Of a stretch of 64,000 bases of DNA, positions 1-64,000 are shown piece after piece (position 1 is the stretch's first letter; every line of letters begins with the position of its first letter). The notes below the pieces were generated by a model. That model saw only the letters and a list, made by a program, of their open reading frames with translations, ran no database searches and was not told where the DNA came from. This DNA comes from an uncultured Bacillales bacterium (GTDB lineage Bacteria; Bacillota_I; Bacilli_A; RFN20; CAG-288). The translations under genes were made by a program, and so were the position numbers. The stretch is taken from positions 8,669 to 72,668 of the forward strand of contig CALNAX010000069.1 of assembly GCA_937874465.1 (NCBI GenBank). Reading direction: 5' to 3'.

Positions 1-587
1 GGCTTCCTGTCTCTCAGGAAAGCGGTCAGGACATGGTCTTCCAAATCCCGGCAGTCATGGCAGTCCATCCAGGAATAGAGGATGGTCACCGGCTCGGCGC
101 TGTCTATAAGGGCCTTTACGTTCCCAAACGTTTTGAGGCTATCTGCCGTAAAGCCTTGGGCCATTCGGCCGTGGTAGGCGGGTACCAAGTCCGTATCGTT
201 GGCAATGCGAAGGTTGGAATAGGTAGACCTTGAAAGGAATTCGGAAGCGAATTCGTCCGGTTCCTTCTCCAGCATCTGGTCCGTGAACTCCACCTTGCCC
301 AGACTTACGGCGATGCCAGTGGGGAAGGAGAAGATGGTCGGGAGGCCCAACTCCTTCAACTTGGCCTGGCTGATCTTCTCGTATTCGCCATAGTAAGCCA
401 CCTCGGCTATGAAAAGGCCCTTCTCCTTTATCGTCGGCTCCAGATAGGCCTTGAGCCTTTCGCAACGCGGGCATCTTGAGCCGGTGACGAAGACCAGTAG
501 GTCATAGCCATGTTCTATAAAGGTCAGCATCTGGTTAGCCGTCAGCCTGATAAGGCCATCCGCTTGGTCCTTGCCATAGATAAGCAT
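1..587 (-). CDS. thioredoxin-fold protein with two CxxC motifs (start inside the window, 3' end runs off the window edge)
   Basis: The minus-strand frame is open from the window edge to the ATG at 587-585. It is absent from the ORF track because no stop lies in the window. Hand translation gives MLIYGKDQADGLIRLTANQMLTFIEHGYDLLVFVTGSRCPRCERLKAYLEP...PVTILYSWMDCHDCRDLEDHVLTAF, which contains two CxxC units. AAAGGAG lies 9 nt upstream of the ATG. The gene begins 17 nt after the ackA stop, so it is probably co-transcribed. Confidence 0.6.
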   Translation of the reverse strand, partial: MLIYGKDQADGLIRLTANQMLTFIEHGYDLLVFVTGSRCPRCERLKAYLEPTIKEKGLFIAEVAYYGEYEKISQAKLKELGLPTIFSFPTGIAVSLGKVEFTDQMLEKEPDEFASEFLSRSTYSNLRIANDTDLVPAYHGRMAQGFTADSLKTFGNVKALIDSAEPVTILYSWMDCHDCRDLEDHVLTAFLRDRK

Positions 588-604
588 CCGTTGGAACTCC
601 TTTC

Positions 605-1804
605 TTACCTTAACTTGAGAGTCTTTGCCGCATCACGGGCTATTATGTACTCTTCGTCGGTCGGGATGACCACCATTTGCACTTTGGAACCGGGTGCCGA
701 TATTATCCCTTCCTTGCCATTGAGGGTCGTTCCATTTGCCCTGGAATCGATTAAGGTACCCAAAGACTCCTGCAAGGCCTTTGCCAGGGAGGCCCTTAGG
801 TAAGGAGCGTTCTCGAAGATCCCGCCGCCGAACACCAAACTGTCCAATCCACCTAGCTTGACGAAATAGGAGCCGATGCAGTCCGCAATCCTCTCGATGA
901 AAATCTTGCCCGCCAGGATGGCATCCTGATTTCCCTCGTCGATGGCCTTTTTCACTTCCTGCCAATCGCCCGAGACCCCGGATACGCCTAAAAGACCTGA
1001 TTCCCGGTTTAGCTTGGACTCCAGGTCTTGGGGCCTCATGCCCGTCTTTTCCAACAGGAAGGTGACCACTGATGGATCCAGGTCACCGGACCTTGTGCTC
1101 ATCATGATCCCGCCCAGGGGGGTGAGACCCATGGAAGTGGCGATGCAGACTCCGTCCCTGAAGGCTGAGAGAGAAGCGCCGGAACCGATCTGCATGGTTA
1201 TCAGTCTGCCTTTGGTGGTCTTCATGTACTTTTCGTAGCAGCGCGAACTAAGGTATTCATGGGCTAGCCCATGGGCGCCGTAGCGCCTGATGTCATAGGC
1301 TTTGGAAAGTTTCAATGGGATGGGAAAATATTTCTCCTCATCGGGAAGGTTGACGAAAAGGGAGGTATCGAAGACCGCCACATGGCCGACCCAAGCCGGA
1401 AGGGCCTTGGCAAACTCACGGTAGACCGCAAGGCTTAGGGGGTTATGGAGCGGCGCCCAGGTCGAAAGGTCATTGATCTTGCGCACGGTTTCCCGATCCA
1501 TCACGGCGGGCTTGGCGAAGAACGGCCCCCCTTGGACAACCCTATGTCCGACGTAGGCTATCGAGCCGAAAGGCCTGCATATCTCTTCGACCTTGGCCAC
1601 CAAGGGCTTGATGGCGGTTAACAAAGTTAGGCCCGGCAACGATTCCTCCTGGGGTTCTTCCTGGCCCACGGCGGCAAGCAGGGTGACTCCCTTTCGGACC
1701 TTGTTAACCTTGAATGCGGCGAGGAAAAAGAGACCAGGCAAAGAATACAGTTTGGCTTTAATGGAACCAGAGCCGGCATTGACGGCAAGGATCAGGTCTC
1801 CCAT
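605..1804 (-). CDS. ackA: acetate kinase
   Basis: Track ORF 605..1816. Signatures are AVNAGSGSIK, RYGAHGLAHEY and GSGASLSAFRDG..SMGLTPLGGIMMSTRSGDLDP. Start moved to ATG 1804 because the first codon in the track is TTG and GGGGGA precedes the ATG. Confidence 0.93.
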   Translation of the reverse strand: MGDLILAVNAGSGSIKAKLYSLPGLFFLAAFKVNKVRKGVTLLAAVGQEEPQEESLPGLTLLTAIKPLVAKVEEICRPFGSIAYVGHRVVQGGPFFAKPAVMDRETVRKINDLSTWAPLHNPLSLAVYREFAKALPAWVGHVAVFDTSLFVNLPDEEKYFPIPLKLSKAYDIRRYGAHGLAHEYLSSRCYEKYMKTTKGRLITMQIGSGASLSAFRDGVCIATSMGLTPLGGIMMSTRSGDLDPSVVTFLLEKTGMRPQDLESKLNRESGLLGVSGVSGDWQEVKKAIDEGNQDAILAGKIFIERIADCIGSYFVKLGGLDSLVFGGGIFENAPYLRASLAKALQESLGTLIDSRANGTTLNGKEGIISAPGSKVQMVVIPTDEEYIIARDAAKTLKLR

Positions 1805-1993
1805 GTTATCCCCCAACTTTTTGGAAATTATACCATCGGCCTGGCGGAAACTGGCATCGGCAACGTTTTTTGCCTAACGCGGATTATTGTGGAAATATTA
1901 AACAACCCCATTAAATAGAACAAAAATGTGTAAGTGCTTTCCGTCAAATGAATGACAAGTCCGATTATATATCATGAAAAAGACCGGTTAACC

Positions 1994-2021
1994 TTGTTTT
2001 ATGAAGGCGAAAATCTATAAT
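1994..2021 (+). promoter_or_regulatory. candidate sigma-70-type promoter of glgB-glgP
   Basis: TTGTTT (1994-1999), a 16-nt spacer, then TATAAT (2016-2021), in an AT-rich divergent intergenic region. Confidence 0.45.
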
Positions 2022-2058
2022 TTAAGTAGTCTATGTAACCGTGCATAGGGGGGACAAT

Positions 2059-4017
2059 ATGTCAGAGCAATGGTTCTACGATTACCTTAACGGGAAATGC
2101 AGCGACTGCTATAGGTACTTTGGTGCCCATCCTGTGAAAGGGGAAAATGGCGAAAAGAAGGGCTATGTCTTCCGGGTATATGCCCCGTTGGCCCAAAAGG
2201 TAGAGCTGATTGGCGATTTCAATGGCTGGCTGGCCGGAAAGAACCCGATGAAGAGAGTGGATCCGTTGGGCCTTTGGGAAGTGAGCGTGCCTATGGCGGA
2301 ATGTGGCCAACGCTACAAATACCACCTGCAGGGCCAGGATGGCTTTTGGCGCGACAAGGCCGATCCGGTGGGCTTCTTGATGGAGAAGGCCCCTGGTTCC
2401 TGCTCCCTTGTATACGACCTTGGGGGATATGAGTTCCATGACCAGGACTGGATGAGCCAAAGGGATCGCAATTTCGATAAGGCGATGTCGATCTACGAGA
2501 TGCACATCGGGAGCTGGCGGGGCAAGGAAGGGAACTACCTGGTGAGGTATGAGGATCTGGCCGATGCCCTTATCAAGTATTGTCACGACATGGGCTACAC
2601 CCATGTCGAGTTCATGCCGCTGACTTCCTATCCTTATGACGGAAGCTGGGGCTATCAAGCCACCGGCTACTTTGCGGCTGATTCCAGATATGGGGTGCCA
2701 AAAGGCCTGATGCAACTTGTCGATGAACTACACCAGGCCAACATCGGCGTGATCCTGGACATGGTCCCGGTGCACTTCGCCCTCGACCCGTATGGCCTTG
2801 AGAAGTTCGATGGCTCCAATGTCTATGAATACAGCGGGGACATGGAATACTCCCAGTGGGGCAGCAAGAACTTCGACCTTGGCAAGGACCCGGTCCGCTC
2901 GTTCCTCATTTCCTCGGCCGATTTCTTCCTTTCCCTGTTTCACTTCGACGGCATCAGGATCGACGCGGTCTCCAACATCATCTTCACCCAGGGGGATCCC
3001 AGCCGTGGCAAGAACCTGGGCGGCATCGAGTTTGCGCGGCGGCTTAACGATACCATCCATCAGCGCCATCCCACCGTCATGACCATAGCCGAGGACTCGA
3101 CCGCCTTCACCGATGTCACCAAGGGGTTCAAGCCTGACGGCCTCCACTTCGACTACAAATGGGACTTGGGCTGGATGAACGATACGCTTAAGTACTACGG
3201 GAAGGATCCGGTTTACAAGAAGTTCGCCCACAACCAGATAACCTTCTCGATGATGTATTACTATTCCGAGAACTTCCTCCTGCCACTGTCCCATGACGAG
3301 GTGGTGCACGGCAAGGGCACGATCCTAAACAAGATGTGGGGGAACTACGATCAAAAGTTCGCCCTCATCAGGAACCTTTATTCATATATGTTTGCCCATC
3401 CGGGCAAGAAGCTCAACTTCATGGGCAATGAGTTTGGCACCATCGAGGAATGGGACGAGAAGAAGGGCCTTCAGTGGGATCTTTTGAACTATCCCAAGCA
3501 CAGCGGGCTGCAGCGCCTGACGCGTGACTTGAACCGCATCTATTCCTATCACCCCGCCATGCATCTTGGCGAATACGACCCTTATTCCTTCCAGTGGATC
3601 ATGGCCGACGATGCGGCCCAGTCCGTGTTGGTCTTCCGCAGGAGTGCCGGAAACGAGACCATGGTCTTCGTGTTCAACATGACACCCAACTTCTATTCCT
3701 ATTATGACATCGGGGTCCCCTTCGACGGGGAATGGGCCGAGATCTTCAACAGCGACAAGGCCATATACGGCGGCCTGAACCAGTTCAACGGCATTCCCCT
3801 TAAGGCCACCAACAATCCCCTTCAGGGCCAGCCTTTCAGGATCACCATCAGGCTCGCGCCCTTCGGCGCCCTGTTCCTGACCCATGTCGATGCCAATAAC
3901 CGCGACACCAAGGAGATAAAGGAGAACACGACCGCCAAGCCGGCCGAGGAGACCGTCGAGGTCAATCTGAACAAGGACGTGAAGATCATCACCAACAAGA
4001 ATCGCTCGATGAGTTAA
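2059..4017 (+). CDS. glgB: 1,4-alpha-glucan (glycogen) branching enzyme
   Basis: GH13 motifs EFMPLTSYPYDGSWGYQATGYFA, GVILDMVPVHF, DGIRIDAVS, IAEDST and PLSHDEVVHGKG. ATG 2059 follows the AGGGGGGA RBS. The track start at 2041 is GTG. Confidence 0.93.
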   Translation: MSEQWFYDYLNGKCSDCYRYFGAHPVKGENGEKKGYVFRVYAPLAQKVELIGDFNGWLAGKNPMKRVDPLGLWEVSVPMAECGQRYKYHLQGQDGFWRDKADPVGFLMEKAPGSCSLVYDLGGYEFHDQDWMSQRDRNFDKAMSIYEMHIGSWRGKEGNYLVRYEDLADALIKYCHDMGYTHVEFMPLTSYPYDGSWGYQATGYFAADSRYGVPKGLMQLVDELHQANIGVILDMVPVHFALDPYGLEKFDGSNVYEYSGDMEYSQWGSKNFDLGKDPVRSFLISSADFFLSLFHFDGIRIDAVSNIIFTQGDPSRGKNLGGIEFARRLNDTIHQRHPTVMTIAEDSTAFTDVTKGFKPDGLHFDYKWDLGWMNDTLKYYGKDPVYKKFAHNQITFSMMYYYSENFLLPLSHDEVVHGKGTILNKMWGNYDQKFALIRNLYSYMFAHPGKKLNFMGNEFGTIEEWDEKKGLQWDLLNYPKHSGLQRLTRDLNRIYSYHPAMHLGEYDPYSFQWIMADDAAQSVLVFRRSAGNETMVFVFNMTPNFYSYYDIGVPFDGEWAEIFNSDKAIYGGLNQFNGIPLKATNNPLQGQPFRITIRLAPFGALFLTHVDANNRDTKEIKENTTAKPAEETVEVNLNKDVKIITNKNRSMS

Positions 4018-4091
4018 ATAATTAAGTGAGTTTGATTCTTATGCTAAAATCGTTTGGTGTCGTTTCCGAATAATACCGCGGAGGAAGGAAA

Positions 4092-6512
4092 ATGAGCAAT
4101 CTATTTGCTGACAAGACGACATTCGAGAAGGGATTCCAGGACAGGGCTGTGGCCCGCTTCGCCAGGGACGTGAAAGACCTTAGCGATGGCGACTGCTTCC
4201 AGGTCCTCGGCAACATGGTAAAGGACGAGGCCAACTACGAATGCAAGGCCTGCAAGGACGAAGTGAAGGGAACCGGGAGCAAGCAGTTGATCTACTTCTC
4301 GATGGAATTCCTCTTGGGAAGGTTGATGCGTACCAACCTCATCAACCTTGGGGTCTATGACTTGGTCGCTTCCGGCCTCCAGGACATGGGCCGCAATCTC
4401 GACGCCATCCTGGAGCAGGAACCGGATGCCGGCTTGGGCAATGGCGGTTTGGGCCGTCTGGCCGCCTGCTTCATGGATTCCATCGCCTCTTTGGGCCTGC
4501 CTGGCCACGGCAACACCCTTCGCTATGACTATGGCTTCTTCAAGCAGGTGATCAGGAACGACAAGCAGGAAGAGGTGCCTGACCTTTGGCTCGTCAACGG
4601 CTATGTCTGGGAGACCAAGAAGCCCAACCAAGCCGTCGACGTGCAGCTTTACGGCAACGCCGAGGCCTATACCGATCCCCAGACCGGCTACATCCGCTAT
4701 CGGACCGCCAACGCCGTCCATGTGACCGCGATTCCCTGCGATGTCGACATAATCGGCTATCACAACAAGGTCGTGAATACCCTTCGTCTTTGGGAAGCCG
4801 AGCCTTCCGATGCCTCCCTTCCCTCCAACCAGGACTTCGCCGGCTATCTCAGGTTCGTCAAGGATATTACCCACTGCCTTTATCCCGATGATTCCACCGA
4901 GGCCGGGAAGTTGCTCCGTCTCCGTCAGGAGTACTTCCTCGCCTCGGCGGGCATCCAGTCCGCGATAAGGAAACACAAGCAGCTGTTTGGCGATCTCCAT
5001 TCCCTGCCGGAGCATTGGGTCTTCCATCTCAATGACTCCCACCCCATAATCGCCATCCCCGAACTGATAAGGATCCTGATCGATGAGGAGGGCTTCTCCT
5101 GGGAGGATGCCTATGGCATCGCCACCAAGTGCTTCGCCTTCACCAACCACACCGTTATGGCCGAAGCCTTGGAAAAGTGGCCGGTCAACTACCTGGCCCA
5201 GCTTTGCCCCCGCGTCTACATGATAATCGAGGAGATCAACCGTCGGGCCATCTTGGCTTTGCGGGCCAAGCACATCCCCGAATCGACCATCCAGAACGTC
5301 TCGATAATCAAGGATGGCATGGTCAGGATGTGCAATATGGCGGTCACCGTCGCCTTTAGCGTTAACGGTGTCGCTTCCCTCCACACCCAGATCTTGGAGC
5401 GCGAGACCTTCCATGACTTCTATACCCTCACACCCGAGAAATTCAACAACAAGACCAACGGCATCACCCATCGTCGCTTCCTGCTTGCGGCCAACCCCGG
5501 ACTCGCTTCTCTGCTGGAAGAGAAGATCGGCGACAACTTCATCACCGACCCCGTCAATGGCTTCAAGAGATTCCTCGCTTTCAAGGACGATTCCGACACT
5601 TTGACAAGGCTCTACCAGATAAAGCAGGTCAACAAGGCTGTCGTGGTCAAGTATGTCAAAGACCATAACGGGGTCGAGATCGATCCCAATTCCATCTTCG
5701 ACGTCCAGATCAAGCGCCTTCATGCCTACAAGCGCCAGCTACTCAACGTCTTCAGGATCATTCACCTCTACAAGAGAATGAAGTCCGATCCCTCCTTCCG
5801 CATCTATCCCCGCACCTTCATCTTCGGTGCCAAGGCCGCTCCTTCCTACACGTTGGCCAAGTCGATTATCGAGTTGATTAACGTCGTGGCCAGCAAGGTC
5901 AACGGCGATCCCGAGACCAACAAGTACCTCAAGGTCGTCTTCCTCGAGAACTATGGCGTCTCCACTGCCGAGATGCTGATTCCCGCCTCGGATGTCTCAG
6001 AGCAGATCTCCACCGCCGGCAAGGAGGCCTCGGGCACTTCCAACATGAAGTTCATGATGAACGGTGCCATTACCCTGGGTACCCTGGATGGCGCCAACGT
6101 CGAGATCAGCCAATTGGTCGGGCAGGACAATGCCGTGATCTTCGGCAAGCATGCCGACGAGCTCGACAAGATCCGCTACGATGGCAGCTACCATCCTTGG
6201 GATGTCTATAACGCCGATCCCCGGGTCAAGCAGGTCGTCGATTCCCTCGTCGATGGTTCCTTCGACCCCAACCCCAACCGGTTCAAGATCATCTTCGACG
6301 ACCTCATGTACCGGGGCGATGAGTTCTTCGTCCTGCTCGACTTCGCTTCCTACCTCAAGGCTTCCAAGCTTATCGAGACCAAGTACTTGGAGCGCGAGGG
6401 CTGGGAGAAGTCCTGCCTGGTGAACATCGCCGAGTCCGGTTACTTCTCCTCCGATCGCACCATAAGCGAATACAACCGCGACATCTGGCATCTCAGTCCA
6501 ATCAAGCTTTGA
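4092..6512 (+). CDS. glgP: glycogen/maltodextrin phosphorylase
   Basis: EPDAGLGNGGLGRLAACFMDS, TNHTVMAEALEKW and the PLP-lysine region GKEASGTSNMKFMMNGA; 806 aa; GGAGGAAGGA RBS. Confidence 0.95.
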   Translation: MSNLFADKTTFEKGFQDRAVARFARDVKDLSDGDCFQVLGNMVKDEANYECKACKDEVKGTGSKQLIYFSMEFLLGRLMRTNLINLGVYDLVASGLQDMGRNLDAILEQEPDAGLGNGGLGRLAACFMDSIASLGLPGHGNTLRYDYGFFKQVIRNDKQEEVPDLWLVNGYVWETKKPNQAVDVQLYGNAEAYTDPQTGYIRYRTANAVHVTAIPCDVDIIGYHNKVVNTLRLWEAEPSDASLPSNQDFAGYLRFVKDITHCLYPDDSTEAGKLLRLRQEYFLASAGIQSAIRKHKQLFGDLHSLPEHWVFHLNDSHPIIAIPELIRILIDEEGFSWEDAYGIATKCFAFTNHTVMAEALEKWPVNYLAQLCPRVYMIIEEINRRAILALRAKHIPESTIQNVSIIKDGMVRMCNMAVTVAFSVNGVASLHTQILERETFHDFYTLTPEKFNNKTNGITHRRFLLAANPGLASLLEEKIGDNFITDPVNGFKRFLAFKDDSDTLTRLYQIKQVNKAVVVKYVKDHNGVEIDPNSIFDVQIKRLHAYKRQLLNVFRIIHLYKRMKSDPSFRIYPRTFIFGAKAAPSYTLAKSIIELINVVASKVNGDPETNKYLKVVFLENYGVSTAEMLIPASDVSEQISTAGKEASGTSNMKFMMNGAITLGTLDGANVEISQLVGQDNAVIFGKHADELDKIRYDGSYHPWDVYNADPRVKQVVDSLVDGSFDPNPNRFKIIFDDLMYRGDEFFVLLDFASYLKASKLIETKYLEREGWEKSCLVNIAESGYFSSDRTISEYNRDIWHLSPIKL

Positions 6513-6529
6513 CAGTGAAGTCCTGTAAA

Positions 6530-6556
6530 GGGGCGGCTTTGGCCGCTCCTTTTTCT
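6530..6556 (+). terminator. intrinsic terminator after glgP
   Basis: GGGGCGGC-TTTG-GCCGCTCC hairpin (8 bp including one G-U pair) followed by TTTTTCTTT, 18 nt after the glgP stop. Confidence 0.7.
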
Positions 6557-6588
6557 TTGCGCCGGTCCTTTTGCGGTCTCCTTCCGGA

Positions 6589-6617
6589 TTGAATTAGCCC
6601 AAGTCCGAGAGTAAACT
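6589..6617 (+). promoter_or_regulatory. candidate promoter of tig
   Basis: TTGAAT, a 17-nt spacer, then TAAACT, about 50 nt upstream of the tig ATG. Confidence 0.35.
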
Positions 6618-6664
6618 ATACAAGCATCCAATGAGCCTTCATTGGCTATTTTCCGGAGGGAAAG

Positions 6665-8020
6665 ATGGAACATACTTACGCGGTGAAAGATGGCGATTTG
6701 GTAGTGACCGTTTCTAGCAGCAAGGAAGAACTTTCCAAAATCGAGGGCAAGGCCATCAGGTCCTTGGCCCAGGGCGTGACCGTCAGGGGCTTCCGCAAGG
6801 GCAAGGCTCCGTTGGAATTGGCCCTGCCGTTGATCGACAAGGAAGAGCTGAACGATGTTTTCACCCGTAAACTCATCGATGCCGCCTTCAAGTCCTACGT
6901 CGAGGATATCGCCTTGCTCGAACAGATCGACAAATCGGTACCCGTCGGGGTTGTCCCCAGCGTGCAGATTCCCGCTCCCAAGGATGGAAGCAAGGTCATA
7001 TTCTCCTATCCGGTAAAGCCGCAGGTCGAAAAGCTTGGCGCCTATACAAAGATAAAGACCGGAGTCAAGAAGGCCGAAGTGACCGACAAGGAGATCCAGG
7101 CCGAGTTGGCCAAGATGGCCAAAGACCTCTCGGACTTGGTGCCCGTCAGTGAGCCCATCGCCAACGGCAACTATGCCAACTGCGATATCAAGGGCTCGAT
7201 AAACGGGATCGAGAATCCCACCCTTTCCGAGAAGGCCTTGGACGTCGTGGTAGGGGCCAAGAAGTTCATCCCCGGCTTCGAGGACAAGCTCCTGGGCCAT
7301 AAGGCCGGCGAAGACTTGAAGATCGAAGCCGTCCTGCCCGACAACTATCCGGCTGACGTGGCAGGGAAGACCGCGGTGTTCAACGTCAAGATCAATTCCG
7401 TTAAGAAGGAGGAGGTCCCGGCGATCGACGATTCCCTGGCTACGACCCAGGACATCTATCCTGATGTCAAGAACCTGGCTGAGCTCAAGGAGAAGGTCAA
7501 GGCCGCTTTGGTAACCAAGAACGAGAGCTCCTTCAAGGACCAGAAGTTTGGGGCCGTGATAACCAAGGTCGTTTCCGATTCCAAGTTCGTCATCGATGAA
7601 GCCAAGCTCAAGCCCTTGCTTGTCGAGAACCAGCGCAAGGAAGACGAGAAGACCTTGTCTCAACAGGGGCTGGACCTAAACACCTACCTCCGTCTGATAA
7701 AGATGACCAAGGAACAGTATGAGACCAATGTCTATAGCAACCTTATAGCCAGGCTGAAGGTCGAGGCCGTCGAGGACGCCATCTTCAAGGATGCCAAGCT
7801 CAAGGAGCCTACCCCCGAAGAACTCGCTCAGGTCGCCAAGAAGGGCGGCATACCCGATCTCGATTCCTTCAAGAAGGACCTTGCCAAACAGTATCTGGCG
7901 CACAACAAGAAGGCCAGCCAACCGGAGGCCGACGAATTCGTCAAGGAACAGCTTGATCCCGTATACAAGCAGGCCTACCTGGACAAAGTCGTGAGTTTCG
8001 TACTTGCCAATAGCGATTAG
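6665..8020 (+). CDS. tig: trigger factor
   Basis: N-terminal ribosome-binding signature VRGFRKGKAP, a central FKBP-like region (GKTAVFNVKINSV) and a long acidic/lysine-rich C-terminal arm; 451 aa; GGAGGGAAAG RBS. Confidence 0.9.
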   Translation: MEHTYAVKDGDLVVTVSSSKEELSKIEGKAIRSLAQGVTVRGFRKGKAPLELALPLIDKEELNDVFTRKLIDAAFKSYVEDIALLEQIDKSVPVGVVPSVQIPAPKDGSKVIFSYPVKPQVEKLGAYTKIKTGVKKAEVTDKEIQAELAKMAKDLSDLVPVSEPIANGNYANCDIKGSINGIENPTLSEKALDVVVGAKKFIPGFEDKLLGHKAGEDLKIEAVLPDNYPADVAGKTAVFNVKINSVKKEEVPAIDDSLATTQDIYPDVKNLAELKEKVKAALVTKNESSFKDQKFGAVITKVVSDSKFVIDEAKLKPLLVENQRKEDEKTLSQQGLDLNTYLRLIKMTKEQYETNVYSNLIARLKVEAVEDAIFKDAKLKEPTPEELAQVAKKGGIPDLDSFKKDLAKQYLAHNKKASQPEADEFVKEQLDPVYKQAYLDKVVSFVLANSD

Positions 8021-8043
8021 CACTCTATAATAGAGACTGCTAG
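8004..8043 (+). promoter_or_regulatory. lon promoter overlapped by a CIRCE-like (HrcA operator) inverted repeat
   Basis: TTAGCACTC (8017-8025), 9 nt, then GACTGCTAG (8035-8043), versus the consensus TTAGCACTC-N9-GAGTGCTAA (16/18 match). TTGCCA (8004-8009), 16 nt, then TATAAT (8026-8031); the -10 box lies in the CIRCE spacer. The left arm contains the tig TAG stop. Confidence 0.7.
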
Positions 8044-8161
8044 GAGATGTCCGACCCTCTTGGCTTTGGGGTTTGTGCCGGACCCGGTGCGAAAAGCGTA
8101 GCTTTTTGCATTGCTTTGCAATGCTGGTAAGATTAAAGCCAGAGAAAGAGGAGGTGTCATC

Positions 8162-10657
8162 ATGGATGAGGTAAAAGACAATAGCCACTTAATGACGGGT
8201 ACGGCCCCATTGGGCGCGGGGCCGGTCAAGCTCGACGTCCTTTATCGGGTCTTGCCCAATAGCGAGGATGTGGCCTTCCCCGGCTTCAAGGGCGAGATAA
8301 GGGTCACTTCCGAATATGCCAAGCGTTTGTTCGACACCCTTCCTGATGGCGTTTCCTTCGTGATGGCCAAGGCCTTCCGCGAGAACGCCTACGAGAACCT
8401 GGATCAGATCAACCTTCCGGGCGTCAAGACCATCGCCACCTTGTGCCATGTCCTTTCCATCAAGCGGGGCGGTTTCGCCTATATCGTGGAGTACATGGGG
8501 GTAGTCACCGTTTCCCTCAATGCCTTCGACCTCGATCCCCATGACAAGGTCGTGGTCTGCCGGGCCATCGAGCGCAAGGACGTCCAGGTCGATAGGCTTG
8601 CCCTGCAGGGCTATCTTTCCAAGTTCCAGTCTACCTATGAGATGCTTAGGCAGCGTTACACCGCCTTGCCCATGCTCCCCGATCTTTCCAACGTCGCCTT
8701 GGAGAGCACGCCCTACGTACTGGCCAACTTCATAAATTCCGATGTCAGCCTAAAGCAGAACATTTTGGAGTGCGTATCCCCGATCGACAGGTTCAAGTTC
8801 CTGATAAACGACCTGGATCGCTTCAACCAGGACGCCAAGATTGACTATGAGCTTGACCGGGCCGTCAATGCGGCCATGGACAAGAGCCAGAAGGAGTACA
8901 TCCTGAGGGAGAAGATGAAGGCCCTCAAGGACATGCTCAAGGAGTTCGATGGGGACGATTCGGACGAGAAGTACGAGAAGGCCATCACCGATCATCCCGA
9001 GATGTACCCCGAGGACGTGAAGAAGCGCATCAGGGAAGAGGTCGACCGGATGAAGATGATGCCCCCTGGTTCCCAGGAAGGCTCGGTCATCAAAGCCTAT
9101 CTGGACCTGGTCGTGAAGCTCCCCTGGCGGGTGTCGTCAAAGGACAACGAGAGCCTGCCCCAAGTCAAGGAGGTCCTCGATTCGGATCACTATGGCTTGG
9201 TGAAGCAAAAGGAGCGCGTCCTTGAGTATTTGGCCGTCAAGTCGATGACCAAGTCCTTGAAGGCCCCGATCCTTTGCCTCTATGGTCCTCCTGGTGTCGG
9301 CAAGACCTCTTTGGCCATATCCATCGCCCATGCCTTGGGTCGCAAGTTCGAGAAGATCTCGCTGGGCGGCATCTCCGATGAGGCCGAGATACGCGGCCAT
9401 CGTCGCACCTATGTCGGTGCCTTGCCTGGCAAGATCATCACTTCCATCCTCCATGCCGGCGTCAACAACCCCGTGATCCTGCTGGATGAGATCGACAAGA
9501 TCGACGGAGGCGGGTTCCACGGGGATCCGGCCTCGGCCCTGCTCGAGGTCTTGGACCCGGAGCAGAACTACGACTTCGAGGACAATTACCTCGACTTGCC
9601 CTTCGATCTTTCCAATGTATTGTTCGTTTGCACCGCCAATGATCTTGAAAAGGTCCCGGCTCCGTTGCTGGACCGCCTTGAGTTGATTGAGCTCAACACC
9701 TACACCAAGTACGAGAAGATGAACATCGCCCGCGAGCACCTGATCAAGCTCGAGGAGAAGGCCAACGGCATCAAGGATGGGATGATCGAGTTCACCGATG
9801 AGGCCCTTGACCTTTTGATCGAAGGCTACACCAGGGAGGCCGGTGTCCGCGATCTGCGTCGGCGCATCGGCACCATCATGCGCAAGTTTGCCGTCGAGTA
9901 TCTCCAGGACCCCGCCACTCATAACCATCTTGTCGTGACTCCGGCAGTGGTCGAAAAGATGCTTGGCAATGAGCCGTTCATCCATATGGACGCCGACAAG
10001 ACACCCCAGATCGGGGTGGTCAACGGTTTGGCCTACACCGAATACGGAGGCGAGGTCTTGAAGATCGAGGTCAACACCTTCGAAGGCCACGGCAACCTCA
10101 TCGCGACAGGCCATCTTGGCGATGTCATGAAGGAAGCCTGCCAGGCTGCCCTGTCCTACATAAAGGCCTCGGCGCCTAAGTGGGGCATCGATCCGGATTG
10201 GTTCACCAACCATGACATCCACATCCACTTCCCCGAGGGCGCGGTGCCCAAGGATGGTCCTTCCGCCGGCGTCGCCACTGCCATAGTCGTTCTTTCGGCC
10301 ATCACCCAGGTTCCCTTGAGGGCGGATGTGGCCATGACCGGGGAGATCGACTTGCGTGGCAACTCCATGCCCATCGGAGGGCTGCGCGAGAAGACCTTGG
10401 CCGCCGTACGGGAGCACATCGATACCGTGTTGGTTCCCAAGGAGAACCACAAGGACGTCCTGGAACTGCCCAAGGAGACGTTGGCCAAGCTCAAGATCGT
10501 GGAGGTCAACAACGTGGACGAAGTCATACCCTATGTCTTCGTCACCGATCCTTCCACCATCAAGGACGAGATCGCCGAGCGGACCCATGTGGCCAAGAAG
10601 GACGACACTACCATCCAGCCCAAGGCTGGCACGGTGGTCTCCTCCGTCAGCGCCTAA
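8162..10657 (+). CDS. lon: ATP-dependent Lon protease (LonA type)
   Basis: Walker A GPPGVGKTS, ILLDEIDK, and the protease Ser region PKDGPSAGVATA with a downstream Lys. ATG 8162 follows the AGAGGAGG RBS. The track start at 8111 is TTG. Confidence 0.95.
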   Translation: MDEVKDNSHLMTGTAPLGAGPVKLDVLYRVLPNSEDVAFPGFKGEIRVTSEYAKRLFDTLPDGVSFVMAKAFRENAYENLDQINLPGVKTIATLCHVLSIKRGGFAYIVEYMGVVTVSLNAFDLDPHDKVVVCRAIERKDVQVDRLALQGYLSKFQSTYEMLRQRYTALPMLPDLSNVALESTPYVLANFINSDVSLKQNILECVSPIDRFKFLINDLDRFNQDAKIDYELDRAVNAAMDKSQKEYILREKMKALKDMLKEFDGDDSDEKYEKAITDHPEMYPEDVKKRIREEVDRMKMMPPGSQEGSVIKAYLDLVVKLPWRVSSKDNESLPQVKEVLDSDHYGLVKQKERVLEYLAVKSMTKSLKAPILCLYGPPGVGKTSLAISIAHALGRKFEKISLGGISDEAEIRGHRRTYVGALPGKIITSILHAGVNNPVILLDEIDKIDGGGFHGDPASALLEVLDPEQNYDFEDNYLDLPFDLSNVLFVCTANDLEKVPAPLLDRLELIELNTYTKYEKMNIAREHLIKLEEKANGIKDGMIEFTDEALDLLIEGYTREAGVRDLRRRIGTIMRKFAVEYLQDPATHNHLVVTPAVVEKMLGNEPFIHMDADKTPQIGVVNGLAYTEYGGEVLKIEVNTFEGHGNLIATGHLGDVMKEACQAALSYIKASAPKWGIDPDWFTNHDIHIHFPEGAVPKDGPSAGVATAIVVLSAITQVPLRADVAMTGEIDLRGNSMPIGGLREKTLAAVREHIDTVLVPKENHKDVLELPKETLAKLKIVEVNNVDEVIPYVFVTDPSTIKDEIAERTHVAKKDDTTIQPKAGTVVSSVSA

Positions 10658-10659
10658 CC

Positions 10660-11226
10660 ATGGAAATCAAAGAGTTCAGCCAGGCTTATTTCAAGACTAG
10701 CGTGGCTCAACCCACGGGATTCCCGACCGATCGGCCGGGGATTCTTTTTGTCGGGAAGTCCAATGCGGGCAAGTCCACGCTCCTCAATGCCCTGGTGGGC
10801 CAAAGGAACCTCATGAGGGTATCCAATACCCCGGGCCGGACGAGGCTTTTGAATTACGTGGCGGTAGGGAAGAGCCTCTATCTCATCGATGCGCCGGGTT
10901 ATGGCTACGCGACGGGCTCCAACGCCTTCGACCTTTTGATGGAGCCGTTCCTGACCGCAGCCAAGGACTTCATTAAGGCCGTGGTCCTGGTCATGGACGC
11001 CAGGCGCGGGTTCGAGGATCTGGACCAGAAGATGGTGGATTATGCCAATGCCGTTGGCCTGAAGGTCCTTTATGTCTTCTCCAAGGCCGACAAGCTTAAT
11101 CGCGAGGACCGTGCCGCCTTGAGAAGGCAGGGAAGCGAAAAGACCGGCCAGGACATATACCTGGTCGGCTTCAAGGACGATTTCGACTTGGGAAGGCTAA
11201 GGCGGGAATTGGCCCGCTTGGCCTAG
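10660..11226 (+). CDS. engB: ribosome-biogenesis GTPase EngB/YsxC
   Basis: G1 motif GKSNAGKSTLLNAL, then DAPGYGYA and SKADK. It lies immediately downstream of lon, as with B. subtilis lonA-ysxC. Confidence 0.9.
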   Translation: MEIKEFSQAYFKTSVAQPTGFPTDRPGILFVGKSNAGKSTLLNALVGQRNLMRVSNTPGRTRLLNYVAVGKSLYLIDAPGYGYATGSNAFDLLMEPFLTAAKDFIKAVVLVMDARRGFEDLDQKMVDYANAVGLKVLYVFSKADKLNREDRAALRRQGSEKTGQDIYLVGFKDDFDLGRLRRELARLA

Positions 11227-13601
11227 GCTCGCTTCAGGATTTTCACGACCCCCCTGTCAGCATCCAGGAGGAGGGTGTCACCGGTATTGATGGCGGAGGT
11301 GGCCCCCTTCACGTCCACCAAGAGGGGCAAGGAGTATTCGCGGGCGACGACTGCGCCATGGGAGAGGGCCGAGCCCACTTCCGTAACCAGTCCCCCGATC
11401 GTCGAGAAGTAGGGCGAATAGCCGATATCGGTGCAGGGGGAGACCATAATCTCGCCCGGCTTGAGGTCTATGGCCTCGGCCGGGTTTTTCACTATCCTGG
11501 CCTTGCCCTCCACAACGCCCTTGCTTACGGGCAAACCCCGGAGTTGGTTTTCAAAAGTGGCACTCTGCGTCTGTACGGGCTTGGGCTTCCCGATTGACAC
11601 ATCCGGGAATTCCAACAGGACCTGGGCCGCATAGACCCTTCTCCTGGCCAAGGCCTTCTTCTTGAGGGCCTGGTCCTTGGTGGCAAGCAAGGTGGCAATT
11701 TCCTTGTGGGACAGGAAGTAGATCGAATCAGGGTCGGCGAGGAGGCCGCTTTCGGTCATCTTCACGGCCAGGGCCCGATAGGCCTTCTTGAAATCGTCGA
11801 CGACCTTTATGAACAAAGACTTGGTGCCTTCTCGCCGCACTACCCCCTTGCGGGCGGAAACGACGAGGAGGGACAGAAGCGGCCTGAGCCAAGCGCTTTG
11901 GGTCTTCAGGAATTCCCTTCGGCTCTTCTTCCACTTCGTTTTGCCCTCTACCTTGGAGGGCGAGAGCATCACGGCCTTGAGGAAGGAGGCCAAGGCGAGG
12001 CGGTCATCGGCCCAGCCTTTGTTTCTCATCTCGGCTTCCTTTACGGCCCGATGGCCATGGCGGGTCAGAAAGGCCTGGTAGGCCTTGCTGACTCTACGGT
12101 TGGGCGTGTGCTCCAGGTAGGACAAAAGCCTATCCGGCGCGAGGGCGGAGGCCTTGGAATCGTCGGCCTGTATCAGCCTGCCTAACCTGGTAAGCGACTT
12201 AAGGATGTCTGCCGATTCGATGCCCGGGATGTCGCTAAGACAACCGGCCAATATGGCCCGGGAACGAATGGGGTCCACCCCTCTTTTGGCCATGGCCATC
12301 AATAGGCCACTGCTCAAGGCACCGGAATACGATGAGGAGGCGTAGTGCCAGGAACAGGCTTGGCCGAGCTTGCCATACTGTTTGTCGATTTGGCAATAGA
12401 GATCCTCCTGGCTGGTCCCAAGATCGAAGCGGATGGCCTTCTCAAGCTTTGACAAGGACCTCTTCGCCTTACGTGAGGACAGAAGGAATCGGAAGTAGTT
12501 CTTGGCATTCTTCTTGCGGGTCTTGCTGTCGGCCAATGGCACCTTGGAATCGGGGGTGCCTTCCAAGACGCGGCCGCAAAGGGAAAGCTCGATGGCGTCC
12601 TTTTCGGCTCCGTAAACCACTTTGGGCATGGCGTAGATGCTGGTCAAATCGATGAACAGGTGGCCCGAGATCGGGACAATGAAGGTGTAGTCAGCAAAGT
12701 CATTCGGATCCGGCTTGACCCCGCTTTTGGCAAACATGACCTTCATGCCGTAGTCTATGGCCAAAGCCGAAGTCGTGATGGTCAAGGGCGTCACGGCCCC
12801 CGGAAGCATCTCCCCGACGTTGTCGGTGGTCAGGACATGGTCGGCGAAGGAAATCTTGGGATCGAATTCGTCGATTTCGGGTAAGGCTGCGGTGGTGATG
12901 GGACGGGCCTGGACCAAATACATGGTCCCATCCCTGTCCAAGGACCACTCGATGTCCAAATCGGACCCAAAGGCCTTTACGGCTCGGTTGCTAAGGGCAA
13001 CCAGATCCCTTGCCTCATCCAAGGCAATGGCTCCGTCTCTTGGACCGACGATTTTGCCATCTTCGGAGAAATGGTAAAGATCGGACGTCGATGTTCCGCT
13101 CACGAGCTTCTCGCCCAAACCGACTACCGCTTCGATGAGGCCAGCGCCATCACCTTGGGGATTCCGGGTGAAGAGGACTCCGGCAGCCTTCGCATCGACC
13201 ATCTTCTGGACCACGACCGTCATCTGGGCCTTGGCCCCATTCAACAGCTTCTTGGCGTAGGCATCGGCCTGTTGGCTTTGGGCTGAAAGGAGGCAGTTTT
13301 TCAACGCCATCCTGAAGTCCTCCTCGGTTTGGACGTTCAGGAAGGTCGCGAATTGACCGGCATTGGAGAAGGCGACGCCATCCTCAAGCGTTGCCGAGGA
13401 CCGGATGGCCACCTTTCCCAGGCCCTTTCGCTTCCACAGGGCGACGGCTGGTTTTGGGTCATCGTCCGGCTTCATGCCGAAGATTGCGAATCCCTTGGGA
13501 ACGGGAAGCCCGGCCCTGGTCAGGATATCCAGACCCCGGGCCTTGCCTCCGGCGGCAGCCAAAAGACTTTGGGGAATTTCCCCAATGGCAAAGATTTCCA
13601 T
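11223..13601 (-). CDS. PEP-utilising ATP-grasp/phosphohistidine dikinase lacking the PEP/pyruvate TIM-barrel domain (rifampin-phosphotransferase-like layout)
   Basis: N-terminal motifs GGKARGLDILTRAGLPVPKGF, AIRSSATLEDG, NAGQFATFLNV and DIEWSLDRDGTMYLVQARPIT. C-terminal swivel-His domain GLVTEVGSALSHGAVVAREYSLP. Start set at MEIFAIGE (ATG 13601). The 87 upstream codons in the track overlap the preceding gene and are Pro/Ser/Arg junk. Confidence 0.85.
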   Translation of the reverse strand: MEIFAIGEIPQSLLAAAGGKARGLDILTRAGLPVPKGFAIFGMKPDDDPKPAVALWKRKGLGKVAIRSSATLEDGVAFSNAGQFATFLNVQTEEDFRMALKNCLLSAQSQQADAYAKKLLNGAKAQMTVVVQKMVDAKAAGVLFTRNPQGDGAGLIEAVVGLGEKLVSGTSTSDLYHFSEDGKIVGPRDGAIALDEARDLVALSNRAVKAFGSDLDIEWSLDRDGTMYLVQARPITTAALPEIDEFDPKISFADHVLTTDNVGEMLPGAVTPLTITTSALAIDYGMKVMFAKSGVKPDPNDFADYTFIVPISGHLFIDLTSIYAMPKVVYGAEKDAIELSLCGRVLEGTPDSKVPLADSKTRKKNAKNYFRFLLSSRKAKRSLSKLEKAIRFDLGTSQEDLYCQIDKQYGKLGQACSWHYASSSYSGALSSGLLMAMAKRGVDPIRSRAILAGCLSDIPGIESADILKSLTRLGRLIQADDSKASALAPDRLLSYLEHTPNRRVSKAYQAFLTRHGHRAVKEAEMRNKGWADDRLALASFLKAVMLSPSKVEGKTKWKKSRREFLKTQSAWLRPLLSLLVVSARKGVVRREGTKSLFIKVVDDFKKAYRALAVKMTESGLLADPDSIYFLSHKEIATLLATKDQALKKKALARRRVYAAQVLLEFPDVSIGKPKPVQTQSATFENQLRGLPVSKGVVEGKARIVKNPAEAIDLKPGEIMVSPCTDIGYSPYFSTIGGLVTEVGSALSHGAVVAREYSLPLLVDVKGATSAINTGDTLLLDADRGVVKILKRA

Positions 13602-13602
13602 T

Positions 13603-14616
13603 TCACCACCTCTTCTTGTCGACGTTGTAGCCGAATTCGACAATGCCTCGGCCGGTCTTCTCCCCGGCCTTGAAGGTGGCGAGCCCTTCGAAGAACCGGT
13701 ATTTGGAAGCGAAAACGTAGGGCGTGTAGCTTTCGACCTGGGCGGTGAACCCGAGTTTGCCCCCATCGCCCGTCTTGGCGGTAACCTGTAGGCTTTCGGG
13801 TTCCCTTCCGTCTTTCGTGAAACCGGCGAACCCAATGTCGGTGAGGGTCTGGTAACTCCCATCCTTATAAACGTAGCCGGTGACGAAGTCTCTCAAGGTC
13901 GGATAGTCGGCCAAGCAGACCTGTACGACGGAACCGTCCGCCATCAAGGCCAAAAGCCAGATGTGGCGGTTCATGAAGTCCCAATCACGCTTGCCATAGG
14001 AATGATCCCTGACGGCCGGAAGCTCCAGCTTCTGGCTTTGGCTGCCATCGAAGGAGTACGAGAGGGTGACTTGGCCCGGCTGCTCGTAATGGACCTGGTC
14101 GTTATCCTTCAATTCTGCGAAATACTCCTTGCTCCAATGATGACGGGCCACGGCCTTGGCCATCTCGGAGGTGGGCGCCATGGTGCCGAAGTCGAAGGCG
14201 CGTCCCCGGGGCTTGAAGGTGAATGAGAGGTCGAGGAAACGGGTGAGGGCGCCATCGGTGACCTGGCCCGCGAAATGGCCTTCGTATTCGCCAAGGATCG
14301 TCTGGTCCCTTACCAAGGCGAACGGCGACTTGTCCTTGGACACGTATTGCTCAAGGTAGGTCCAGGCCTTTTGCCCGGCAGGCTTGAAGGTGAACCATAT
14401 TTCCCAGACGCCACCGGGTCTTTTGCCGATGCGGGAAAAGAAGGAATTCCCCCTGAGGTCATGGGCGGTGAAATAGTAACTGTTGTTAATGAGAAGGCCG
14501 TCGTCGGGACCTAACTCGTAGGCCTCGGCCCTCTCCAAAGAGAAACTCTTGTCGGCCAAGTGTTTCTTCAACTCCTTGTCCATGAAAGACTTCTTTACGA
14601 CGTAAAGCAAACCCAT
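13603..14616 (-). CDS. hypothetical beta-rich protein, translationally coupled to the downstream dikinase
   Basis: 337-aa ORF with a strong GGAGGAG RBS 4 nt before ATG 14616. Its stop TGA (13605-13603) lies 1 nt from the next ATG. I found no recognisable family motif (RDHSYGKRDWDFMNRHIW), no signal peptide and no TM segment. Confidence 0.7.
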   Translation of the reverse strand: MGLLYVVKKSFMDKELKKHLADKSFSLERAEAYELGPDDGLLINNSYYFTAHDLRGNSFFSRIGKRPGGVWEIWFTFKPAGQKAWTYLEQYVSKDKSPFALVRDQTILGEYEGHFAGQVTDGALTRFLDLSFTFKPRGRAFDFGTMAPTSEMAKAVARHHWSKEYFAELKDNDQVHYEQPGQVTLSYSFDGSQSQKLELPAVRDHSYGKRDWDFMNRHIWLLALMADGSVVQVCLADYPTLRDFVTGYVYKDGSYQTLTDIGFAGFTKDGREPESLQVTAKTGDGGKLGFTAQVESYTPYVFASKYRFFEGLATFKAGEKTGRGIVEFGYNVDKKRW

Positions 14617-14834
14617 TTTCTCCTCCAGTAATGCCTTGTTCCAAAAAGGATAGTAATTTTATACGCTCAGGCAGTCGAAAATTACATTGTTAAAACTTAG
14701 AACAATAAATCCATGCACCATGTCAGTCAATCCCGCTACTTGTCTTGGATTGCTTTTTCCCCGAGCGAAAGGCGTATAAATGGAGGCAATTTTGCGTTAG
14801 ATTCTTAAGTGCCGCAAATGAAAGGAACACTGCC

Positions 14835-15308
14835 ATGAGAAAGAATCGCCTGTATCTAGCCTGTTCGTGGTTCACCGCCAAGCAGAAAGAGCTGATGGAC
14901 AAGGGCTATGCCTTGCTGAAGGAGAATCCCACCGTCGACTGGGAGAATTCCTATCGGCCCCTGGATCACCAGTATCAGGGCATCAATATCGATGACCACC
15001 CCGAGATGTTGGCTTCCAAGGAATGGGAGATCGCGACCTACAACAACGACCTTTTGGGCCTGAGGCGCGCGGATGTCTGCATCTTCCTTTACAGCGACGA
15101 TGTCGAGGATCCGGGCCAGGGGTTCGAGCTTGGCTATGCCAAGGCCCTGGGCAAGCAGTGCGTCTTCATCTTGAGGGACAAGAAGCCGACAAAGCCCATA
15201 AATTTGATGTTGGCCGTTTCGCCCGATCGGATAATTACCGTCGACGAGCTTAAGGATTTCGACTTCAACAACATCGAATTCGACTACTATGAAGGCAAGG
15301 TCTATTGA
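14835..15308 (+). CDS. nucleoside 2-deoxyribosyltransferase (copy 1)
   Basis: 157 aa. It reads collinear with the Lactobacillus NDT as I recall it: CSWFT..Q, KENPTVDWENSYRPLD.QY.G, ATYNNDL.G, GFELGYA (Glu98), KPINLM, FDYYEGKVY. ATG 14835 is used; the track start at 14745 is TTG. Confidence 0.9.
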   Translation: MRKNRLYLACSWFTAKQKELMDKGYALLKENPTVDWENSYRPLDHQYQGINIDDHPEMLASKEWEIATYNNDLLGLRRADVCIFLYSDDVEDPGQGFELGYAKALGKQCVFILRDKKPTKPINLMLAVSPDRIITVDELKDFDFNNIEFDYYEGKVY

Positions 15309-15320
15309 AGGGGAACTGGC

Positions 15321-15794
15321 ATGAGAAAGAACAAACTGTATGTAGCCTGCTCGTGGTTCACGCCCGAGCAGAAGAGGATCATGCACGAGGGCTATGGCCT
15401 CTTGGAGAAGAACCCGACCGTGGATTGGGAGGGTTCCTATCGTCCCTTGGACCATCAGTACAAGGGCTGGAACACCGACAACCACCCCGAGCTCCTGAGC
15501 AACAGGGAATGGGAGATAGCCACATACAACAACGACCTCCTTGGCATTCGCCGATGCGACGTGGCCGTATTCATCTACAACGAGGAAGAGGAGGATCCGG
15601 GGCAGGGGTTCGAGCTTGGCTATGCCAAGGCTTTGGGCAAGCAGTGCGTCTTCGTCATCCGCAGTAAGGACGTCAAGAAACCCATAAACCTTATGCTGGC
15701 CGTATCGCCCGATCGGTTCATAACCTTGGACCAGTTGGACACTTTCGATTTCAACGACATCGAGTTTGACTACTTCCTGGGACGGGTCTATTGA
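15321..15794 (+). CDS. nucleoside 2-deoxyribosyltransferase (copy 2, tandem paralogue)
   Basis: 157 aa with a gap-free alignment to copy 1; 113/157 identical by hand count. Same GFELGYA Glu98 motif. Separated from copy 1 by 12 nt. Confidence 0.9.
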   Translation: MRKNKLYVACSWFTPEQKRIMHEGYGLLEKNPTVDWEGSYRPLDHQYKGWNTDNHPELLSNREWEIATYNNDLLGIRRCDVAVFIYNEEEEDPGQGFELGYAKALGKQCVFVIRSKDVKKPINLMLAVSPDRFITLDQLDTFDFNDIEFDYFLGRVY

Positions 15795-15857
15795 ACCTCT
15801 TGCGTTGGTCCGGTCGCCATTTGGTAGAATCTAAGGTGGGTTGGAAAGGAGAAGGGT

Positions 15858-16136
15858 ATGGGGAGCGAGAACAGGGTCAATGTAGAGAAAAAGACCATTA
15901 AGGGGAGCGTGCTGTCGATAAGCGGCAACAAGGAGCTGGTCCTGGTCAATGGCCGGAACTATTACATACTTAGGGGCCGGAAAGACCATGAGGGGGATGT
16001 TATTTCCTTCCTGGAGAAGGATTCCCTGCCGATGCCTTCGTATATGTTCGCCATCGCTGCCATGTCCGATCCCGACCTCGATTCCACCTTGGATCAGATA
16101 AAGGAGCGTTGGTTTGGCGATTTCGGCAAGAAGTAG
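15858..16136 (+). CDS. small conserved protein of unknown function (paralogue of 25187..25423)
   Basis: 92 aa with a GGAAAGGAGAAGG RBS. It shares KG[ST]VL..G..LV...Y[YF]IL[RK]G..G..[VI]SF.E.D[SA]LPMPSYMF..AA...DLDS.LD.I...W with the second copy. Confidence 0.65.
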   Translation: MGSENRVNVEKKTIKGSVLSISGNKELVLVNGRNYYILRGRKDHEGDVISFLEKDSLPMPSYMFAIAAMSDPDLDSTLDQIKERWFGDFGKK

Positions 16137-16161
16137 GGCTTTACGGTAAGCCCTATTTGTT
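16135..16161 (+). terminator. intrinsic terminator after the small protein gene
   Basis: AGGGCTT-tacggt-AAGCCCT hairpin overlapping the TAG stop, followed by ATTTGTT. Confidence 0.6.
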
Positions 16162-16188
16162 GCCAAAGCCGATGGTTTGGTCTATAAA
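16160..16188 (+). promoter_or_regulatory. candidate promoter of the valS leader
   Basis: TTGCCA (16160-16165), a 17-nt spacer, then TATAAA (16183-16188). Confidence 0.5.
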
Positions 16189-16194
16189 GTAGGG

Positions 16195-16412
16195 GCATTG
16201 ACGGGAAGGGACAGCAATAGCCTTGGAGCACAGAGAACCCGGGTGGATGAGAACCGGGCATCGGGCCTGCTGCCTGTCGTCCTCGAGCATTCCCGAAAGG
16301 GACGGGCCGGAACGTGAGATCCGGATCAAGAGTGGGCGGAGGAATCCGCCAAGCGGGGTGGTACCGCGCCGGTTGGCGCCCTCGCATGGTGCAAGCCATG
16401 GAGGGCTTTTTT
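16195..16412 (+). promoter_or_regulatory. T-box leader (tRNA-sensing transcription attenuator) of valS
   Basis: Stem I elements AGAGA and GGTGGATGAGAACC. Conserved T-box core GGGGTGGTACCGCG (16355-16368). Terminator GCCCTC(g)CATGG-6 nt-CCATGGAGGGC plus TTTTTT (16378-16412), whose 5' arm can pair with the T-box instead. The leader ends 2 nt before the valS ATG. Confidence 0.85.
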
Positions 16413-16414
16413 CG

Positions 16415-18997
16415 ATGGCAATTGAAATGGACAAGAACTTCGACCATGTCAAGGCCGAAAAGGGGCGGGAAGAGTTTTGGATCGATCATGGCTACTTCAA
16501 GGCCGGCAAAGACAGCAAGGCCTTGGCCAAGAAGCCTTTCTCTTTGATCGTGCCCCCTCCCAATGTCACCGGCAAACTTCACATCGGACATGCCAAGGAC
16601 AACACGGAGCAGGACATAATTGCCCGCTACCGCCGCCTCTTGGGCTATGACGTCTTGTATCTGCCTGGCATGGACCATGCCGGCATCGCTACCCAGGCCA
16701 AGGTCGAGGCCAAGCTTCGGGCCGAGGGAAAGGACAAGTACAAGTTGGGACGGGAGGGCTTCCTCAAAGCGGCCTGGGACTGGAAGGACGAATACTCCAA
16801 GAGGATCTATTCCCAGTGGTTGGCCTTGGGTCTGTCCTTGGACTACTCCAAGCTCCGCTTCACCCTTGATCCCGGGATGCAGAAAGCCGTCGCCCACGTC
16901 TTCAAGACCCTCTATGACCAAGGCTTGATCTATCAGGGGGAGAGGATAATCAACTGGGATCCGGTCCTTAAGACCGCCTTGTCGAACATCGAGGTCATCC
17001 ACAAGGACATTCCCGGTAAATTCTACTATTTCAAGTACGTCTCCAAGGACGATCCGACCTTCTTCCTGACCGTGGCCACCACCCGCCCGGAGACCATGTT
17101 CGGCGATACCGCCCTGGTCGTGAATCCCAAGGATGGCCGCTATGCCAAGTATGTCGGCAGGGAATTCGTCAATCCGGCCAATGGCCAACTTTTGCCCTTG
17201 ATTGCCGACCGTTACGTGACCACTGATTTTGGGACCGGCGTAATGAAGTGCACCCCCGCGCATGACCCCAACGATTTCAACATCGGCCTCAGGCATCATC
17301 TCAAGATGCCCATCATCATGAACGAGGACGGCACGATGAACAAGTTGTGCGGGGAATATGCAGGCTTGGATCGCTTCGATTGCCGCGACAAGTTGGTTGC
17401 CAAGATAAAATCCGACGGTAATTTGATAAAGATTGACGATATCGTTCACAATGTCGGCCATTCCGAGAGAAGCGGGGCCATCGTCGAGCCCTACCTTTGC
17501 AAACAATGGTTCGTGAAGATGAAGCCCTTGGCCCAGGCGGTGGACAAGATCCAGCACTCCCCTAAGCGGACCAGGTTCTTCCCGGCGAGGTTTGCCAAGA
17601 CCTTCCAGCGGTGGCTCGATACCACCGAGGACTGGTGCATTTCCCGTCAGCTTTGGTGGGGCCATCGAATCCCCGTCTATACCAATAGGGAGACCAAGCA
17701 GGTGGTCTGCTCGGAAACACCCCTGGATCCGGCGAAATGGGACCAGGACCCCGACGTATTGGACACCTGGTTCTCGTCGGGTCTGGCGCCTTTCGCCTTC
17801 CTGGGATGGCCCGACAAGACCGACCTCTTGAAGCGCTACTATCCCCTGGACGTTCTCGATACCGGCTACGACATAATCTTCTTCTGGGTGGCCAGGATGG
17901 CCTTCGATGGCGTGCATTTCACCGGCAAGATGCCCTTCAAGGCCGTGGTGCTCCATGGTTTGCTGCGGGATAGCCAGGGCCGGAAGATGTCCAAGTCCTT
18001 GGGCAATGGCATCGACCCGTTTGACATCATCGACAAATATGGCTGCGATGCCTTGAGGTGGGCCCTGTCCTCATCGGGTGCTCCCGGTTTGGATCTGCCC
18101 GTGGGCGACAAGAACTGGGAAAATGCCAAGGAGTTCATCAACAAGGTCTGGAACGCGTCGAGATTCGTCTTGGCTTCCCTGCCTGAGGGCTTCGCCTTCC
18201 GCAAGCCCAAGCCCGCTGACCTGTCCTTCATCGACGTCTGGCTTTATAGCCGCCTGGACAAAGCCCTCAAGGGCTATCGCAGGAACATGGACAAGTACGA
18301 GCATGGCCAGGCGGCCAAATACCTCTATGACTTCATCTACGACGATTTCTGCGGCAATTACCTTGAATGGTCCAAGGTAGACATCCAGGGCGGCGACAAG
18401 AAGCGGCAGGGAGTGGTACGGAATGTCTTGGTCGACGTCTTGATCTCGATACTCATGCTTTTGTTCCCCTTCTGCCCGTTCGTCACCGAGCAGATCTACT
18501 CCTTCGTCCCCGGCCACAAGGACTCCCTCTTCGACCTTCCGTTCCCCAAGCCTTTCCCCAAGGTCTCTAAGACCTATGCGGCCTTGGGGAATCATCTCGA
18601 TGGGATGATAAAGTACGTCCGCAACTTCAAGGCCGACAATGGCATGGCGCCCAATGCCCAGGTCGATTTGGTCTTGAAGGCCAAGGCGCTTACTGCCACG
18701 AGGCTTAAGCCCTACCTGATTCGCTTCTCCTTCGCCAAGGACTTCACCATCGTCAGCGAGGACAGGGAGGGCATGAGGTACTTTGGTGGCATCGGCTTGC
18801 TCTTGAAGGCCTCTGACCAAAAGGCCCTGGAGGAGAAGATCGCCCAAAGGATCGCCTTCCTCAATGGCGAGATCGCCAGGGGCGAGCGTCTTCTTTCCAA
18901 CCAGAACTTCGTGGCCAAAGCCAATCCCAAGGTGGTAGACAACGAGCGTCGGAAACTCGCTGCCAACAAGGAAGAACTGGCAAAGTATTCAAAGTAG
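16415..18997 (+). CDS. valS: valine--tRNA ligase
   Basis: HIGH region PPPNVTGKLHIGHA, KMSKS motif KMSKSLGN, and a C-terminal coiled coil. Start set at MAIEMDKNFDHV (ATG 16415). The 64 upstream codons in the track cover the T-box leader. Confidence 0.96.
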   Translation: MAIEMDKNFDHVKAEKGREEFWIDHGYFKAGKDSKALAKKPFSLIVPPPNVTGKLHIGHAKDNTEQDIIARYRRLLGYDVLYLPGMDHAGIATQAKVEAKLRAEGKDKYKLGREGFLKAAWDWKDEYSKRIYSQWLALGLSLDYSKLRFTLDPGMQKAVAHVFKTLYDQGLIYQGERIINWDPVLKTALSNIEVIHKDIPGKFYYFKYVSKDDPTFFLTVATTRPETMFGDTALVVNPKDGRYAKYVGREFVNPANGQLLPLIADRYVTTDFGTGVMKCTPAHDPNDFNIGLRHHLKMPIIMNEDGTMNKLCGEYAGLDRFDCRDKLVAKIKSDGNLIKIDDIVHNVGHSERSGAIVEPYLCKQWFVKMKPLAQAVDKIQHSPKRTRFFPARFAKTFQRWLDTTEDWCISRQLWWGHRIPVYTNRETKQVVCSETPLDPAKWDQDPDVLDTWFSSGLAPFAFLGWPDKTDLLKRYYPLDVLDTGYDIIFFWVARMAFDGVHFTGKMPFKAVVLHGLLRDSQGRKMSKSLGNGIDPFDIIDKYGCDALRWALSSSGAPGLDLPVGDKNWENAKEFINKVWNASRFVLASLPEGFAFRKPKPADLSFIDVWLYSRLDKALKGYRRNMDKYEHGQAAKYLYDFIYDDFCGNYLEWSKVDIQGGDKKRQGVVRNVLVDVLISILMLLFPFCPFVTEQIYSFVPGHKDSLFDLPFPKPFPKVSKTYAALGNHLDGMIKYVRNFKADNGMAPNAQVDLVLKAKALTATRLKPYLIRFSFAKDFTIVSEDREGMRYFGGIGLLLKASDQKALEEKIAQRIAFLNGEIARGERLLSNQNFVAKANPKVVDNERRKLAANKEELAKYSK

Positions 18998-19018
18998 TGC
19001 CACTGCGAAATCGAAGGG

Positions 19019-19050
19019 TCCTCCGCCTATTTAAAGGGCGGAGGATTTTT
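19019..19050 (+). terminator. intrinsic terminator after valS
   Basis: Perfect 9-bp stem TCCTCCGCC / GGCGGAGGA with a 9-nt loop, followed by TTTTT. Confidence 0.8.
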
Positions 19051-19052
19051 CT

Positions 19053-19226
19053 ATGGAAATGACCAAGGAAGAGATGGCGCTGGTCAAAGGCGGTGAGGCC
19101 ATAACCCTTACGGCGATAATGGCCCTGTTGGCGATAGCGATAGTGACCGTGGTGGTATACAAGATCTTCCGTTCGGACGGGGATAGCAAGATCATCCTTC
19201 CGGGTGGTTTTACCTTCCAATGGTAA
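19053..19226 (+). CDS. 57-aa small hydrophobic peptide with a double-glycine-leader-like N-terminus
   Basis: Below the ORF-track size cut-off. Hand translation: MEMTKEEMALVKGG EAITLTAIMALLAIAIVTVVVYKIFRSDGDSKIILPGGFTFQW. GGAGGA lies 7 nt upstream of the ATG and forms the 3' arm of the valS terminator. The TAA stop is 3 nt before the radC ATG. Confidence 0.5.
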   Translation: MEMTKEEMALVKGGEAITLTAIMALLAIAIVTVVVYKIFRSDGDSKIILPGGFTFQW

Positions 19227-19229
19227 AAG

Positions 19230-19931
19230 ATGGGGATCAAGGACTTGCCGTTGGGCCAAAGGCCCCGTGAGAAGGCCTTGTTCCAAGGCTTGGGGGTGTT
19301 GTCGGATGGAGAGCTTTTGGCACTCGTAATCCAGAGTGGGACTTGTAGTGAGAGCGCCTTGGCCTTGGCCAACAGGCTGTTGGAAGAGAGAGGCGGCCTT
19401 TCGGGCATGGCGGCCCAAGAACCGCTTTCCTTTTTGACCAAGGGCATCAGCAAAGCCAAGGCCCTTAAGATCGGGGCCTGCTTCGAACTGGGGAAACGGG
19501 TTTGGCAATATCAGCTAAGGGAGCAGGGCCTTTCCACTCCCGTGGAATGGGCCCGGTATTTCAAGACACTGAGCGAAAGGAACCGGGAAAGGCCCTTGGC
19601 CTTGATCCTGGACAAGCACCTTACGCCCTTGCGATTGGTCTCTTTGGGAGAAGGCGGTGAGAGCCGCTGCTATGTTCAGCCCAAGGATCTGGCGGTTCAG
19701 GCCCTTCAGGCGAAAGGTTCTTTCGTCATCCTTTGCCATTGCCACCCTTCACAAAATCCCAAGCCCTCCCTGGAAGACTTGAAAAGCACGGTGGCGTTAT
19801 CGCGCTATTTGACCACGGTTGGCCTGGTGCTTAAAGACCATTTGATCATCGCGAAGGCTTGCTTTTATTCCTTTGCCACCGATGGCATCACAGATTACGA
19901 AGGCAACGCCGCTGACGAAAACTCTCCCTGA
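19230..19931 (+). CDS. radC: RadC-like JAB-domain protein
   Basis: N-terminal PREKALFQG...LSDGELLALVI (HhH region) and a C-terminal JAB motif ILCHCHPSQNPKPSLEDL. Confidence 0.88.
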   Translation: MGIKDLPLGQRPREKALFQGLGVLSDGELLALVIQSGTCSESALALANRLLEERGGLSGMAAQEPLSFLTKGISKAKALKIGACFELGKRVWQYQLREQGLSTPVEWARYFKTLSERNRERPLALILDKHLTPLRLVSLGEGGESRCYVQPKDLAVQALQAKGSFVILCHCHPSQNPKPSLEDLKSTVALSRYLTTVGLVLKDHLIIAKACFYSFATDGITDYEGNAADENSP

Positions 19932-19984
19932 ATGGAGATGGGCCCTTGTTTACAATATAATGTTAGGGAAAGAGGAGTCGGCGA

Positions 19985-20689
19985 ATGGGTTCTGCGGAAG
20001 TAAGCCTGAAGATAGGGAACGATTGGGACGAAGCGCTTTTGGGTCTTGGTCCCACGGTGGACCTAAAGGGACTCTTAGAAGGCCTTGACGAAGCTTTTGC
20101 CAAATACCCCGGACAGGTAAACCCGCCCGCCGCCGACGTCTTCAGGGCGTTTCGGGAGACGCCCCTTGCGAAAGTGAAGGTGGTGATGATCGGCCAGGAC
20201 CCCTATCCCGGCCATGGGGTGGCTGATGGCTTGGCCTTTTCGGCTCGGGCCCAACGGCAAGCCCCCGCTTCTTTGGTTAATCTCAACCGGGAGTGGAACG
20301 CCGAATTCCACAAGGACATGCCTATCAGGAACGACCTGACCTATTTGGCAAACCAAGGGGTATTTCTCTACAACACCTGTCTGATATCCAAAGATGGAAC
20401 GCCGATGTTCTTTGCAGGCAATGAGATTTTCAGCGTTTTTTCGCAAGCCGTGATAGCCAAGATATCGGAAGCGAGGGAACATGTGGTCTTCATCTTGCTG
20501 GGACGTCAGGCCCAAAAATACGAGGCGGCCATCGACAATGCCAAGCACGTGGTGCTCAAGGCGGCCCATCCCTCCCCCTTGTCGGCCAACAAGGGGTTCT
20601 TCGGTTCGGGTATTTTCCGGGAATGCAACAAGGACCTATCGGGCCTCGGCCTTTTGCCCATCGATTGGCTGGGCCTCTCTTTGGTTTAG
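19985..20689 (+). CDS. ung: uracil-DNA glycosylase (family 1)
   Basis: VVMIGQDPYPGHGVADGLAFS and AAHPSPLSA motifs. Confidence 0.93.
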   Translation: MGSAEVSLKIGNDWDEALLGLGPTVDLKGLLEGLDEAFAKYPGQVNPPAADVFRAFRETPLAKVKVVMIGQDPYPGHGVADGLAFSARAQRQAPASLVNLNREWNAEFHKDMPIRNDLTYLANQGVFLYNTCLISKDGTPMFFAGNEIFSVFSQAVIAKISEAREHVVFILLGRQAQKYEAAIDNAKHVVLKAAHPSPLSANKGFFGSGIFRECNKDLSGLGLLPIDWLGLSLV

Positions 20690-20697
20690 GGGGTCAT

Positions 20698-21849
20698 ATG
20701 AGAATCCTTCACACAGCCGATCTCCATATCGGCAAGATGCTTAACGAATGGGATCTCCTTGACGATACCAAGCATGTCCTTGGCCAGGTCTGCCAGATCG
20801 CCGAAAGGGAAAAGGTGGATTTGGTGGTGTTGGCAGGGGACATCTTCGACCGCTCCGTGCCGTCCGACAGGGCCTTGAAGGCCTATGGCGACTTTCTGTC
20901 CCGCTTGATCAACGACGACCATCTCAGGGTTTTGGCCATCGCCGGGAACCACGATTCCGACGTGAGGCTTGGTGCGTATGGTTCCCTTTTGGAGAGGTCG
21001 GGCTATATGGTGGCATCCAGGTATGAGGGGCGGATCGTCAAAGTCCCGTTGAGCGACGAATTCGGGACCGTCGTCTTCTGGTTGCTGCCTTTCTTCCAGC
21101 CGGCGGAGATCAAGACCATGCTGGGCCTGGAAAAGCCCTTGAGCCAGTTTACCGACAATGAAGCCTTCAAGGCCATATTGAGCCGGGAAAAGGTGGATCA
21201 ATCGGTGAGAAACGTGATGGTGATGCATCAGTTCGTCGCCGGATATGAGCCTTCGGGTTCCGAGGAACCGGGCCTCGCGATGGCCGAGGTGGCGGGCCTT
21301 TCCAACATCGCCGTCAACAACCTCGCCCCCTTCGACTACGTGGCGTTGGGTCATGTGCATCGGCCGGAAAGCATCGGGCGGAAGACCATTAGGTATTCCG
21401 GCTCCCTATTGGGGTACAAGATCAGCGAGTGCGGCGCTAGGGGGAAGTCGGTAACGATCGTGGATTTGAAGCAAAAGGGGGACGTGGGGATAAAGGAGGT
21501 ACCCATAGTCCCCCTTCATCCCCTTAGGGAGGTCAGCGGGACCTTTGACCAGATAATGGGGCTTCGTCCGGACCGGGAGAGTTTCGTCTTCGTCCACCTG
21601 TTGGACGAAAACGTGGTCAACCAGGCTGCGAACAGGCTTGCCGCGGTCTTCCCCCGCTATCTGAGCATCGATTACCCTAACCAAAAGCCCAGCGATGGCC
21701 CATTGACGATGCCCCAGTTTGCAGAGCTGGACCCAATAGAGTTCCTGAAGGAGTTCTACAGGGAACGCACCGGGAGGGATTTGAAGGACCAGGACCTGGA
21801 CTTGGTCAGGAAAGTCCTTGACGGTTTGGGAAAGGAGGATCCAAGATGA
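20698..21849 (+). CDS. sbcD: exonuclease SbcD (Mre11-type nuclease subunit)
   Basis: MRILHTADLHIGK, LAGDIFD, GNHDS and GHVH phosphoesterase motifs. ATG 20698 follows GGGGG; the upstream extension in the track overlaps ung. Confidence 0.9.
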   Translation: MRILHTADLHIGKMLNEWDLLDDTKHVLGQVCQIAEREKVDLVVLAGDIFDRSVPSDRALKAYGDFLSRLINDDHLRVLAIAGNHDSDVRLGAYGSLLERSGYMVASRYEGRIVKVPLSDEFGTVVFWLLPFFQPAEIKTMLGLEKPLSQFTDNEAFKAILSREKVDQSVRNVMVMHQFVAGYEPSGSEEPGLAMAEVAGLSNIAVNNLAPFDYVALGHVHRPESIGRKTIRYSGSLLGYKISECGARGKSVTIVDLKQKGDVGIKEVPIVPLHPLREVSGTFDQIMGLRPDRESFVFVHLLDENVVNQAANRLAAVFPRYLSIDYPNQKPSDGPLTMPQFAELDPIEFLKEFYRERTGRDLKDQDLDLVRKVLDGLGKEDPR

Positions 21850-24656
21850 GACCTTTGCTTTTGACGCTGCAGGCCTTCGAGTCATACCTCCAAAAGGCGG
21901 TGGTCGACTTCAGGCCCCTTGGAAGCCAGGGCTTGTTTTTGATCGATGGCCCGACCGGGGCCGGGAAGACGACCATCTTCCAGGCCATGCTTTTCGCCTT
22001 CTATGGCTGCACGACCGACCCCGACAACGTAAAGCCCGAGGACCTAAGGACCATTGGGGCGCCTTTGGATGTGGCCACCTTCGTTGAACTTTCCTTCGTC
22101 CATCTCGGAAGGACCTACAAGATCTATCGTGAGCCCAAGCAGCTGCTGCGCAAGGAACGGGGCGAGGGCGAGGGGTGGCGCAAGGCCAATGCCTTCCTTT
22201 GGGAAGAGAAGGACGATGGCAAGGAGGAAATGCTTGCCAAGGGGATCGACCAGGTAAACCAGGCCGTCATGGACCTTTTGCGCCTTAACGCCGATCAGTT
22301 CCAAAAGGTGGTCTTGATTCCCCAAGGCGAGTTCCGGAAAGTCATAGTCGACAAGACCGTGAACAGGCAGGAGATATTCCGGAAGATCTTCCATACCGAG
22401 ATCTACGACGAATTCGCCCAGTCGCTCAACGACCTGGCCATTCAGGCCAAGACCGCCTTGTCCCAAAGCCTTGCTGCCCAAGACGCCGCTTTCGCCCAGG
22501 CGAAGGTCAAGGACGACGATGGGGGCCTTTTGGAGAGGAAGCAGGACCTGGTCAGGCAAAGCACGTATGAAGAAAAGGAGACCTTCCTAAACGACTTGGT
22601 CTTGCGCTACAAGGGCCTCTCCCAGGAGAACCAGATCCTGGCCGCCAAATGGCAGAAGGAATTGTCTTCCCTTGCCTCGGAGAAGAAGGATTGCCTGACC
22701 TATCAGGAGGCCGTGGACGAAAAGACCCGGATGAGACTCGATCTAGACAGGGTTGAGAAAGGCCTAAGGGAGAACGAGGCGAAGCTTGCCGAATTCGAGA
22801 CCCTCAAACCCCAAATAGATGCCTGGAATGGCAAGATAGGGGCGATTGAAGCCAGATTGCCCGACTATGGGCGTCTGGAAAGCCTTCAGGTCGCCTTGGC
22901 CCAAGCCCGCCAGAGTGCCGCCGACAGCAGCAGGGGACTTTCTTCCAATCGCGACAGGCTTTCATATCTGCAGAATCGCCTGGCCCATGATCGAAAGGCG
23001 TTGATGGCGATCACCGAGGACCCTTTCGGCGAATTGAAGGAATTAGGCGCCAAAGAGCTCGCCTTGCAGAAGAAGGAAGACGGGCTACAGGCCCTGAAGC
23101 TGAACAAGGCCAACATTGATGACTTGGGGGAAGAAGTGGAGAAGGCCGAAGGGGAGGTCCTCAAGGCCACCGAGTCCAGTCAAAGGGCCGACGAGGAATA
23201 TGGAAAGGCCAAGGCGAACTATTACCGAAACCTGGCGGGGCAGGTGGCTCATGACTATCTAATCGATGGCAAGCCCTGTCCCGTCTGCGGTTCGTTGGAC
23301 CATCCCCTTCCGGCCAAGCTTGTCTCGGGAGCGATGACAAAGGCAGGGCTGGAGGAGAAGGCCGATGAGGTCATTGCCCTTTCTCGTGACTTGGCGGCAG
23401 CCGGCAAGGCGTTGGAGAACGCCCGCAGGGAAAAGGCGGAGGCCGTGAAGCTGGTGGTAGAAGGCCTCGCTGATTACGGCTGCAAAGGGTACGATGACAT
23501 TCCCTCCTGCCTGACTGCCATGGCCAAGGACGTCGGTACCGCGAAGTTCAAGCTGGACAGCGAGAAGGAGAGGCTTACCAAGCTCAGGGACGAGAAGGAA
23601 AGGCTTTCCGAAAGCGTCCAGGAGGAGAACGAGGCCATCGCCAAGCTGACCAAGGAAACCGAGGAGATGAATACCCTGCTCACCAAGTATTCGACCGAGG
23701 CTTCCCAATTCGACCAGTCGGCGACTGACTTGGCCAATTCGCTGCCATATCCCACCCGCGACCAGGCCAACGACGTCTTGGATGATTTGAGGGGCAAGGT
23801 CAAGGACAACCAGCGGGTCCTTGGCAATCTCCAGGCCAAGGAAGCGGATCTTAAGTTGGCCCAGGGCCAAAAGCAGGCCGGCTTCAACAAGGCCCAGGAG
23901 ACGATCGCGAAATTCGAGGACCAAGGGATCAGGCCTTTAAAGACGGTCGAAGAGGACCTAAGGAAGGCCCAAGCTGAGTTTGACCATTGCTCCGACTTGG
24001 GGCGGAAGTCCTATTCCCTTTGGGAAGCGGACGATTCGGCGCTCAAGGAACTCAGGAAGATTCATGGGGAAATTGCCGAGAAACAGGTCGAAGCCGATCG
24101 CATCGACGGTTTGTCCCAGGCCTTCTCCGGTCGCGTCAATGGCCAAGCCCGCACCTCCGTGGAAGCCTTCGTGCAGAGCCGTTACCTGGACTTGGTCTTG
24201 GCTAAGGCCAACGCCCGCTTCAGGCCGATGACCGGGGGCCGCTTCTACCTCGTGCGTTCCCAGGTGGCCTACGACAATGTGTCGAAGAGCGGGTTGGACA
24301 TAAACGTGTTCGATACATACCAGGGTGCGGAGCGCAAGGCCGCGACCCTTTCCGGTGGTGAGACCTTTTTGGCCGCCTTGGCTTTGGCGTTGGGCCTGGC
24401 CGATGAGGTGACCCAACGCTTCGGCGGAATACGTTTGGACTGCATGTTCATCGATGAGGGCTTCGGGACTTTGGATCAATCCCGCTTGGATGGCCTTTTG
24501 GACATATTGGTCCAGCAGACGGTTGGGGAGGGCAAGGTCTTGGTGGGACTGATCAGCCATGTCGAGGAACTCAACAGGCTAATTCCCAATAGGATCGAGG
24601 TCCGGAAGGACGCCTATGGCCATTCGTTTGCAAAAGTGGTTGGCAATGGCATATAA
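21846..24656 (+). CDS. sbcC: exonuclease SbcC (Rad50-type ATPase)
   Basis: Walker A GPTGAGKTTIF, a long coiled coil with zinc hook CPVCGSLDHP, signature LSGGETFLAALALALGL and Walker B MFIDEGFGTLD. It overlaps the sbcD stop by 4 nt. Confidence 0.9.
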   Translation: MRPLLLTLQAFESYLQKAVVDFRPLGSQGLFLIDGPTGAGKTTIFQAMLFAFYGCTTDPDNVKPEDLRTIGAPLDVATFVELSFVHLGRTYKIYREPKQLLRKERGEGEGWRKANAFLWEEKDDGKEEMLAKGIDQVNQAVMDLLRLNADQFQKVVLIPQGEFRKVIVDKTVNRQEIFRKIFHTEIYDEFAQSLNDLAIQAKTALSQSLAAQDAAFAQAKVKDDDGGLLERKQDLVRQSTYEEKETFLNDLVLRYKGLSQENQILAAKWQKELSSLASEKKDCLTYQEAVDEKTRMRLDLDRVEKGLRENEAKLAEFETLKPQIDAWNGKIGAIEARLPDYGRLESLQVALAQARQSAADSSRGLSSNRDRLSYLQNRLAHDRKALMAITEDPFGELKELGAKELALQKKEDGLQALKLNKANIDDLGEEVEKAEGEVLKATESSQRADEEYGKAKANYYRNLAGQVAHDYLIDGKPCPVCGSLDHPLPAKLVSGAMTKAGLEEKADEVIALSRDLAAAGKALENARREKAEAVKLVVEGLADYGCKGYDDIPSCLTAMAKDVGTAKFKLDSEKERLTKLRDEKERLSESVQEENEAIAKLTKETEEMNTLLTKYSTEASQFDQSATDLANSLPYPTRDQANDVLDDLRGKVKDNQRVLGNLQAKEADLKLAQGQKQAGFNKAQETIAKFEDQGIRPLKTVEEDLRKAQAEFDHCSDLGRKSYSLWEADDSALKELRKIHGEIAEKQVEADRIDGLSQAFSGRVNGQARTSVEAFVQSRYLDLVLAKANARFRPMTGGRFYLVRSQVAYDNVSKSGLDINVFDTYQGAERKAATLSGGETFLAALALALGLADEVTQRFGGIRLDCMFIDEGFGTLDQSRLDGLLDILVQQTVGEGKVLVGLISHVEELNRLIPNRIEVRKDAYGHSFAKVVGNGI

Positions 24657-24682
24657 AATGCCTTGGAAAAGGAGGCTGGGCC

Positions 24683-25153
24683 ATGATTGAAGAAGGAGAC
24701 ATCGCGCCTTCGTTCACCCTTGAGGGGTCGGATGGCAAGAGGCATTCCCTGGCGGAGTACAGGGGAAAGTTCGTGGTGCTTTACTTCTATCCCAAGGATC
24801 TGACGCCGGGCTGCTCGGTTGAGGCCCAGGAATTCAACGCCCTACAAAGGGAATTTGACAAAATGGGTGCCATAGTGATCGGGCTGTCCCGGGATTCCGT
24901 CTCGTCCCACCTTAGATTCATCGCCAAATACGGCCTGGGTTTCCTCTTGCTCTCCGATGGGGATGGCAAGGTCCATCGGGAATATGGGGTAACCAAGGCC
25001 AAGACCCTCTTCGGCCATAGCTATGTTGGTACCGTGAGGTCCACCTTCCTCATCGATCCGGATGGCAAGATCGCCAAGGCCATGTATGGGGTGAACCCCA
25101 AGGCCAATCCGGGCTTCGTCTGCTCCTTCCTAAAGAAGAGCAAAAAGGCCTGA
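24683..25153 (+). CDS. bcp: thiol peroxidase Bcp (peroxiredoxin)
   Basis: FYPKDLTPGCSVEA peroxidatic Cys motif; 156 aa; AAGGAGG RBS. Confidence 0.9.
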   Translation: MIEEGDIAPSFTLEGSDGKRHSLAEYRGKFVVLYFYPKDLTPGCSVEAQEFNALQREFDKMGAIVIGLSRDSVSSHLRFIAKYGLGFLLLSDGDGKVHREYGVTKAKTLFGHSYVGTVRSTFLIDPDGKIAKAMYGVNPKANPGFVCSFLKKSKKA

Positions 25154-25168
25154 CCGGACGGTCAGGCC
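25141..25168 (-). terminator. intrinsic terminator of the minus-strand small gene, overlapping the bcp 3' end
   Basis: Perfect 9-bp palindrome GGCCTGACC-ggac-GGTCAGGCC. On the minus strand it is followed by TTTTTG. The plus strand has no U-tract. Confidence 0.6.
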
Positions 25169-25186
25169 TCAACGCAATCGCCAACC

Positions 25187-25423
25187 CTACTTGTTCTTGT
25201 ACCATTTCTTGTGGATGTAATCCAAGGCCGAATCGAGGTCCTGTTCGTTGAGGGCCGCCATGCCGAACATATACGAAGGCATGGGCAAGGCATCGCCTTC
25301 GGCGAAAGACACCTCCGAGCCGACTGCGTTCTGGCCCTTCAGGATGAAATACTTGTTGTCGGCAATGACCAGGCTCTTTCCGTAATAGGATCCCAAGACC
25401 GTACCTTTAAGTTTTTCGCTCAT
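25187..25423 (-). CDS. small conserved protein of unknown function (paralogue of 15858..16136)
   Basis: Start set at MSEKLKG (ATG 25423), preceded by AAGGAAGGAG. Shares the LPMPSYMF..AA...DLDS.LD.I...W core with the other copy. Confidence 0.65.
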   Translation of the reverse strand: MSEKLKGTVLGSYYGKSLVIADNKYFILKGQNAVGSEVSFAEGDALPMPSYMFGMAALNEQDLDSALDYIHKKWYKNK

Positions 25424-25504
25424 TTGGTTTATCTCCTTCCTTGATATTATAGGCAAGAAAAGGGGCTTGAAAGGCAAAAGGCCATATTTTCGGAAAAAAA
25501 GCCC

Positions 25505-26395
25505 TTGCTTGGCCTACTTAAAGGTGGAGGGCTTAGGATGGAAGACCTTTGGACCCAGCGGAAGAAGAAGTTGGACCAGCTGCTGTTGCCTCTTTGCCCC
25601 AAAAGCTCCGACCTAGTCATGGAGATGGGGCTATGGGCCCACGGGAGGGAGATGTCCTTGCCCAAAGGCGGGGGAAGGGTGGTCTTTTCCCAGGCCTTAA
25701 GGGAGTTCGCCAAATGGCTTGCCATGAAAAGATATGGCTATGAAACGGAACGGGCGCTGAATGATGCCAGGAAGGGCCTTGCCACCTTCGGTCTTTTCCT
25801 GCCCGGTTCACGCGAGAAGGTCAAGGAGGGGTACCTCATGGCCAAGGAAGCCATGTCCTTGTTCGCAAATGGGCGAAGGCCTTTGGGAAGTTCCGTTAGG
25901 TCCGTGTGGTTCTTGGCCCGGCTGGCTCTCATCGGCAAGAGGGGTTTCAGTCCCGACGACCTTTGGCGGTTGAACCAGGGCCCAAGGCCTTTCGAAAGCC
26001 AGGCGTTTTTGGCCTTGGCCGCAAGGCTTGAGGACGACTTCGGCTTCAGGTTCCCGGGGCGGTGGCAGGCCAAACCCCTTCTTCCTTCATGCATGGGGGA
26101 GTATTTCTCGGAAGCAATGGACTTTGTCCTGGAAAGGCAGGGTCTCTCCCTGACCTCATCCTCCAACACCACACTTACCAAGAGGCTGTCTTTACGCTTC
26201 GCCAAGGCCCTGGCCAGCTCCTGTCTGGACGGGGAGGGGCGATTGCGAGAGCCGGTCTTGCAAAAGGTAATACTTTACTTCCCAATCCCCTCCGCATTCC
26301 TGATCCTTGACGTAAGGTCCTTCCTCCAGACCAGGAAGGCGGCAATTCCCCACGCCCTTTTGGCCCTAAAGTCCTATGGCCGGCGCCGTCTTTAG
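25505..26395 (+). CDS. hypothetical basic Arg/Leu/Phe-rich protein (orphan)
   Basis: 296-codon ORF with no competing credible ORF on either strand. No family motif recognised. The start could instead be MEDLW at 25538. Confidence 0.5.
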   Translation: MLGLLKGGGLRMEDLWTQRKKKLDQLLLPLCPKSSDLVMEMGLWAHGREMSLPKGGGRVVFSQALREFAKWLAMKRYGYETERALNDARKGLATFGLFLPGSREKVKEGYLMAKEAMSLFANGRRPLGSSVRSVWFLARLALIGKRGFSPDDLWRLNQGPRPFESQAFLALAARLEDDFGFRFPGRWQAKPLLPSCMGEYFSEAMDFVLERQGLSLTSSSNTTLTKRLSLRFAKALASSCLDGEGRLREPVLQKVILYFPIPSAFLILDVRSFLQTRKAAIPHALLALKSYGRRRL

Positions 26396-26415
26396 TGAAA
26401 AAGCCAGTGAGACCC

Positions 26416-26444
26416 TTGTTAATGGCAAGGTCCGGGCGTATATT
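26416..26444 (+). promoter_or_regulatory. promoter of the rplU-prp-rpmA operon
   Basis: TTGTTA (26416-26421), a 17-nt spacer, then TATATT (26439-26444). Confidence 0.6.
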
Positions 26445-26449
26445 AATTG

Positions 26450-26559
26450 AGCGTTGCAAGTCCTTCACTGACTACAACCGCCTTTTGTCGGCTTGAAAAG
26501 CCCAGTGGCTGCCGGACAAAAGCGAGTCTGAGTGAAAAAAAGAAGGAGGACGTACCAGG
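26450..26559 (+). ncRNA. structured 5' leader of rplU (possible L21-leader-type ribosomal autoregulatory element)
   Basis: About 110-nt leader with the hairpin CTTTTGTCGGC...GCCGGACAAAAG, in the position of the Firmicutes L21 leader. I cannot verify the covariance model by eye. Confidence 0.4.
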
Positions 26560-26871
26560 ATGTACGCAGTTATTGAGACCGGCGGCAAGCAACTCAAGGT
26601 TTCTGAAGGCGATACCGTCTATGTCGAGAAACTTCCCGTTGAGGAAGGCAAGGAAGTGGTGTTCGATAAGGTTTTGGGCGTATTCGATGGCGACAAGACC
26701 AAGATCGGCACTCCCTACGTTGAGGGCGCAAAGGTCACCGGGAAGGCCGTGAAGCAGGGTCGGGCGAAGAAAGTCATCATCATGAAGTTCCACAACAAGG
26801 TCAACTACCGTCGCAAGATCGGTCATCGTCAGCCTTACACCAAGGTCACCATCGAATCCATTACGCTCTGA
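26560..26871 (+). CDS. rplU: 50S ribosomal protein L21
   Basis: [18 protein letters not shown] start; 103 aa; GAAGGAGGA RBS. Confidence 0.96.
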
Positions 26872-26873
26872 AG

Positions 26874-27188
26874 ATGATAAGGATCTTGGCTGAGACTAGG
26901 GATGGCAGGCTTGCCCGCTTGACCATCACGGGCCATGCGGGGTTCGCCGCGAAGGGCCAAGACATCTACTGCGCAGGTGTCTCCGCGGTCTTCCAGGGGG
27001 CAGTGAACTGCCTCGATGGTCCAGCGGATGACTACCTGGTCCAAGCCCAATCGGGTCTTGGCGAGATCCAGGTCAAAGGCGAGGTTGGTCAACACGATGC
27101 CACGGTTCTGGAAGTCCTCTATAGGGAGTTGAAAGACCTGGCAGCCAGTTATCCGGAGTACATAAGTTTCAAGGAGGAAACAAGATGA
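26874..27188 (+). CDS. prp: ribosomal-processing cysteine protease Prp (YsxB family)
   Basis: [20 protein letters not shown] carries the His/Cys dyad. The gene sits between rplU and rpmA. Confidence 0.88.
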
Positions 27189-27502
27189 AGTTAGCAATAG
27201 ATTTGCAGCTGTTCGCCTCGAAGAAGGGTGTCAGCTCGACCAAGAACGGCCGCGATTCTGCCGGCCGCCGTTTGGGAGCCAAGCTCTACGATGGCCAGTT
27301 TGCCCATGCGGGCTCGATCATCTATCGTCAGCGTGGCACCAAGGTGCATGCCGGTCTCAACGTCAAGAGGGCCGGCGATGACACCTTGTTCGCCATGGTC
27401 GATGGGTACGTTAAGTATGAGAAACTGGATTCCAAGAGGAAGAAGGTCTCCGTTCTCCCCAAGACGGAGAACAAGCCCCAGGCTGAGCCGGTCAAGGCCT
27501 AG
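27185..27502 (+). CDS. rpmA: 50S ribosomal protein L27 with an N-terminal propeptide
   Basis: [11 protein letters not shown] | [20 protein letters not shown]: a 11-aa extension ending LQLFA, ahead of the conserved mature N-terminus. Confidence 0.96.
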
Positions 27503-27535
27503 CTTTGGAGTCGCATCTATTTTACTGAGGTTTTT

Positions 27536-27564
27536 GGGGGCCCTTGATGGTCCCCTTTGTTTTT
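27536..27564 (+). terminator. intrinsic terminator/attenuator between rpmA and obg
   Basis: GGGGGCC-cttgat-GGTCCCC (7 bp including one G-U pair) followed by TTTGTTTTT. Confidence 0.65.
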
Positions 27565-27579
27565 GGGCGGAGGTGCCAG

Positions 27580-28860
27580 ATGATCGACAGGGTTAAGGTG
27601 GTTTTAATAGCCGGCAATGGCGGCGATGGGAAGATGGCTTTCCTGCACGAAAAGGGGAAGGCCTTGGGAGGTCCCGCCGGTGGCAATGGCGGGAAGGGCG
27701 GAAACATCTACGTAAAGGCCAGGGAAGGATTGAACTCCCTTAGTGCCTATCGCTTTGGCAAGACCATCAAGGCGCCCGCCGGGGAGAACGGCCACGAGAA
27801 GAACATGTACGGCAGGGATGCACCCGACGTCGTCCTTGAAGTGCCCATCGGCACGGTGGTAAAGGACTTTTCGACGGGAGTCGTTTTGGCGGATTTGAAG
27901 GAAGATGGCAAGTCGTATCTAGCCGTAAGGGGTGGGAGAGGCGGCAAAGGCAACCACTGTTTCGCCAACAGCGTCCGAAAATCCCCCAAGTTCTTCGAGA
28001 TAGGGCAGCCGGGGGAGGAGAAGGCTTTCTATTTCGAACTGCGCCTTTTGGCCGACGCCGGCTTGGTCGGCCTCCCCAATGCCGGTAAGTCCACTTTCCT
28101 CGGGAAGGTGACCAATGCCAAACCCAAGATCGCGGCCTATCCTTTCACGACCCTCCAGCCGCAGTTGGGCACGGTGGAATTGGGAGACGATGAGTCCTTC
28201 GTATTGGCCGACCTTCCAGGCCTGATCGAAGGCGCGCATTCCGGCCGGGGGTTGGGCATCGCCTTTTTGCGCCACATCGAAAGGTGCCGGGTCATAGTCC
28301 ATGTCGTTGACCTGACTTCCGAGGATCCCTATGGCGATTTCGTCACCATAAACAAGGAACTGGGGGATTACAGCCTTGGCCTTTTGAAGCGCCCGATGTT
28401 CGTGGCCCTAAACAAGGTCGACTTGCTTTCCGATCCCAAGGGGGCCGTGGCGGCCTTCAAGGCCAAAGCCGGCGGGGAATACTCGATCTATCCCATCTCC
28501 GCCTTGACGGGTGCCGGCCTCAAGCCGCTGCTCAGGGCCGTGTTCGAGAAGCTGAAGGTCACTCCGACCTTCCCCCTTTCCGAGGATTACGCCAACCCGT
28601 CTGGCAAGGTCTATACCCTTAGGCCCGAGGACCAACCCGCTTCCTTTACCATCAAGAAACTCGAGCCTTCGGTCTACAAGGTCGAGGGGGAAGCGCTCCT
28701 CAACCGCTTCCAGCGTCTCTCTTTGGAAGGGGATGCCGGGATGGACAAAGTGCTGGCCTTTTTGGAGAAGACTGGCATCGACCAGAAGCTACACGAGATG
28801 GACGTCGAGGATGGGGCGACCATCAAGGTCGGCTCCTTCGAGTTCAACTATTCGCGTTGA
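27580..28860 (+). CDS. obg: GTPase Obg/CgtA
   Basis: MIDRVKVVLIAGNGGDGKMAF, a Gly-rich Obg fold (GGPAGGNGGKGGN), G1 motif GLPNAGKST, DLPGLIEGA and a C-terminal OCT-like domain. GGCGGAGG RBS. Confidence 0.95.
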   Translation: MIDRVKVVLIAGNGGDGKMAFLHEKGKALGGPAGGNGGKGGNIYVKAREGLNSLSAYRFGKTIKAPAGENGHEKNMYGRDAPDVVLEVPIGTVVKDFSTGVVLADLKEDGKSYLAVRGGRGGKGNHCFANSVRKSPKFFEIGQPGEEKAFYFELRLLADAGLVGLPNAGKSTFLGKVTNAKPKIAAYPFTTLQPQLGTVELGDDESFVLADLPGLIEGAHSGRGLGIAFLRHIERCRVIVHVVDLTSEDPYGDFVTINKELGDYSLGLLKRPMFVALNKVDLLSDPKGAVAAFKAKAGGEYSIYPISALTGAGLKPLLRAVFEKLKVTPTFPLSEDYANPSGKVYTLRPEDQPASFTIKKLEPSVYKVEGEALLNRFQRLSLEGDAGMDKVLAFLEKTGIDQKLHEMDVEDGATIKVGSFEFNYSR

Positions 28861-28908
28861 AACTGTCGTTCAACCATATAATACTTGTGGAAAAGGAGTC
28901 CTTTTGGA

Positions 28909-29475
28909 ATGTACTATTACCTTAAAGGCGTCGTGACCATCCATTTGAAGGATTCCATAGTGCTTGAGGTGAACGGCATTGGCTACCAGGTTTTGGTGTC
29001 CCATCCAAACGACTACGACCTGGGCAGCACCATCAGGGTCTACACCTCCCTGTATGCCCGTGACGACACCCAGTTCCTGGTCGGTTTCTCGACCTTTGCC
29101 GAGAAGGCCATCTACGAGAAGCTGATAACCGTAAAGGGCGTGGGACCCCATATGGCCATGACCGTCTTGGGCGGAGCCTCGGTGGAGCGGATAAAGGAAG
29201 CAATCGACAATTCGGACGTGCTTTTCTTGAAGCGCCTACCCGGGATCGGGCCCAAGACGGCCAGTCAGATCGTTTTGGATCTCCGGGGCAAGCTTACCCT
29301 CCCCGAAGGTTCGGCCAGTGGCGACAAGAATCTCGACGATGCCCTCATCGGCTTGCGCAACATGGGCTTTGGCGCCGAGGAGGTCGCCCGGGTGGCGGAC
29401 CAGATTCCCGACCGGGGGCTTACTACCGAAGAATACCTGCAGAGGGCCTTGGCATTGATCGGACGCGGGAAGTGA
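28909..29475 (+). CDS. ruvA: Holliday junction helicase subunit RuvA
   Basis: MYYYLKGVV...NGIGYQV start and HhH motifs (GVGPHMA, LPGIGPKTA). Confidence 0.9.
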   Translation: MYYYLKGVVTIHLKDSIVLEVNGIGYQVLVSHPNDYDLGSTIRVYTSLYARDDTQFLVGFSTFAEKAIYEKLITVKGVGPHMAMTVLGGASVERIKEAIDNSDVLFLKRLPGIGPKTASQIVLDLRGKLTLPEGSASGDKNLDDALIGLRNMGFGAEEVARVADQIPDRGLTTEEYLQRALALIGRGK

Positions 29476-29481
29476 CCGAAG

Positions 29482-30498
29482 ATGGGTGCCATTGAGAGCC
29501 AAAGCCTGGTCAGGGATCTTGAGGAGAAGGGCGACGACAAGGACCTGACGCTGCGACCCAAGACCTTGGCGGAATATATCGGGGAGACGGAGGCCAAGAA
29601 ATCCCTGGCCATCTACATCGCCGCGGCCAGGAAACGCGGTGAGAGCATGGACCATGTGCTGCTCTATGGTCCTCCCGGCCTCGGCAAGACCACCATGGCC
29701 CATGTGATCGCCAACGAATTGGGGGCCGGCATAAGGACGGCGGCTGGGCCTGCCTTGGCAAGGCCTGGAGATCTGGCCTCGATCCTTTCGAGCCTCAACG
29801 CCGGTGACGTCCTTTTCATCGACGAGATACATAGGCTTCCCAAGGCGGTGGAGGAGGTGCTCTATTCCGCCATGGAGGACTACACCCTTTCGGTGGTGGT
29901 AGGCAAGGACGAACAGGCCCGCACCGTGGATGTCATGCTTAAGCCCTTCACCTTGATTGGTGCGACAACAAAGGCCGGCTCCCTGTCCCAGCCTTTGCGC
30001 GACCGGTTCGGGATAACGGTCAAGCTCGAGTACTATGATGAGGACGAACTCGTGCAGATCATCCTTCGCACGGCCCGCTTCTTCGCCTTTTCCATAGACA
30101 AGTCGGCTGCCTATGACCTTGCCAGGAGAGCCCGGGGGACACCCCGGATCGCCAATAGGCTCTATAGGCGGGTCAGGGATTTCGCCTCCATTTCCGGCAT
30201 GGACCACATCGACGAGGTGATAACGGATAGGACCATGGAAGCGCTCGGCATAGATTCCCTGGGGTTGGATGGTGCGGACCGGAAGATCCTTAAGGTCATG
30301 ATCGACCGGTTCAAGGGTCGTCCAGTCGGGGTGAACGCCATCGCGGCGGCGGTGGGGGAAGAGGCCGAAAACATCTTGGATGTCTATGAGCCCTATCTCA
30401 TCCAGGCCGGGTTGGTCGACAGGACGCCCCGGGGGCGGGTCCCTACCAAGAAGGCCTACGAGCATCTGGGACGGATCTATCCGGCCCTATTAAGTTGA
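29482..30498 (+). CDS. ruvB: Holliday junction helicase RuvB
   Basis: [12 protein letters not shown], Walker [22 protein letters not shown] and [10 protein letters not shown]. Confidence 0.96.
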
Positions 30499-30506
30499 TT
30501 ACTAGG

Positions 30507-30535
30507 TTGAATGAGCCGGAAGTTTCCTATATATT
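30507..30535 (+). promoter_or_regulatory. candidate promoter of secDF
   Basis: TTGAAT (30507-30512), a 17-nt spacer, then TATATT (30530-30535). Confidence 0.45.
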
Positions 30536-30594
30536 AGTAAGGCTATTATCAAGCCCCAGTAGGACATGGTTTACGCATAACGGGAGGATGGCAC

Positions 30595-33378
30595 ATGAGA
30601 CGTTTGTGGGCATTCCTGACGATGCTTATATCGCTTGTTATCGGTTTGGGTTTCATCGCCCAGCCGATTGTCGACGAGACTAATGTTTCCGGTGAGTTCT
30701 CGAACGGTATGTCCGTGGTCTACCAGATCAGCCGGGAAGCCAATGGGGATTCCCTTGATTCCATCGATGTCGCCGGGGCCTTGAACGACAGGCTCGATAC
30801 CGCTGGCGTTAGGGGTGCCAAGGTCGAGATCATGTCTGCCGATTCCGGATACGATGGCAATTCCGATAGCGACTTCACTTCCGGCGAGACCGAGATGGTA
30901 AGGATATCCTTCTCGGACAAGTCCGATCTCGAGCTGTCCGATCTGAGAAGGGTCTTGGAGGGGAATGGCGAATTGGCCATCACCACCGCCGACAACTATG
31001 TGTTGGAAGGTGACGATTTCTTCGCCGATACGCCTGCGACTTTGGAATATGACGACAGCGGCAATCCCTTCGTGGCCATCCACCCGACCGATACCGATGC
31101 CTGGACTGAGGTCTCCGACCATCTCTCCACCCTGACCGACGACACCGAGAAGACCCGTGTGCTGATTTGGCGCGGATACGACAAAGACAACGACACCTAT
31201 GACAAGGTATATAACGACGATTACGATGACATCGACCAGCTGGTGAAGGACAAGGTGGTGGTGGTATTGGATACCTCCTCGGCCTATGATTCGACCGAGA
31301 ACTACCTGAAGGTTACCTCCGACACTTCCTGGGATGTCTTCACTTCCCGGGTGCCTTGGTCCATCGATGGCGAATCGACCGATTTCACCATCTCGTCCGC
31401 TAGGGCCCTGGTCAACTCCCTGAATGCCTCCGACTATGGCTTCGACATAACCTTCCAGTACACCGCCACCACTTCGGCCACCTTGGGCACCGATGCCATT
31501 TACTGGGCCATCGGCGGCTTCTTGGGCGCTTACCTTCTGGCTTTCGTGGCCTTGATAGTCCTCTATGGCTTGGCCGGGTTGATCTCCTTCGTGACCAATG
31601 CCTCGGGCCTCATGCTTTCGATCTACCTTTCTTCCTTCGTCGGCTTTGAGTTCTCAATCGCCTATTTGTTGGGTTTGGGCCTGGTGGCGATTCTGGGCAT
31701 ATTGGTTACAGTCAACTACTTCGAAAGGGTCAAGAACGAACTGCGGAAGGGGCGTTCGATAGACAAGGCGAACAAGGAAGGTTACCGTAAGTCCTTCAAG
31801 CTTACCCTCGATCTGACCGCCAGCGCCTTCTTCGTCTCCCTGTTTTCCTTCCTCGTGGCCCGGGGCATGACCAAGGTCGGCTTTGGCGTCATCGTCGTCG
31901 GCTCGATATTCGTCTTCCTGGTGGTAAACTACCTGACCAAGTGGTTGATGTACTGGCTCACCAGCTATGCCAAGACCGGAAGTCCCAAGTTGGTGTTTGG
32001 CTTCAGGCTTGACAGGGAGCGTCCCCTCTACGATGCCCAGGCCGAGCTTTCGAAAGAGGTCTTGCCCGACAGGGCCTTGGCCCATGACAAGGCTATTAAG
32101 TCCAAGTCCCGCAATTGGGGAATCTTGGCCGCGGCCGTGAGCCTGATCTTTTTGGGCGGGATTACCTATTACGGTATTACCGGTGGGGTCGATTCCTTCT
32201 TCAACGCCAGCGGCGATTACGCCTCCAACTACAGGGTCGACATGATGACCACGGCGACCGGTTACCTTTCCGCCGATGGGAAGGACGTCGATTTCAATTC
32301 CGCCGCCGACATTGTCTCCTACCTGGAAGAGAAGGTCTTGGACCAGGCTGCCCAAGAATATACCGACATCAACGGGAATTCGAATCCCCTGTCCTTGGCT
32401 GAATATGAGGAAAAGGTCGGACTCGACTTCTCCGACAGTTCCTTCTACATCACGGAGGTGGAGACCAATACCGCCGAGACGGACGATCCGACCTTCGATG
32501 TCATCTACGTCTCCTTCTCGATGCCCGTCCTTTCTGATGACAGCGTCAACGAACAGAGGATCGAGGCCTTCGACCTGATCGGCGATGCCATGAACGACTT
32601 GATCACCGAGAACGGCTACAGTGCCGCCTTGGAGAACATCAGCGTGGCCGATTCGGCCAAGCCCGATGAGCTCCAGGATCGCTACACGCCCTATGTGAGG
32701 GTGGGCGAGGCCGTTTCCGGGAACATCTCCCATGACAACGAATGGCTGTCGATAGTGCTGACGCTTTTGGTTGTCTTCGCCGCCGTTTATGCCGGCATCA
32801 GGTATGGCCTTTCGGCTGGCTTGGTCTCCTTCTTCTCCGGTTTCGTGGCGGTGTTGGCTGGCTTGGCCTTCCTGGTCATCTCCCGCGTTCCCTTCACCTC
32901 CATTACCGGTTATGGGTTGATAGGCGCCGGTCTGTTTGCCACCGTCCTTCCTCTGCTTTCTTTCGCCCGCAATCGGGAACTGCTAAAGGATGGCAGGGTC
33001 ATACGGACGGCTTCCAAGGAGTTGCGTCTCGAGTACTTCCTCAAGGCTACCGGCATCTCGCTGCCCATATTCGCGGTGGCCGGGGGTTGCTTGATCCTGG
33101 TCAGCATCCTTGGTTCTTCCCTGTTTGGGGGAAGTGTGTACGGCTTGGGGTTGACCCTGTTCGTCGGAGGGTTGGTGGGTTGGTCGTTCACGGTGTTCGG
33201 CTTGCCTTACATGTATGTCTCCCTGAGGTCGGCGATGAAGTTCCAGTGGTACAAGGACAAGGTTTCTAAGTATCGGGCCAAGCATCCCAAGAGACCGGGC
33301 AAGAGGCAAATCACGGCCGATCCCAACGAGGCCCGGGAGACGGTCGTGCCGGGCATAAACGATTATCGCAATTTCTAG
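30595..33378 (+). CDS. secDF: fused protein-export membrane protein SecDF
   Basis: 927 aa. An N-terminal TM is followed by a large acidic extracytoplasmic domain, a 5-TM block, a second extracytoplasmic domain and a second 5-TM block (SecD then SecF topology). GGGAGGA RBS. Confidence 0.85.
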   Translation: MRRLWAFLTMLISLVIGLGFIAQPIVDETNVSGEFSNGMSVVYQISREANGDSLDSIDVAGALNDRLDTAGVRGAKVEIMSADSGYDGNSDSDFTSGETEMVRISFSDKSDLELSDLRRVLEGNGELAITTADNYVLEGDDFFADTPATLEYDDSGNPFVAIHPTDTDAWTEVSDHLSTLTDDTEKTRVLIWRGYDKDNDTYDKVYNDDYDDIDQLVKDKVVVVLDTSSAYDSTENYLKVTSDTSWDVFTSRVPWSIDGESTDFTISSARALVNSLNASDYGFDITFQYTATTSATLGTDAIYWAIGGFLGAYLLAFVALIVLYGLAGLISFVTNASGLMLSIYLSSFVGFEFSIAYLLGLGLVAILGILVTVNYFERVKNELRKGRSIDKANKEGYRKSFKLTLDLTASAFFVSLFSFLVARGMTKVGFGVIVVGSIFVFLVVNYLTKWLMYWLTSYAKTGSPKLVFGFRLDRERPLYDAQAELSKEVLPDRALAHDKAIKSKSRNWGILAAAVSLIFLGGITYYGITGGVDSFFNASGDYASNYRVDMMTTATGYLSADGKDVDFNSAADIVSYLEEKVLDQAAQEYTDINGNSNPLSLAEYEEKVGLDFSDSSFYITEVETNTAETDDPTFDVIYVSFSMPVLSDDSVNEQRIEAFDLIGDAMNDLITENGYSAALENISVADSAKPDELQDRYTPYVRVGEAVSGNISHDNEWLSIVLTLLVVFAAVYAGIRYGLSAGLVSFFSGFVAVLAGLAFLVISRVPFTSITGYGLIGAGLFATVLPLLSFARNRELLKDGRVIRTASKELRLEYFLKATGISLPIFAVAGGCLILVSILGSSLFGGSVYGLGLTLFVGGLVGWSFTVFGLPYMYVSLRSAMKFQWYKDKVSKYRAKHPKRPGKRQITADPNEARETVVPGINDYRNF

Positions 33379-33390
33379 TTTGGCAAAGAG

Positions 33391-33419
33391 AGCCGGGCCC
33401 GCTGCCCGGCTTTTGGTTT
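33391..33419 (+). terminator. intrinsic terminator after secDF
   Basis: AGCCGGGC-ccgct-GCCCGGCT followed by TTTGGTTT. Confidence 0.8.
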
Positions 33420-33429
33420 AGGGGGCTTC

Positions 33430-35151
33430 ATGACATTCTACGAGAAACTGCTTGAGACATTGGGCCTTGACGAGGTCGGCCTTTTGGCCCGGGAGAAGAC
33501 CGGGGCTTCTGACGGGGAACTTTGGGGCCTTACCGGTAGGGATGACAACGGGGCGTTGGCCTCCTTTCCGGATGACTTCCGAAAGGCGGTCGCGTTTCTA
33601 GAGGACGAGATCATAAGCGGGAAGAAGATCGTCGTCTATGGCGACTATGACGTGGATGGCATAACGGCCACCGCGATAATGGTGATGGCCTTGAGGCTTT
33701 TGGGCCTTGGGAAGAACGTGGGGTTCTACATCCCTTCCCGCTACGATACCGGTTATGGCTTGAATACCCAGGTATTGAAGAAGATGGCCTCGAGGGGCTA
33801 CGGTTTGCTCATAGCGGTCGACAATGGCATAACCAAGGGGAAGGAATGCGAGTTCCTGGCTTCCAAGGCCATCCGGTACCTGATTTTGGATCACCACGAG
33901 GAACAGAAGGGGGCGACCCCAAGGTTTGGCCCGGGTCTTGGCGCGATGTATCACCGCAACGATGTCTCGGCGGCTTTCCTGAGCCTGGCTGTCGCCCGGG
34001 AGGTCTTGGGGGACGAAAGACTAAGGACGAAACTCGAGGCCCAGGGGTTCAAGGTAAAGCCCCGGGGGGTTGTCAATGATTTCTTGCCCTATTTGGTTAC
34101 CCTGGCTGGTCTGGCCGTCTTTTCGGACTGCATGCCCCTTTCTAATCCCTATGACCTGTCCTTGGCAAAGAGGGGCTTGGCTGACCTCAACGAGGGGCTA
34201 AAAGGCAAATTCCCCTCTTCCCTACCCTACTTCCAGCGTCTCACCTTCCTGATAGACGGTTACGGGGAACGGCAGGAAGTCACCTACGAGGACATCAACT
34301 TTGCCATAAATTCCAAGATTAATTCCGTGGCCCGGGTTTGGGGTGGGCTCCGGACAAACATCGGAGCCTATTTCCTTTTGGACGAGAATCAGGTAAGGGC
34401 CAAGGCCCTGGCCCAGGCCATTGGCCAGGCCAACGAAGAGAAGAAGGCCATAGTCCATCGCTACGTAAATGGCCTTTCCGTTCCCCAGGAGTCAAACCTG
34501 GTCGTCTTGGACCTGACCCAGGAGGAGCGCCAAGTGCCGGCGGGCCTATCCGGCTTGATCGCCAACACGGTCCTGGACGGGCTAAGGGAGAAGAAGCCGG
34601 TGATGGTCCTTTGCCCTTCGGGAATCGGTGAGGGGGACCTTGTCGGCTCCCTTAGGGGCCCCGGGGGGATAAGGCTGGACCTGGCCTTGGATTCCCCAAT
34701 GATAAAGCCTCTATTGAAAGATCACGGGGGTCATGAATCCGCGTGTGGCTTCACCCTCCCTAAGGCTTATAAGGATCGGTTCTTGCGACTTATGGAAGAG
34801 GTAATCGCCGCCTCCCCAAATGGGGTGAAGGGCGACCTCACCATGGCGATAGCCGAGGAATGGGTTTCCCCTTCCTCCCTTTCGGCCCTAAGGAGCCTGG
34901 AACCGTTCGGGACGGGCTTCCCCTGCCCCAAGTTCGCACTCACCTTGGCACGGGAGAGGCTCGTCAGGGGAATCAGGGGCAACCATGTGTTCTTGCCCTT
35001 GGCTGGCGGGGGTAAGCTTGCGATGTTCAACTGCGCCGACCTGATCGCCGCCTCCCCAGCGGATCGGATTACCTGCCTTGGGAGCATCAGGGAGCATTCC
35101 TTCGATGGGCTAAGCGAGGTCCAGCTCGTTGCCAAGCCTGGGAATTCCTGA
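33430..35151 (+). CDS. recJ: single-stranded-DNA-specific exonuclease RecJ
   Basis: DHH motifs VVYGDYDVDGITA, LIAVDNG and LDHHE, plus a DHHA1 region with GGHESACGF. Confidence 0.9.
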   Translation: MTFYEKLLETLGLDEVGLLAREKTGASDGELWGLTGRDDNGALASFPDDFRKAVAFLEDEIISGKKIVVYGDYDVDGITATAIMVMALRLLGLGKNVGFYIPSRYDTGYGLNTQVLKKMASRGYGLLIAVDNGITKGKECEFLASKAIRYLILDHHEEQKGATPRFGPGLGAMYHRNDVSAAFLSLAVAREVLGDERLRTKLEAQGFKVKPRGVVNDFLPYLVTLAGLAVFSDCMPLSNPYDLSLAKRGLADLNEGLKGKFPSSLPYFQRLTFLIDGYGERQEVTYEDINFAINSKINSVARVWGGLRTNIGAYFLLDENQVRAKALAQAIGQANEEKKAIVHRYVNGLSVPQESNLVVLDLTQEERQVPAGLSGLIANTVLDGLREKKPVMVLCPSGIGEGDLVGSLRGPGGIRLDLALDSPMIKPLLKDHGGHESACGFTLPKAYKDRFLRLMEEVIAASPNGVKGDLTMAIAEEWVSPSSLSALRSLEPFGTGFPCPKFALTLARERLVRGIRGNHVFLPLAGGGKLAMFNCADLIAASPADRITCLGSIREHSFDGLSEVQLVAKPGNS

Positions 35152-35180
35152 CAAAATAGATACCTGAAGCAGGAACCACA

Positions 35181-36392
35181 ATGGATCTATACCTGGGTTT
35201 GGAAAAGGATGAGCCTTTGCCTCCCGCCCTTGGGGACGGGTCCATTTTCACTTACGTGGAGAAGGAGGGGAAGGTCGCCATAAGCCCCGACCATCCCTTC
35301 AACGCCATCGACGCCGTGATCCTGGCCCGGGTCTCATACATGTCCTTCGACGGCTTGGTTCTCCCGACTTTCGGCAGTTTCGTGCGGATAAAGGAGGTGG
35401 CGCCTAAATACCTGGCCCTCTGCCAGGACGACGAGATGCGCTTCGTGATGGGCGAGGACGTCAGGCTTATGGGGCTTTTGAAGGACAGTCCCCGGTTCCA
35501 AAACCTCGAGCTGGTGGGCTTTAGGACCTCGTTCTCAAACGAGAACACGGAGCAATTCGCGGCCCTGACCATCCTTTTGCCGGATAGGACCGCCTTCGTA
35601 AGCTTTAGGGGCACGGATGGGTCCCTGAATGGCTGGCGGGAGGATTTCGATCTGGGCTTCAGGGGGGTGTTGCCTTCCGACAGGGATGCCTCCGCCTACC
35701 TCAGGGAAGCCATAAGGGCCTTCTCGCCCTATGTAATGGTAAGGGTCGGGGGCCATTCCAAGGGCGGGAATCTCGCCGCCTATGCCACCGCGACGCTTTC
35801 GCCCGGCGACAAGGAAAGGATCAAGGACATCTGGCTTTTCGATTCGCCCGGCTTCCGGCGGGACGTCTTCCTGTCTTTGCCCTACCAGGACCTGAAGGAC
35901 CGAATCCACTTCTACGCCCCCAACCAATCGATCGTGGGGATGATCCTTTACAACATCGCCCCGGCTCGGTGCGTGGCCTCCAGGAGGACCATGTTCCTCC
36001 AGCACGACGTCTACCAGTGGGGCGTCGACGGGATCGCCTTCCAGCCATCCCTTTTCGAGCCGGTGTCCTATGGGATCAAGCACATGACCATGGACATATT
36101 CGAGCAAATGGGCAATGCCCAATTGGAGCAGAGCATTGACGGGTTGTTCAACATAGTCAGGGATGAAAGGGGCGACCATTTCGGCGACCTGACCAAGAAG
36201 GTCTGGGGCAATGCCATCCAAAGCTTGCTCCTGTTCAGGAAGATCTCCCCGGAGAACCGCAAGCCCCTGATGGAAGCCTTCCTTAAGGTATACGAGAGCA
36301 TAAGGTACATCGTAAGGTCCGACAAGTCCCGCAAGGAATTGGCCAAGAAGGCCTTGAAGGAAAAAGCCCAAGAGGAACGCAAAGACAAGTAA
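35181..36392 (+). CDS. Mbeg1-like/DUF2974 alpha/beta-hydrolase (lipase-like)
   Basis: AFVSFRGTDGSLNGWREDFDL and the nucleophile elbow VGGHSKGGNLAAYA. Confidence 0.7.
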   Translation: MDLYLGLEKDEPLPPALGDGSIFTYVEKEGKVAISPDHPFNAIDAVILARVSYMSFDGLVLPTFGSFVRIKEVAPKYLALCQDDEMRFVMGEDVRLMGLLKDSPRFQNLELVGFRTSFSNENTEQFAALTILLPDRTAFVSFRGTDGSLNGWREDFDLGFRGVLPSDRDASAYLREAIRAFSPYVMVRVGGHSKGGNLAAYATATLSPGDKERIKDIWLFDSPGFRRDVFLSLPYQDLKDRIHFYAPNQSIVGMILYNIAPARCVASRRTMFLQHDVYQWGVDGIAFQPSLFEPVSYGIKHMTMDIFEQMGNAQLEQSIDGLFNIVRDERGDHFGDLTKKVWGNAIQSLLLFRKISPENRKPLMEAFLKVYESIRYIVRSDKSRKELAKKALKEKAQEERKDK

Positions 36393-36456
36393 AAGGACGG
36401 GCAGGCCAACGGTAGGTAGACTATAATCGTAGATAAAGTCAGGGGGTGTAAGGGCA

Positions 36457-37374
36457 ATGGAGTTCGACGCGAAGAAGGAGGCCTTGAAAGTCCGCCGCCG
36501 AAGGCGCCTCGCCCGCTTTTTCGGCGCAGGGCTATTGGTGGTTATGACCGCCCTGACGGTCACGTATTTCTTCCTCCCCACCGCCCGGGTCTCCAAGGAT
36601 TCCCTTAGCCTTGTGGGGAACCTGAACGGTTTGCGTAGCCAGGCTTATGACAAGGAGGACGTCCTTGAGGCCATGGGTGCCCAAGAGGGTTCCTATCTCG
36701 CCTTCCAAAGCCAGGCCGAACTGGCGCAAAACCTAACGGACGCGTGGTTCGTAAACCCCAGTTACGGTTTGACCCTGGAGGTGGACCCCTTCAACATGAC
36801 CCTGTCCTATAAAGACGTCTTTCCCTTGGCCCGGATAGAGGAGGACGGAAGCCAGGTGGTCTACCTTTCGGACGGGGAGGCCCTCTCTGGGGAAAGCGAA
36901 CGGGCCCTAAAGGCCCGCGAGGCCTACCCGTCATATGTCGATGTCGCCTCCTTGGTCAGTCAATCCCTGCCCCTTTTCGTGCCGGAAAGCAGCGACCGAC
37001 TATCCTCGGGACTGGTGGGGTTGGCCTTGCTGGACCCGGAGGCCTTGGCCTCGACCTTCCTTTTGGCCGTGAGGGATGACGGGAGCCAGTATTTCCTCTA
37101 CTACAACCTTCCCGAAAGCGACGGCGACTACCTTCCCCTGCGGATCAGGCTTCTGCACGAGGATCTGGAAAACCTCAAGCAGGCCAGCATGGTAGCGGTG
37201 GTCGGGGAGAAGGTGGGCCAAGCCAGCCAGGGATCGTCGGGACATGTGCCGGTGACCGATTCCGCCCTTCCCTCTTCGGTCTCGGTTAGTTCATACTATC
37301 AAGTCGTGTTCAAGCGCAACGATACGCCCAGCGGCCGGTACGTGGTCAACTGGGACGACGGACAGGGGAACTGA
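36457..37374 (+). CDS. single-pass membrane protein in the FtsQ/DivIB position
   Basis: Basic N-terminus (RRRRRLARFF) followed by one TM (GAGLLVVMTALTVTYFFL). It lies immediately upstream of ftsA with a 2-nt gap. No sequence motif confirms a POTRA domain. Confidence 0.4.
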   Translation: MEFDAKKEALKVRRRRRLARFFGAGLLVVMTALTVTYFFLPTARVSKDSLSLVGNLNGLRSQAYDKEDVLEAMGAQEGSYLAFQSQAELAQNLTDAWFVNPSYGLTLEVDPFNMTLSYKDVFPLARIEEDGSQVVYLSDGEALSGESERALKAREAYPSYVDVASLVSQSLPLFVPESSDRLSSGLVGLALLDPEALASTFLLAVRDDGSQYFLYYNLPESDGDYLPLRIRLLHEDLENLKQASMVAVVGEKVGQASQGSSGHVPVTDSALPSSVSVSSYYQVVFKRNDTPSGRYVVNWDDGQGN

Positions 37375-37376
37375 AA

Positions 37377-38552
37377 ATGGCAGTGGGACAGTTTGACGCG
37401 GTAGCGGCGCTATCGCCATCGGGCGTTAGGTTGGTCTGTGGCTACGTCAAGGATGGCCAGACCTATGTTCTGGATTCCCTCTTCGCCCCCGGCAAAGTCT
37501 TCTCCGGGGCGAAGATAATCGACACCGAGGGGGTGGCACGGCTTTTGCGGATCGTGGTCGATGACGCCAGCAAGGATTTGAAGACCCCCATAAGGGCCCT
37601 TGCGGCCATCGTGCCGCCTTTCGGGTTGGATACACTCAAGGAAGAGAGCCGGACCTCCACGGTCGGGGAATCGGTGACCGAGGTGGACGGGCTAAACTGC
37701 ATGGGCATAATCGCCAAGAAGCTTTCCGAATCCCAGGCCAAGCGGCTTTTGGGCATTTTGCCCTACGAGTACTCCATCGAGGCCAACCAGGCCATGGACC
37801 ATTTCCCCAAGGGCTTCCCGGCTACCGAACTGGGGGTCAAGGCCCAGGTGGCGTTGGCCGACGAGGGCGTTCTTGATTCGGTCAGGGAGGTGTTCGCCAA
37901 GGCCGGGGTGGGCCTGGCGCTGGTTTTGCCCTCCACCTTGGCCGTGGCCCGCTATCTTCGCAATGCCCAGGGCCTTCCCCCCTCCTATCTCCTCTTGGAC
38001 CTTGGCAGCCAGGTCTCTTCCTGCTCCTTCGTCCAGGGCGGTCAGGTGATCGAGACCGATTTGTCCTTCTTCGGTGGCAACAACCTCACCCAGGCCATCG
38101 CCAAGACCTTCCACCTGGACCGGGAGGAGGCCGAGAGGTACAAGAAGACCTTCGGCATCTCCGCTGATCCCTCCTTCGGGTACAAGACGCCCTCCGGCTT
38201 CACCCAAGGCGAGCTTTCCCGCGTCATCAAGTCCTCCCTGACGCCGCTGATGGAATTGGTTGGTAGAATTGAGACGGCGGTTTCCATAGAGCAGCAGAAG
38301 GGCCTGGTAACCACCGGCGGGGCCAGCAACCTCAACGGACTGTCCAAATGGCTCTCCGACAACCTGGGGAAGGACGTGTATGCCCTGGCGGTGCCCAATC
38401 CGGGCGCCCGCTACCGCGGCGACGTGGACCTTTTGGGCGGGTTGCTGGAGATGGAAGACATGCGGTGGATGCTGCTTAGGAGGGAGACCCATGCGGGAAT
38501 CCTCAGGAGACGGAGCGAAGGCGACAAGGAAGACGGAAGCGGCAAGGAGTGA
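37377..38552 (+). CDS. ftsA: cell-division protein FtsA (actin-like ATPase)
   Basis: Position upstream of ftsZ and actin-fold phosphate/adenosine motifs (LLLDLGSQVSS, VTTGGASNLNGLSKWL); 391 aa. Confidence 0.8.
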   Translation: MAVGQFDAVAALSPSGVRLVCGYVKDGQTYVLDSLFAPGKVFSGAKIIDTEGVARLLRIVVDDASKDLKTPIRALAAIVPPFGLDTLKEESRTSTVGESVTEVDGLNCMGIIAKKLSESQAKRLLGILPYEYSIEANQAMDHFPKGFPATELGVKAQVALADEGVLDSVREVFAKAGVGLALVLPSTLAVARYLRNAQGLPPSYLLLDLGSQVSSCSFVQGGQVIETDLSFFGGNNLTQAIAKTFHLDREEAERYKKTFGISADPSFGYKTPSGFTQGELSRVIKSSLTPLMELVGRIETAVSIEQQKGLVTTGGASNLNGLSKWLSDNLGKDVYALAVPNPGARYRGDVDLLGGLLEMEDMRWMLLRRETHAGILRRRSEGDKEDGSGKE

Positions 38553-38558
38553 GCAACA

Positions 38559-40655
38559 ATGGCTAACGAAACGGAAGCGGGACAGGTAAGCCCCAAGGAC
38601 CGTCAGGTCCCACAGATCAAGTTCGACAACGAGGCGGTCACCTCGACCAAGGCCAAGATTTTGGTTATCGGCGTGGGCGGGGCCGGCTGCAATGCCGTGA
38701 ACCGGATGATCGAGGACGGTGTCAGCGACGTCACCTTCTGCACCGCCAATACCGATGCCCAGGCCCTGTCCCTGTCCAAGGCCCCCATAAGGATCCTCTT
38801 GGGGAAGGAACTGACCCACGGATTGGGAGCCGGAGGTCAGCCCGAAGTCGGCAAGGAGGCGGCCGAGAAGACCCTGCCGGTCCTAAAGAAGCTCATGGCC
38901 GATCAGGACATGGTGTTCGTGGCGGCCGGCATGGGCGGGGGGACCGGCACCGGCGGGGCGCCGGTGATCGCCAAGGCCGCCCATGACGGCGGGGCGTTGA
39001 CCGTGGCCGTGGTGACCAAGCCGTTCAACTTCGAGGGGAAGCTAAGGATGACCCATGCGGCCCAGGGCATAAGCGAGCTGAGCCACTGCGTGGATTCCTT
39101 CATCGTGGTGTCTAACGACAAGCTGATGCTGACTCATGGGGACATGAGTTCCATGGAGGCCTTTGCGGAATCGGACCGTACCCTGTCTAGGACCGTCAGC
39201 ACCATTTCCGACCTGATCAACAAGCCCGGCTACATAAACCTGGACTTCGCCGACGTCAAGTCGACCCTTAAAGGCTCCGGCCTTTCGGTCATCGGCTTTG
39301 GCCAGGCCAGCGGGGAGAACAAGATCCAGGAGGCGGTCCGAAAGGCCATCTCCTCGCCCCTCCTGGAGGCTTCGGTCAAAGGGGCCGGAAAGCTTTTGGT
39401 CAACATCACCAATTCCAAGGAAGTCAGCATGAAGGATGTCGGCAAGACCGTCGATTTCATAAACGAGACCTCCGGCAAGACCGACAACGTGATCTTCGGG
39501 GCCATGTATGACCCAAGTCTTAAGGACACCATCAGGGTGGCCGTAATCGCCACGGCCTTCAACCTCGGCCCGACCGCCTTGGAGAAGGAAGGCGACGCGA
39601 ATGGTTCCAAGGCCCTTGGGGGAAACCCGATTGCCAACGGTGAGGGCAAGGAGGACCAAGTGCTTCCCGGATTCCTCCAAGCCCTTTTGGGCAGTGGGAA
39701 GATCCCCCCGGTGGGAAAGGCGAACGAAGATGCAGCCAAGAAGGCCAAGCAGGACCAGGACCAACTAAGGCAGGCCAACGACAAAAACGCGGCCCTCGAA
39801 AGGGAGCTGGCTTCCCAAAAGGCCCAAGTGGACGGACTGAACAGGGAACTGGCCCTCCTCAAGGAATCCAATGCCAAGCTGGGGCGCGAAAACGGGGAGC
39901 TGGAGAAGGCCAAGAACGACTTGGAATCCCAGGTCCAGTCCCTTCCCGAGCTTAGGCAGAGCCTTTCCGACGAGGACAGCGAGAAGGAGAGCCTCCAGAC
40001 CAAGATAAGCGCCTACGAGAACAAGATCTCGGACCTGAACCTGGAACTGGAGTCGGCCCGAAACGATTTGGCGGCGGCCCAAGGCCATGGCTCGGACCTG
40101 GCAAGCCTGTTGGGAACGGCCAACGCCAAGGTCGATAGCCTCAATTCCCGTCTGGAAAGCCTGGCCAAGGAGAACGAAGGCCTGAAGGCCCAAACGAATC
40201 AGTCCTCCGGCCTTTTAGGCCAGCTCAGGCAGGCCGAGGCCCAAAAGGATTCCCTGTTAGGGGAACTGACCAAGATCAAGGCCGAACTGGCCCAAAGCGA
40301 GACACAGAAGGCCGAGCTGTCCAAGCAGGTGAAGGAAAACGCGGATGAGATAGCGGCCTTGAGGGCCCAGGCGGAGAAGCTTAACGGGGCCGTGGATACC
40401 TACCAGAAGCGTGGGGACAGCTACCAGGCCCGCCTCAGGGTCTCCCTTAAGACCAACCAGGAACTTGCCGAAAGGCTTTCCGCGCAGGTCCAAAGGGCCG
40501 AAAGCTACCAGGCACGCTTGCGCCTAAGCCTTGCCAAGGTCCAAGAGATTGAGGGCGAAAGGGACGGGAAGGAAGAAGGAGACGACGAGCCGAACGACGA
40601 GTCCGACGACTTGGCCAAGAGCCTCTTGGCCAAGTTGGGTCAAGGCGGCAAGTGA
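38559..40655 (+). CDS. ftsZ: cell-division GTPase FtsZ with a long C-terminal coiled-coil extension
   Basis: GVGGAGCNAVNRM, tubulin signature GMGGGTGTGGAPVIA and NLDFADV. The core ends near residue 340. A CTC-like VLPGFLQALL lies near residue 370. About 320 further residues are heptad-rich. Confidence 0.95.
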   Translation: MANETEAGQVSPKDRQVPQIKFDNEAVTSTKAKILVIGVGGAGCNAVNRMIEDGVSDVTFCTANTDAQALSLSKAPIRILLGKELTHGLGAGGQPEVGKEAAEKTLPVLKKLMADQDMVFVAAGMGGGTGTGGAPVIAKAAHDGGALTVAVVTKPFNFEGKLRMTHAAQGISELSHCVDSFIVVSNDKLMLTHGDMSSMEAFAESDRTLSRTVSTISDLINKPGYINLDFADVKSTLKGSGLSVIGFGQASGENKIQEAVRKAISSPLLEASVKGAGKLLVNITNSKEVSMKDVGKTVDFINETSGKTDNVIFGAMYDPSLKDTIRVAVIATAFNLGPTALEKEGDANGSKALGGNPIANGEGKEDQVLPGFLQALLGSGKIPPVGKANEDAAKKAKQDQDQLRQANDKNAALERELASQKAQVDGLNRELALLKESNAKLGRENGELEKAKNDLESQVQSLPELRQSLSDEDSEKESLQTKISAYENKISDLNLELESARNDLAAAQGHGSDLASLLGTANAKVDSLNSRLESLAKENEGLKAQTNQSSGLLGQLRQAEAQKDSLLGELTKIKAELAQSETQKAELSKQVKENADEIAALRAQAEKLNGAVDTYQKRGDSYQARLRVSLKTNQELAERLSAQVQRAESYQARLRLSLAKVQEIEGERDGKEEGDDEPNDESDDLAKSLLAKLGQGGK

Positions 40656-40678
40656 TTGCGGAAATGGGAGGAACGGAT

Positions 40679-41692
40679 ATGGAAGAAAGCGATGAAAAGT
40701 TGGTGGCGGCGGCCAAGGACGAAGCCCAAAAGGCCCAGGACGGGCCCGCGCTGGAGAAGGCCAAGGCCCTCTTCCTTGGCAAGAAGGGACCTTTGACGGC
40801 CGAGTTTTCCAAGATCAGGGACCTTCCCGTTTCCGAAAAGAAGGCCTATGGCCAGAGGATGAACGTCCTCAAGGATGCCATAGCCCAGGCGTTCGACCAA
40901 CGCCAAAGGGAGCTGGAGGGCCAACAGCTGGCCAGGCGGCTGGCCAAGGAGAAGGTGGACATCACCTTGCCGGCCCATGGCCCGATCCGGGGCAGTGCCC
41001 ATCCCTTCTACAAGATAGTCGACCTTTTGACCCGCTTCTTCGTGGGCTATGGCTACACCGTGAAGGACGGTCCGGAAGTGGAGAGCGACTATTTCAACTT
41101 CGAGTGCTTGAACATCCCCAAGGACCATCCGGCCCGGGACATGCAGGATTCCTTCTTCATCGGGGATGGCCTGCTATTGCGGTCGCACACTTCCCCCGTC
41201 CAGGCCCGCACCATGCAGGACAAGAACGAGAAGCCGCCTTTCAAGATCATTTGCCCGGGCAAGGTGTATAGGCGGGACAACGACGCGACCCACTCCCATC
41301 AGTTCGGCCAGATCGAGGGGCTGGTGGTCGGCAAGGACGTCACCTTGGCTAACCTTACCAAGACCTTGACCGACATGTTCAAGTACCTGTTCGGCCCCAA
41401 GGCGGAGGTTCGCTTCCGTCCGTCGTTCTTCCCCTTCACCGAGCCGTCAATCGAGTGCGACGTCTCCTGGGACGAGGGCAACGGGAAGCCCCGGGAATGG
41501 CTGGAGGTGTTGGGGGCGGGAATGGTCAACCCAAACGTGTTCCGCCTCAACGGACTCGATCCCGACCAATGGCAGGGCTTCGCCTTCGGCATCGGGATCG
41601 AGCGGATGGCGATGCTCCTCTATGGCATCGATGACATCCACCGTTTCTATCAGGACGACGTGCCGTTCTTGAAGCAGTTCTCTAAGGAGTGA
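40679..41692 (+). CDS. pheS: phenylalanine--tRNA ligase alpha subunit
   Basis: LGKKGPLT, class II motifs (RSHTSPVQ, FRPSFFPFTEPS, GAGMVNPNV). ATG 40679 follows GGGAGGA. Confidence 0.95.
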   Translation: MEESDEKLVAAAKDEAQKAQDGPALEKAKALFLGKKGPLTAEFSKIRDLPVSEKKAYGQRMNVLKDAIAQAFDQRQRELEGQQLARRLAKEKVDITLPAHGPIRGSAHPFYKIVDLLTRFFVGYGYTVKDGPEVESDYFNFECLNIPKDHPARDMQDSFFIGDGLLLRSHTSPVQARTMQDKNEKPPFKIICPGKVYRRDNDATHSHQFGQIEGLVVGKDVTLANLTKTLTDMFKYLFGPKAEVRFRPSFFPFTEPSIECDVSWDEGNGKPREWLEVLGAGMVNPNVFRLNGLDPDQWQGFAFGIGIERMAMLLYGIDDIHRFYQDDVPFLKQFSKE

Positions 41693-41700
41693 GCGGAAAA

Positions 41701-44073
41701 ATGCAATTCTCGTATAATCTTTTGTCTGAATTGGTCGACCTTTCCGGCCTGACCCCGGCCAAGGTGGTGGATCGCCTTACCTTCGCGGGTTTCGAGGTGG
41801 AGGGGGTGAAGGAGGCGACCAGGGCCGACAAGGTGGTCTCGGGCCATGTGGTTTCCTGTGTCCCCCATCCCGATTCCGATCACCTGCATGTCCTTAAGGT
41901 CGATCTGGGGCCCAAGTACGGGGTCTCCCAGATCGTCTGCGGGGCTCCAAACGTAAAGGCCGGGATGAACGTGATCGTGGCCTTGCCAGGGTGCGACCTG
42001 CCTGTCCTGGGGGAGAAGATCAAGAAGAGCGTCATAAGGGGCCAGGAATCCAACGGCATGTGCTGTGCCCTTTACGAATTGGGCCTTCCCAAGGAAGTCT
42101 TGCCCAAGGAGGAAACGGAGGGCATCCATGATCTGGGGGCGGACTACCGGCCCGGTGATGAACAGGTCCTGGCCCATCTGGGCCTGGAAGATACCCTCTT
42201 GGAAGTAAACGTGTTGCCCAACAGGCCCGATTGCTACTGCTACGTCGGTTTGGCCAGGGAACTTGGCGCCTTGCTCGACAGGAAGGCGAAACCGGTGGAA
42301 GGCGTGGACCTTTCCGCCCTTCCCGATGCGTTCCCGGCCAGGATCCAGACCAAGGACGTGGCCCGGTTCGACCTCTTGGGTGCCACTTTGGGCCCCAAGG
42401 TCGATTCAGCGGTGGCCCTGAGGATCAAGAGGTGGCTTTGGCTGTCCGGCCTCCATTCCGTTTCCCCCTTGGTCGACCTTGGCAATTTCGTGATGCTGTT
42501 GACGGGCCAGCCCTTCCACATCTATGACCTCGACAAGACCGACACCCAAGGCCTTTGGGCCAAGGAAGGCTACCAAGGTCCGTTCCGGGCTTTGGACGGC
42601 AAGACCTATGGTGTGGAAAGGGAAGACATCGTGATCGCCGACGACAAGGGGGAGCCGCTTTGCCTGGGCGGGGTCATGGGCGGCATGAAGACCATGGACG
42701 GCCCGAGGACCCAAAGGGTTGCCATCGAGGCGGCATGCTTCTACCACGTGAACATCCGCCATACCTGCGCCCGGCTCGGCCTTTCGTCGGGCTCCTCGGC
42801 CCTTTTTGCCAAGGGGGTCAATCCCCGTTTGGCCGACAAGGCGGAGTCCGTCTTCGCCCATTGGCTCAAGTCGGTCTTCCCAGCCGCGAGCCTGACCTCA
42901 TTCGCCACCAGCGGCGAAAGGCCCTTGCCCAACAAGCCCTTCGCCTTCTCCTTGGCCAAGCTCAATCACCGCCTGGGCACCGCCTATACCCAAGAGGAGG
43001 TGGACAGGGTGCTGAAAGCCTACCAGGTCGTAGCCCAGGACGGAGGCCGGTTGGTCGCCCCCTGGTGGCGCGTCGACCTCAACGAGCAGGCCGACATCGA
43101 CGAGGAGGTGTTCCGCTTCTATCCGGCCAACAGGGTTCCCCTCAGCTACGATGGCTTGCCCCTGACCGAAGGCGGGCTATCAGAGACCCAGCTCATGACC
43201 GAGAAGACGAGGGACTTCCTCCAGGGTCTGGGACTTAGCGAGATCTTGACCTTCACCTTGGTCGACGAGAAGGAGAGCAAGGCCATACGGGTCTTCGACG
43301 ATGGCGATGCCTATCGCATCCAAAACCCCCTGACCAAGGACCATGAATACGTGAGGGTCGACCTTTTGCCTTCCTTGGTGGCGGCCATGGAGCGCAACAT
43401 CGCCCGCAAGCACGAGGACCTGGCCTTCTACGAGATCAGCTCCATCGACACCAAGAAGGGCGTGAGGCGCTTCCTCTCGTTCGGCTTCAATGGCAACAGG
43501 CCCGATCAGGGGCTTTATGGCGCCAGGGCCTATGACTTCTTCGACCTCAAGGCGGTCGTCACCGGCCTTCTGGCCCTGTTTGGCATCCACCAAAGCCGGG
43601 TCAGGCTGATCCCCAGCGTCAATCCCTCCTTCCATCCGGGAAAGGCGGCCGACCTGTTTTTGGGCAAGCAGCCGTTGGGGACCTTCGGCGCCTTGAACCC
43701 CAAGGCCTTCCCCAAGGAGTACCTTGTGGGTGAGATCGACTTGGGGGCCCTGGAGGAGATAAGGACCGGCAAGGCCAAGTTCGTGCCCTTCGGCCAGTAT
43801 CCCACCGTCAGGAGGGACCTTTCGTTCACCTTGGCCGGACCGGTCGACTACCAGCAGATCGCCCTCACGGCCCAAAGGGCCTCCAAGGGCCTTTTGAAGG
43901 ACGTGGAGCTATTCGACTACTACGTCGAGCCCAAGACCGCGGCCAAGTCCTTGGGCATCGCCTTGTTCTTGGGGGCCGATGACCATACCCTTACGGACAA
44001 GGAGACGGATGGCGAGGTGGCCGCGATACTCACGGCCCTGATCGCGAAGCTGCCCTTGGTGGCCAAGAAGTGA
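41701..44073 (+). CDS. pheT: phenylalanine--tRNA ligase beta subunit
   Basis: MQFSYNLLSELVDL start, a tRNA-binding OB domain (HPDSDHLHVLKVDLG), B3/4 and B5 regions, and a C-terminal FDX-ACB-like domain. Confidence 0.95.
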   Translation: MQFSYNLLSELVDLSGLTPAKVVDRLTFAGFEVEGVKEATRADKVVSGHVVSCVPHPDSDHLHVLKVDLGPKYGVSQIVCGAPNVKAGMNVIVALPGCDLPVLGEKIKKSVIRGQESNGMCCALYELGLPKEVLPKEETEGIHDLGADYRPGDEQVLAHLGLEDTLLEVNVLPNRPDCYCYVGLARELGALLDRKAKPVEGVDLSALPDAFPARIQTKDVARFDLLGATLGPKVDSAVALRIKRWLWLSGLHSVSPLVDLGNFVMLLTGQPFHIYDLDKTDTQGLWAKEGYQGPFRALDGKTYGVEREDIVIADDKGEPLCLGGVMGGMKTMDGPRTQRVAIEAACFYHVNIRHTCARLGLSSGSSALFAKGVNPRLADKAESVFAHWLKSVFPAASLTSFATSGERPLPNKPFAFSLAKLNHRLGTAYTQEEVDRVLKAYQVVAQDGGRLVAPWWRVDLNEQADIDEEVFRFYPANRVPLSYDGLPLTEGGLSETQLMTEKTRDFLQGLGLSEILTFTLVDEKESKAIRVFDDGDAYRIQNPLTKDHEYVRVDLLPSLVAAMERNIARKHEDLAFYEISSIDTKKGVRRFLSFGFNGNRPDQGLYGARAYDFFDLKAVVTGLLALFGIHQSRVRLIPSVNPSFHPGKAADLFLGKQPLGTFGALNPKAFPKEYLVGEIDLGALEEIRTGKAKFVPFGQYPTVRRDLSFTLAGPVDYQQIALTAQRASKGLLKDVELFDYYVEPKTAAKSLGIALFLGADDHTLTDKETDGEVAAILTALIAKLPLVAKK

Positions 44074-44080
44074 GGCGCTG

Positions 44081-45031
44081 ATGGCTAACGGTTCTTTCGA
44101 GTACGCCCTGCCGAGCGCTACCTATGTCGACATTCCCGATCCTTTGGACAAGATCGCCTTCGTCTCCCATAACTGCTATCAGGTGTCGCTTAAATCCCAC
44201 GGGGAGAATGCCACTTTCGTGGGTCAGCTGGTGACCAACCGCCATCTGGCCATGGCGGAACACTATGTCTTCACGGCCTTGGCCTCCCCCTTCCTCTTGG
44301 ACCCGCTTAGGAAGTTCAACTCGCCCTTCATCCGCTTCGATCCCTACCAGGGCCAACTCCTCCTTTCCTATTCCATAAGGCCCTTGATCGAGAATGCGAC
44401 CAATCCGGATCCCGAGGCCCATAAGGTCATCTCCGCCCTTACTCTGGCCCTGCCCCAGGAGTGCCAAAGGCTGGTACCCCAAAGCGTGGGCATGGCCTCC
44501 CCCTTCGCGGTCAAGCCGGTGGACGACGGTTTCGTCAGCGCCCTAGGGGAGCCTCTGCGCGACAGGCACCGGTTCGTGACCTACGCCCTGGAGACCGATC
44601 GGGGCGTGACCCATGAGCTGGTCCGCCATCGCCTCTGCTCCTTCGCCCAGGAGTCGACCCGCTACTGCAACTATTCCCGGAATCGCTTCGGGGACAAGAT
44701 AACCATCATCAAGCCCTTGGACTATGTCGGGCGGGAGGCGCTTTACGACCAGGCCTTCCAGCAGGCGGCGGAGAGCTATTTCGCCCTCTTGAAGGCCGGG
44801 GCCCTGGCCCAGCAGGCCCGGGCGGTGCTGCCCAATGGGCTCAGGGCCAAGCTGGTAATATCGACCTATATGGACGAATGGCGCCACATCTTCGACCTTA
44901 GGTTGGCTCACGATGCCCACCCGGAAGCCCGAAGGGTCTTGTGGTTGGTCGAGAAGGACATGGAGAGACGGGGCTTTTTGCCCGCCGGAAGCTACAAGGA
45001 GGACGATTTATGTCCAAGGAAAGGCCTGTGA
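44081..45031 (+). CDS. thyX: flavin-dependent thymidylate synthase ThyX (long form)
   Basis: ThyX motif RHRLCSFAQESTRY and a downstream RAVLPNGLRAKL...WRHIFDLR. At 316 aa it is longer than canonical ThyX enzymes. Confidence 0.8.
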   Translation: MANGSFEYALPSATYVDIPDPLDKIAFVSHNCYQVSLKSHGENATFVGQLVTNRHLAMAEHYVFTALASPFLLDPLRKFNSPFIRFDPYQGQLLLSYSIRPLIENATNPDPEAHKVISALTLALPQECQRLVPQSVGMASPFAVKPVDDGFVSALGEPLRDRHRFVTYALETDRGVTHELVRHRLCSFAQESTRYCNYSRNRFGDKITIIKPLDYVGREALYDQAFQQAAESYFALLKAGALAQQARAVLPNGLRAKLVISTYMDEWRHIFDLRLAHDAHPEARRVLWLVEKDMERRGFLPAGSYKEDDLCPRKGL

Positions 45032-45564
45032 GGAACCACGACCGGGGCGAGCCGGTCGTCTTCGATCCCCGCTTGATGCGGGAAGGGGACAAGGAGACCG
45101 ACATCTACCAGATGGTGTTGACCCCCGCCGAGCAGTCGGCGGCCCCGGCCGTGATCCACTTGAAGGGCCAAAGCGTCAAGGTGATATGCAAGGTCGATCG
45201 GACCCCCGATTGCTTCCTGATGGACATGGAGGTGAGAAGCGCGGTAACCATGCTGGACGACCATGACCTCAAGCCCAAGAAGACCCAGCTGGCCGAACAG
45301 GCCGACTTGGCCCTCTCCGCCGACAAGGACATGGCCGACATCCTGCCCGACCGCAATGGCACCTATGACCTTAGGCCTACGGCCCTGGCCCTGTTCTATT
45401 CCTCGGTGCCGACCACCTTCTCCACCGTGGGCCTGACCAAGGTCGAGGGGGAGGGCTTCGAGATCCTTTCCCAAGCCGAATACGACAAGGAGGAGGCCCA
45501 AAGGGAAGAGGAACGTCGCAAGGACGACAATCCCTTCGCCAAGGCCTTCGGGAAGGGAAAGTAG
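45010..45564 (+). CDS. possible DUF177/YceD-like protein (tentative)
   Basis: 184 aa from ATG 45010 (GGAGGA RBS), overlapping the thyX end by 22 nt. The acidic C-terminus and ...GTYDLRPTALALFYSSVP resemble the YceD iDL.p...e.l.l.lP region. It lacks the usual Cys pairs. Confidence 0.4.
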   Translation: MSKERPVRNHDRGEPVVFDPRLMREGDKETDIYQMVLTPAEQSAAPAVIHLKGQSVKVICKVDRTPDCFLMDMEVRSAVTMLDDHDLKPKKTQLAEQADLALSADKDMADILPDRNGTYDLRPTALALFYSSVPTTFSTVGLTKVEGEGFEILSQAEYDKEEAQREEERRKDDNPFAKAFGKGK

Positions 45565-45589
45565 CAGGTTCGGCCACGCCGTGTCGTAA

Positions 45590-45613
45590 GGTCCTCCTTG
45601 GAGGGCCTTTTTT
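45590..45613 (+). terminator. intrinsic terminator
   Basis: GGTCCTCC-tt-GGAGGGCC (one G-U pair) followed by TTTTTT. Confidence 0.8.
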
Positions 45614-45687
45614 CGTGTCCTTAGGGATGGCAGGACCCGTTTGCCGCCTTGCGACGGTGGTACTGAGGCTTTGTTTTCAAAAAGATT

Positions 45688-45732
45688 TTGTATCAACGTG
45701 GTCCGTAGTGGTATATTGTGGTCGTCAGTGGG
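45688..45732 (+). promoter_or_regulatory. mraZ promoter with four phased MraZ-box-like direct repeats
   Basis: TTGTAT (45688), an 18-nt spacer, then TATATT (45712). GTGGT at 45698, 45708 and 45718 and GTGGG at 45728, spaced exactly 10 nt apart. Confidence 0.65.
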
Positions 45733-45750
45733 AATTGGGAGGCGCTAGGA

Positions 45751-46191
45751 ATGTTCCTTGGATCGTCTGAGCACACGCTCGATGACAAGCTACGTCTGGT
45801 CCTTCCCAAAAAGGACCGGGAGGTTTTCGGTTCCAAGGCCGTGGTGGCCTGGGACTACGATGGCAACTTGGCCCTGTTCACGCTGACAGGCTTCCAATCC
45901 CGGGCCAGGCAGATCGAGTCCCTTTCGGATTTCGACCAGTCGGCCCGGGCCCTGAAGCGGACGTTCTTCGGCAAGTCGCTGGAGCTCGACATCGATAGCC
46001 ACGGCCGGGTGAACCTACCCAAATACCTTTTGGACAAGGCCGGCATCGTCAAGGAAGTCACCTTGGTGGGCGTGGTCGACAGGATCGAGCTTTGGGACAG
46101 CGCCAAGTACGAGGCCGTTTCCAAGGCCGAGGAGAAGGATTACCCATGTCTGGCACAGAAAATGCTAACTGGAACCCCGGATGCGAAGTGA
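45751..46191 (+). CDS. mraZ: transcriptional regulator MraZ
   Basis: Two SpoVT/AbrB-like repeats: LDDKLRLVLPKK and DSHGRVNLPKYL. ATG 45751 follows GGGAGG. Confidence 0.93.
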   Translation: MFLGSSEHTLDDKLRLVLPKKDREVFGSKAVVAWDYDGNLALFTLTGFQSRARQIESLSDFDQSARALKRTFFGKSLELDIDSHGRVNLPKYLLDKAGIVKEVTLVGVVDRIELWDSAKYEAVSKAEEKDYPCLAQKMLTGTPDAK

Positions 46192-47138
46192 CGGAGTACA
46201 ACGTCCATATCCCGGTGATGCTTACCGAGGTTCTCTCCTATCTTCGTAAGGACGTTCCCGATTACGTGGTGGTCGACATGACCATCGGGAGGGCCGGGCA
46301 TGCGGCAAACATCCTCAGCACCTTGGGCGCCAACTGTTTCCTCTACGGTTTCGACAGGGACATCGATGCCATCGACTATTCCCAGAAGAAACTCGGCAAG
46401 TACGGTTCCAACTTCAAGCTGTTCAAGGACCGCTTCTCCGATGCCATACGTCTCCTAAGGTCCAATGGCGTCAAGGGAGCCGACTTCATCCTCTTCGACA
46501 TCGGGGTCTCCTCCCCCCAGTTCGACGATCCGGAGAGGGGCTTCTCCTATCGCTTCGATGCGCCTTTGGACATGCGGATGGATCAGGGGCAGAAACTCAC
46601 GGCCCGGATGGTCGTGAACGACTACTCCCCGGCCGATCTGGAGAGGATCCTCAGGGACTATGGGGGCGAGACGTTTGCCCGGCCTATCGCCGAGGCGATA
46701 GTCAAGGCCCGCAAGGAGAAGCCCATCGCGACCACCTTCGAATTGGTGGACGTGATCAAGGGCGCCCTTCCCGAACGGATCCTCCACCATAAGGGCCATC
46801 CCGCCAAGAAGGCGTTCATGGCGATAAGGTACGAGGTCAACGACGAGAGGAAGGAACTGGAAAGGGCCCTCAACGACTCGATAAGGTTCCTTAACCTCGG
46901 CGGCAGGGTATGCGTCATCACCTTCAATTCCGACGAAGACGCCTTGGTCAAGAAGACCTTCCAGTCCTATTGCCCCCAAAGCGTCATCTCCCGGTTCTTG
47001 CCGCCTCTGCCTGGCGAGGGCCAACAGGAGTACCGGATCCTTACCCACAAACCGGTAAAGCCGTCCAAGGCAGAAGAAGAAGTCAATCCCCGGGCCGAAT
47101 CAGCATTGATGCGGGTCCTGGAAAGGAGTGGGGTATGA
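46146..47138 (+). CDS. rsmH: 16S rRNA (cytosine1402-N4)-methyltransferase RsmH
   Basis: HIPVMLTEVL, DMTIGRAGHA and DIGVSSPQFDDPERGFSY. ATG 46146 overlaps mraZ by 46 nt. An in-frame GTG at 46188 (a GTGA overlap with the mraZ stop) is an equally plausible start. Confidence 0.92.
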   Translation: MSGTENANWNPGCEVTEYNVHIPVMLTEVLSYLRKDVPDYVVVDMTIGRAGHAANILSTLGANCFLYGFDRDIDAIDYSQKKLGKYGSNFKLFKDRFSDAIRLLRSNGVKGADFILFDIGVSSPQFDDPERGFSYRFDAPLDMRMDQGQKLTARMVVNDYSPADLERILRDYGGETFARPIAEAIVKARKEKPIATTFELVDVIKGALPERILHHKGHPAKKAFMAIRYEVNDERKELERALNDSIRFLNLGGRVCVITFNSDEDALVKKTFQSYCPQSVISRFLPPLPGEGQQEYRILTHKPVKPSKAEEEVNPRAESALMRVLERSGV

Positions 47139-47359
47139 GCAAGTACGTAATCCTGAAGAAGAACGATCGCGAGAAGGAGCCCAAGAAGGTCCGCAATCGG
47201 ATCCTGACGTTGGTGGGTGCCTTGTTCGTGGTGGCCAGCGTGGCCTGCACGGCGGCTTTCGTTCCCTTGGCCGTCAGCGAGGCCAACCAAGCCCAAGAAG
47301 CAGAAGCCTATACCCAGCCGGAAAACAGCGATGGGAAAACCATCGTCGTCTTCAGGTGA
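47135..47359 (+). CDS. small bitopic membrane protein in the FtsL position
   Basis: 74 aa: MSKYVILKKNDREKEPKKVRNRILTLVGALFVVASVACTAAFVPLAV... ATGA overlap with the rsmH stop; GGAAAGGAG RBS. Confidence 0.45.
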   Translation: MSKYVILKKNDREKEPKKVRNRILTLVGALFVVASVACTAAFVPLAVSEANQAQEAEAYTQPENSDGKTIVVFR

Positions 47360-47417
47360 CTTCCCTTAACAAATAGCCAATAATTACCGACACGGTTTCA
47401 GAATATTCCTTTACGTT

Positions 47418-47437
47418 GCCCCGAAAGGGGCTTTTTT
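47418..47437 (+). terminator. intrinsic terminator ending the mraZ operon
   Basis: GCCCC-gaaa-GGGGC followed by TTTTTT. Confidence 0.8.
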
Positions 47438-47445
47438 CGTGGTCC

Positions 47446-47518
47446 TTTTCCGACTACTGCCAAAGCTTTGCTAGTGGGAGCGCTTACTGCTTTTGCCACC
47501 CGCTGCCTAGTCGGAAAA
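47446..47518. repeat. perfect 11-bp inverted repeat with a 51-nt spacer
   Basis: TTTTCCGACTA (47446-47456) and TAGTCGGAAAA (47508-47518), in the 5' region of the lipoprotein gene. Confidence 0.6.
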
Positions 47519-47582
47519 TACCCATGACGATAAGTCCCCCTTAGGCGCTCGGATGGGCCTCCCCCTAAAACGGAGGTTTTGT

Positions 47583-49379
47583 ATGCAAAGGTCTTTCACC
47601 TTGTCGGGATTGGCCGCACTAGCAGTTTTGTTGGTTTCGTGCGGGTCGGGGTCGGAATCCCCCTTTTCTTCATCACCGGCAACCAGTTCGTCGGCGGGCT
47701 CGAGTTCCGAATCCGGTTCGGCCTTCACAAGCTCAGATTCCCTTGGAATGGACCCCTCTTCGTCGGGTACGTCCTCTTCCAGTGCCTCCCAAACGGACAT
47801 GGGGGCTTCGAGCATCAGCCAGGCCTTGGCCGGGGAAGAGGGCCAGAGCTGGACCATCGAGGGAACCGTGACCGAAATCCTCTATAGCAGCAGGGGCAGC
47901 ATCGCCCAAATATGGGTCTTCGATGGGACTGGGGGTATAGACCTATACAACGAGTCCGGCCTCCCTGATGTCGCAATCGGCAACGGGATCGTGGTTCTAG
48001 GGACCTATTCGATCTACAAGAACACCCCCGAACTGGAGGATGCAACCATCCTTTCTAACGATGGGATGACGTCTTTGACTCTGGATGATTCATGGATTGT
48101 CGATTCGACCGTTACCGACATCAAGGAACTGGCCGATAGCCCCGTCGGACAGATATTCCGGGTCCAGGCCATCATAGGCAAAGATGACAACTACGGGACT
48201 TATTACCTGAATGAGGTCGTCGGGGACGAATCCCTTCAGGCGTATTCCCAGAGCAGCTATAGTGAGTACGCCTTCCTGGACCAATATGTCGGAGAGGATG
48301 TCACCATCGTCTTCCAGGTCGGTACGCCCAAGGTTTCGAATGGCAACGAGATCACCCGCGTGATGCCTTTGTACGTGGAAAGCGTCATTACAAAGGAGGA
48401 CGAACAGGCGGAAGTGGATGCGTCCGTGAAGGAGGGGCTTAGGAAGGCCAACCTGGTCTTCTTCGGGCCGGGGAAGATCACCCTTCCGGGTACAAGCCAG
48501 TCATTGGAGGGGGCGACTTTCACCTATGGGGTATCGGACGAGGCGGCGGCCGTTGTTACCGAAAGGGAAGATGGGGATTACCAGGTCGACGTCTTGGGTA
48601 CCGCAGGCTTCACCATCAAGGCCACGTTGACCTATGGGAGCTTCGCCGCCACGGACCAGGCCCAGGTGGAGATAAGGGAAAAGCCGACCTTTTCGGCCAA
48701 CGATACCATCGAAAACCTCAGGCAAGAGGCCACTACGGGAGAAACGGTGACCATCGTCGGGGTGGTGGTCGGGGGCGTATTTGGCAACGGCAACGACGGA
48801 TACCGCTACAACGACTACTACGTGGCGGATTCTTCCGGTACCATCGAGGTTTACCTGACCGCGGACCAAGCTGGGAAGTTTGCCTTGGAAAAAGGGGAAC
48901 AGGTGGCTCTAACAGGGACCTGGGACATCTACGAAGGCGCGGCCAACACCAAGTCGGTGGAAGGGGCGACCGTGATATGGCATGATTCGGCTACTAACGA
49001 CCTGCCTTTGACCATCCCAAGCAGGGACTTTTCCTGGATGATCGACTACCAAGTCGATAGCCAGGACAACCGAAGCGGAGACGTTTTCTACATGGAGACA
49101 ATAGTGAAGAAGGTCGAGACGACCTACGGGACAGCCTATTATGCTTTCAGCCCGGATGCCACTTCCTTCGACACCTCGGACAAGACGGCGGCCAAGAACA
49201 TCTACAAGGCGAGCGGAGCCGACCTTTCGTATCTTGACCCCTGGCTGGACGGGAAGGTGACGGTCCTTATGGGCATCCACGACAAGAAGGCCGGCTACGA
49301 CGACAACGGAGAGGCCGAAAACGCCACGGGCGGCTATTATCGCTACGACATCATCCCGGGCTATTTCGCGCTGGACTGA
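47583..49379 (+). CDS. surface lipoprotein with a Ser-rich linker and two OB-fold-like modules
   Basis: MQRSFTLSGLAALAVLLVSCGSGS carries a lipobox (LLVSC). It is followed by about 60 aa of Ser-rich low-complexity sequence. Two T.xG.V....(F/V).D..G.I..Y segments follow. ATG 47583 follows GGAGG. Confidence 0.7.
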   Translation: MQRSFTLSGLAALAVLLVSCGSGSESPFSSSPATSSSAGSSSESGSAFTSSDSLGMDPSSSGTSSSSASQTDMGASSISQALAGEEGQSWTIEGTVTEILYSSRGSIAQIWVFDGTGGIDLYNESGLPDVAIGNGIVVLGTYSIYKNTPELEDATILSNDGMTSLTLDDSWIVDSTVTDIKELADSPVGQIFRVQAIIGKDDNYGTYYLNEVVGDESLQAYSQSSYSEYAFLDQYVGEDVTIVFQVGTPKVSNGNEITRVMPLYVESVITKEDEQAEVDASVKEGLRKANLVFFGPGKITLPGTSQSLEGATFTYGVSDEAAAVVTEREDGDYQVDVLGTAGFTIKATLTYGSFAATDQAQVEIREKPTFSANDTIENLRQEATTGETVTIVGVVVGGVFGNGNDGYRYNDYYVADSSGTIEVYLTADQAGKFALEKGEQVALTGTWDIYEGAANTKSVEGATVIWHDSATNDLPLTIPSRDFSWMIDYQVDSQDNRSGDVFYMETIVKKVETTYGTAYYAFSPDATSFDTSDKTAAKNIYKASGADLSYLDPWLDGKVTVLMGIHDKKAGYDDNGEAENATGGYYRYDIIPGYFALD

Positions 49380-49445
49380 AGAACAGATTCCGGAAGCCGC
49401 CTTTTTTCCCGACCTGCTTTTTCAGCGGATGTTTGCGAGCGACAA

Positions 49446-52400
49446 CTAGTCCCGCATCAGGATCAGGTCCTTGATGTACTCGTAGGACTTTACCAGGGAG
49501 TTGGGTATGACCAAAAGCCTTATGCCATGGCTTTGGCAGATGGCGGCTTTGCGGCGGTCGAGGCTCTCCCGGTGTGGGTCACCCATATGCTCGCCACCGT
49601 CGATCTCGATGGCGATGGCGGCAAGCTTGGGGTCCTTGATTATTGCGCCTGTCCGGTAAAGGACCAAATCGAATTCCTGTCGGGATCTGGAAAGGAGGGC
49701 ATCGGCGGGGAACAGGGAGGACAGAGGGACGTTGCGCCTGGCCTTGTAGTCGTCGTGCACGGAGCAGAACTGGCAGATGGTCTGGAAGAAGTAGTCCTCA
49801 TTCAGGCTTCCGTTCGATTTCCCGATGACGTTGGACTTCTTCTCGCTCTCCTCAATCCGGATGTTGCCATTGGAAGCGACGTAATCAACCAATTTCTTCA
49901 AATCGTCATGTCCCTGGGAAATCGCTTGGGAATGGAGGTCTATGGCCTGGCGGTCGGCATAGACGACCAGCTTCTGCTTGGCCCGGGTCACCGCCACGTT
50001 AATAAGCTCCTGGTTGTCCATCAGCCAGCGGTAGGTCATCCTGCTGGTCTTGGGGGAGATGGCCGTCGAGAGGATCACGGTCTTGGCCTCCCCGCCCTGC
50101 ATGGAATGGATGGTCTCCGCACGAATGCCGTTGAGCCCGGCGGCGTCGAGCCTTTGGTTTATGAGGTCGCGCTGGTTGCGGAAAGGGGTGAGAATCACGG
50201 TGTCTTCGTAGCCGTTGCGTCTTAAGTAACTGACGATACCGTCGGCTTCGGCGGCGAAGCCGTTGCGGGAAGAACCCGCCTCGTTCTTGACCAGGGCGAG
50301 TTCCAGAATGCCTTCGTTTTTGATTTTCCCTAGGTTAAGCTGGCTGCGGTAGTAGAGGGCGTTGGAGAATTGGATGATCCTGCGGCCGCACCGGTAATGG
50401 TAGGAAAGGAAGACGCGCTTTGAGATGTTGTCGTGCGACTCCATGACCGAGAGGATCGAATTTTCGCAGTAGCCATAGGAGGGATCGACCCCTAAACGAG
50501 AGGCGATCTTCTCCCCGGTAGCCTTGTCCAACAAGACGACCGGCCTCAACTGGTTCATGTCGCCCACCAAGAGCAAGGAATCGGCCCTGGCGATGGGAAG
50601 TAGGGCATGGGCCTCGTTGCATTGGCCTGCCTCGTCCATTATCGCCAAATCGAAGATTGGTTTTCCGCTTCCCAACTTTCCTGCCGAGATGTTGGTTGTG
50701 AAGACAATCGGGAACACCGTGAGTAGGGTCTTTACGTTTTCATCGAAGCTGAGCCATCTTGCGAATTCCCTTACCCGCTGGTCATTGTCCTCTATGTCGC
50801 ATATCGAAAGGAGGGAGCCAAACTTCGGCTGCTTGATACGCAACAGGTAGCGGAGCGACTCGAAGGAGAGGTATTGCAAAAAGTCGTTGTCCTCAAAAGC
50901 CGGCCTGAACAATCCGATGACTTCCTGGTTGGTCACCTTGGGGAGTCTTTCAAGCTTAGCTTCCAATTCCCCATCCACATCCCTGACCTTCTTTGCGAAC
51001 GTGGAGGAGGAATCGGTTTTGCCTTCTAACTTCCGGATGGTTCCCAGTCGACTCCCTAGTTCGCTACGCGCCTCATAGTTCGCCAGGAGTTGGACGAGCT
51101 TGCGGTTGGTGGCCATGCTTTCTTCCTTCCGGGCCTTTAAAAGGTTGTCTATGGGGACCCGGGTCTCCTTCTGGCTGCGGACGAAGATTTCCTTGATCCG
51201 ATCCAAGGCCTTCCCCATCTCGGCGGAATTGCCCAAGCGGAGATATGGGAAATCGATGGGCCGGCCACGGTATTGGAAATTCAGAAGGCCAACGATGCCA
51301 TCGACGGGCCTGTTGTTGCCCGAGCACACCAAGACCGTCTTGCCGTTGAAGAAGGCGCTTAGGACGACGTTCAAAAGCGTCTGGGTCTTTCCCGTGCCAG
51401 GAGGGCCCTCGACATAGGTGACCGGTTGGCTCATGGCGTTGAAGAGGACCCGCATCTGGTCGATGTTGATGCGCCTGTCGTAGATGACTATGGCCGGGAT
51501 GGTGCGCCTAAGGTTCCTGGTGGAGATGTTGCCGAAGAAGGCCTTGAGCGGAACCGGGAGGGTGTTGTCCAGGTATTCGGCCGCTATCTGCGCGAAGGTG
51601 GGAGCCAGGGAAACGGAGAAATCGTGTTCGATGATGAGGATTCGGGGCTGGGTGTTTATCTTTCCGGAGCTCAGATGGGCCCGGATGATCTCTTCCCCGG
51701 CCCGGGGATCCTCTTTGTAAAGGGCTATGAACTCGTCAACGTCCATCTCGGTAAGGTAAAAGAGGGAGAGGGAACGAGCCTTGCCAATCGCTTTTCCCTC
51801 GGTGAAGGACTTGTTGAAGCGGAGTTCCTTTCCCATGGCCAAGGTATGGCCCTTGGGATTGAAGCCAAGTTCCCGATAGGCCAAGACATATTGCTGGTCC
51901 CCCCTGTCTATGGCCAAGACGGAGAGGGCCAGAGTCGAAAAGGCCAGCTTCGATTTGCGGAGGTCATAGTGGTAGATGTCAGCCACCATCACTGCCTGTT
52001 GCTCCTTGGTAAGCGTCAGGGAGCGTTTGGCCGCAAGGACACCGAGGTCGATTCCCGGAATCATTAGACCGGCCTTCTGGTATGGGCTCGAATCAAGTTT
52101 GCTGCATTCCTTCAGGTAGTTGAGGATGTTGATGTCGAAGGAATCGAAGTCGAGCCACAGGAAAAGGTCCCGGTCCCTCTCTATCTTCGCAATCAGCGCC
52201 TGGTTCTCGTGACCGTAGGTGAACTCGAGGGCCTTGGCGGCGGTGATCCTTTCGAAGCTGATGTTGGCAGGGGTCGGATCGGGGGCCTTGCCGATGTTGA
52301 ACATCAAGACCGAGAGCCGGTGGCTCAGGCCGTCGATGTCCTCCACGTATATCCAATAATCGGTGTGTCCCGATGCCTTGCCGTCATAGCCGATGGCAAT

Positions 52401-52451
52401 CCACTTGGACTCCTTGATCCCCTTGGAAATCTCCTTTGCTATCCGATTCAT
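49446..52451 (-). CDS. SF1 (Upf1/DNA2-type, AAA_11/AAA_12-like) helicase fused to a C-terminal Vsr/DUF2726-like nuclease fold, with an unassigned N-terminal region
   Basis: VEGPPGTGKTQT, AIMDEAGQ, LLVGDMNQLRPVV, LSYHYRCGRRI, TIHSMQGGEAKTVILS and VAVTRAKQKLVVY. C-terminal EFDLVLY..AIAIEIDGGEHMGDPHRESLDRRKAAICQSHGIRLLVIP. The track start at 52541 is TTG. ATG candidates are 52472 and 52451; 52451 has the AAGGAAAGA RBS. Confidence 0.85.
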   Translation of the reverse strand: MNRIAKEISKGIKESKWIAIGYDGKASGHTDYWIYVEDIDGLSHRLSVLMFNIGKAPDPTPANISFERITAAKALEFTYGHENQALIAKIERDRDLFLWLDFDSFDINILNYLKECSKLDSSPYQKAGLMIPGIDLGVLAAKRSLTLTKEQQAVMVADIYHYDLRKSKLAFSTLALSVLAIDRGDQQYVLAYRELGFNPKGHTLAMGKELRFNKSFTEGKAIGKARSLSLFYLTEMDVDEFIALYKEDPRAGEEIIRAHLSSGKINTQPRILIIEHDFSVSLAPTFAQIAAEYLDNTLPVPLKAFFGNISTRNLRRTIPAIVIYDRRINIDQMRVLFNAMSQPVTYVEGPPGTGKTQTLLNVVLSAFFNGKTVLVCSGNNRPVDGIVGLLNFQYRGRPIDFPYLRLGNSAEMGKALDRIKEIFVRSQKETRVPIDNLLKARKEESMATNRKLVQLLANYEARSELGSRLGTIRKLEGKTDSSSTFAKKVRDVDGELEAKLERLPKVTNQEVIGLFRPAFEDNDFLQYLSFESLRYLLRIKQPKFGSLLSICDIEDNDQRVREFARWLSFDENVKTLLTVFPIVFTTNISAGKLGSGKPIFDLAIMDEAGQCNEAHALLPIARADSLLLVGDMNQLRPVVLLDKATGEKIASRLGVDPSYGYCENSILSVMESHDNISKRVFLSYHYRCGRRIIQFSNALYYRSQLNLGKIKNEGILELALVKNEAGSSRNGFAAEADGIVSYLRRNGYEDTVILTPFRNQRDLINQRLDAAGLNGIRAETIHSMQGGEAKTVILSTAISPKTSRMTYRWLMDNQELINVAVTRAKQKLVVYADRQAIDLHSQAISQGHDDLKKLVDYVASNGNIRIEESEKKSNVIGKSNGSLNEDYFFQTICQFCSVHDDYKARRNVPLSSLFPADALLSRSRQEFDLVLYRTGAIIKDPKLAAIAIEIDGGEHMGDPHRESLDRRKAAICQSHGIRLLVIPNSLVKSYEYIKDLILMRD

Positions 52452-52542
52452 TCTTTCCTTAGGGAATAGCATAGTTTCAAAGGCGAATGATTTAAAGAGC
52501 GGAAATGGCCAATCGCCATAGCATTTATTGGTCAAAGCCAAT

Positions 52543-52571
52543 TTGAAAAAATGGACTTACGAAAGTATAAT
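52543..52571 (+). promoter_or_regulatory. promoter of the KdgT-like permease gene
   Basis: TTGAAA (52543-52548), a 17-nt spacer, then TATAAT (52566-52571). Confidence 0.6.
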
Positions 52572-52591
52572 CGCTGGAAAAAGGAATCGTT

Positions 52592-53638
52592 ATGGAAAAA
52601 GAAAGCCGAAAAACAATCGTGCCGTTCTTCGACATGCTTCACGTCTTCCCGGGTGCCATCACCATCTTCCCGCTGTTGATAACCGCCACCATCACGACCA
52701 TCGGCAATGCCTATGGGGTGGATGTTTGGGGCACCATCGGCAATCCGGTGAAGGAGCTGTTCTCGAAGTCGGGCCTGATCCCGACCTTGGGGTTGATGCT
52801 GTTCTTCATCGGGACGCAGGTGGACGTAAGGAAACTGGGGAACCTCCTCAAGCTGGGATTGCCCCTCTTCCTGATCAAGCACGGGGTGATATTCCTGGCC
52901 GCTACCGTTTTCCTGTTCGCCTTTTCCTTCGACGGCCTCTACGGGCTGGGCTTCGTCCTGTTCCTGGGCTGCATGGCCGTCCAGAACGCCGGCCTGTACA
53001 ACGGGATAGCCGATGCCTATGCCGACGATTCGGACCGGGCATTCATAAGCCTCAGCTTCTTCTCCTACATCCCGGCCCTGTTCTTCCTGGCGTGGGCTTC
53101 GGCCGGCAACAGCAACTTCAATTACCTTTCCGTGATCTCGACCTGCATCCCCTTGGCCTTGGGCCTTCTGCTTGGCAACCTCGATTTCAAGATGGCCAAC
53201 ATGTTCAGCAAGGGGAATTCCCTGATCGCCATGTTCATCGGCTTCCAGCTCGGGGGGTTCATCGACTTCCGCTCGATCGTCGGCTTGGTACCCCTGGGCT
53301 TGGTCCTGACCGCCTTCTACTATCTGTTTGCCGTCCTGCCGGGCTTCTTGGCGGAGAAGTTCATCTTCAAGAGGAGCGGCTACCTGATACTCTCCTTCTC
53401 CGGGGAGGGCGTGCTTTGCCTCTCCCTGCCCTCGATGTTCTATCCGGAAGGGTCAGCGCTGGTGGAGTCCGCTACCGGGGTATTGACCTTCGTGATGGTA
53501 GTGACCAGCCTTCTGGCGCCCCTTCTGACCGATTTGGCCAATAGGTATGAGTACGAAAAGCACCCCGAGCTCATGGGGCAAAAGACCCCCAGGGCCTTCC
53601 AGTTCTACCGCGAGAAGCTCAAGGCGAAGAAGGCCTGA
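52592..53638 (+). CDS. 2-keto-3-deoxygluconate permease family (KdgT-like) transporter
   Basis: 348-aa polytopic membrane protein. The N-terminal FPGAITIFPLL...G.....G..P.L....FF.G.Q..... pattern resembles KdgT as I recall it. The overlapping alternative-frame ORF 52528..53544 is rejected. Confidence 0.6.
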   Translation: MEKESRKTIVPFFDMLHVFPGAITIFPLLITATITTIGNAYGVDVWGTIGNPVKELFSKSGLIPTLGLMLFFIGTQVDVRKLGNLLKLGLPLFLIKHGVIFLAATVFLFAFSFDGLYGLGFVLFLGCMAVQNAGLYNGIADAYADDSDRAFISLSFFSYIPALFFLAWASAGNSNFNYLSVISTCIPLALGLLLGNLDFKMANMFSKGNSLIAMFIGFQLGGFIDFRSIVGLVPLGLVLTAFYYLFAVLPGFLAEKFIFKRSGYLILSFSGEGVLCLSLPSMFYPEGSALVESATGVLTFVMVVTSLLAPLLTDLANRYEYEKHPELMGQKTPRAFQFYREKLKAKKA

Positions 53639-53668
53639 AAAAAAGATGGGCAACTGCCCATCTCTTTC
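53638..53668 (-). terminator. intrinsic terminator of the DEAD-box helicase gene (possibly bidirectional)
   Basis: AGATGGGC-aact-GCCCATCT perfect 8-bp hairpin, flanked by an A7 run (a U-tract on the minus strand) and CTTTC on the plus strand. Confidence 0.7.
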
Positions 53669-55433
53669 AGAACTTACGCTTGCCGTGACCGAAGTGGTGG
53701 CTGTCCTTGTAGCCCCCGAAGGAGGAACGGTGGCCACCATAGGAGGAATGGCCGTGGCCACTGAACCGGCCATGTGAATGGCCATAGCCGCCGGAAGTCT
53801 TCCGTTGCTGGGCCTTCTCGATGCTGACCTCCCGGCCGTTGAAGTTACGACCGTTCAGGCCATCCATGAGCTTCGCGGAGAACTTGTCGGGAAGGGTCAA
53901 AAACGAATAGGCCTCCTTGAGGAAGACGTCGGCGAAGTCATCCTTGGTGACCTCGGGGACGTTGGCGGTGACGAATTCCTTCAAACCGTCCTCGTCCAAG
54001 CCATCGTTGGTACCGAGGTTTATGAAGAAGCGCTGGTTGCCATCGGCATCGGCCGGGGCGGCATCCCGGTCGTCAGGCTCGCGGCTATGACGGCCTTCCT
54101 TGGACTTCTCGAACTTCGAGGTGACCGTAGTCACGGGGTTTTGGGACTCCCTGATCAGGATCATGGCGGCTACTTCCTCGGGTGTCACCACCCTCTTTGC
54201 GGCAGCGGAGAACTCCTTGGCCGCATCTTCCAGTTCCTTCAGCGCCTCGGCCTTGTCCTGTGCCAACAATGGCTTGAGGCTATCGAGATACTTCTTCATG
54301 GCTTTGCTATCGCCTCCTTTGTCCAACACGTATTCAGTCAGCGGCTCGCCTGACAATTTGGCGTATTTGCCGATGAGGTTGGTTTCCCTGGGCGTCAAGA
54401 AGGTGAACGAAGTGCCCTTGGCATCGACACGCCCCGTACGGCCGATGCGGTGGAGGTAGAACTCGTCCTCCATCGGCACGTCGAAGTTGATGACCACGTC
54501 GACGTCGCTTACGTCGATGCCTCTGGCCGCGATATCGGTAGCGACCATGATGTCGGTCTTGTTGTCCCGGAAGCTCGCCATGTTGGCGTCACGTTTGTTT
54601 TGGGAGAGGTTGCCTTGCAGGGAAGTGATCCGGTGGTCGGTATTAAGCTTCAGTATCTTCTCGATCTCCATGACCTTGCGCTTGGTCTTGCAAAAGACGA
54701 AGGCACGATCGAAGCTAAGCTCGTCGATAAGGTTTACCAAGGCGCCCTTCTTCTCGAACTCGCTTACCAGCAGGTACCTCTGGGCGATCTGGTGTTGATG
54801 GGAGGAATCCCTGACTACCTTCACGCTTTCGTAGTCGGGCGCGAGGTAACGTCTCGATATCTTCTTGATCTCGGGGGAGATGGTGGCGCTGAAGAGACCG
54901 GTTTGATGCGGGGTCTTGATGGCGGAAAGAATGCTGTTTATGTCCCTTATGAAGCCCATGTCCAGCATCTCGTCGCATTCGTCCAGCACCAAGTAGGAGA
55001 CATGGGAGATGTCTAGCTTCCCCTGCTTGATCAAATCGAGCATCCGCCCGGGGGTACCGACTATGATCGAGGGCTTTTTCTTCTTCAGGCCCATTATTTG
55101 GACGTTTATGCTCTGACCGCCGAATATGGCAAGGGTCTTGACCCCGGGAACGTATTTCCCGAAGCGGTTTATCTCCTCCTCGACCTGCTTGGCCAATTCG
55201 CGGGTCGGGCAAAGCACCAGGCCCTGGATCTGGCCATTGGGCTGGAGCTTGTTGAGCAAAGGCAGACTGTAGCAGGCGGTCTTGCCGGTTCCCGTAGGGG
55301 CCTCGGCTTCGACGTCCTTCCCAGCCAGGAGAATGGGCAGGGCCTTCTCCTGGATGGGAGTCGGTTCCTTGTAGCCCATCTCCTCGATGGCTTTGATAAT
55401 CTCGTCTCGCAAAGGTAATTCTGTTATTTTCAT
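53667..55433 (-). CDS. DEAD-box (DECD variant) ATP-dependent RNA helicase with a DbpA-like RNA-binding domain and a Gly/His/Ser-rich tail
   Basis: Q motif PTPIQ, then AEAPTGTGKTA, PTRELA, motif II VLDECD, SAT, ARGID and HRIGRTGR. C-terminal tail GGYGHSHGRFSGHGHSSYGGHRSSFGGYKDSHHFGHG. Confidence 0.93.
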   Translation of the reverse strand: MKITELPLRDEIIKAIEEMGYKEPTPIQEKALPILLAGKDVEAEAPTGTGKTACYSLPLLNKLQPNGQIQGLVLCPTRELAKQVEEEINRFGKYVPGVKTLAIFGGQSINVQIMGLKKKKPSIIVGTPGRMLDLIKQGKLDISHVSYLVLDECDEMLDMGFIRDINSILSAIKTPHQTGLFSATISPEIKKISRRYLAPDYESVKVVRDSSHQHQIAQRYLLVSEFEKKGALVNLIDELSFDRAFVFCKTKRKVMEIEKILKLNTDHRITSLQGNLSQNKRDANMASFRDNKTDIMVATDIAARGIDVSDVDVVINFDVPMEDEFYLHRIGRTGRVDAKGTSFTFLTPRETNLIGKYAKLSGEPLTEYVLDKGGDSKAMKKYLDSLKPLLAQDKAEALKELEDAAKEFSAAAKRVVTPEEVAAMILIRESQNPVTTVTSKFEKSKEGRHSREPDDRDAAPADADGNQRFFINLGTNDGLDEDGLKEFVTANVPEVTKDDFADVFLKEAYSFLTLPDKFSAKLMDGLNGRNFNGREVSIEKAQQRKTSGGYGHSHGRFSGHGHSSYGGHRSSFGGYKDSHHFGHGKRKF

Positions 55434-55602
55434 TTAAAAGCACTGGATAGTAGCACAAACGCCAACCATTAGCAAATGGCAATCGGAGACGTGAAACCCC
55501 ACTGGGCAAGGAAAAGGTCCTATAATCAGGCGATCCGGCGAGTTGGAGTGTCGCCTCGGAAGGTCGGAGGCCGGTTGTCTTTGGGCCCCATGGAGGCTAT
55601 TC

Positions 55603-56673
55603 ATGTTTCTGGCTTTGAGGGAGATGAGGCGGTCCAGGGGGAAGTTCTCCCTGATATTAGTCGTCATTTCGCTCGTCTGCTTCCTGGCTTTCTTCTTGAC
55701 GTCCTTGGCGTATGGGCTGGCGAGTTCCTATACCGAGGGCCTGGAAAGGTTTGGGGCCGACGGCTATGTCCTTAACGGGGAAGCGGATGGCAATTCCCTT
55801 CTTTCCCTCATCGGGGAGGAGAAGGGGGAGGATTTGAAGATTGCGGGTGCGAAGGCCTATTTCGGGGTCACTCCCGCGGTCTTGGGCCACCCCGAGTCCG
55901 ATGGGAGCCTCATCGACAGGGAAGAGGTGTACGTCTTTGGGATAGACAGCGCTGGCTTTTTGCTCCCCGAAGGCCACGAGTCCCTTTCCGATGGCGAGGC
56001 GTTGGTGGACCAAAGCCTGAAAGGCCAGGGCTATGCGCTAGGGGATACCCTAGGCCTATCAGGAAGTTCCTTGACCTTGAAGGTAGCCGGTTTCGTGGAC
56101 GGCTATACCTACCAGACCGCTCCGATGGTCTTGACCACGATCCCTTCCTGGCGTCAGCTCAGGTTTGGCATGACGGACCCTCCTGACCTTCTGAGCGGGG
56201 TCGCCATCAAGGGGGAAGTGACGAGCATCGACGAGAGCCTGGAGTTTTTCACTTCGCGCGAATTCGCGTTCAATCTCCCCGGTTACATGGCGCAGGTGTT
56301 GACCTTCGGCCTCATGATCGGATTCCTGATCCTTATAGACTCGTTGGTCATCGCCATCTTCGTCTATGTCCTCACGACCCAAAAGACCAACCTCTTTGGC
56401 GTGATGAAGGCGGAGGGCATACCCGATTCCTACATCTCGGCTTCGGTGTTGGACCAGACCATGATCTTGACCCTTGGGGGGATGGTAATCGGCCTGGCCT
56501 TGGCCTTAATCCTGGGGTTTGCCCTTCCTTCAAGCGTTCCCTTCGCCCTCAATCCGCTGTTTTTGGCGGTGATAGCAGTGCTGTTCGTGACCTTCGCCGG
56601 CCTGGGCGGGCTTTTCTCGGTGAGACAGGTGCTCAGGATCGACCCGCTGGTGGCGATGGGAAAGGGCGAATGA
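55603..56673 (+). CDS. ABC transporter permease, FtsX/MacB-like
   Basis: MFLALREMRRSRGKFSLILVV start, an N-terminal TM, an extracytoplasmic domain of about 200 aa and 3 C-terminal TM segments. ATG 55603 follows GGAGG. Confidence 0.8.
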   Translation: MFLALREMRRSRGKFSLILVVISLVCFLAFFLTSLAYGLASSYTEGLERFGADGYVLNGEADGNSLLSLIGEEKGEDLKIAGAKAYFGVTPAVLGHPESDGSLIDREEVYVFGIDSAGFLLPEGHESLSDGEALVDQSLKGQGYALGDTLGLSGSSLTLKVAGFVDGYTYQTAPMVLTTIPSWRQLRFGMTDPPDLLSGVAIKGEVTSIDESLEFFTSREFAFNLPGYMAQVLTFGLMIGFLILIDSLVIAIFVYVLTTQKTNLFGVMKAEGIPDSYISASVLDQTMILTLGGMVIGLALALILGFALPSSVPFALNPLFLAVIAVLFVTFAGLGGLFSVRQVLRIDPLVAMGKGE

Positions 56674-56674
56674 C

Positions 56675-57352
56675 ATGGAACCGATACTTGAAATGGATGG
56701 GGTCTACAAAGACTTTGGCCAGGGAGTCCAGGTCGTCCATGCCCTGAGGCCCACCGACTTTAGGGCCTATCCGGGGAAGGTCATCACGATCCTGGGCCCT
56801 TCCGGCGCCGGCAAGTCCACCTTCCTCACGATCCTTGGGGGGCTACAGGAACCAAGCGGGGGCAAGGTGAATATCGGAGGCATGACCTTCAGCGGCCTGC
56901 CGCCGAAGAGGAAGGCCGCCCTGAGGCTCAAGACAGTCGGCTTCGTCCTGCAGGCCTATAACCTTATTCCCTTTTTGACGACCCGGGAACAGCTGGAGCT
57001 CCTGGACAGGGTCCAAAGGCGAAGAAGCGACAATAAGTGGCTGACAGGACTTCTGGCCGAGCTGGGGATCGCCGACCTCGAGAGGAAATACCCCAATGAG
57101 CTTTCGGGGGGCCAAAAGCAGCGAGTAGCGATCGCCAAGGCCCTTTACGGCAAACCCCGGGTCCTGTTCGCCGACGAACCGACGGCCAGCCTCGACACAG
57201 CCAATGGCTTTGCCGTTATGGAACTCCTAACGAAGATAACGAAGGCCCAGGACATGACCACTGTAGTGGTGACCCATGACGAAAGGCTCACCCGCTTCTG
57301 CGACGAATCGTATGAAATCGTCGACGGGGTCTTGACCAAGACCAAAGGCTGA
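56675..57352 (+). CDS. ABC transporter ATP-binding protein (MacB/LolD-like)
   Basis: GPSGAGKST, LSGGQKQRVAIAKAL, LFADEPT and VTHD. Confidence 0.93.
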   Translation: MEPILEMDGVYKDFGQGVQVVHALRPTDFRAYPGKVITILGPSGAGKSTFLTILGGLQEPSGGKVNIGGMTFSGLPPKRKAALRLKTVGFVLQAYNLIPFLTTREQLELLDRVQRRRSDNKWLTGLLAELGIADLERKYPNELSGGQKQRVAIAKALYGKPRVLFADEPTASLDTANGFAVMELLTKITKAQDMTTVVVTHDERLTRFCDESYEIVDGVLTKTKG

Positions 57353-57362
57353 GGCTTCCCAA

Positions 57363-58391
57363 TCAAAAGGAAATATTCGTCGGGAATAGAGTTTTCTTGG
57401 AGGCGAAAAGGACATGCTTGTCGAAGGCGTTGTTGGCCAAGAGGTTCTTTATCTCGCCTTCGCTGGCGTGGGAATTGAAGAAGATCTGGAAGGTATGGGG
57501 CCGGTTCAAGAGGTAGGAAGCGGCAACGCTTCCATCGTCGACCGAACCCGAAAGGATCAAGGCCTTGTCGGGGTTGTTCTCTACTAAGGCCCTGGTATCG
57601 GGATTTTGGAAATCCTTGTCGGTGAAGACCACCGGCTTGCCTGTGCCTTTAAGCCTATCTCCTGGTCTTGAAGAAGACGGCTTGAGCCAAGCCTTCAGGT
57701 TTTCCCTGAACAGGCCGCCCCTGACGATCGTCTCGTATCCCCAGTCTTCCAGCATTTCCCTGACGATGATTCCCCGCCCGTTCCCGGAGACGGGCAAAAG
57801 CACGTTCCCGTTGTATTTGGCGACCAATGACTTTAGTCTCAAGAGGTTTGCGGCCAAAGGCGGGACGTCCTTATGCCAGTAGCTTCCGTCGATTATGGCT
57901 ATGTCGGCCTTTCGATGGCGGATGGGGTCGCAAAGGTAGGGGGAGTCTTCAAGGTAATCGCCGGTGAACACGATCCTTTTGCCCCGGAAACGGATGTCGA
58001 ACCACAAGGAGCCGATGCAATGGCCGGCCTTGCCGGAGTCGACGGTCAATTCCCTACCGACTGTCAAAGCCACGCCGGGCTCTATTGCTTTTATCGCCAA
58101 CGAGGGCAAAAGGCCAGGATAAAGACCCTTAAGGTAATTCTCGGTCTCTCCCGACATAAGGAACGGTCCCTTGAATCCGGCCTTGACGAGGGACGGTATA
58201 CCCCCGACGTGGTCCAGATGGGAATGGGATATAAACACGGCCAAGAGGTCTTGGGCCAAGCCGGGAGCAAAGGTTGGGCCCCTTCCGTTGTCATCGACTC
58301 CGCAATCCAAAAGTAATGATTTTCCATCGCTTTTTATCAAAAAGCAATTTCCTTGATGGTTATTAAGACCCGACAATGATTCAAATTCCAT
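57363..58391 (-). CDS. MBL-fold metallo-hydrolase
   Basis: HSHLDHVGG (HxHxDH) and a downstream GHCIGS; 342 aa. Confidence 0.8.
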   Translation of the reverse strand: MEFESLSGLNNHQGNCFLIKSDGKSLLLDCGVDDNGRGPTFAPGLAQDLLAVFISHSHLDHVGGIPSLVKAGFKGPFLMSGETENYLKGLYPGLLPSLAIKAIEPGVALTVGRELTVDSGKAGHCIGSLWFDIRFRGKRIVFTGDYLEDSPYLCDPIRHRKADIAIIDGSYWHKDVPPLAANLLRLKSLVAKYNGNVLLPVSGNGRGIIVREMLEDWGYETIVRGGLFRENLKAWLKPSSSRPGDRLKGTGKPVVFTDKDFQNPDTRALVENNPDKALILSGSVDDGSVAASYLLNRPHTFQIFFNSHASEGEIKNLLANNAFDKHVLFASKKTLFPTNISF

Positions 58392-58679
58392 TTTTCGTTT
58401 CCTTGCCTATTATCCTACGGCCGTTTCTCTAAGGGTACCGAATGGGTAAGAAGCATTGTAAAGCCAACGGCTATTAGAAATGCGTTATCTTGTTTTGCAG
58501 GATCGGCAAATTATGCCAAAAAGCCTTGCCCGGGAAAATTGGGGCTCCAACAGAGGTTTTTAACGGAGATATATTTTCTTTCGACCATAGGCTTGCAAAG
58601 ACCTTACGGGGGGATTGCTTGAATCCAGCAATGGACCCCTTACCCCCCAAAGATGCAGGTGGCTTTCCCGTTTTCGCCT

Positions 58680-58706
58680 AAATTAAAAGCCTGGCAAGGC
58701 CAGGCT
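58680..58706 (-). terminator. intrinsic terminator after thrS
   Basis: AGCCTGGC-ctt-GCCAGGCT on the minus strand, followed by TTTTAATTT. Confidence 0.75.
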
Positions 58707-58727
58707 TTCCGATTCTCTAATGTTTTA

Positions 58728-60668
58728 TTACTTTGCCGCCAAAGCCAATTCGGGCTTGAGGTAATGGCCATCGACATCCTTGGCCAAGACCTTGAGGAAT
58801 TCGTCCAACGAGACGGTCGTGGTTTCGCTGTGGCCGAAGACGCGGTAGGTGACGGTACCGTTCTTTACCTCGTCCTTGCCGATGACCAGGGTGTAAGGAA
58901 CCTTCTGGACTTGGGCGGAACGGACCCTGTAACCTATCTTCTCGTCGGAGAAGTCCTCCTCGCCCCTGAAGCCGAGGTCGATCAACTTGTCGTAGATCTT
59001 CTCGGAATATGCCTTCTGATCGGGGTCTTTGCTGAACACCGGGAGGATCTCCGCCTGGATGGGAGCACACCAAGTGGGGAAGTCGCCCTTGAAGTGCTCG
59101 GTGATGACGCCGATGAACCGATCGAAGGTGCCAAACACGGCCCTATGGATCATTACCGGCGTCTTGTGGCTGCCGTCCTTGTCGACATAGTAGCAGCCGA
59201 AACGGCCGGGCAACTGCATGTCGAGCTGGATGGTGCCGCACTGCCACTCGCGCTTCATGGAATCCAGCACCTTGAAGTCAAGCTTAGGCCCATAGAAGGC
59301 CCCATCGCCGGGATTGACGGCATAGGGGATGTGGTTGTCGTCCATGACCTTGCGCAGCTGATCCTCGGCCTTCTTCCAGTCCTCCACGGAGCCGATGTGG
59401 TCGGCAGGCATGGTGGAAAGCTCGATGGAGTAGGGAAGGCCGAAGGTACCGTATACTTCCTTGTAGATCGACAAAAGATCGTCTACCTCGCTCTCCAACT
59501 GGTCCAGGGCCAGAAGTATATGGGCATCGTCCTGTGTGAACTCCCTGACCCTGAGCAATCCGTTCAAGGCCCCGGAGGCCTCGTTACGGTGATCGAGGCC
59601 GTATTCGCCGACTCTCACGGGCAGGTCACGGTAGGAGTGGATGGTCTGGTTGTAGATCAACATGGCGCCAGGGCAGTTCATCGGCTTGACGGCATAGTCC
59701 TCGTCCTCGATCCTGGTGGTGAACATGTTCTGCTTGTAGTGGTCCCAATGGCCCGAGATCTCCCAAAGCTTGCGGGAAAGGACCTGCGGGGTCTGGACCA
59801 AGAGGTAGTGGTGCTTGCGCAGGATCTTGAGGAGGTAATCCTCAAGGGCCCGCTTCAAGGCCCAGCCCTTGTTGAGCCAGAAGGGCATTCCGGGTCCATA
59901 GTCGGAGAGCATGAACAGGCCCAGTTCCTTGCCGAGCTTACGGTGATCCGAGTCCTTGCGTTCCTGCAGCAGTTTGAGATGGTCGGCCAGATCCTTGGCG
60001 CTGAAGTAGCAGCAGCCGTAGATCCTGGTCAGCTGTTCGTTGGCCTTGTCGCCTTTCCAGTAGGCCCCGGCGATGGTGAGCAGCTTGAAGTACTTGATGT
60101 AGCCGGTATTGGGCATATGGGGCCCACGGCAAAGATCGGTAAAGTTCCCCTGGGTGTAGATGGAAACGCAGTGGTCGCGGTCTTCCACCTCGTCGACATG
60201 GATGGTCTTGAACTTCTGGTCCTTGAAGATCGCCTTGGCCTCTTCCAGCGATATCTCCTTGCGGACTATCGGATAGGCCTGGTCGGCCAAACGGTGCATC
60301 TCCTTCTCGATGGCGGGGAAGTCCTTCTCGGAGATCGGGGTGGGGGTCTTCACGTCGTAATAGAAGCCCTCGGGCAAGGCGGGCCCATAGGCGAGCTGAG
60401 TGCCAGGGTAAAGGTTGCATAGGGCCTGGGCCATCAAGTGGGTGCAGGAATGGTTCAGCACCTCGAAGGCCTCGGGATCGTCCTTGGTCACGATCTTGAA
60501 GCTGTGGTTGCCTGTCGTCAAAGGCTTCGACTTGTCCCAGAGGTTGCCATCCACGACAGCGCAGATGGTCTTCTTGGGCAGCGAGACGGACAACTGGGCC
60601 GCTATTTCAAGCGGAGTCAGGCCGTCCTTGAATTCTTTGACGGATTTGTCAGGTAATGTCAGTTCCAT
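58728..60668 (-). CDS. thrS: threonine--tRNA ligase
   Basis: TGS domain start MELTLPDKSVKEFKDG, editing-domain H.C.H motif, HRKLGKELGLF and class II motifs. ATG 60668 is used; the track start at 60689 is TTG and lies inside the RBS. Confidence 0.96.
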   Translation of the reverse strand: MELTLPDKSVKEFKDGLTPLEIAAQLSVSLPKKTICAVVDGNLWDKSKPLTTGNHSFKIVTKDDPEAFEVLNHSCTHLMAQALCNLYPGTQLAYGPALPEGFYYDVKTPTPISEKDFPAIEKEMHRLADQAYPIVRKEISLEEAKAIFKDQKFKTIHVDEVEDRDHCVSIYTQGNFTDLCRGPHMPNTGYIKYFKLLTIAGAYWKGDKANEQLTRIYGCCYFSAKDLADHLKLLQERKDSDHRKLGKELGLFMLSDYGPGMPFWLNKGWALKRALEDYLLKILRKHHYLLVQTPQVLSRKLWEISGHWDHYKQNMFTTRIEDEDYAVKPMNCPGAMLIYNQTIHSYRDLPVRVGEYGLDHRNEASGALNGLLRVREFTQDDAHILLALDQLESEVDDLLSIYKEVYGTFGLPYSIELSTMPADHIGSVEDWKKAEDQLRKVMDDNHIPYAVNPGDGAFYGPKLDFKVLDSMKREWQCGTIQLDMQLPGRFGCYYVDKDGSHKTPVMIHRAVFGTFDRFIGVITEHFKGDFPTWCAPIQAEILPVFSKDPDQKAYSEKIYDKLIDLGFRGEEDFSDEKIGYRVRSAQVQKVPYTLVIGKDEVKNGTVTYRVFGHSETTTVSLDEFLKVLAKDVDGHYLKPELALAAK

Positions 60669-60712
60669 ACCAAAATGCTTCCTTTCCAAAAAAGCATTGA
60701 TATTCTACAACT

Positions 60713-60741
60713 TATATATTGTTGTGGATAAGATTGTCCAA
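60713..60741 (-). promoter_or_regulatory. candidate thrS promoter
   Basis: On the minus strand: TTGGAC, a 17-nt spacer, then TATATA. The leader is only about 40 nt, so it holds no T-box. Confidence 0.45.
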
Positions 60742-60774
60742 GAAAAATGGGCTGTTTTGCTCCTTTAGTGCACG

Positions 60775-60803
60775 AAAAAAGCGATGGCAGCCAAGCCATC
60801 GCT
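60775..60803 (-). terminator. intrinsic terminator after the glucokinase gene
   Basis: On the minus strand: AGCGATGGC-ttggct-GCCATCGCT followed by TTTTTT. Confidence 0.8.
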
Positions 60804-60822
60804 AGAAGCGAACATGGACGAC

Positions 60823-61749
60823 CTATTTCTCGAGGGAGAAACCGCAGGCCGCACCGCCCAAAAGGCCCGCATCCTGGCCGAACTTGGCGTCCAGGAAGAC
60901 GACAGGCTTGAGGGGATAGGGCTTCAGGTAGGCGTTGCTGACCTTGAGAAGATCCTTGAGGAACACGTCCTGGGACTTCATCACGCCTCCGGAGAGGACA
61001 TAGACATCGACGTTGAACATCCTCTGGAGGTTTCCGAAGAAGCAGCCGAGGTACTTTACCCAGTCGTTGTAGGCGGCGACGAGCTTGGGGTCCTGGTCAT
61101 GCTCCCTAAGACGCTGGAAGAATTGGTAGGCCTTGAGATTCCCCAGGCCTCTCTCCTGGCAGAGGCGGCTTATGCCGTTGCCGGAAAGGTAGTACTCGGT
61201 CTCGACCAGCTTGCCATCGAAGGTGATTATGATGCGGCCACCCTCCATCATGGTGTTTATGAGTTGATGTTTGTAGACGTAGCCGGTACCGATTCCGGAG
61301 GAGATGGTGACGAAGATCGAATCGGCATAATCCTTGGCGGCGCCGTAGGTGCTTTCGCTCAGGGCCTCGGCATTGGCATCGTTTGCGACCCGGCACTTGG
61401 CGAAGGGGAAAGCCTTCTCCAAGGCGTCGGCCAACCTGACGTCACGCACCTTGGGCCCGAGATTCGGGAGGAACATGGCGGTACGCTCATCGGCGATCTG
61501 CCCGCAGGCGGACACGCCGATGGTCTTGAACTTGAGGTCGGGATGACGACTCACCACTTCCTTGGCATCGGCAATGATCTTGTCGACCAAGGCCTCGGGA
61601 TCGTTTTCGGGCGTGGGTCCCTTTACCTGCTCGACGATGGCGGGGACGTTGTCCGAGCCAAGGGAAACCAAGCCGACCCTTAGGTTAGTGGCTCCCAGAT
61701 CCACGGCCAAGGTGTAAGCGGTGGCTGCTTTCTCTCTGACTGGCGCCAT
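60823..61749 (-). CDS. ROK-family glucokinase
   Basis: LAVDLGATNLRVG, ISSGIGTGYV and a Cys/His-poor ROK core. The ATG at 61749 lies 2 nt after the pyk stop. Confidence 0.85.
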   Translation of the reverse strand: MAPVREKAATAYTLAVDLGATNLRVGLVSLGSDNVPAIVEQVKGPTPENDPEALVDKIIADAKEVVSRHPDLKFKTIGVSACGQIADERTAMFLPNLGPKVRDVRLADALEKAFPFAKCRVANDANAEALSESTYGAAKDYADSIFVTISSGIGTGYVYKHQLINTMMEGGRIIITFDGKLVETEYYLSGNGISRLCQERGLGNLKAYQFFQRLREHDQDPKLVAAYNDWVKYLGCFFGNLQRMFNVDVYVLSGGVMKSQDVFLKDLLKVSNAYLKPYPLKPVVFLDAKFGQDAGLLGGAACGFSLEK

Positions 61750-61751
61750 GA

Positions 61752-63245
61752 TCAAAGATCGATGTCCTTCTGCGAGGCGTAGTCGACCTTGACGATCTTC
61801 ATGAAGTTGGTCTCCTTGGTGCCGACAGGGGTGCCACCGGTGATGATGATGTTGGAACCATTGGGGACGTCATAGGTGCGAGCGAGGTGCAGGGCCAACA
61901 CTTCCATCTCCTCGGTCAAAGCGGGGAGCTTCTTGACCAGCTTCGGATAGACACCCCACCAAACGATGGAGTCGTAGGCGGCATCGTAATTGTCGGTGAC
62001 GAAGATCACCGGGCACTCCGGACGGCAGTGAGAGAGCCTCTTGGCTGAATCGCCCTCGCCAGAGAAGCAGACGATCAGCTTGGCATCGGTGAGATAGGCG
62101 GCGTTGACGACGGCGTTGGCCATGGCATCGTCTTCGGTCTTGGCCGAATTCTCGAAGCCCTCGCGGGCCAATTCCTCGTAATCGAGTTCCTGCTCCATGC
62201 GGCCACAGATCTTGGCCTGCATGGTTACGGACTCCAACGGGTAGTCGCCGTTAGCGGATTCGCCGGAAAGCATGACGCCATCGGCAGACTGCAATACGGC
62301 GTTGGCAACGTCGGAGACCTCGGCGCGAGTGGGGAAGGGCGAATGCATCATCGAGTCAAGCATCTGGGTGGCGACGATCACGGGTTTGCCAAGCTTGCGG
62401 CACTCCTTGACCATCTTCATCTGGATTACGGGGACGTCCTCGGCGGGAATCTGGACGCCCATGTCGCCACGGGCGACCATCAAGCCGTCGGAATACTTGA
62501 TGACCTCCTCAAGATTCTTGATAGCCTCGGTGTTTTCGACCTTGGAGATGATCTTGATGTTGTCGCCACCGTGCTCGTGGAATATCTTACGGATGTCCTC
62601 GATATCCTTCCTGTCGCGCACGAAGGAAGCGGAGCAATAGTTGACGTGCTGCTCGCAGCCGAAGATCAGATCGCTCTTGTCCTTGGCCGAGACATAGGGC
62701 ATGGTCAAGTGGGTGTCGGGGCAGTTGACGCCACGCTCATCCTTGATGTCATCGTTGTTGGAAGCCTTGCAGACCAGCACATCGCCCTTTTCCTTGGCGG
62801 TAATGACCATGTCGAGCTTGCCATCATCCATGCGGACGTGGTCGCCGACCTTGGCATCGTTATACAGATTGGTGTAAGTGATTCCCATCCTGACGGAACC
62901 GTCGGGCTGACGGCCCCCGAGTTTGTCGTTTCCCTTGGCATCGGAAGTGCCCATCTCAAGGTAGATGACATCGCCGGTCTTGATTGCGACATGCTTGCCG
63001 ACGAACCTTCCGGTCCTGATCTCGGGCCCCTTGGTATCCAAATCGATGCCCAGGAGCTGGCCTTCCTCTTGCTCGATCTGCCTGGCTATGACGATCTTGT
63101 TGAGCTGCTCGGCATGGTCGCCGTGAGAGAAGTTAAGACGGATGACGTTCATTCCGGCTTCGAACAACTTCTTCATCATCGGCTTGTTATCGGACGAAGG
63201 TCCGATAGTAGCAATCAACTTGGTCTTCTTGAGAATCTTCTGCAT
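61752..63245 (-). CDS. pyk: pyruvate kinase
   Basis: KIIATIGPSS, NFSHG, MVARGDMGVQIP and ATQMLDSM; 497 aa. Confidence 0.96.
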   Translation of the reverse strand: MQKILKKTKLIATIGPSSDNKPMMKKLFEAGMNVIRLNFSHGDHAEQLNKIVIARQIEQEEGQLLGIDLDTKGPEIRTGRFVGKHVAIKTGDVIYLEMGTSDAKGNDKLGGRQPDGSVRMGITYTNLYNDAKVGDHVRMDDGKLDMVITAKEKGDVLVCKASNNDDIKDERGVNCPDTHLTMPYVSAKDKSDLIFGCEQHVNYCSASFVRDRKDIEDIRKIFHEHGGDNIKIISKVENTEAIKNLEEVIKYSDGLMVARGDMGVQIPAEDVPVIQMKMVKECRKLGKPVIVATQMLDSMMHSPFPTRAEVSDVANAVLQSADGVMLSGESANGDYPLESVTMQAKICGRMEQELDYEELAREGFENSAKTEDDAMANAVVNAAYLTDAKLIVCFSGEGDSAKRLSHCRPECPVIFVTDNYDAAYDSIVWWGVYPKLVKKLPALTEEMEVLALHLARTYDVPNGSNIIITGGTPVGTKETNFMKIVKVDYASQKDIDL

Positions 63246-63247
63246 GA

Positions 63248-64000
63248 TTAACTGAGAATCCTTTCCGTTGCCGCCAAATCAAGAGGCGACAGTCCTTTGT
63301 GCCCAGCCAAGACGGCATCCAATTCATCGGATACGATCTGGCCGGATCTAACGCCTACGGCCCGTCCCACCTTGCCTTCGAGTAGCAGAGACAATGCTTT
63401 GGACCCGAAGGTCAAACCCAGGATTCGGTCCTGGGGCACGGGGTTACCGCCACGCTGGACGTGGCCGAGAACCTCGCATCTGGTCTCGTACCCGGTCTCG
63501 TCAGCCAGTCTTCTGGCCAATGCCGGAACGTCCAAGAGGTTTTCGGAGGTCACCACGAGGAAGTCCCTCTTCCCCAAGGCCTTCTGGGCCTTGGCCTTGG
63601 AAATCAACTCCTCAGGCTTAAGCTCCCCACCTTGGTAGAAGATGCCATCGGCGCCGCTCGCCAGACCCGCATATAGGGCCAGGTCTCCGCAGTGGTGGCC
63701 CATGACCTGGACAATGAAGAGACGGTGGTGCGCCTCCATGGTGTCACGGATCTTGTCGATCGCCTCGATGCAATTGGAGACGGCAGTCGCAAAGCCGAGC
63801 GTGAAGTCGGTAAGGGCAATGTCGTTGTCGATGGTGCCAGGTATCCCTATCGCCGAAAAACCTTCCTTTGCCAAGGCATCCAGACCATGATAGGTGCCAT
63901 CGCCACCGACGCCGATCACCCCGCTGATCCCCAAGGCCCTCAAACGCGAAACTGTTTTTGCCCTGACCTCTGGGTCAAGGAAAGCCGGATAGCGCGAAGT
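63248..64000 (-). CDS. pfkA: ATP-dependent 6-phosphofructokinase (5' end beyond the window)
   Basis: GGDGTYHG, GIPGTIDND, MGHHCGDLAL and GHVQRGG. The frame stays open to position 64000 (..TSRYPAFLDPEVRAKTVSRLRALGISG), so the internal Met in the track is not the start. Confidence 0.93.
   Translation of the reverse strand, partial: TSRYPAFLDPEVRAKTVSRLRALGISGVIGVGGDGTYHGLDALAKEGFSAIGIPGTIDNDIALTDFTLGFATAVSNCIEAIDKIRDTMEAHHRLFIVQVMGHHCGDLALYAGLASGADGIFYQGGELKPEELISKAKAQKALGKRDFLVVTSENLLDVPALARRLADETGYETRCEVLGHVQRGGNPVPQDRILGLTFGSKALSLLLEGKVGRAVGVRSGQIVSDELDAVLAGHKGLSPLDLAATERILS

Follow-up and report, generated by a model that had tools for sequence, protein, structure and literature searches.

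In the FtsZ proteins of B. subtilis and E. coli, which follow the canonical plan, the GTPase core is succeeded by a disordered linker (CTL), a conserved C-terminal peptide (CTC) and a tip (CTV) (PMC4835091). The ftsZ gene studied here lies in a window of 64,000 nucleotides from an uncultured Bacillales bacterium, and its product continues for 320 residues after the CTC motif. This raises the question of what such a tail is, how it arose and what it might contribute to cell division. Our in silico analysis places the following features at the locus:

36457..37374, + strand: single-pass membrane protein of 305 aa at the place of FtsQ/DivIB (no family match)
37377..38552, + strand: ftsA, divergent, 391 aa, immediately upstream of ftsZ (TIGR01174, 67.7 bits, below the cut-off; Pfam PF14450, 40.9 bits)
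38559..40655, + strand: ftsZ, the sole FtsZ of the genome (open ORF, TIGR00065, single genomic match, identical protein in four assemblies)
38628..39566, + strand: FtsZ GTPase core, residues 24-336 (profile matches, 30-sequence alignment, AlphaFold2, Foldseek)
39567..39650, + strand: short, predicted disordered C-terminal linker, residues 337-364 (low pLDDT)
39651..39692, + strand: CTC EDQVLPGFLQALLG, residues 365-378 (alignment, AlphaFold2)
39720..40562, + strand: predicted coiled-coil rod, residues 388-668 (AlphaFold2 helices, heptad scans, Foldseek)
40413..40448, + strand: first, degenerate island copy GDSYQARLRVSL, residues 619-630 (direct repeat D4)
40488..40541, + strand: conserved island VQRAESYQARLRLSLAKV, residues 644-661 (7/10 long FtsZ tails)
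40563..40610, + strand: acidic spacer, residues 669-684 (low pLDDT, conservation)
40611..40637, + strand: terminal amphipathic motif LAKSLLAKL, residues 685-693 (conservation, predicted helix 681-694)
40679..41692, + strand: pheS, 24 nt downstream of ftsZ with no intervening gene; it ends the division genes (ORF and family matches)

The ORF encodes 698 aa in a frame that is open throughout, from a start codon with an AGGAG ribosome-binding site 9 nt upstream to a TGA stop codon. A profile search of the genome with the NCBIfam FtsZ equivalog model TIGR00065 gave a single FtsZ match (375.5 bits), and the protein itself scored 372.9 bits across residues 24-336, well above the equivalog cut-off of 295.2 bits. 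Pfam assigns the Tubulin (33-190) and FtsZ_C (241-334) domains to this core, and both the G-box GGGTGTG (residues G126-G132) and the T7 synergy loop NxDxxD (N227/D229/D232) are invariant in an alignment of 30 sequences. AlphaFold2 modeled the core with pLDDT values above 90 and with IRVAVIAT (residues 325-332) as its final strand; the preliminary description of this DNA had placed the end of a normal-length core near residue 340. Foldseek superimposed the model on B. subtilis FtsZ (2vxy) with a TM score of 0.96, an rmsd of 1.3 A and 52% identity, and on the FtsZs of B. subtilis, S. mutans and M. tuberculosis with TM scores of 0.94-0.97 and rmsd values of 1.1-1.4 A; the nearest named matches of the protein are from Bacillales. 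Judged by its core score, motifs, modeled fold, C-terminal peptide and ftsA neighborhood, the ORF product is a true FtsZ, for which polymerization and a role in the Z-ring are predicted.

A missed stop codon, a frameshift or a chimeric assembly could in principle have joined ftsZ to an unrelated ORF, but this reading is effectively refuted. The identical 698-aa protein is encoded on at least 15 contigs. Four of these loci stem from four independent assemblies of different samples (one NCBI, two Logan, one ENA), which deviate from the window by 1-26 nt over 18 kb and by 0-1 nt in ftsZ (nt 1857, G/A), with an identical protein in all four. Furthermore, the GC content is even along the gene, and nine other lineages possess the same architecture.

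Behind the core, AlphaFold2 confidence drops to pLDDT values below 50 across residues 342-367. The CTC-like motif previously placed at about residues 365-378 occupies exactly these positions as EDQVLPGFLQALLG and includes the peptide VLPGFLQALL (368-377; VLPGFL at 368-373), part of which is predicted to form a short helix (371-377). When aligned with 29 other FtsZs, its residues P370 and F372 are nearly invariant, and the motif matches ILPNFF, which is near-terminal in the sister genera.

For the residues that follow, AlphaFold2 predicted three helices in the full protein (388-460, 462-507 and 514-668; pLDDT 64-88) and the same helices when the tail was folded alone. Heptads were called with two home-made scans; the first returned a mean of 0.72 across residues 396-660, compared with 0.455 +/- 0.037 in shuffles, with a constant register over runs of about 64, 105, 79 and 38 residues, and the second gave z = 10.4 against shuffles for the post-motif tail (z about 7-10 for both scans). 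Foldseek found the Smc arm and chemoreceptor coiled coils as best matches of the tail model, while profile matches to coiled-coil families were all sub-threshold. By class, the tail is a predicted coiled coil, as indicated by long modeled helices with sustained a/d heptad periodicity. This agrees with the earlier account of some 320 heptad-like residues after the CTC and speaks against a plain disordered linker, since some 280 residues (388-668) are predicted to be helical with heptads far above shuffles.

Two short elements stand out near the end of the tail. The island VQRAESYQARLRLSLAKV is present in seven of the ten long FtsZ tails known to us (p <= 0.002 for each against shuffled tails). 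Its degenerate first copy, GDSYQARLRVSL, sits 84 nt (28 aa, 4 heptads) upstream as direct repeat D4, which puts the (D/E)SYQAR... repeat at nt 40416-40433 and 40500-40517; the repeat noted in the preliminary description is therefore real, although its position of nt ~40427 was off by a few bases. The second element follows the acidic spacer, of which residues 669-679 are predicted to be disordered (pLDDT <50) and within which the predicted terminal helix (681-694) starts. In 10/10 homologues the terminal motif comes after an acidic stretch, and the motif itself (consensus [LF][AS]xx[LI][LMF]xx[LI]) lies at most 20 residues from the C-terminus in all ten; ftsZ is the only ORF of the genome that carries it near its C-terminus. 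As had been noted before, the protein has an acidic end, with DDLAKSLLAKLGQGGK as its last residues.

The long-FtsZ design was found in ten species-level relatives (698-1275 aa) that have the gene order recJ, Mbeg1-like gene, 300-aa membrane protein gene, ftsA, ftsZ and pheS in common; for the metagenomic lineages, the order was read from the fetched contigs of P0174 and P0175, which both show it. All four species of the genus possess a long FtsZ (open frames of 700-1192 aa), in contrast to none of the 61 other FtsZ genes found in the rest of the family (329-558 aa), and six further metagenomic lineages (P0003, P0004, P0174-P0177) have it as well. On a tree of FtsZ cores, nine long forms group in a clade with 100/99 support and one change suffices for all ten; the long tail is shown on this tree to have arisen once. 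One condition that the preliminary description gave as refuting its reading, relatives that routinely have this length together with a described function, thus applies in part: the long form is routine within the genus, but we found no function described for it, and the open-access literature yielded no FtsZ in which a coiled-coil tail follows the conserved peptide.

Immediately upstream, ftsA ends 6 nt before ftsZ, and its product has a C-terminal amphipathic segment (MRWMLLRR...GILRRR). Since no FtsA of the order reaches the cut-off of the FtsA model, we rejected the idea that FtsA divergence is special to the genus. In the clade, long branches are seen for the FtsZ cores as well as for the genes in the FtsA position, and the 305-aa membrane protein is kept in congeners at 24-33% identity.

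The tail changes quickly. Within species, 1-9% of its residues vary and in-frame indels occur, compared with at most 0.6% of residues in the core; its rate of evolution exceeds that of the core by a factor of more than 10, congener tails are barely alignable, and rod length spans an approximately three-fold range between species and varies within species too. Tail frames of 300-900 codons have been kept open in 10 lineages of high and low GC content, and in most of these heptad periodicity is far above shuffles. Only 9 of 76 within-species variable sites fall on heptad a/d positions, where 27.9% would be expected (p = 6e-4), and this avoidance shows, at the level of sequence variation, that the heptad core positions are under structural constraint. 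The best Foldseek matches of the single-chain tail model are antiparallel helical-hairpin folds (chemoreceptor, Smc arm), and these would fit a chain that folds back on itself, with the turn probably at the helix break 508-513. We consider a conserved intramolecular hairpin unlikely, however, because the rods of homologues extend for up to about 440 residues with a single Pro, no Gly and no turn near mid-rod.

The preliminary description interpreted the tail as a fusion of FtsZ to a Z-ring-associated coiled-coil module, i.e., to a pre-existing trans-acting protein of the ZapB, EzrA, DivIVA or SepF-partner type. The tail does produce weak sub-threshold matches to many coiled-coil families, but none reaches its cut-off, and ZapB (PF06005), EzrA (PF06160), DivIVA (PF05103) and SepF (PF04472) are absent from its profile matches. 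Searches of 1.84 billion representative proteins retrieved no homologue of the tail other than itself, with generic coiled-coil matches of at most 50.6 bits; a 63-residue window at the RAESYQ island retrieved only FtsZ itself from 5.8 billion proteins; and genome contigs yielded only chance coiled-coil matches (Elusimicrobia, Mycoplasma enhydrae, Flavobacterium). A separate gene for the tail, which one would look for as its donor, was not found in 40 related genomes. There, tail residues ~146-237 gave matches of 16-23 bits to frames of ~423-468 aa in five genomes, and G002 gave an 18-bit match to a 572-aa frame; we rejected all of them as chance. The ~423-468-aa frames may encode seryl-tRNA-synthetase arms, since the matched stretch is the region in which the whole protein has a sub-threshold Seryl_tRNA_N match. 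In a short-FtsZ relative from the sister genera, pheS follows directly after ftsZ with no extra gene between them, and EzrA and a DivIVA-domain protein are still encoded by separate genes elsewhere in the genome under study. Because the tail is without a homologue outside the clade, a fusion to a known Z-ring module is unsupported, and we regard it as highly improbable.

Growth in place is indicated instead by the short tails of relatives and by duplications of whole heptads. In the sister genera, acidic tails of 5-100 aa are already present after the peptide; besides the 84-nt repeat described above, the tail of G001 contains a tandem repeat of 231 nt (11 heptads) in 2.7 copies, and a single 90%-identity cluster holds length variants of 974, 947 and 919 aa. 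As far as can be judged from these sequences, the tail most likely grew from the short variable tip after the CTC through whole-heptad duplications.

The gene content of the genome (86.5% complete) bears on what the tail might do. FtsW/RodA, a PBP transpeptidase, MurA, SepF and ZapA were not found in it; no MinD above cut-off and no Min system were detected either, whereas MreB is encoded. The bacterium is small and, from this gene content, apparently wall-less. A mycoplasma-type SecDF match is also present. The reduced divisome postulated in the preliminary description is therefore borne out with respect to wall genes, SepF, ZapA and MinD, but the tail does not simply track this reduction. 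Four sister genera of the same family are without FtsW/RodA and SepF yet keep a normal FtsZ, and we consequently rejected replacement of lost SepF or of the cell wall as a sufficient explanation; the tail is not a simple compensation. EzrA, moreover, continues to be encoded in trans.

The reading that we favor, at a probability of roughly 50%, is that the CTV has been expanded into a self-associating coiled-coil rod, which would cross-link filaments of FtsZ and offer partners a second peptide to dock on. Within one clade, the CTV tip has most likely grown into a helical rod of 150-760 residues, after which come an acidic spacer and a conserved amphipathic helix at the end of the protein. Rods would pair or bundle with those of other FtsZ subunits, and every FtsZ would thereby become a built-in cross-linker, in a role like that of ZapA, ZapD, SepF or a positively charged CTV. 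In this way, protofilaments could be condensed to a stable Z-ring in a cell whose division cannot be driven by septal wall synthesis, and the rod tip might offer its docking peptide to FtsA, EzrA or the DivIVA-domain protein. It is known that lateral FtsZ interactions are tuned by the CTV and that Zap proteins use the C-terminal peptide for cross-linking (PMC4835091). According to work cited in bioRxiv 10.1101/301622, B. subtilis FtsZ is harmed when a rigid alpha-helical domain is put in the position of the linker; the rod described here, however, follows the conserved peptide. Consistent with the cross-linker are the clade-wide occurrence of the tail, the heptad constraint, the conserved island and terminal motif, the lack of a mid-rod turn, and the fact that ZapA, SepF and MinD were not found in the genome. 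On the other hand, the single-chain model resembles an antiparallel hairpin, and a monomeric hairpin would not cross-link; fast evolution and within-species length variation of the tail also fit weak constraint; and the genome has kept EzrA, a helical-repeat protein known to bind FtsZ. A normal FtsZ suffices in sister genera that likewise lack wall genes and SepF, so that a need for a cross-linker in cis is not demonstrated.

The rod could also act mainly as a spacer or tether, a possibility that we rate clearly below cross-linking. It would then present the terminal helix and the RAESYQxRLxLA island to a partner or to the membrane on a long arm (about 40-110 nm in extended form) or on a hairpin, e.g., for ring positioning or for a link to the nucleoid or MreB. 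Such a task would suit the finding that conservation in the tail is highest in two short islands rather than on the rod surface, that no other ORF of the genome carries the terminal motif, a predicted amphipathic helix, near its C-terminus, that the single-chain model best matches antiparallel hairpin folds, and that MreB is present while a Min system was not detected. However, the flank of the terminal helix is strongly acidic, unlike that of cationic membrane-targeting helices, which argues against direct membrane binding; a three-fold variation in rod length is awkward for a ruler, the partner of the tip is still only a candidate, and a tether is compatible with cross-linking too.

Less probable still is a largely neutral expansion, in which a charged low-complexity tip grew by replication slippage and was tolerated without a specific function while selection on the division genes was relaxed in a lineage that is wall-less and host-associated. 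The rapid residue change and in-frame indels of the tail relative to the core, the hardly alignable tails of congeners, the long branches of the FtsA-position genes and FtsZ cores, and the variable acidic tails of the sister genera would all be expected of it. It accounts poorly for the long frames kept open in 10 lineages of differing GC content, for heptad periodicity, for variable sites that avoid a/d core positions, for duplications in whole heptads, and for a terminal motif retained beyond a hypervariable rod in 10/10 cases. Speculative to the same degree is a hybrid cytoskeletal polymer, in which GTP-driven FtsZ heads would polymerize while the rods pack side by side like intermediate-filament or myosin-rod assemblies, with the RAESYQxRLxLA island and the terminal helix as registration and docking sites; such packing might yield a thick and stable cable or ring that scaffolds itself and is used by a wall-less cell for division as well as for shape. 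If true, this would be a kind of bacterial cytoskeleton so far undescribed.

The cohesion of FtsZ protofilaments and division without wall synthesis are long-standing questions that are usually studied via trans-acting cross-linkers or engineered tails. The clade described here is a natural experiment on both, since in each FtsZ subunit the intact partner-binding peptide is followed by a covalently attached rod with a length of about 40-110 nm if it is extended; close relatives with an ordinary FtsZ and the natural rod length variants serve as natural controls. We expect the protein to be easy to express, which should allow versions with the tail and versions lacking it to be compared for bundling, membrane rings and partner binding.

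Among known systems, ZapA, ZapD, SepF and EzrA share the role proposed for the rod in that dimeric or oligomeric helical proteins hold protofilaments together at the FtsZ C-terminus. They are separate peptide-binding proteins without sequence relationship to the tail, whereas the rod is a covalent part of each FtsZ subunit. In eukaryotes, septins are GTP-binding filament subunits whose C-terminal coiled coils pair with neighboring filaments; the analogy is functional only, since fold and lineage are unrelated and septin extensions are much shorter. FtsZl1/Tubulin_2 proteins are likewise tubulin-superfamily GTPases with a long helical extension. The protein studied here is set apart from them because it passes the FtsZ equivalog cut-off, is the sole FtsZ of its genome and adjoins ftsA; a Pfam search with it gave no match to PF13809 (Tubulin_2, FtsZl1) at E <= 0.1. 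Long FtsZs with a true core and more than 650 aa also occur in Alphaproteobacteria and Acidobacteria (e.g., 690 aa in Pararhodospirillum photometricum and 760 aa in Granulicella aggregans). Their extra length, however, is a Pro/Gly-rich linker before the peptide (14-25% P+G, no heptad signal), and the peptide lies 4-13 residues from the C-terminus, while the FtsZ studied here has a short linker and gains its additional length after the peptide. With canonical FtsZ, the protein shares the core sequence, fold and catalytic motifs, the short disordered linker, the (V/I)LPxF(L/I) peptide and the ftsA-ftsZ pair, and its extension occupies the post-peptide tip, i.e., the region through which lateral contacts between filaments are known to be tuned. 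This tip, which comprises 4-10 residues in canonical FtsZs (KQAD, NRNKRG), amounts to 320 residues here and up to about 900 in relatives, and is predicted to be a heptad-repeat helix that ends in a second conserved helix; a small variable FtsZ tip can, it appears, evolve into a large folded domain.

The gene under study is an open frame, and its product has the 698 aa reported in the preliminary description. Its layout, with nucleotide positions for the gene and residue numbers for the elements predicted by AlphaFold2, is as follows:

38559-40655, + strand: ftsZ, open frame with a 698-aa product
residues 342-367: linker, predicted to be disordered
residues 371-377: short helix on the conserved partner-binding C-terminal peptide
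residues 388-460, 462-507 and 514-668: three long helices (pLDDT 64-88)
residues 669-679: acidic spacer, predicted to be disordered
residues 681-694: terminal helix

The frame starts 6 nt past the stop codon of the preceding gene, possesses a ribosome-binding site (AGGAG) 9 nt upstream, and ends with TGA. TIGR00065, the FtsZ equivalog model, covers residues 24-336 with 372.9 bits (curated cut-off 295.2), and the Pfam domains Tubulin (33-190) and FtsZ_C (241-334) were detected. Comparison with 29 other aligned FtsZs shows no variation at the GTP-binding signature (G126-G132) or at N227, D229, and D232 of the T7 loop. The modeled core (pLDDT >90) superimposes on B. subtilis FtsZ (2vxy) with a TM score of 0.96 and an rmsd of 1.3 A at 52% identity. 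On all testable criteria, the protein thus belongs to the FtsZ family, and it is the sole FtsZ match in the genome (1.37 Mb, 75 contigs, 86.5% complete). An identity as FtsZl1/Tubulin_2 was ruled out because a Pfam search gave no match to PF13809.

The exact protein is encoded on at least 15 contigs. Four loci were fetched, each from a separate assembly: an NCBI genome, two Logan run assemblies, and an ENA assembly. Relative to the window, they show 1-26 nt differences across 18 kb and 0-1 within ftsZ, the single change being nt 1857 G/A; all four translate to the identical protein. Since four assemblies agree and the GC content is even along ftsZ, it is extremely improbable that an assembly or frame error makes this FtsZ long.

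The anatomy given in the preliminary description was borne out by the sequence: the core ends near residue 340 (IRVAVIATAF at residues 325-334), the peptide motif EDQVLPGFLQALLG occupies residues 365-378, and 320 residues follow, which include the repeat SYQARLR(V/L)SL in two copies 84 nt apart and have an acidic C-terminus with DDLAKSLLAKLGQGGK as its end. We modeled the protein twice with AlphaFold2, once as a whole with an alignment and once as the tail alone; these runs predict the elements listed above. A self-written scan yielded a mean heptad score of 0.72 for residues 396-660, compared to 0.455 +/- 0.037 in shuffled sequences, with a constant register across about 64, 105, 79, and 38 residues; a second heptad scan gave z = 10.4 for the part following the peptide. 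The top structural matches of the tail model are coiled coils of Smc arms and chemoreceptors, and in family searches, coiled-coil families (SMC and Rad50 among them) were matched only below threshold. The tail is therefore predicted to be a coiled coil, as had been proposed, and not a disordered linker.

A comparison of FtsZ lengths, also suggested in the preliminary description, places the long form in 4/4 species of the genus (open frames of 700, 1023, 1025, and 1192 aa in the genome collection) and in none of 61 FtsZ genes detected in the rest of the family, with frames of 329-558 aa in six other genera. The long proteins share a core, a short linker, and (V/I/A)(L/M)Px(F/Y)(L/I) at residues 352-385, followed by 150-760 heptad-rich residues, an acidic or low-complexity stretch, and the terminal motif [LF][AS]xx[LI][LMF]xx[LI] inside the final 20 residues. 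We also searched for FtsZ-core proteins of at least 652 aa and inspected the best 120 of 3157 at E <= 1e-20. Among these 120, further lineages with this plan are represented by P0174 (1275 aa) and P0175-P0177 (851-870 aa), while P0173 and P0179 appear to be variants of the congeners G002 and G003. The loci of P0174 and P0175 have the same gene order: recJ, an Mbeg1-like gene, genes for a 300-aa protein and a 400-aa protein at the FtsA position, ftsZ, and pheS. In a maximum-likelihood tree of FtsZ cores, nine of the ten long forms constitute one clade (support 100/99); the tenth, from low-GC G003, joins beside it on a long branch, and a single gain suffices for all ten (80/71 support; 78% of bootstrap trees). 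The GC content near ftsZ is unusually wide for one genus, 35% in G003 versus 60-64% in G000-G002 (loci L014, L015, and L017 compared with the window).

The remaining long FtsZs among these 120 proteins owe their length to causes other than a rod following the peptide, mainly of three kinds. Some have a Pro/Gly-rich linker that precedes a C-terminal peptide, others carry a 600-690-aa extension at the N-terminus, and yet others look like fusions or miscalls. The N-terminally extended proteins include a large set from other metagenomes (P0251-P0286, 1040-1190 aa) that ends in GLPAFVRKLFKK (P0265: VPSFVKRLFGRK); this extension is a different route to a giant FtsZ.

Within-species variants differ by 0-2 changes per about 360 residues in the core, whereas the tail has 1-9% changes and in-frame indels; the surface of the rod is therefore hypervariable. 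Variable tail sites avoid heptad positions a and d (9/76 versus 27.9% expected; one-sided binomial p = 6e-4), with the caveat that these sequences also served to assign the registers and that hydrophobic residues may be less mutable in general. The island QRAESYQxRLxLA is kept in 7/10 tails (each p <= 0.002 versus shuffled tails), the terminal helix is conserved in 10/10, and no other ORF of the genome has the terminal motif near its C-terminus. That the tail is a largely neutral expansion seems doubtful to us. FtsZ filaments can be bundled by Zap proteins via the C-terminal peptide (PMC4835091; bioRxiv 10.1101/301622). We favor, with a probability of about one in two, a reading in which the rods of separate subunits would self-associate, FtsZ would thereby cross-link itself, and the helix at the tip would serve as a docking site for a partner. 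A rod that acts as a spacer or tether without cross-linking is possible, at clearly longer odds, though better placed than neutral expansion. The best Foldseek matches of the single-chain tail model are antiparallel hairpin folds, which would fit a turn where the helix is interrupted (508-513). Homologues lack a mid-rod break, and their stretches of up to about 440 residues contain a single Pro and no Gly; conservation of the tail as a hairpin is therefore improbable.

The preliminary description had interpreted the protein as a fusion of FtsZ with a Z-ring coiled-coil protein, an origin that now appears very unlikely. Searched against 1.84 billion representative proteins, the tail retrieved nothing except itself, followed by generic coiled-coil proteins at <=50.6 bits, and in 40 related genomes it matched no stand-alone counterpart. 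Congeneric tails can hardly be aligned with each other. In a short-FtsZ relative, pheS directly follows ftsZ, and in sister genera acidic, low-complexity tails of 5-100 residues are already present past the conserved peptide. Whole heptads are duplicated in the gene studied here (84 nt, 4 heptads) and in that of the congener G001, where a 231-nt unit (11 heptads) is repeated 2.7 times; 90%-identity clusters hold length variants of 974, 947, and 919 aa. Judging from these sequence comparisons, we conclude that the rod probably arose in place out of the variable tip, the few residues after the conserved peptide in ordinary FtsZ, and not through fusion with a known Z-ring protein.

In the 86.5%-complete genome we found no FtsW/RodA, PBP transpeptidase, MurA, SepF, or ZapA and nothing above cut-off for MinD; at this completeness, their absence is likely rather than certain. 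Encoded are EzrA (170.7 bits), a DivIVA-domain protein, a divergent FtsA, and, at the FtsQ position, a 305-aa single-pass membrane protein. EzrA is present in all 40 relatives, while FtsW and SepF are patchy. The lineage is reduced, as the preliminary description had supposed, but four other genera of the family without FtsW and SepF have a normal FtsZ, and the tail therefore does not simply stand in for a lost factor. FtsA is divergent throughout the order; within the clade, proteins at its position (window 37377-38552; loci L014, L015, L017, L034, and L035) share only about 22% identity, also among congeners, and some have lost all Pfam/NCBIfam FtsA signal. The Mbeg1-like neighbor (PF11187, 194.9 bits; window 35181-36392), which separates recJ from the division genes in every clade member examined, is better kept (37-43% identity). 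A remnant dcw cluster (window 45718-49379) consists of mraZ, rsmH, a 74-aa ORF, and a gene for a 598-608-aa protein without any family match, at a position usually occupied by a PBP. For a 927-aa SecDF-like protein (window 30595-33378), the best-scoring model is the mycoplasma-type SecDF, at 142.8 bits and thus well short of the cut-off of 500. MreB is retained despite the lack of detectable FtsW/RodA, PBP transpeptidase, and MurA:

26124-27080 of contig C59 of the same genome, outside the window: MreB, 334-aa frame, 284.9 bits

A cell that apparently has no wall and yet keeps an actin-like cytoskeleton has a parallel in Spiroplasma. For an FtsZ with a large folded domain past the conserved peptide, we found no description in the open-access literature; it is this predicted domain that would set the 698-aa protein apart from all characterized FtsZs.

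Follow-up and report, generated by a model that had tools for sequence, protein, structure and literature searches.

What might a helicase-nuclease gene that stands alone be doing in a housekeeping neighbourhood? The question is raised by a minus-strand open reading frame (49446-52541, 1031 aa) in the 64,000-nucleotide stretch of DNA analysed here (the window), for which an initial annotation had inferred a stand-alone nucleic-acid-sensing helicase-nuclease, possibly an undescribed variant. Each hedged element of that inference was supported by our analysis. The protein appears to be a self-contained helicase-nuclease whose most likely role, at a rough probability of 0.55, is single-gene defence against phages or other invading DNA.

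The gene and its surroundings

The reading frame is present as annotated, and the six quoted helicase motifs and the quoted C-terminal motif all occur in its translation. Judging from sequence comparison, the gene probably starts at ATG 52451 and not at the upstream TTG, yielding a product of 1001 aa, because an identical 1001-aa protein (P0001) is present in the database and nearly all homologues, about 1000 aa long (97% query coverage), begin at M31 of the longer frame. Family alignments, too, all begin at the Met of this ATG. Inspection of the sequence revealed an RBS-like element here and none at the in-frame upstream TTG (52541) and ATG (52472).

49446-52451, minus strand: CDS of the 1001-aa protein (ORF, gene calls on the source contig, homologues); stop codon 49446-49448, start ATG 52449-52451
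52453-52460, minus strand: RBS-like AAGGAAAG, directly 5' of ATG 52451 (sequence read)

As had been claimed, the gene is convergent with a lipoprotein gene (47553-49379, plus strand) and divergent from a KdgT permease gene (52592-53638, plus strand; Pfam KdgT). The further claim that it forms its own transcription unit holds as far as gene orientation goes; simple scans found neither a minus-strand promoter nor a terminator. The sole promoter-like site in the scan lay on the plus strand, positioned for kdgT, and the 66-bp convergent gap contained no terminator, its folding being no better than that of shuffled sequence (z = -1.24). A comparison of GC and GC3 disclosed no compositional anomaly with respect to the host genome (gene GC 0.554 vs 0.575 +/- 0.020; GC3 0.759 vs 0.765).

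Domain architecture

The 1001-aa protein is built of three parts, i.e. an N-terminal module, a helicase core and a C-terminal nuclease domain. All of the following features are on the minus strand.

52212-52451: N-terminal module 1 (aa 1-80), one helix and then a WYL/SH3-like barrel of five strands (predicted; AF2, Foldseek, conservation)
52008-52211: helical connector, aa 81-148 (AF2 secondary structure; conserved motif WL.YD....L.YY.EC..LD.DP.QK)
51747-52007: N-terminal module 2 (aa 149-235), one helix and then another beta module of five strands (predicted; AF2)
51477-51746: alpha/beta connector leading into the helicase, aa 236-325, with PLKAFFG at its end (AF2 and conservation)
49917-51476: Upf1/DNA2-type SF1B helicase core, aa 326-845 (Pfam AAA_11 and AAA_12, PDB sequence matches, invariant motifs)
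51384-51407: Walker A GPPGTGKT (helicase motif)
50622-50639: motif II MDEAGQ (helicase motif)
49449-49916: C-terminal region, aa 846-1001 (DUF2726, I-Bth0305I profile match, AF2 and Foldseek)
49449-49829: DUF2726 PD-(D/E)xK nuclease core, aa 875-1001 (DUF2726 matches, fold, invariant residues)

As for the helicase core, both halves score above the Pfam gathering thresholds (AAA_11, 5.5e-30, 105.4 bits, cutoff 27; AAA_12, 5.6e-18, 65.6 bits, cutoff 27), which classifies it as a predicted Upf1/DNA2-like SF1B helicase. IGHMBP2, DNA2, Upf1 and Sen1 were its sequence matches in PDB. The Walker A and B motifs as well as motifs III, V and VI are complete, and GPPGTGKT, DE, GDxxQLxP, QGxE and TRA are invariant among the 18 family members.

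As for the C-terminus, DUF2726 (PF10881) reached 21.1 bits with the whole protein and 24.7 bits with the isolated C-terminus, exactly the gathering threshold of 24.7, and was matched in 18 of the 18 family members (best E-value 3.2e-9). The family profile also matches the homing endonuclease I-Bth0305I (3r3p), with which D928, E949, D965 and K968 align, so the catalytic alignment holds. These four residues are invariant in the family together with E885, E954 and H955. Foldseek searches with the AF2 model of this region (pLDDT 78.7) returned BstEII, TnsA, I-Bth0305I (3r3p), VRR-NUC and 3hrl, with DUF559 among the fold matches. The C-terminus can be assigned to DUF2726, in the Vsr/DUF559 group, as a predicted restriction-endonuclease-like nuclease with conserved acidic and Lys residues. 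The domain is of about 125 aa (residues 875-1001), not of about 90 aa as previously proposed, and includes a conserved first helix with E885. The proposed combination of a helicase and a Vsr/DUF2726-type nuclease in one protein is supported by the Pfam, PDB, profile and Foldseek matches alike.

The N-terminal module, originally put at about 360 aa, is of about 325 aa. Two stretches that had been flagged as WYL/Sm-like fall on the two beta modules, of five strands each, in the AlphaFold model (pLDDT 79, pTM 0.75; built on an 18-sequence alignment). Strands were predicted at residues 18-23, 29-40, 45-52, 56-65 and 69-74 of module 1 (invariant residues K16, Y22, W33, N52, I69 and A72) and at 170-183, 186-198, 203-212, 215-218 and 226-229 of module 2. 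The helical connector carries the invariant residues L100, L110, Y112, C116, D120, P123, G133 and D135; in the alpha/beta connector, pLDDT is low past residue 305 and the PLKAFFG motif is conserved. The top Foldseek matches of the model in PDB were the WYL proteins BrxR, CapW, DriD and PafBC, none of them at E<=1e-3. The best one, BrxR (E 5.8e-3, probability 0.99, 77 aa at 3.7 A, 23% identity), did not distinguish module 1 from module 2. On these grounds the region is predicted to form two WYL-like barrels, an assignment that is structural only.

Membership of the WYL family at the sequence level was rejected for lack of a Pfam match: WYL (PF13280) was not matched at E<=10 in any of the 18 family N-terminal sequences, and Pfam, PADLOC and NCBIfam gave no match to the N-terminal region of the window protein. 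Weak matches to YolD, a member of the WYL superfamily (PMC4012209), were found in N-terminal sequences of two of the 18 members (best 0.0039). A PDB sequence-profile search with the N-terminus returned noise only (RuBisCO small subunit, fumarase), and the viral fold library yielded nothing better than E = 1e-3, its matches being just small SH3-like phage proteins that are either uncharacterised or labelled WYL. An origin of the two barrels by internal duplication was unsupported (local hhalign E 0.0099, probability 4%). The N-terminus was also checked for replication or repair domains, and no such domain was found. The module of about 325 aa is a candidate for a new domain family.

Distribution and accessory status

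The N-terminal module was found in 479 protein clusters (50% identity). Among the best 150 of these it is always N-terminal and resides in proteins of about 1000 aa or fragments, full-length matches being of about 1000 aa. In the 18 family members, 44-47% identical to the window protein, the helicase and nuclease residues are invariant. The distribution is patchy and comprises Mollicutes-like Bacilli, Erysipelotrichaceae, Bacteroidota and one Cardiobacteriaceae MAG.

Comparison of the locus with relatives, suggested in the initial annotation as a check for core-gene conservation, revealed that the three nearest ones lack the gene at the syntenic site, which lies between thrS and the small ORF adjacent to rsmH. 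In a strain 99.76% identical, the gene contains three nonsense mutations. From the absence in the three nearest relatives and the nonsense mutations in the near-identical strain, it can be concluded that the gene is accessory. That the ORFs of the sister strain are split through assembly error was rejected, as the differences are substitutions without indels, identical in two samples; the regional substitution spectrum in this comparison was mostly C>T.

Genomic context

Clustering of 285 neighbours from 40 loci yielded no homologue cluster spanning more than three loci, and hence no conserved partner gene, in agreement with the stand-alone nature claimed earlier. Of the eight contexts annotated in full, four are defence islands (uncontrolled raw count): a) Type ISP R-M and an SLFN helicase, b) nSTAND, Cas4 and LlaJI, c) QatABCD with DUF3427-PLD and AbiJ-kinase, and d) GIY-YIG, AlbA_2 and nSTAND. 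The other four, the window itself included, are housekeeping neighbourhoods. In the 40 genome loci, PADLOC detected defence neighbours quite often (raw counts), namely Drt2 (DRT2; 1e-118), BrxA/BrxB (BREX), Type IV mREase (McrBC) twice (1e-158), ThsB (the Thoeris TIR gene), SoFic three times and several PDC candidates.

Points against defence are the housekeeping contexts (4/8), the native composition of the gene and the lack of full-length copies of the architecture in phage and plasmid collections.

Possible functions

Unlikely in our judgement, and still the best of the alternatives, is a role resembling that of Dna2 in DNA repair or replication rescue. WYL/YolD-like barrels would then bind ssDNA at gaps, flaps or stalled forks so that motor and nuclease could act on DNA intermediates of the host, above all in Mollicutes-like Bacilli with small genomes. 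This would suit a helicase whose closest sequences are IGHMBP2, DNA2 and Upf1, a gene of native composition and the housekeeping half of the annotated contexts. PafBC and DriD, both WYL regulators, sense ssDNA in damage responses (PMC11804915, PMC13004042), and the YolD family weakly matched in two of the 18 members is SOS-associated (PMC4012209). A repair factor is harder to reconcile with a family that is patchy across phyla and confined to scattered species, with a gene missing at the syntenic site of the nearest relatives and interrupted by three nonsense mutations in a near-identical strain, and with its recurrence among DRT, BREX, McrBC, Thoeris, Qat and R-M genes. The protein also lacks the N-terminal Cas4-like nuclease and the Fe-S domain of the Dna2 type. 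Context and distribution thus favour a defence role over repair. WYL proteins and YolD are also tied to DNA-damage responses, and a repair role fits this equally well.

An RNA target, as in Mokosh-like or Upf1-like RNA surveillance or abortive infection, would have the helicase unwind phage transcripts or RNA-DNA hybrids and the nuclease act on RNA or R-loops. The best PADLOC matches are indeed the Mokosh helicases MkoC (4e-43) and MkoA (6e-33), and the Upf1-like clade includes RNA helicases (PMC11090510). We nevertheless hold this for distinctly improbable: those matches come without the PLD nuclease, the window protein has no Pfam PLD, DUF2726, Vsr, DUF559, I-Bth0305I, TnsA and BstEII are DNases (PMC3424549, PMC3710099), and ssDNA is the ligand of WYL domains in CapW, DriD, PafBC and TePif1.

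Least credible is a selfish function as a homing-type or transposition-related nuclease-helicase of no benefit to the host. It is suggested by the likeness of the C-terminal fold to I-Bth0305I, a homing endonuclease, and to TnsA, a transposase subunit, by the differing gene position between genomes and by DUF2726 genes noted near mobile elements (PMC3424549). Against it, only short, chance-level direct or inverted repeats flank the gene, the window contains no tRNA gene, the neighbours in the 40 loci include no recurrent recombinase or transposase, the plasmid and phage collections contain no full-length copies, and members of the family are long proteins with three strongly conserved domains.

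For the favoured defence role, a mechanism can be proposed as follows. Single-stranded nucleic acid, or an anionic ligand akin to it, would build up as phages replicate or DNA is damaged and be bound by the tandem WYL-like barrels. Binding might load or license the SF1B (5'-to-3') Upf1/DNA2-type motor on foreign nucleic acid, and ATP-driven translocation would then bring the C-terminal DUF2726 nuclease (Vsr/DUF559-clan, PD-(D/E)xK) to cut what is presumably DNA. We infer here what the barrels bind, the polarity of the motor, that DNA is the target and, not least, that the function is defence. What the analysis shows is the three-part build with its conserved catalytic motifs, fixed in the best 150 matches of the N-terminal module, the lack of a partner gene, the patchy, accessory occurrence and the frequent location among defence genes.

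More tentatively, and with less confidence than we place in defence as such, the protein may represent an undescribed form of single-protein immunity. The tandem WYL-like barrels would in that case act as an allosteric sensor for phage ssDNA or a nucleotide signal, directly switching on the fused SF1B helicase and Vsr-clan nuclease, and the AAA_11-AAA_12-DUF2726 core with varied N-termini would make up a modular sensor-effector superfamily with a logic like that of Avs/Hachiman-type systems. Should the predicted defence role hold, a compact one-gene helicase-nuclease would join the defence repertoire, with a WYL-type sensor wired straight to an effector enzyme and not to transcription, in a family found mainly in little-studied gut and rumen Mollicutes-like Bacilli and environmental Bacteroidota. 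The core with its varied N-termini lends itself to studying how sensors are swapped on a common effector. A repair function would instead make the protein a Dna2-like enzyme of bacteria whose domains are unusually ordered.

Comparison with known systems

By PADLOC, NCBIfam and Pfam the protein is not a member of Hhe, Nhi or Mokosh; for Hhe and Nhi, the initial annotation had already pointed to differences. It is reminiscent of Hhe in that an AAA_11/AAA_12 SF1B helicase is followed by a Vsr-clan PD-(D/E)xK nuclease in one polypeptide. Gao et al. in 2020 reportedly presented Hhe as a single-gene system (DUF4011, Upf1-like helicase, Vsr/DUF559-type endonuclease, DUF3320), and it is a validated single-gene defence dependent on its nuclease residue (bioRxiv 10.1101/2022.06.16.496414). 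Hhe proteins are of about 1800-1900 aa and contain DUF4011 and DUF3320, whereas the window protein is of 1001 aa, contains neither domain (Pfam), has a predicted tandem WYL-like N-terminus and matches DUF2726 instead of DUF559 or MTES_1575 with its nuclease. NCBIfam Hhe (NF042953), with a cutoff of 2000, scored just 71.9 bits, and the match to the Hhe model of PADLOC is limited to residues 604-736.

Mokosh systems (MkoA/MkoB; fused MkoC) gave the best PADLOC scores (MkoC 4e-43, MkoA 6.4e-33) through the common Upf1-like helicase core, the MkoC match covering only profile positions 671-964 of 1136. Mokosh possesses a PLD-family nuclease, whereas no PLD domain was detected by Pfam in the window protein and no Mokosh PLD partner lies beside its gene, the neighbours being the lipoprotein gene and kdgT. 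Nhi and Hna are nuclease-helicase defences that consist of a single protein and are set off via phage SSB or replication intermediates. They likewise join helicase and nuclease in one protein acting on phage replication intermediates (PMC10732053) and differ from the window protein in domain order and families; Nhi is absent from the 23 PADLOC families matching the latter at E<=1. Dna2 and bacterial Dna2-like proteins (Bad) have an N-terminal Cas4/RecB-like nuclease and Fe-S cysteines, whereas the predicted nuclease of the window protein is C-terminal; its N-terminal 325 aa matched no nuclease family and are predicted to fold into beta barrels plus helices. The literature searched in full text (incomplete coverage; DUF2726/helicase/defence, AAA_11/AAA_12 defence and WYL-SF1-REase) held no description of the architecture.

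The WYL proteins BrxR, CapW, DriD and PafBC provided the best structural matches of the N-terminal model. In contrast to such regulators, the window protein has no wHTH or WCX domain and is therefore not a transcription factor. WYL domains are often paired and fused to SF1 helicases (PMC4012209), and those of CapW, DriD, PafBC and TePif1 bind ssDNA (PMC11662680, PMC11804915, bioRxiv 10.1101/163188). The WYL domain of TePif1 serves as an accessory module that binds ssDNA and couples ATPase activity to unwinding (bioRxiv 10.1101/163188); it is C-terminal on a Pif1-type helicase, whereas the predicted barrels of the window protein precede a Upf1-type helicase.

Finally, the same core is shared with a wider set of AAA_11-AAA_12-DUF2726 proteins, 24-28% identical over residues ~294-980 and labelled 'AAA domain-containing protein' or 'DNA2/NAM7 family helicase' in the database. 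Their N-terminal regions are variable, with about 0-330 aa ahead of AAA_11 and no Pfam match in any. They originate from genomes of Gilliamella, Listeria, Enterococcus, Arthrobacter and Clostridium, from Spirochaetales and Izemoplasma MAGs, and from plasmids of E. coli and Parabacteroides.

Gene and start codon

The open reading frame placed at 49446..52541 (minus strand) in the initial annotation was indeed present, encoding 1031 aa from a TTG start, and all motifs quoted there were found in its translation. Translation almost certainly begins at the ATG at 52451, because the identical database protein (P0001) has 1001 aa, nearly all of the best 120 homologues listed are ~1000 aa long with a query coverage of 97%, and AAGGAAAG was read directly upstream of this ATG, no such site being seen upstream of the TTG. 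Residues are numbered here on the 1001-aa form. Matches to the window are contig DAITSZ010000001.1 (MAG GCA_036843085.1) and near-identical contigs that stem from fermentation and other metagenomes. The gene and its immediate neighbours are:

47553-49379, plus strand, lipoprotein-like gene
49446-52451, minus strand, helicase-nuclease gene
52592-53638, kdgT, KdgT-family permease gene

As first described, the helicase-nuclease gene is convergent with the former neighbour and divergent from the latter. The accompanying statement that it forms its own transcription unit rests on this orientation; no dedicated promoter or terminator was found for it in simple scans. In the lipoprotein-like neighbour (~600 aa), a lipobox-like LLVSCGSG is accompanied by a long Ser-rich linker, and the protein has no precomputed Pfam match. 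At its position, one relative (L097) carries a gene of similar size (774 aa) with no assigned function.

Domain architecture

Three regions were distinguished in the protein:

residues 1-325, N-terminal module
residues ~326-845, SF1B helicase of Upf1/DNA2-type (Pfam AAA_11, 5.5e-30; AAA_12, 5.6e-18)
residues ~875-1001, DUF2726 domain (Pfam, profile and predicted structure)

By sequence, the solved structures nearest to the helicase are IGHMBP2, DNA2, Upf1/NAM7 and Sen1, and no variation was seen in Walker A, Walker B or motifs III, V and VI across 18 family members (44-47% identity to the window protein). The C-terminus had been proposed to be a Vsr/DUF2726-like nuclease, which was borne out by DUF2726 matches in all 18 members (best E-value 3.2e-9) and by a profile match to I-Bth0305I (3r3p), a homing endonuclease of Vsr-like type, in which the D, E, D and K positions line up. 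In the window protein, DUF2726 scored 21.1 bits over the whole length, under the gathering score of 24.7 bits, and exactly 24.7 bits with the isolated C-terminus. The best matches of the nuclease-domain AlphaFold2 model (pLDDT 78.7), namely BstEII, TnsA, I-Bth0305I, a VRR-NUC protein and the DUF559 protein 3hrl, are all PD-(D/E)xK folds. Residues E885, D928, E949, E954, H955, D965 and K968 are invariant in the family. Published work places DUF2726 among DNases with a restriction-endonuclease fold, in one group with Vsr and DUF559 (PMC3424549, PMC3710099).

Residues 1-325 gave no match in Pfam, PADLOC or NCBIfam, in line with the original remark that this region resembles nothing nameable. Their AlphaFold2 model (pLDDT 79.4, pTM 0.75), which like the nuclease model rests on a shallow alignment (18 sequences, 36-54% identity to the query), shows one layout twice, a helix and then a five-strand beta module (residues 1-75 and 149-229), with helical and alpha/beta connectors linking the two units. 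These units are exactly the two stretches originally flagged as WYL/Sm-like, and no relation between them was detectable by sequence. When the model was compared with the PDB by Foldseek, WYL-domain proteins ranked top (BrxR, then CapW, DriD and PafBC), with modest E-values: BrxR matched at E 5.8e-3 and probability 0.99 (one chain over 77 residues, 3.7 A, 23% identity), and no match reached E<=1e-3. Pfam WYL was not matched in any of the 18 members; YolD, which Makarova et al. 2014 (PMC4012209) assigned to the WYL superfamily, was weakly matched in two of them. Since WYL proteins rank top in Foldseek, yet none at E<=1e-3 and with Pfam WYL unmatched, we call the module WYL-like by predicted structure only. 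WYL domains are often paired and joined to SF1 helicases (Makarova et al. 2014, PMC4012209).

Family and distribution

Searching 1.84 billion representatives with a profile of the N-terminal module brought up 479 clusters (50% identity). The best 150 matches all carried the module at the N-terminus; the full-length proteins had ~1000 aa, and the shorter ones look like fragments. Among species-representative genomes, the full-length architecture occurred in Mollicutes-like Bacilli MAGs, in relatives of Acholeplasma and Izemoplasma, in Erysipelotrichaceae (including Holdemania filiformis DSM 12042), in many Bacteroidota (Algoriphagus, Cyclobacterium, Flavobacterium, Kordia, Winogradskyella and Chryseolinea among them) and in one Cardiobacteriaceae MAG. 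The distribution is thus patchy and cross-phylum, in scattered species only.

More distant relatives (24-28% identity over residues ~294-980), all AAA_11-AAA_12-DUF2726, were found in Gilliamella, Listeria, Enterococcus, Arthrobacter and Clostridium genomes, in Spirochaetales and Izemoplasma MAGs, and on plasmids of E. coli and Parabacteroides. The region ahead of AAA_11 varies between about 0 and 330 aa and has no Pfam match in any of them. With these domains shared and the N-terminal lengths differing, the window protein therefore represents one subfamily of a broader helicase-DUF2726 class.

On the E. coli plasmid NZ_CP124741.1 (L093:5510-8190), the 722-aa relative is almost without an N-terminal region (AAA_11 from residue 7). 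An overlapping 171-aa ORF of unassigned function lies upstream, which could be a split-off N-terminal component, and PAPS-reductase and ParB-N genes lie downstream. On the Parabacteroides distasonis plasmid NZ_OY725763.1 (L094:1-8229), a 902-aa relative follows, in the same orientation, an N6 DNA methylase gene, a TIR-domain gene and two hypothetical genes, an arrangement that is defence-like.

Genomic neighbourhoods

We examined four genes on each side of 40 loci (285 neighbours). No conserved neighbour gene was found, the largest homologue cluster spanning 3 loci. Four of the eight contexts with full Pfam annotation are housekeeping neighbourhoods, including the window; the other four are defence islands:

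L004, SLFN-type helicase and Type ISP restriction enzyme
L006, DUF4379/MTES_1575 protein, nSTAND3-AAA-protease, Cas4/DUF2779 and LlaJI
L009, QatABCD, DUF3427-PLD helicase and AbiJ-kinase
L091, L092, DUF3427-PLD helicase, GIY-YIG protein, AlbA_2 and nSTAND protein

Within three genes on each side of 40 genome loci (213 neighbours), Pfam recorded McrBC (x3), SLFN-g3 helicase (x4), AlbA_2/HATPase_c_4 (x3), Fic (x3) and DUF3427-PLD (x2), raw counts to be read qualitatively. PADLOC (E<1e-10) recorded, in equally qualitative numbers, Drt2 (1e-118), BrxA/BrxB, Type IV mREase (x2, 1e-158), ThsB (2e-59), SoFic (x3), PbeA (x2), PDC-S41 (1.5e-244) and other candidates.

Several genomes have, next to family members, a recurring DUF3427/PLD SF2 helicase of ~930-980 aa whose direct neighbour is a small NUDIX protein (L009:3499-7988, L057:5493-9982, L045:6575-9906 and L091/L092:2446-5638). 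The helicase and the NUDIX protein may form a separate candidate defence pair travelling in the same islands.

Accessory status of the gene

In the two nearest available relatives (L095 and L096; RsmH 68% and 61% identical), thrS comes directly after pheS-pheT-...-mraZ-rsmH-small ORF. In the window, about 11 kb (~47500-58400) separate the small ORF from thrS, comprising the lipoprotein gene, the helicase-nuclease gene, kdgT, and DEAD-box helicase, FtsX/ABC transporter and MBL-fold genes. This block is absent between the small ORF and thrS in both relatives. It resembles a variable cargo region, but neither mobility genes nor a tRNA were seen. The helicase-nuclease gene is also absent at that site in a third relative (RsmH 57%). 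An orthologue kept in core-like fashion at this locus in all relatives was thus not found: the gene is missing at the syntenic site in three, which are at roughly genus-to-family distance and may carry a copy elsewhere in their genomes.

A sister strain (L098, L099) is 99.76% identical over 21 kb. Its helicase-nuclease gene (L098:13301-16306, L099:7465-10470) differs by nine substitutions (three nonsense, three missense, three synonymous) and no indels, in the same pattern in two samples. All nonsense codons are GAA-to-TAA: E194*, E717* and E735* (window 51872, 50303 and 50249). A blanket G>T artefact was ruled out as their source by the regional mutation spectrum, in which C>T dominates. The gene looks like a pseudogene in the sister strain. 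The absence of a conserved neighbour, the contexts, the missing syntenic copies and the sister-strain pseudogene, taken together, show that the gene is dispensable and accessory. The composition check gave no sign of recent transfer, and no full-length copy was found in phage or plasmid collections.

Other differences and features were noted in the region. FtsX is also split in the sister strain, into two ORFs. Compared with this strain, kdgT of the window shows 12 differences in 1047 bp, including a length change (348 vs 350 aa), at 2 to 10 times the density of other differing genes of the region, and may be a local recombination patch. Of the division/cell-wall cluster (window 45718-47359; L095-L098), mraZ-rsmH and a ~75-aa ORF are all that is left, and neither ftsL nor pbp or mur genes come after them; in L098, the genes for FtsA and FtsZ are found upstream of pheS, and one relative, L097, encodes an FtsZ-domain protein of 994 aa. 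Such an arrangement would fit a wall-less or Mollicutes-like Bacilli lineage, even with GC at ~57%. A ribosomal protein L21 leader (26466-26539, plus strand; 47.9 bits) is the sole Rfam match in the window at the gathering score, and ARAGORN found no tRNA genes in the 64 kb.

Proposed function

We favour a single-protein defence enzyme, with a probability of about 0.55. By analogy, the WYL-like barrels would take single-stranded nucleic acid, or a related anionic molecule, as their ligand, ligand binding would load or license the SF1B motor, and the DUF2726 nuclease would then cut DNA. We infer the ligand, polarity, substrate and defence phenotype alike. Solved WYL domains of CapW, DriD and PafBC bind such ligands (PMC11662680, PMC11804915), and in the TePif1 helicase a WYL domain couples ATPase activity with unwinding (bioRxiv 10.1101/163188). 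A Dna2-like repair factor, to which the associations of WYL and YolD with damage response and the housekeeping contexts would point, appears rather unlikely. That the protein is an RNA-targeting enzyme is more doubtful still, and a selfish mobile-element function is highly improbable.

Comparison with known systems

The defence enzyme proposed here would work like Hhe, Nhi and Hna, all three of them validated systems, yet it belongs to neither Hhe nor Nhi, and probably not to Hna. Hhe joins a helicase with a Vsr-type nuclease, mutation of which abolishes defence (bioRxiv 10.1101/2022.06.16.496414); Nhi and Hna are triggered by phage SSB or by intermediates of replication (PMC10732053). The difference from Hhe and Nhi asserted in the initial annotation held: the NCBIfam Hhe model, which has a cutoff of 2000, gave 71.9 bits, neither DUF4011 nor DUF3320 is present, and Nhi was not matched in PADLOC. 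Mokosh models match via the helicase core, and the window protein has no PLD domain, so it was not assigned to Mokosh. No account of this architecture turned up in the full-text literature searched, whose coverage is incomplete. As general classes, single-gene defences of the helicase-nuclease kind and fusions of WYL with helicases are already known. What is new is the N-terminal module itself, matching nothing in the searched libraries and papers, and the combination of a tandem WYL-like N-terminus with an Upf1-type helicase and DUF2726.
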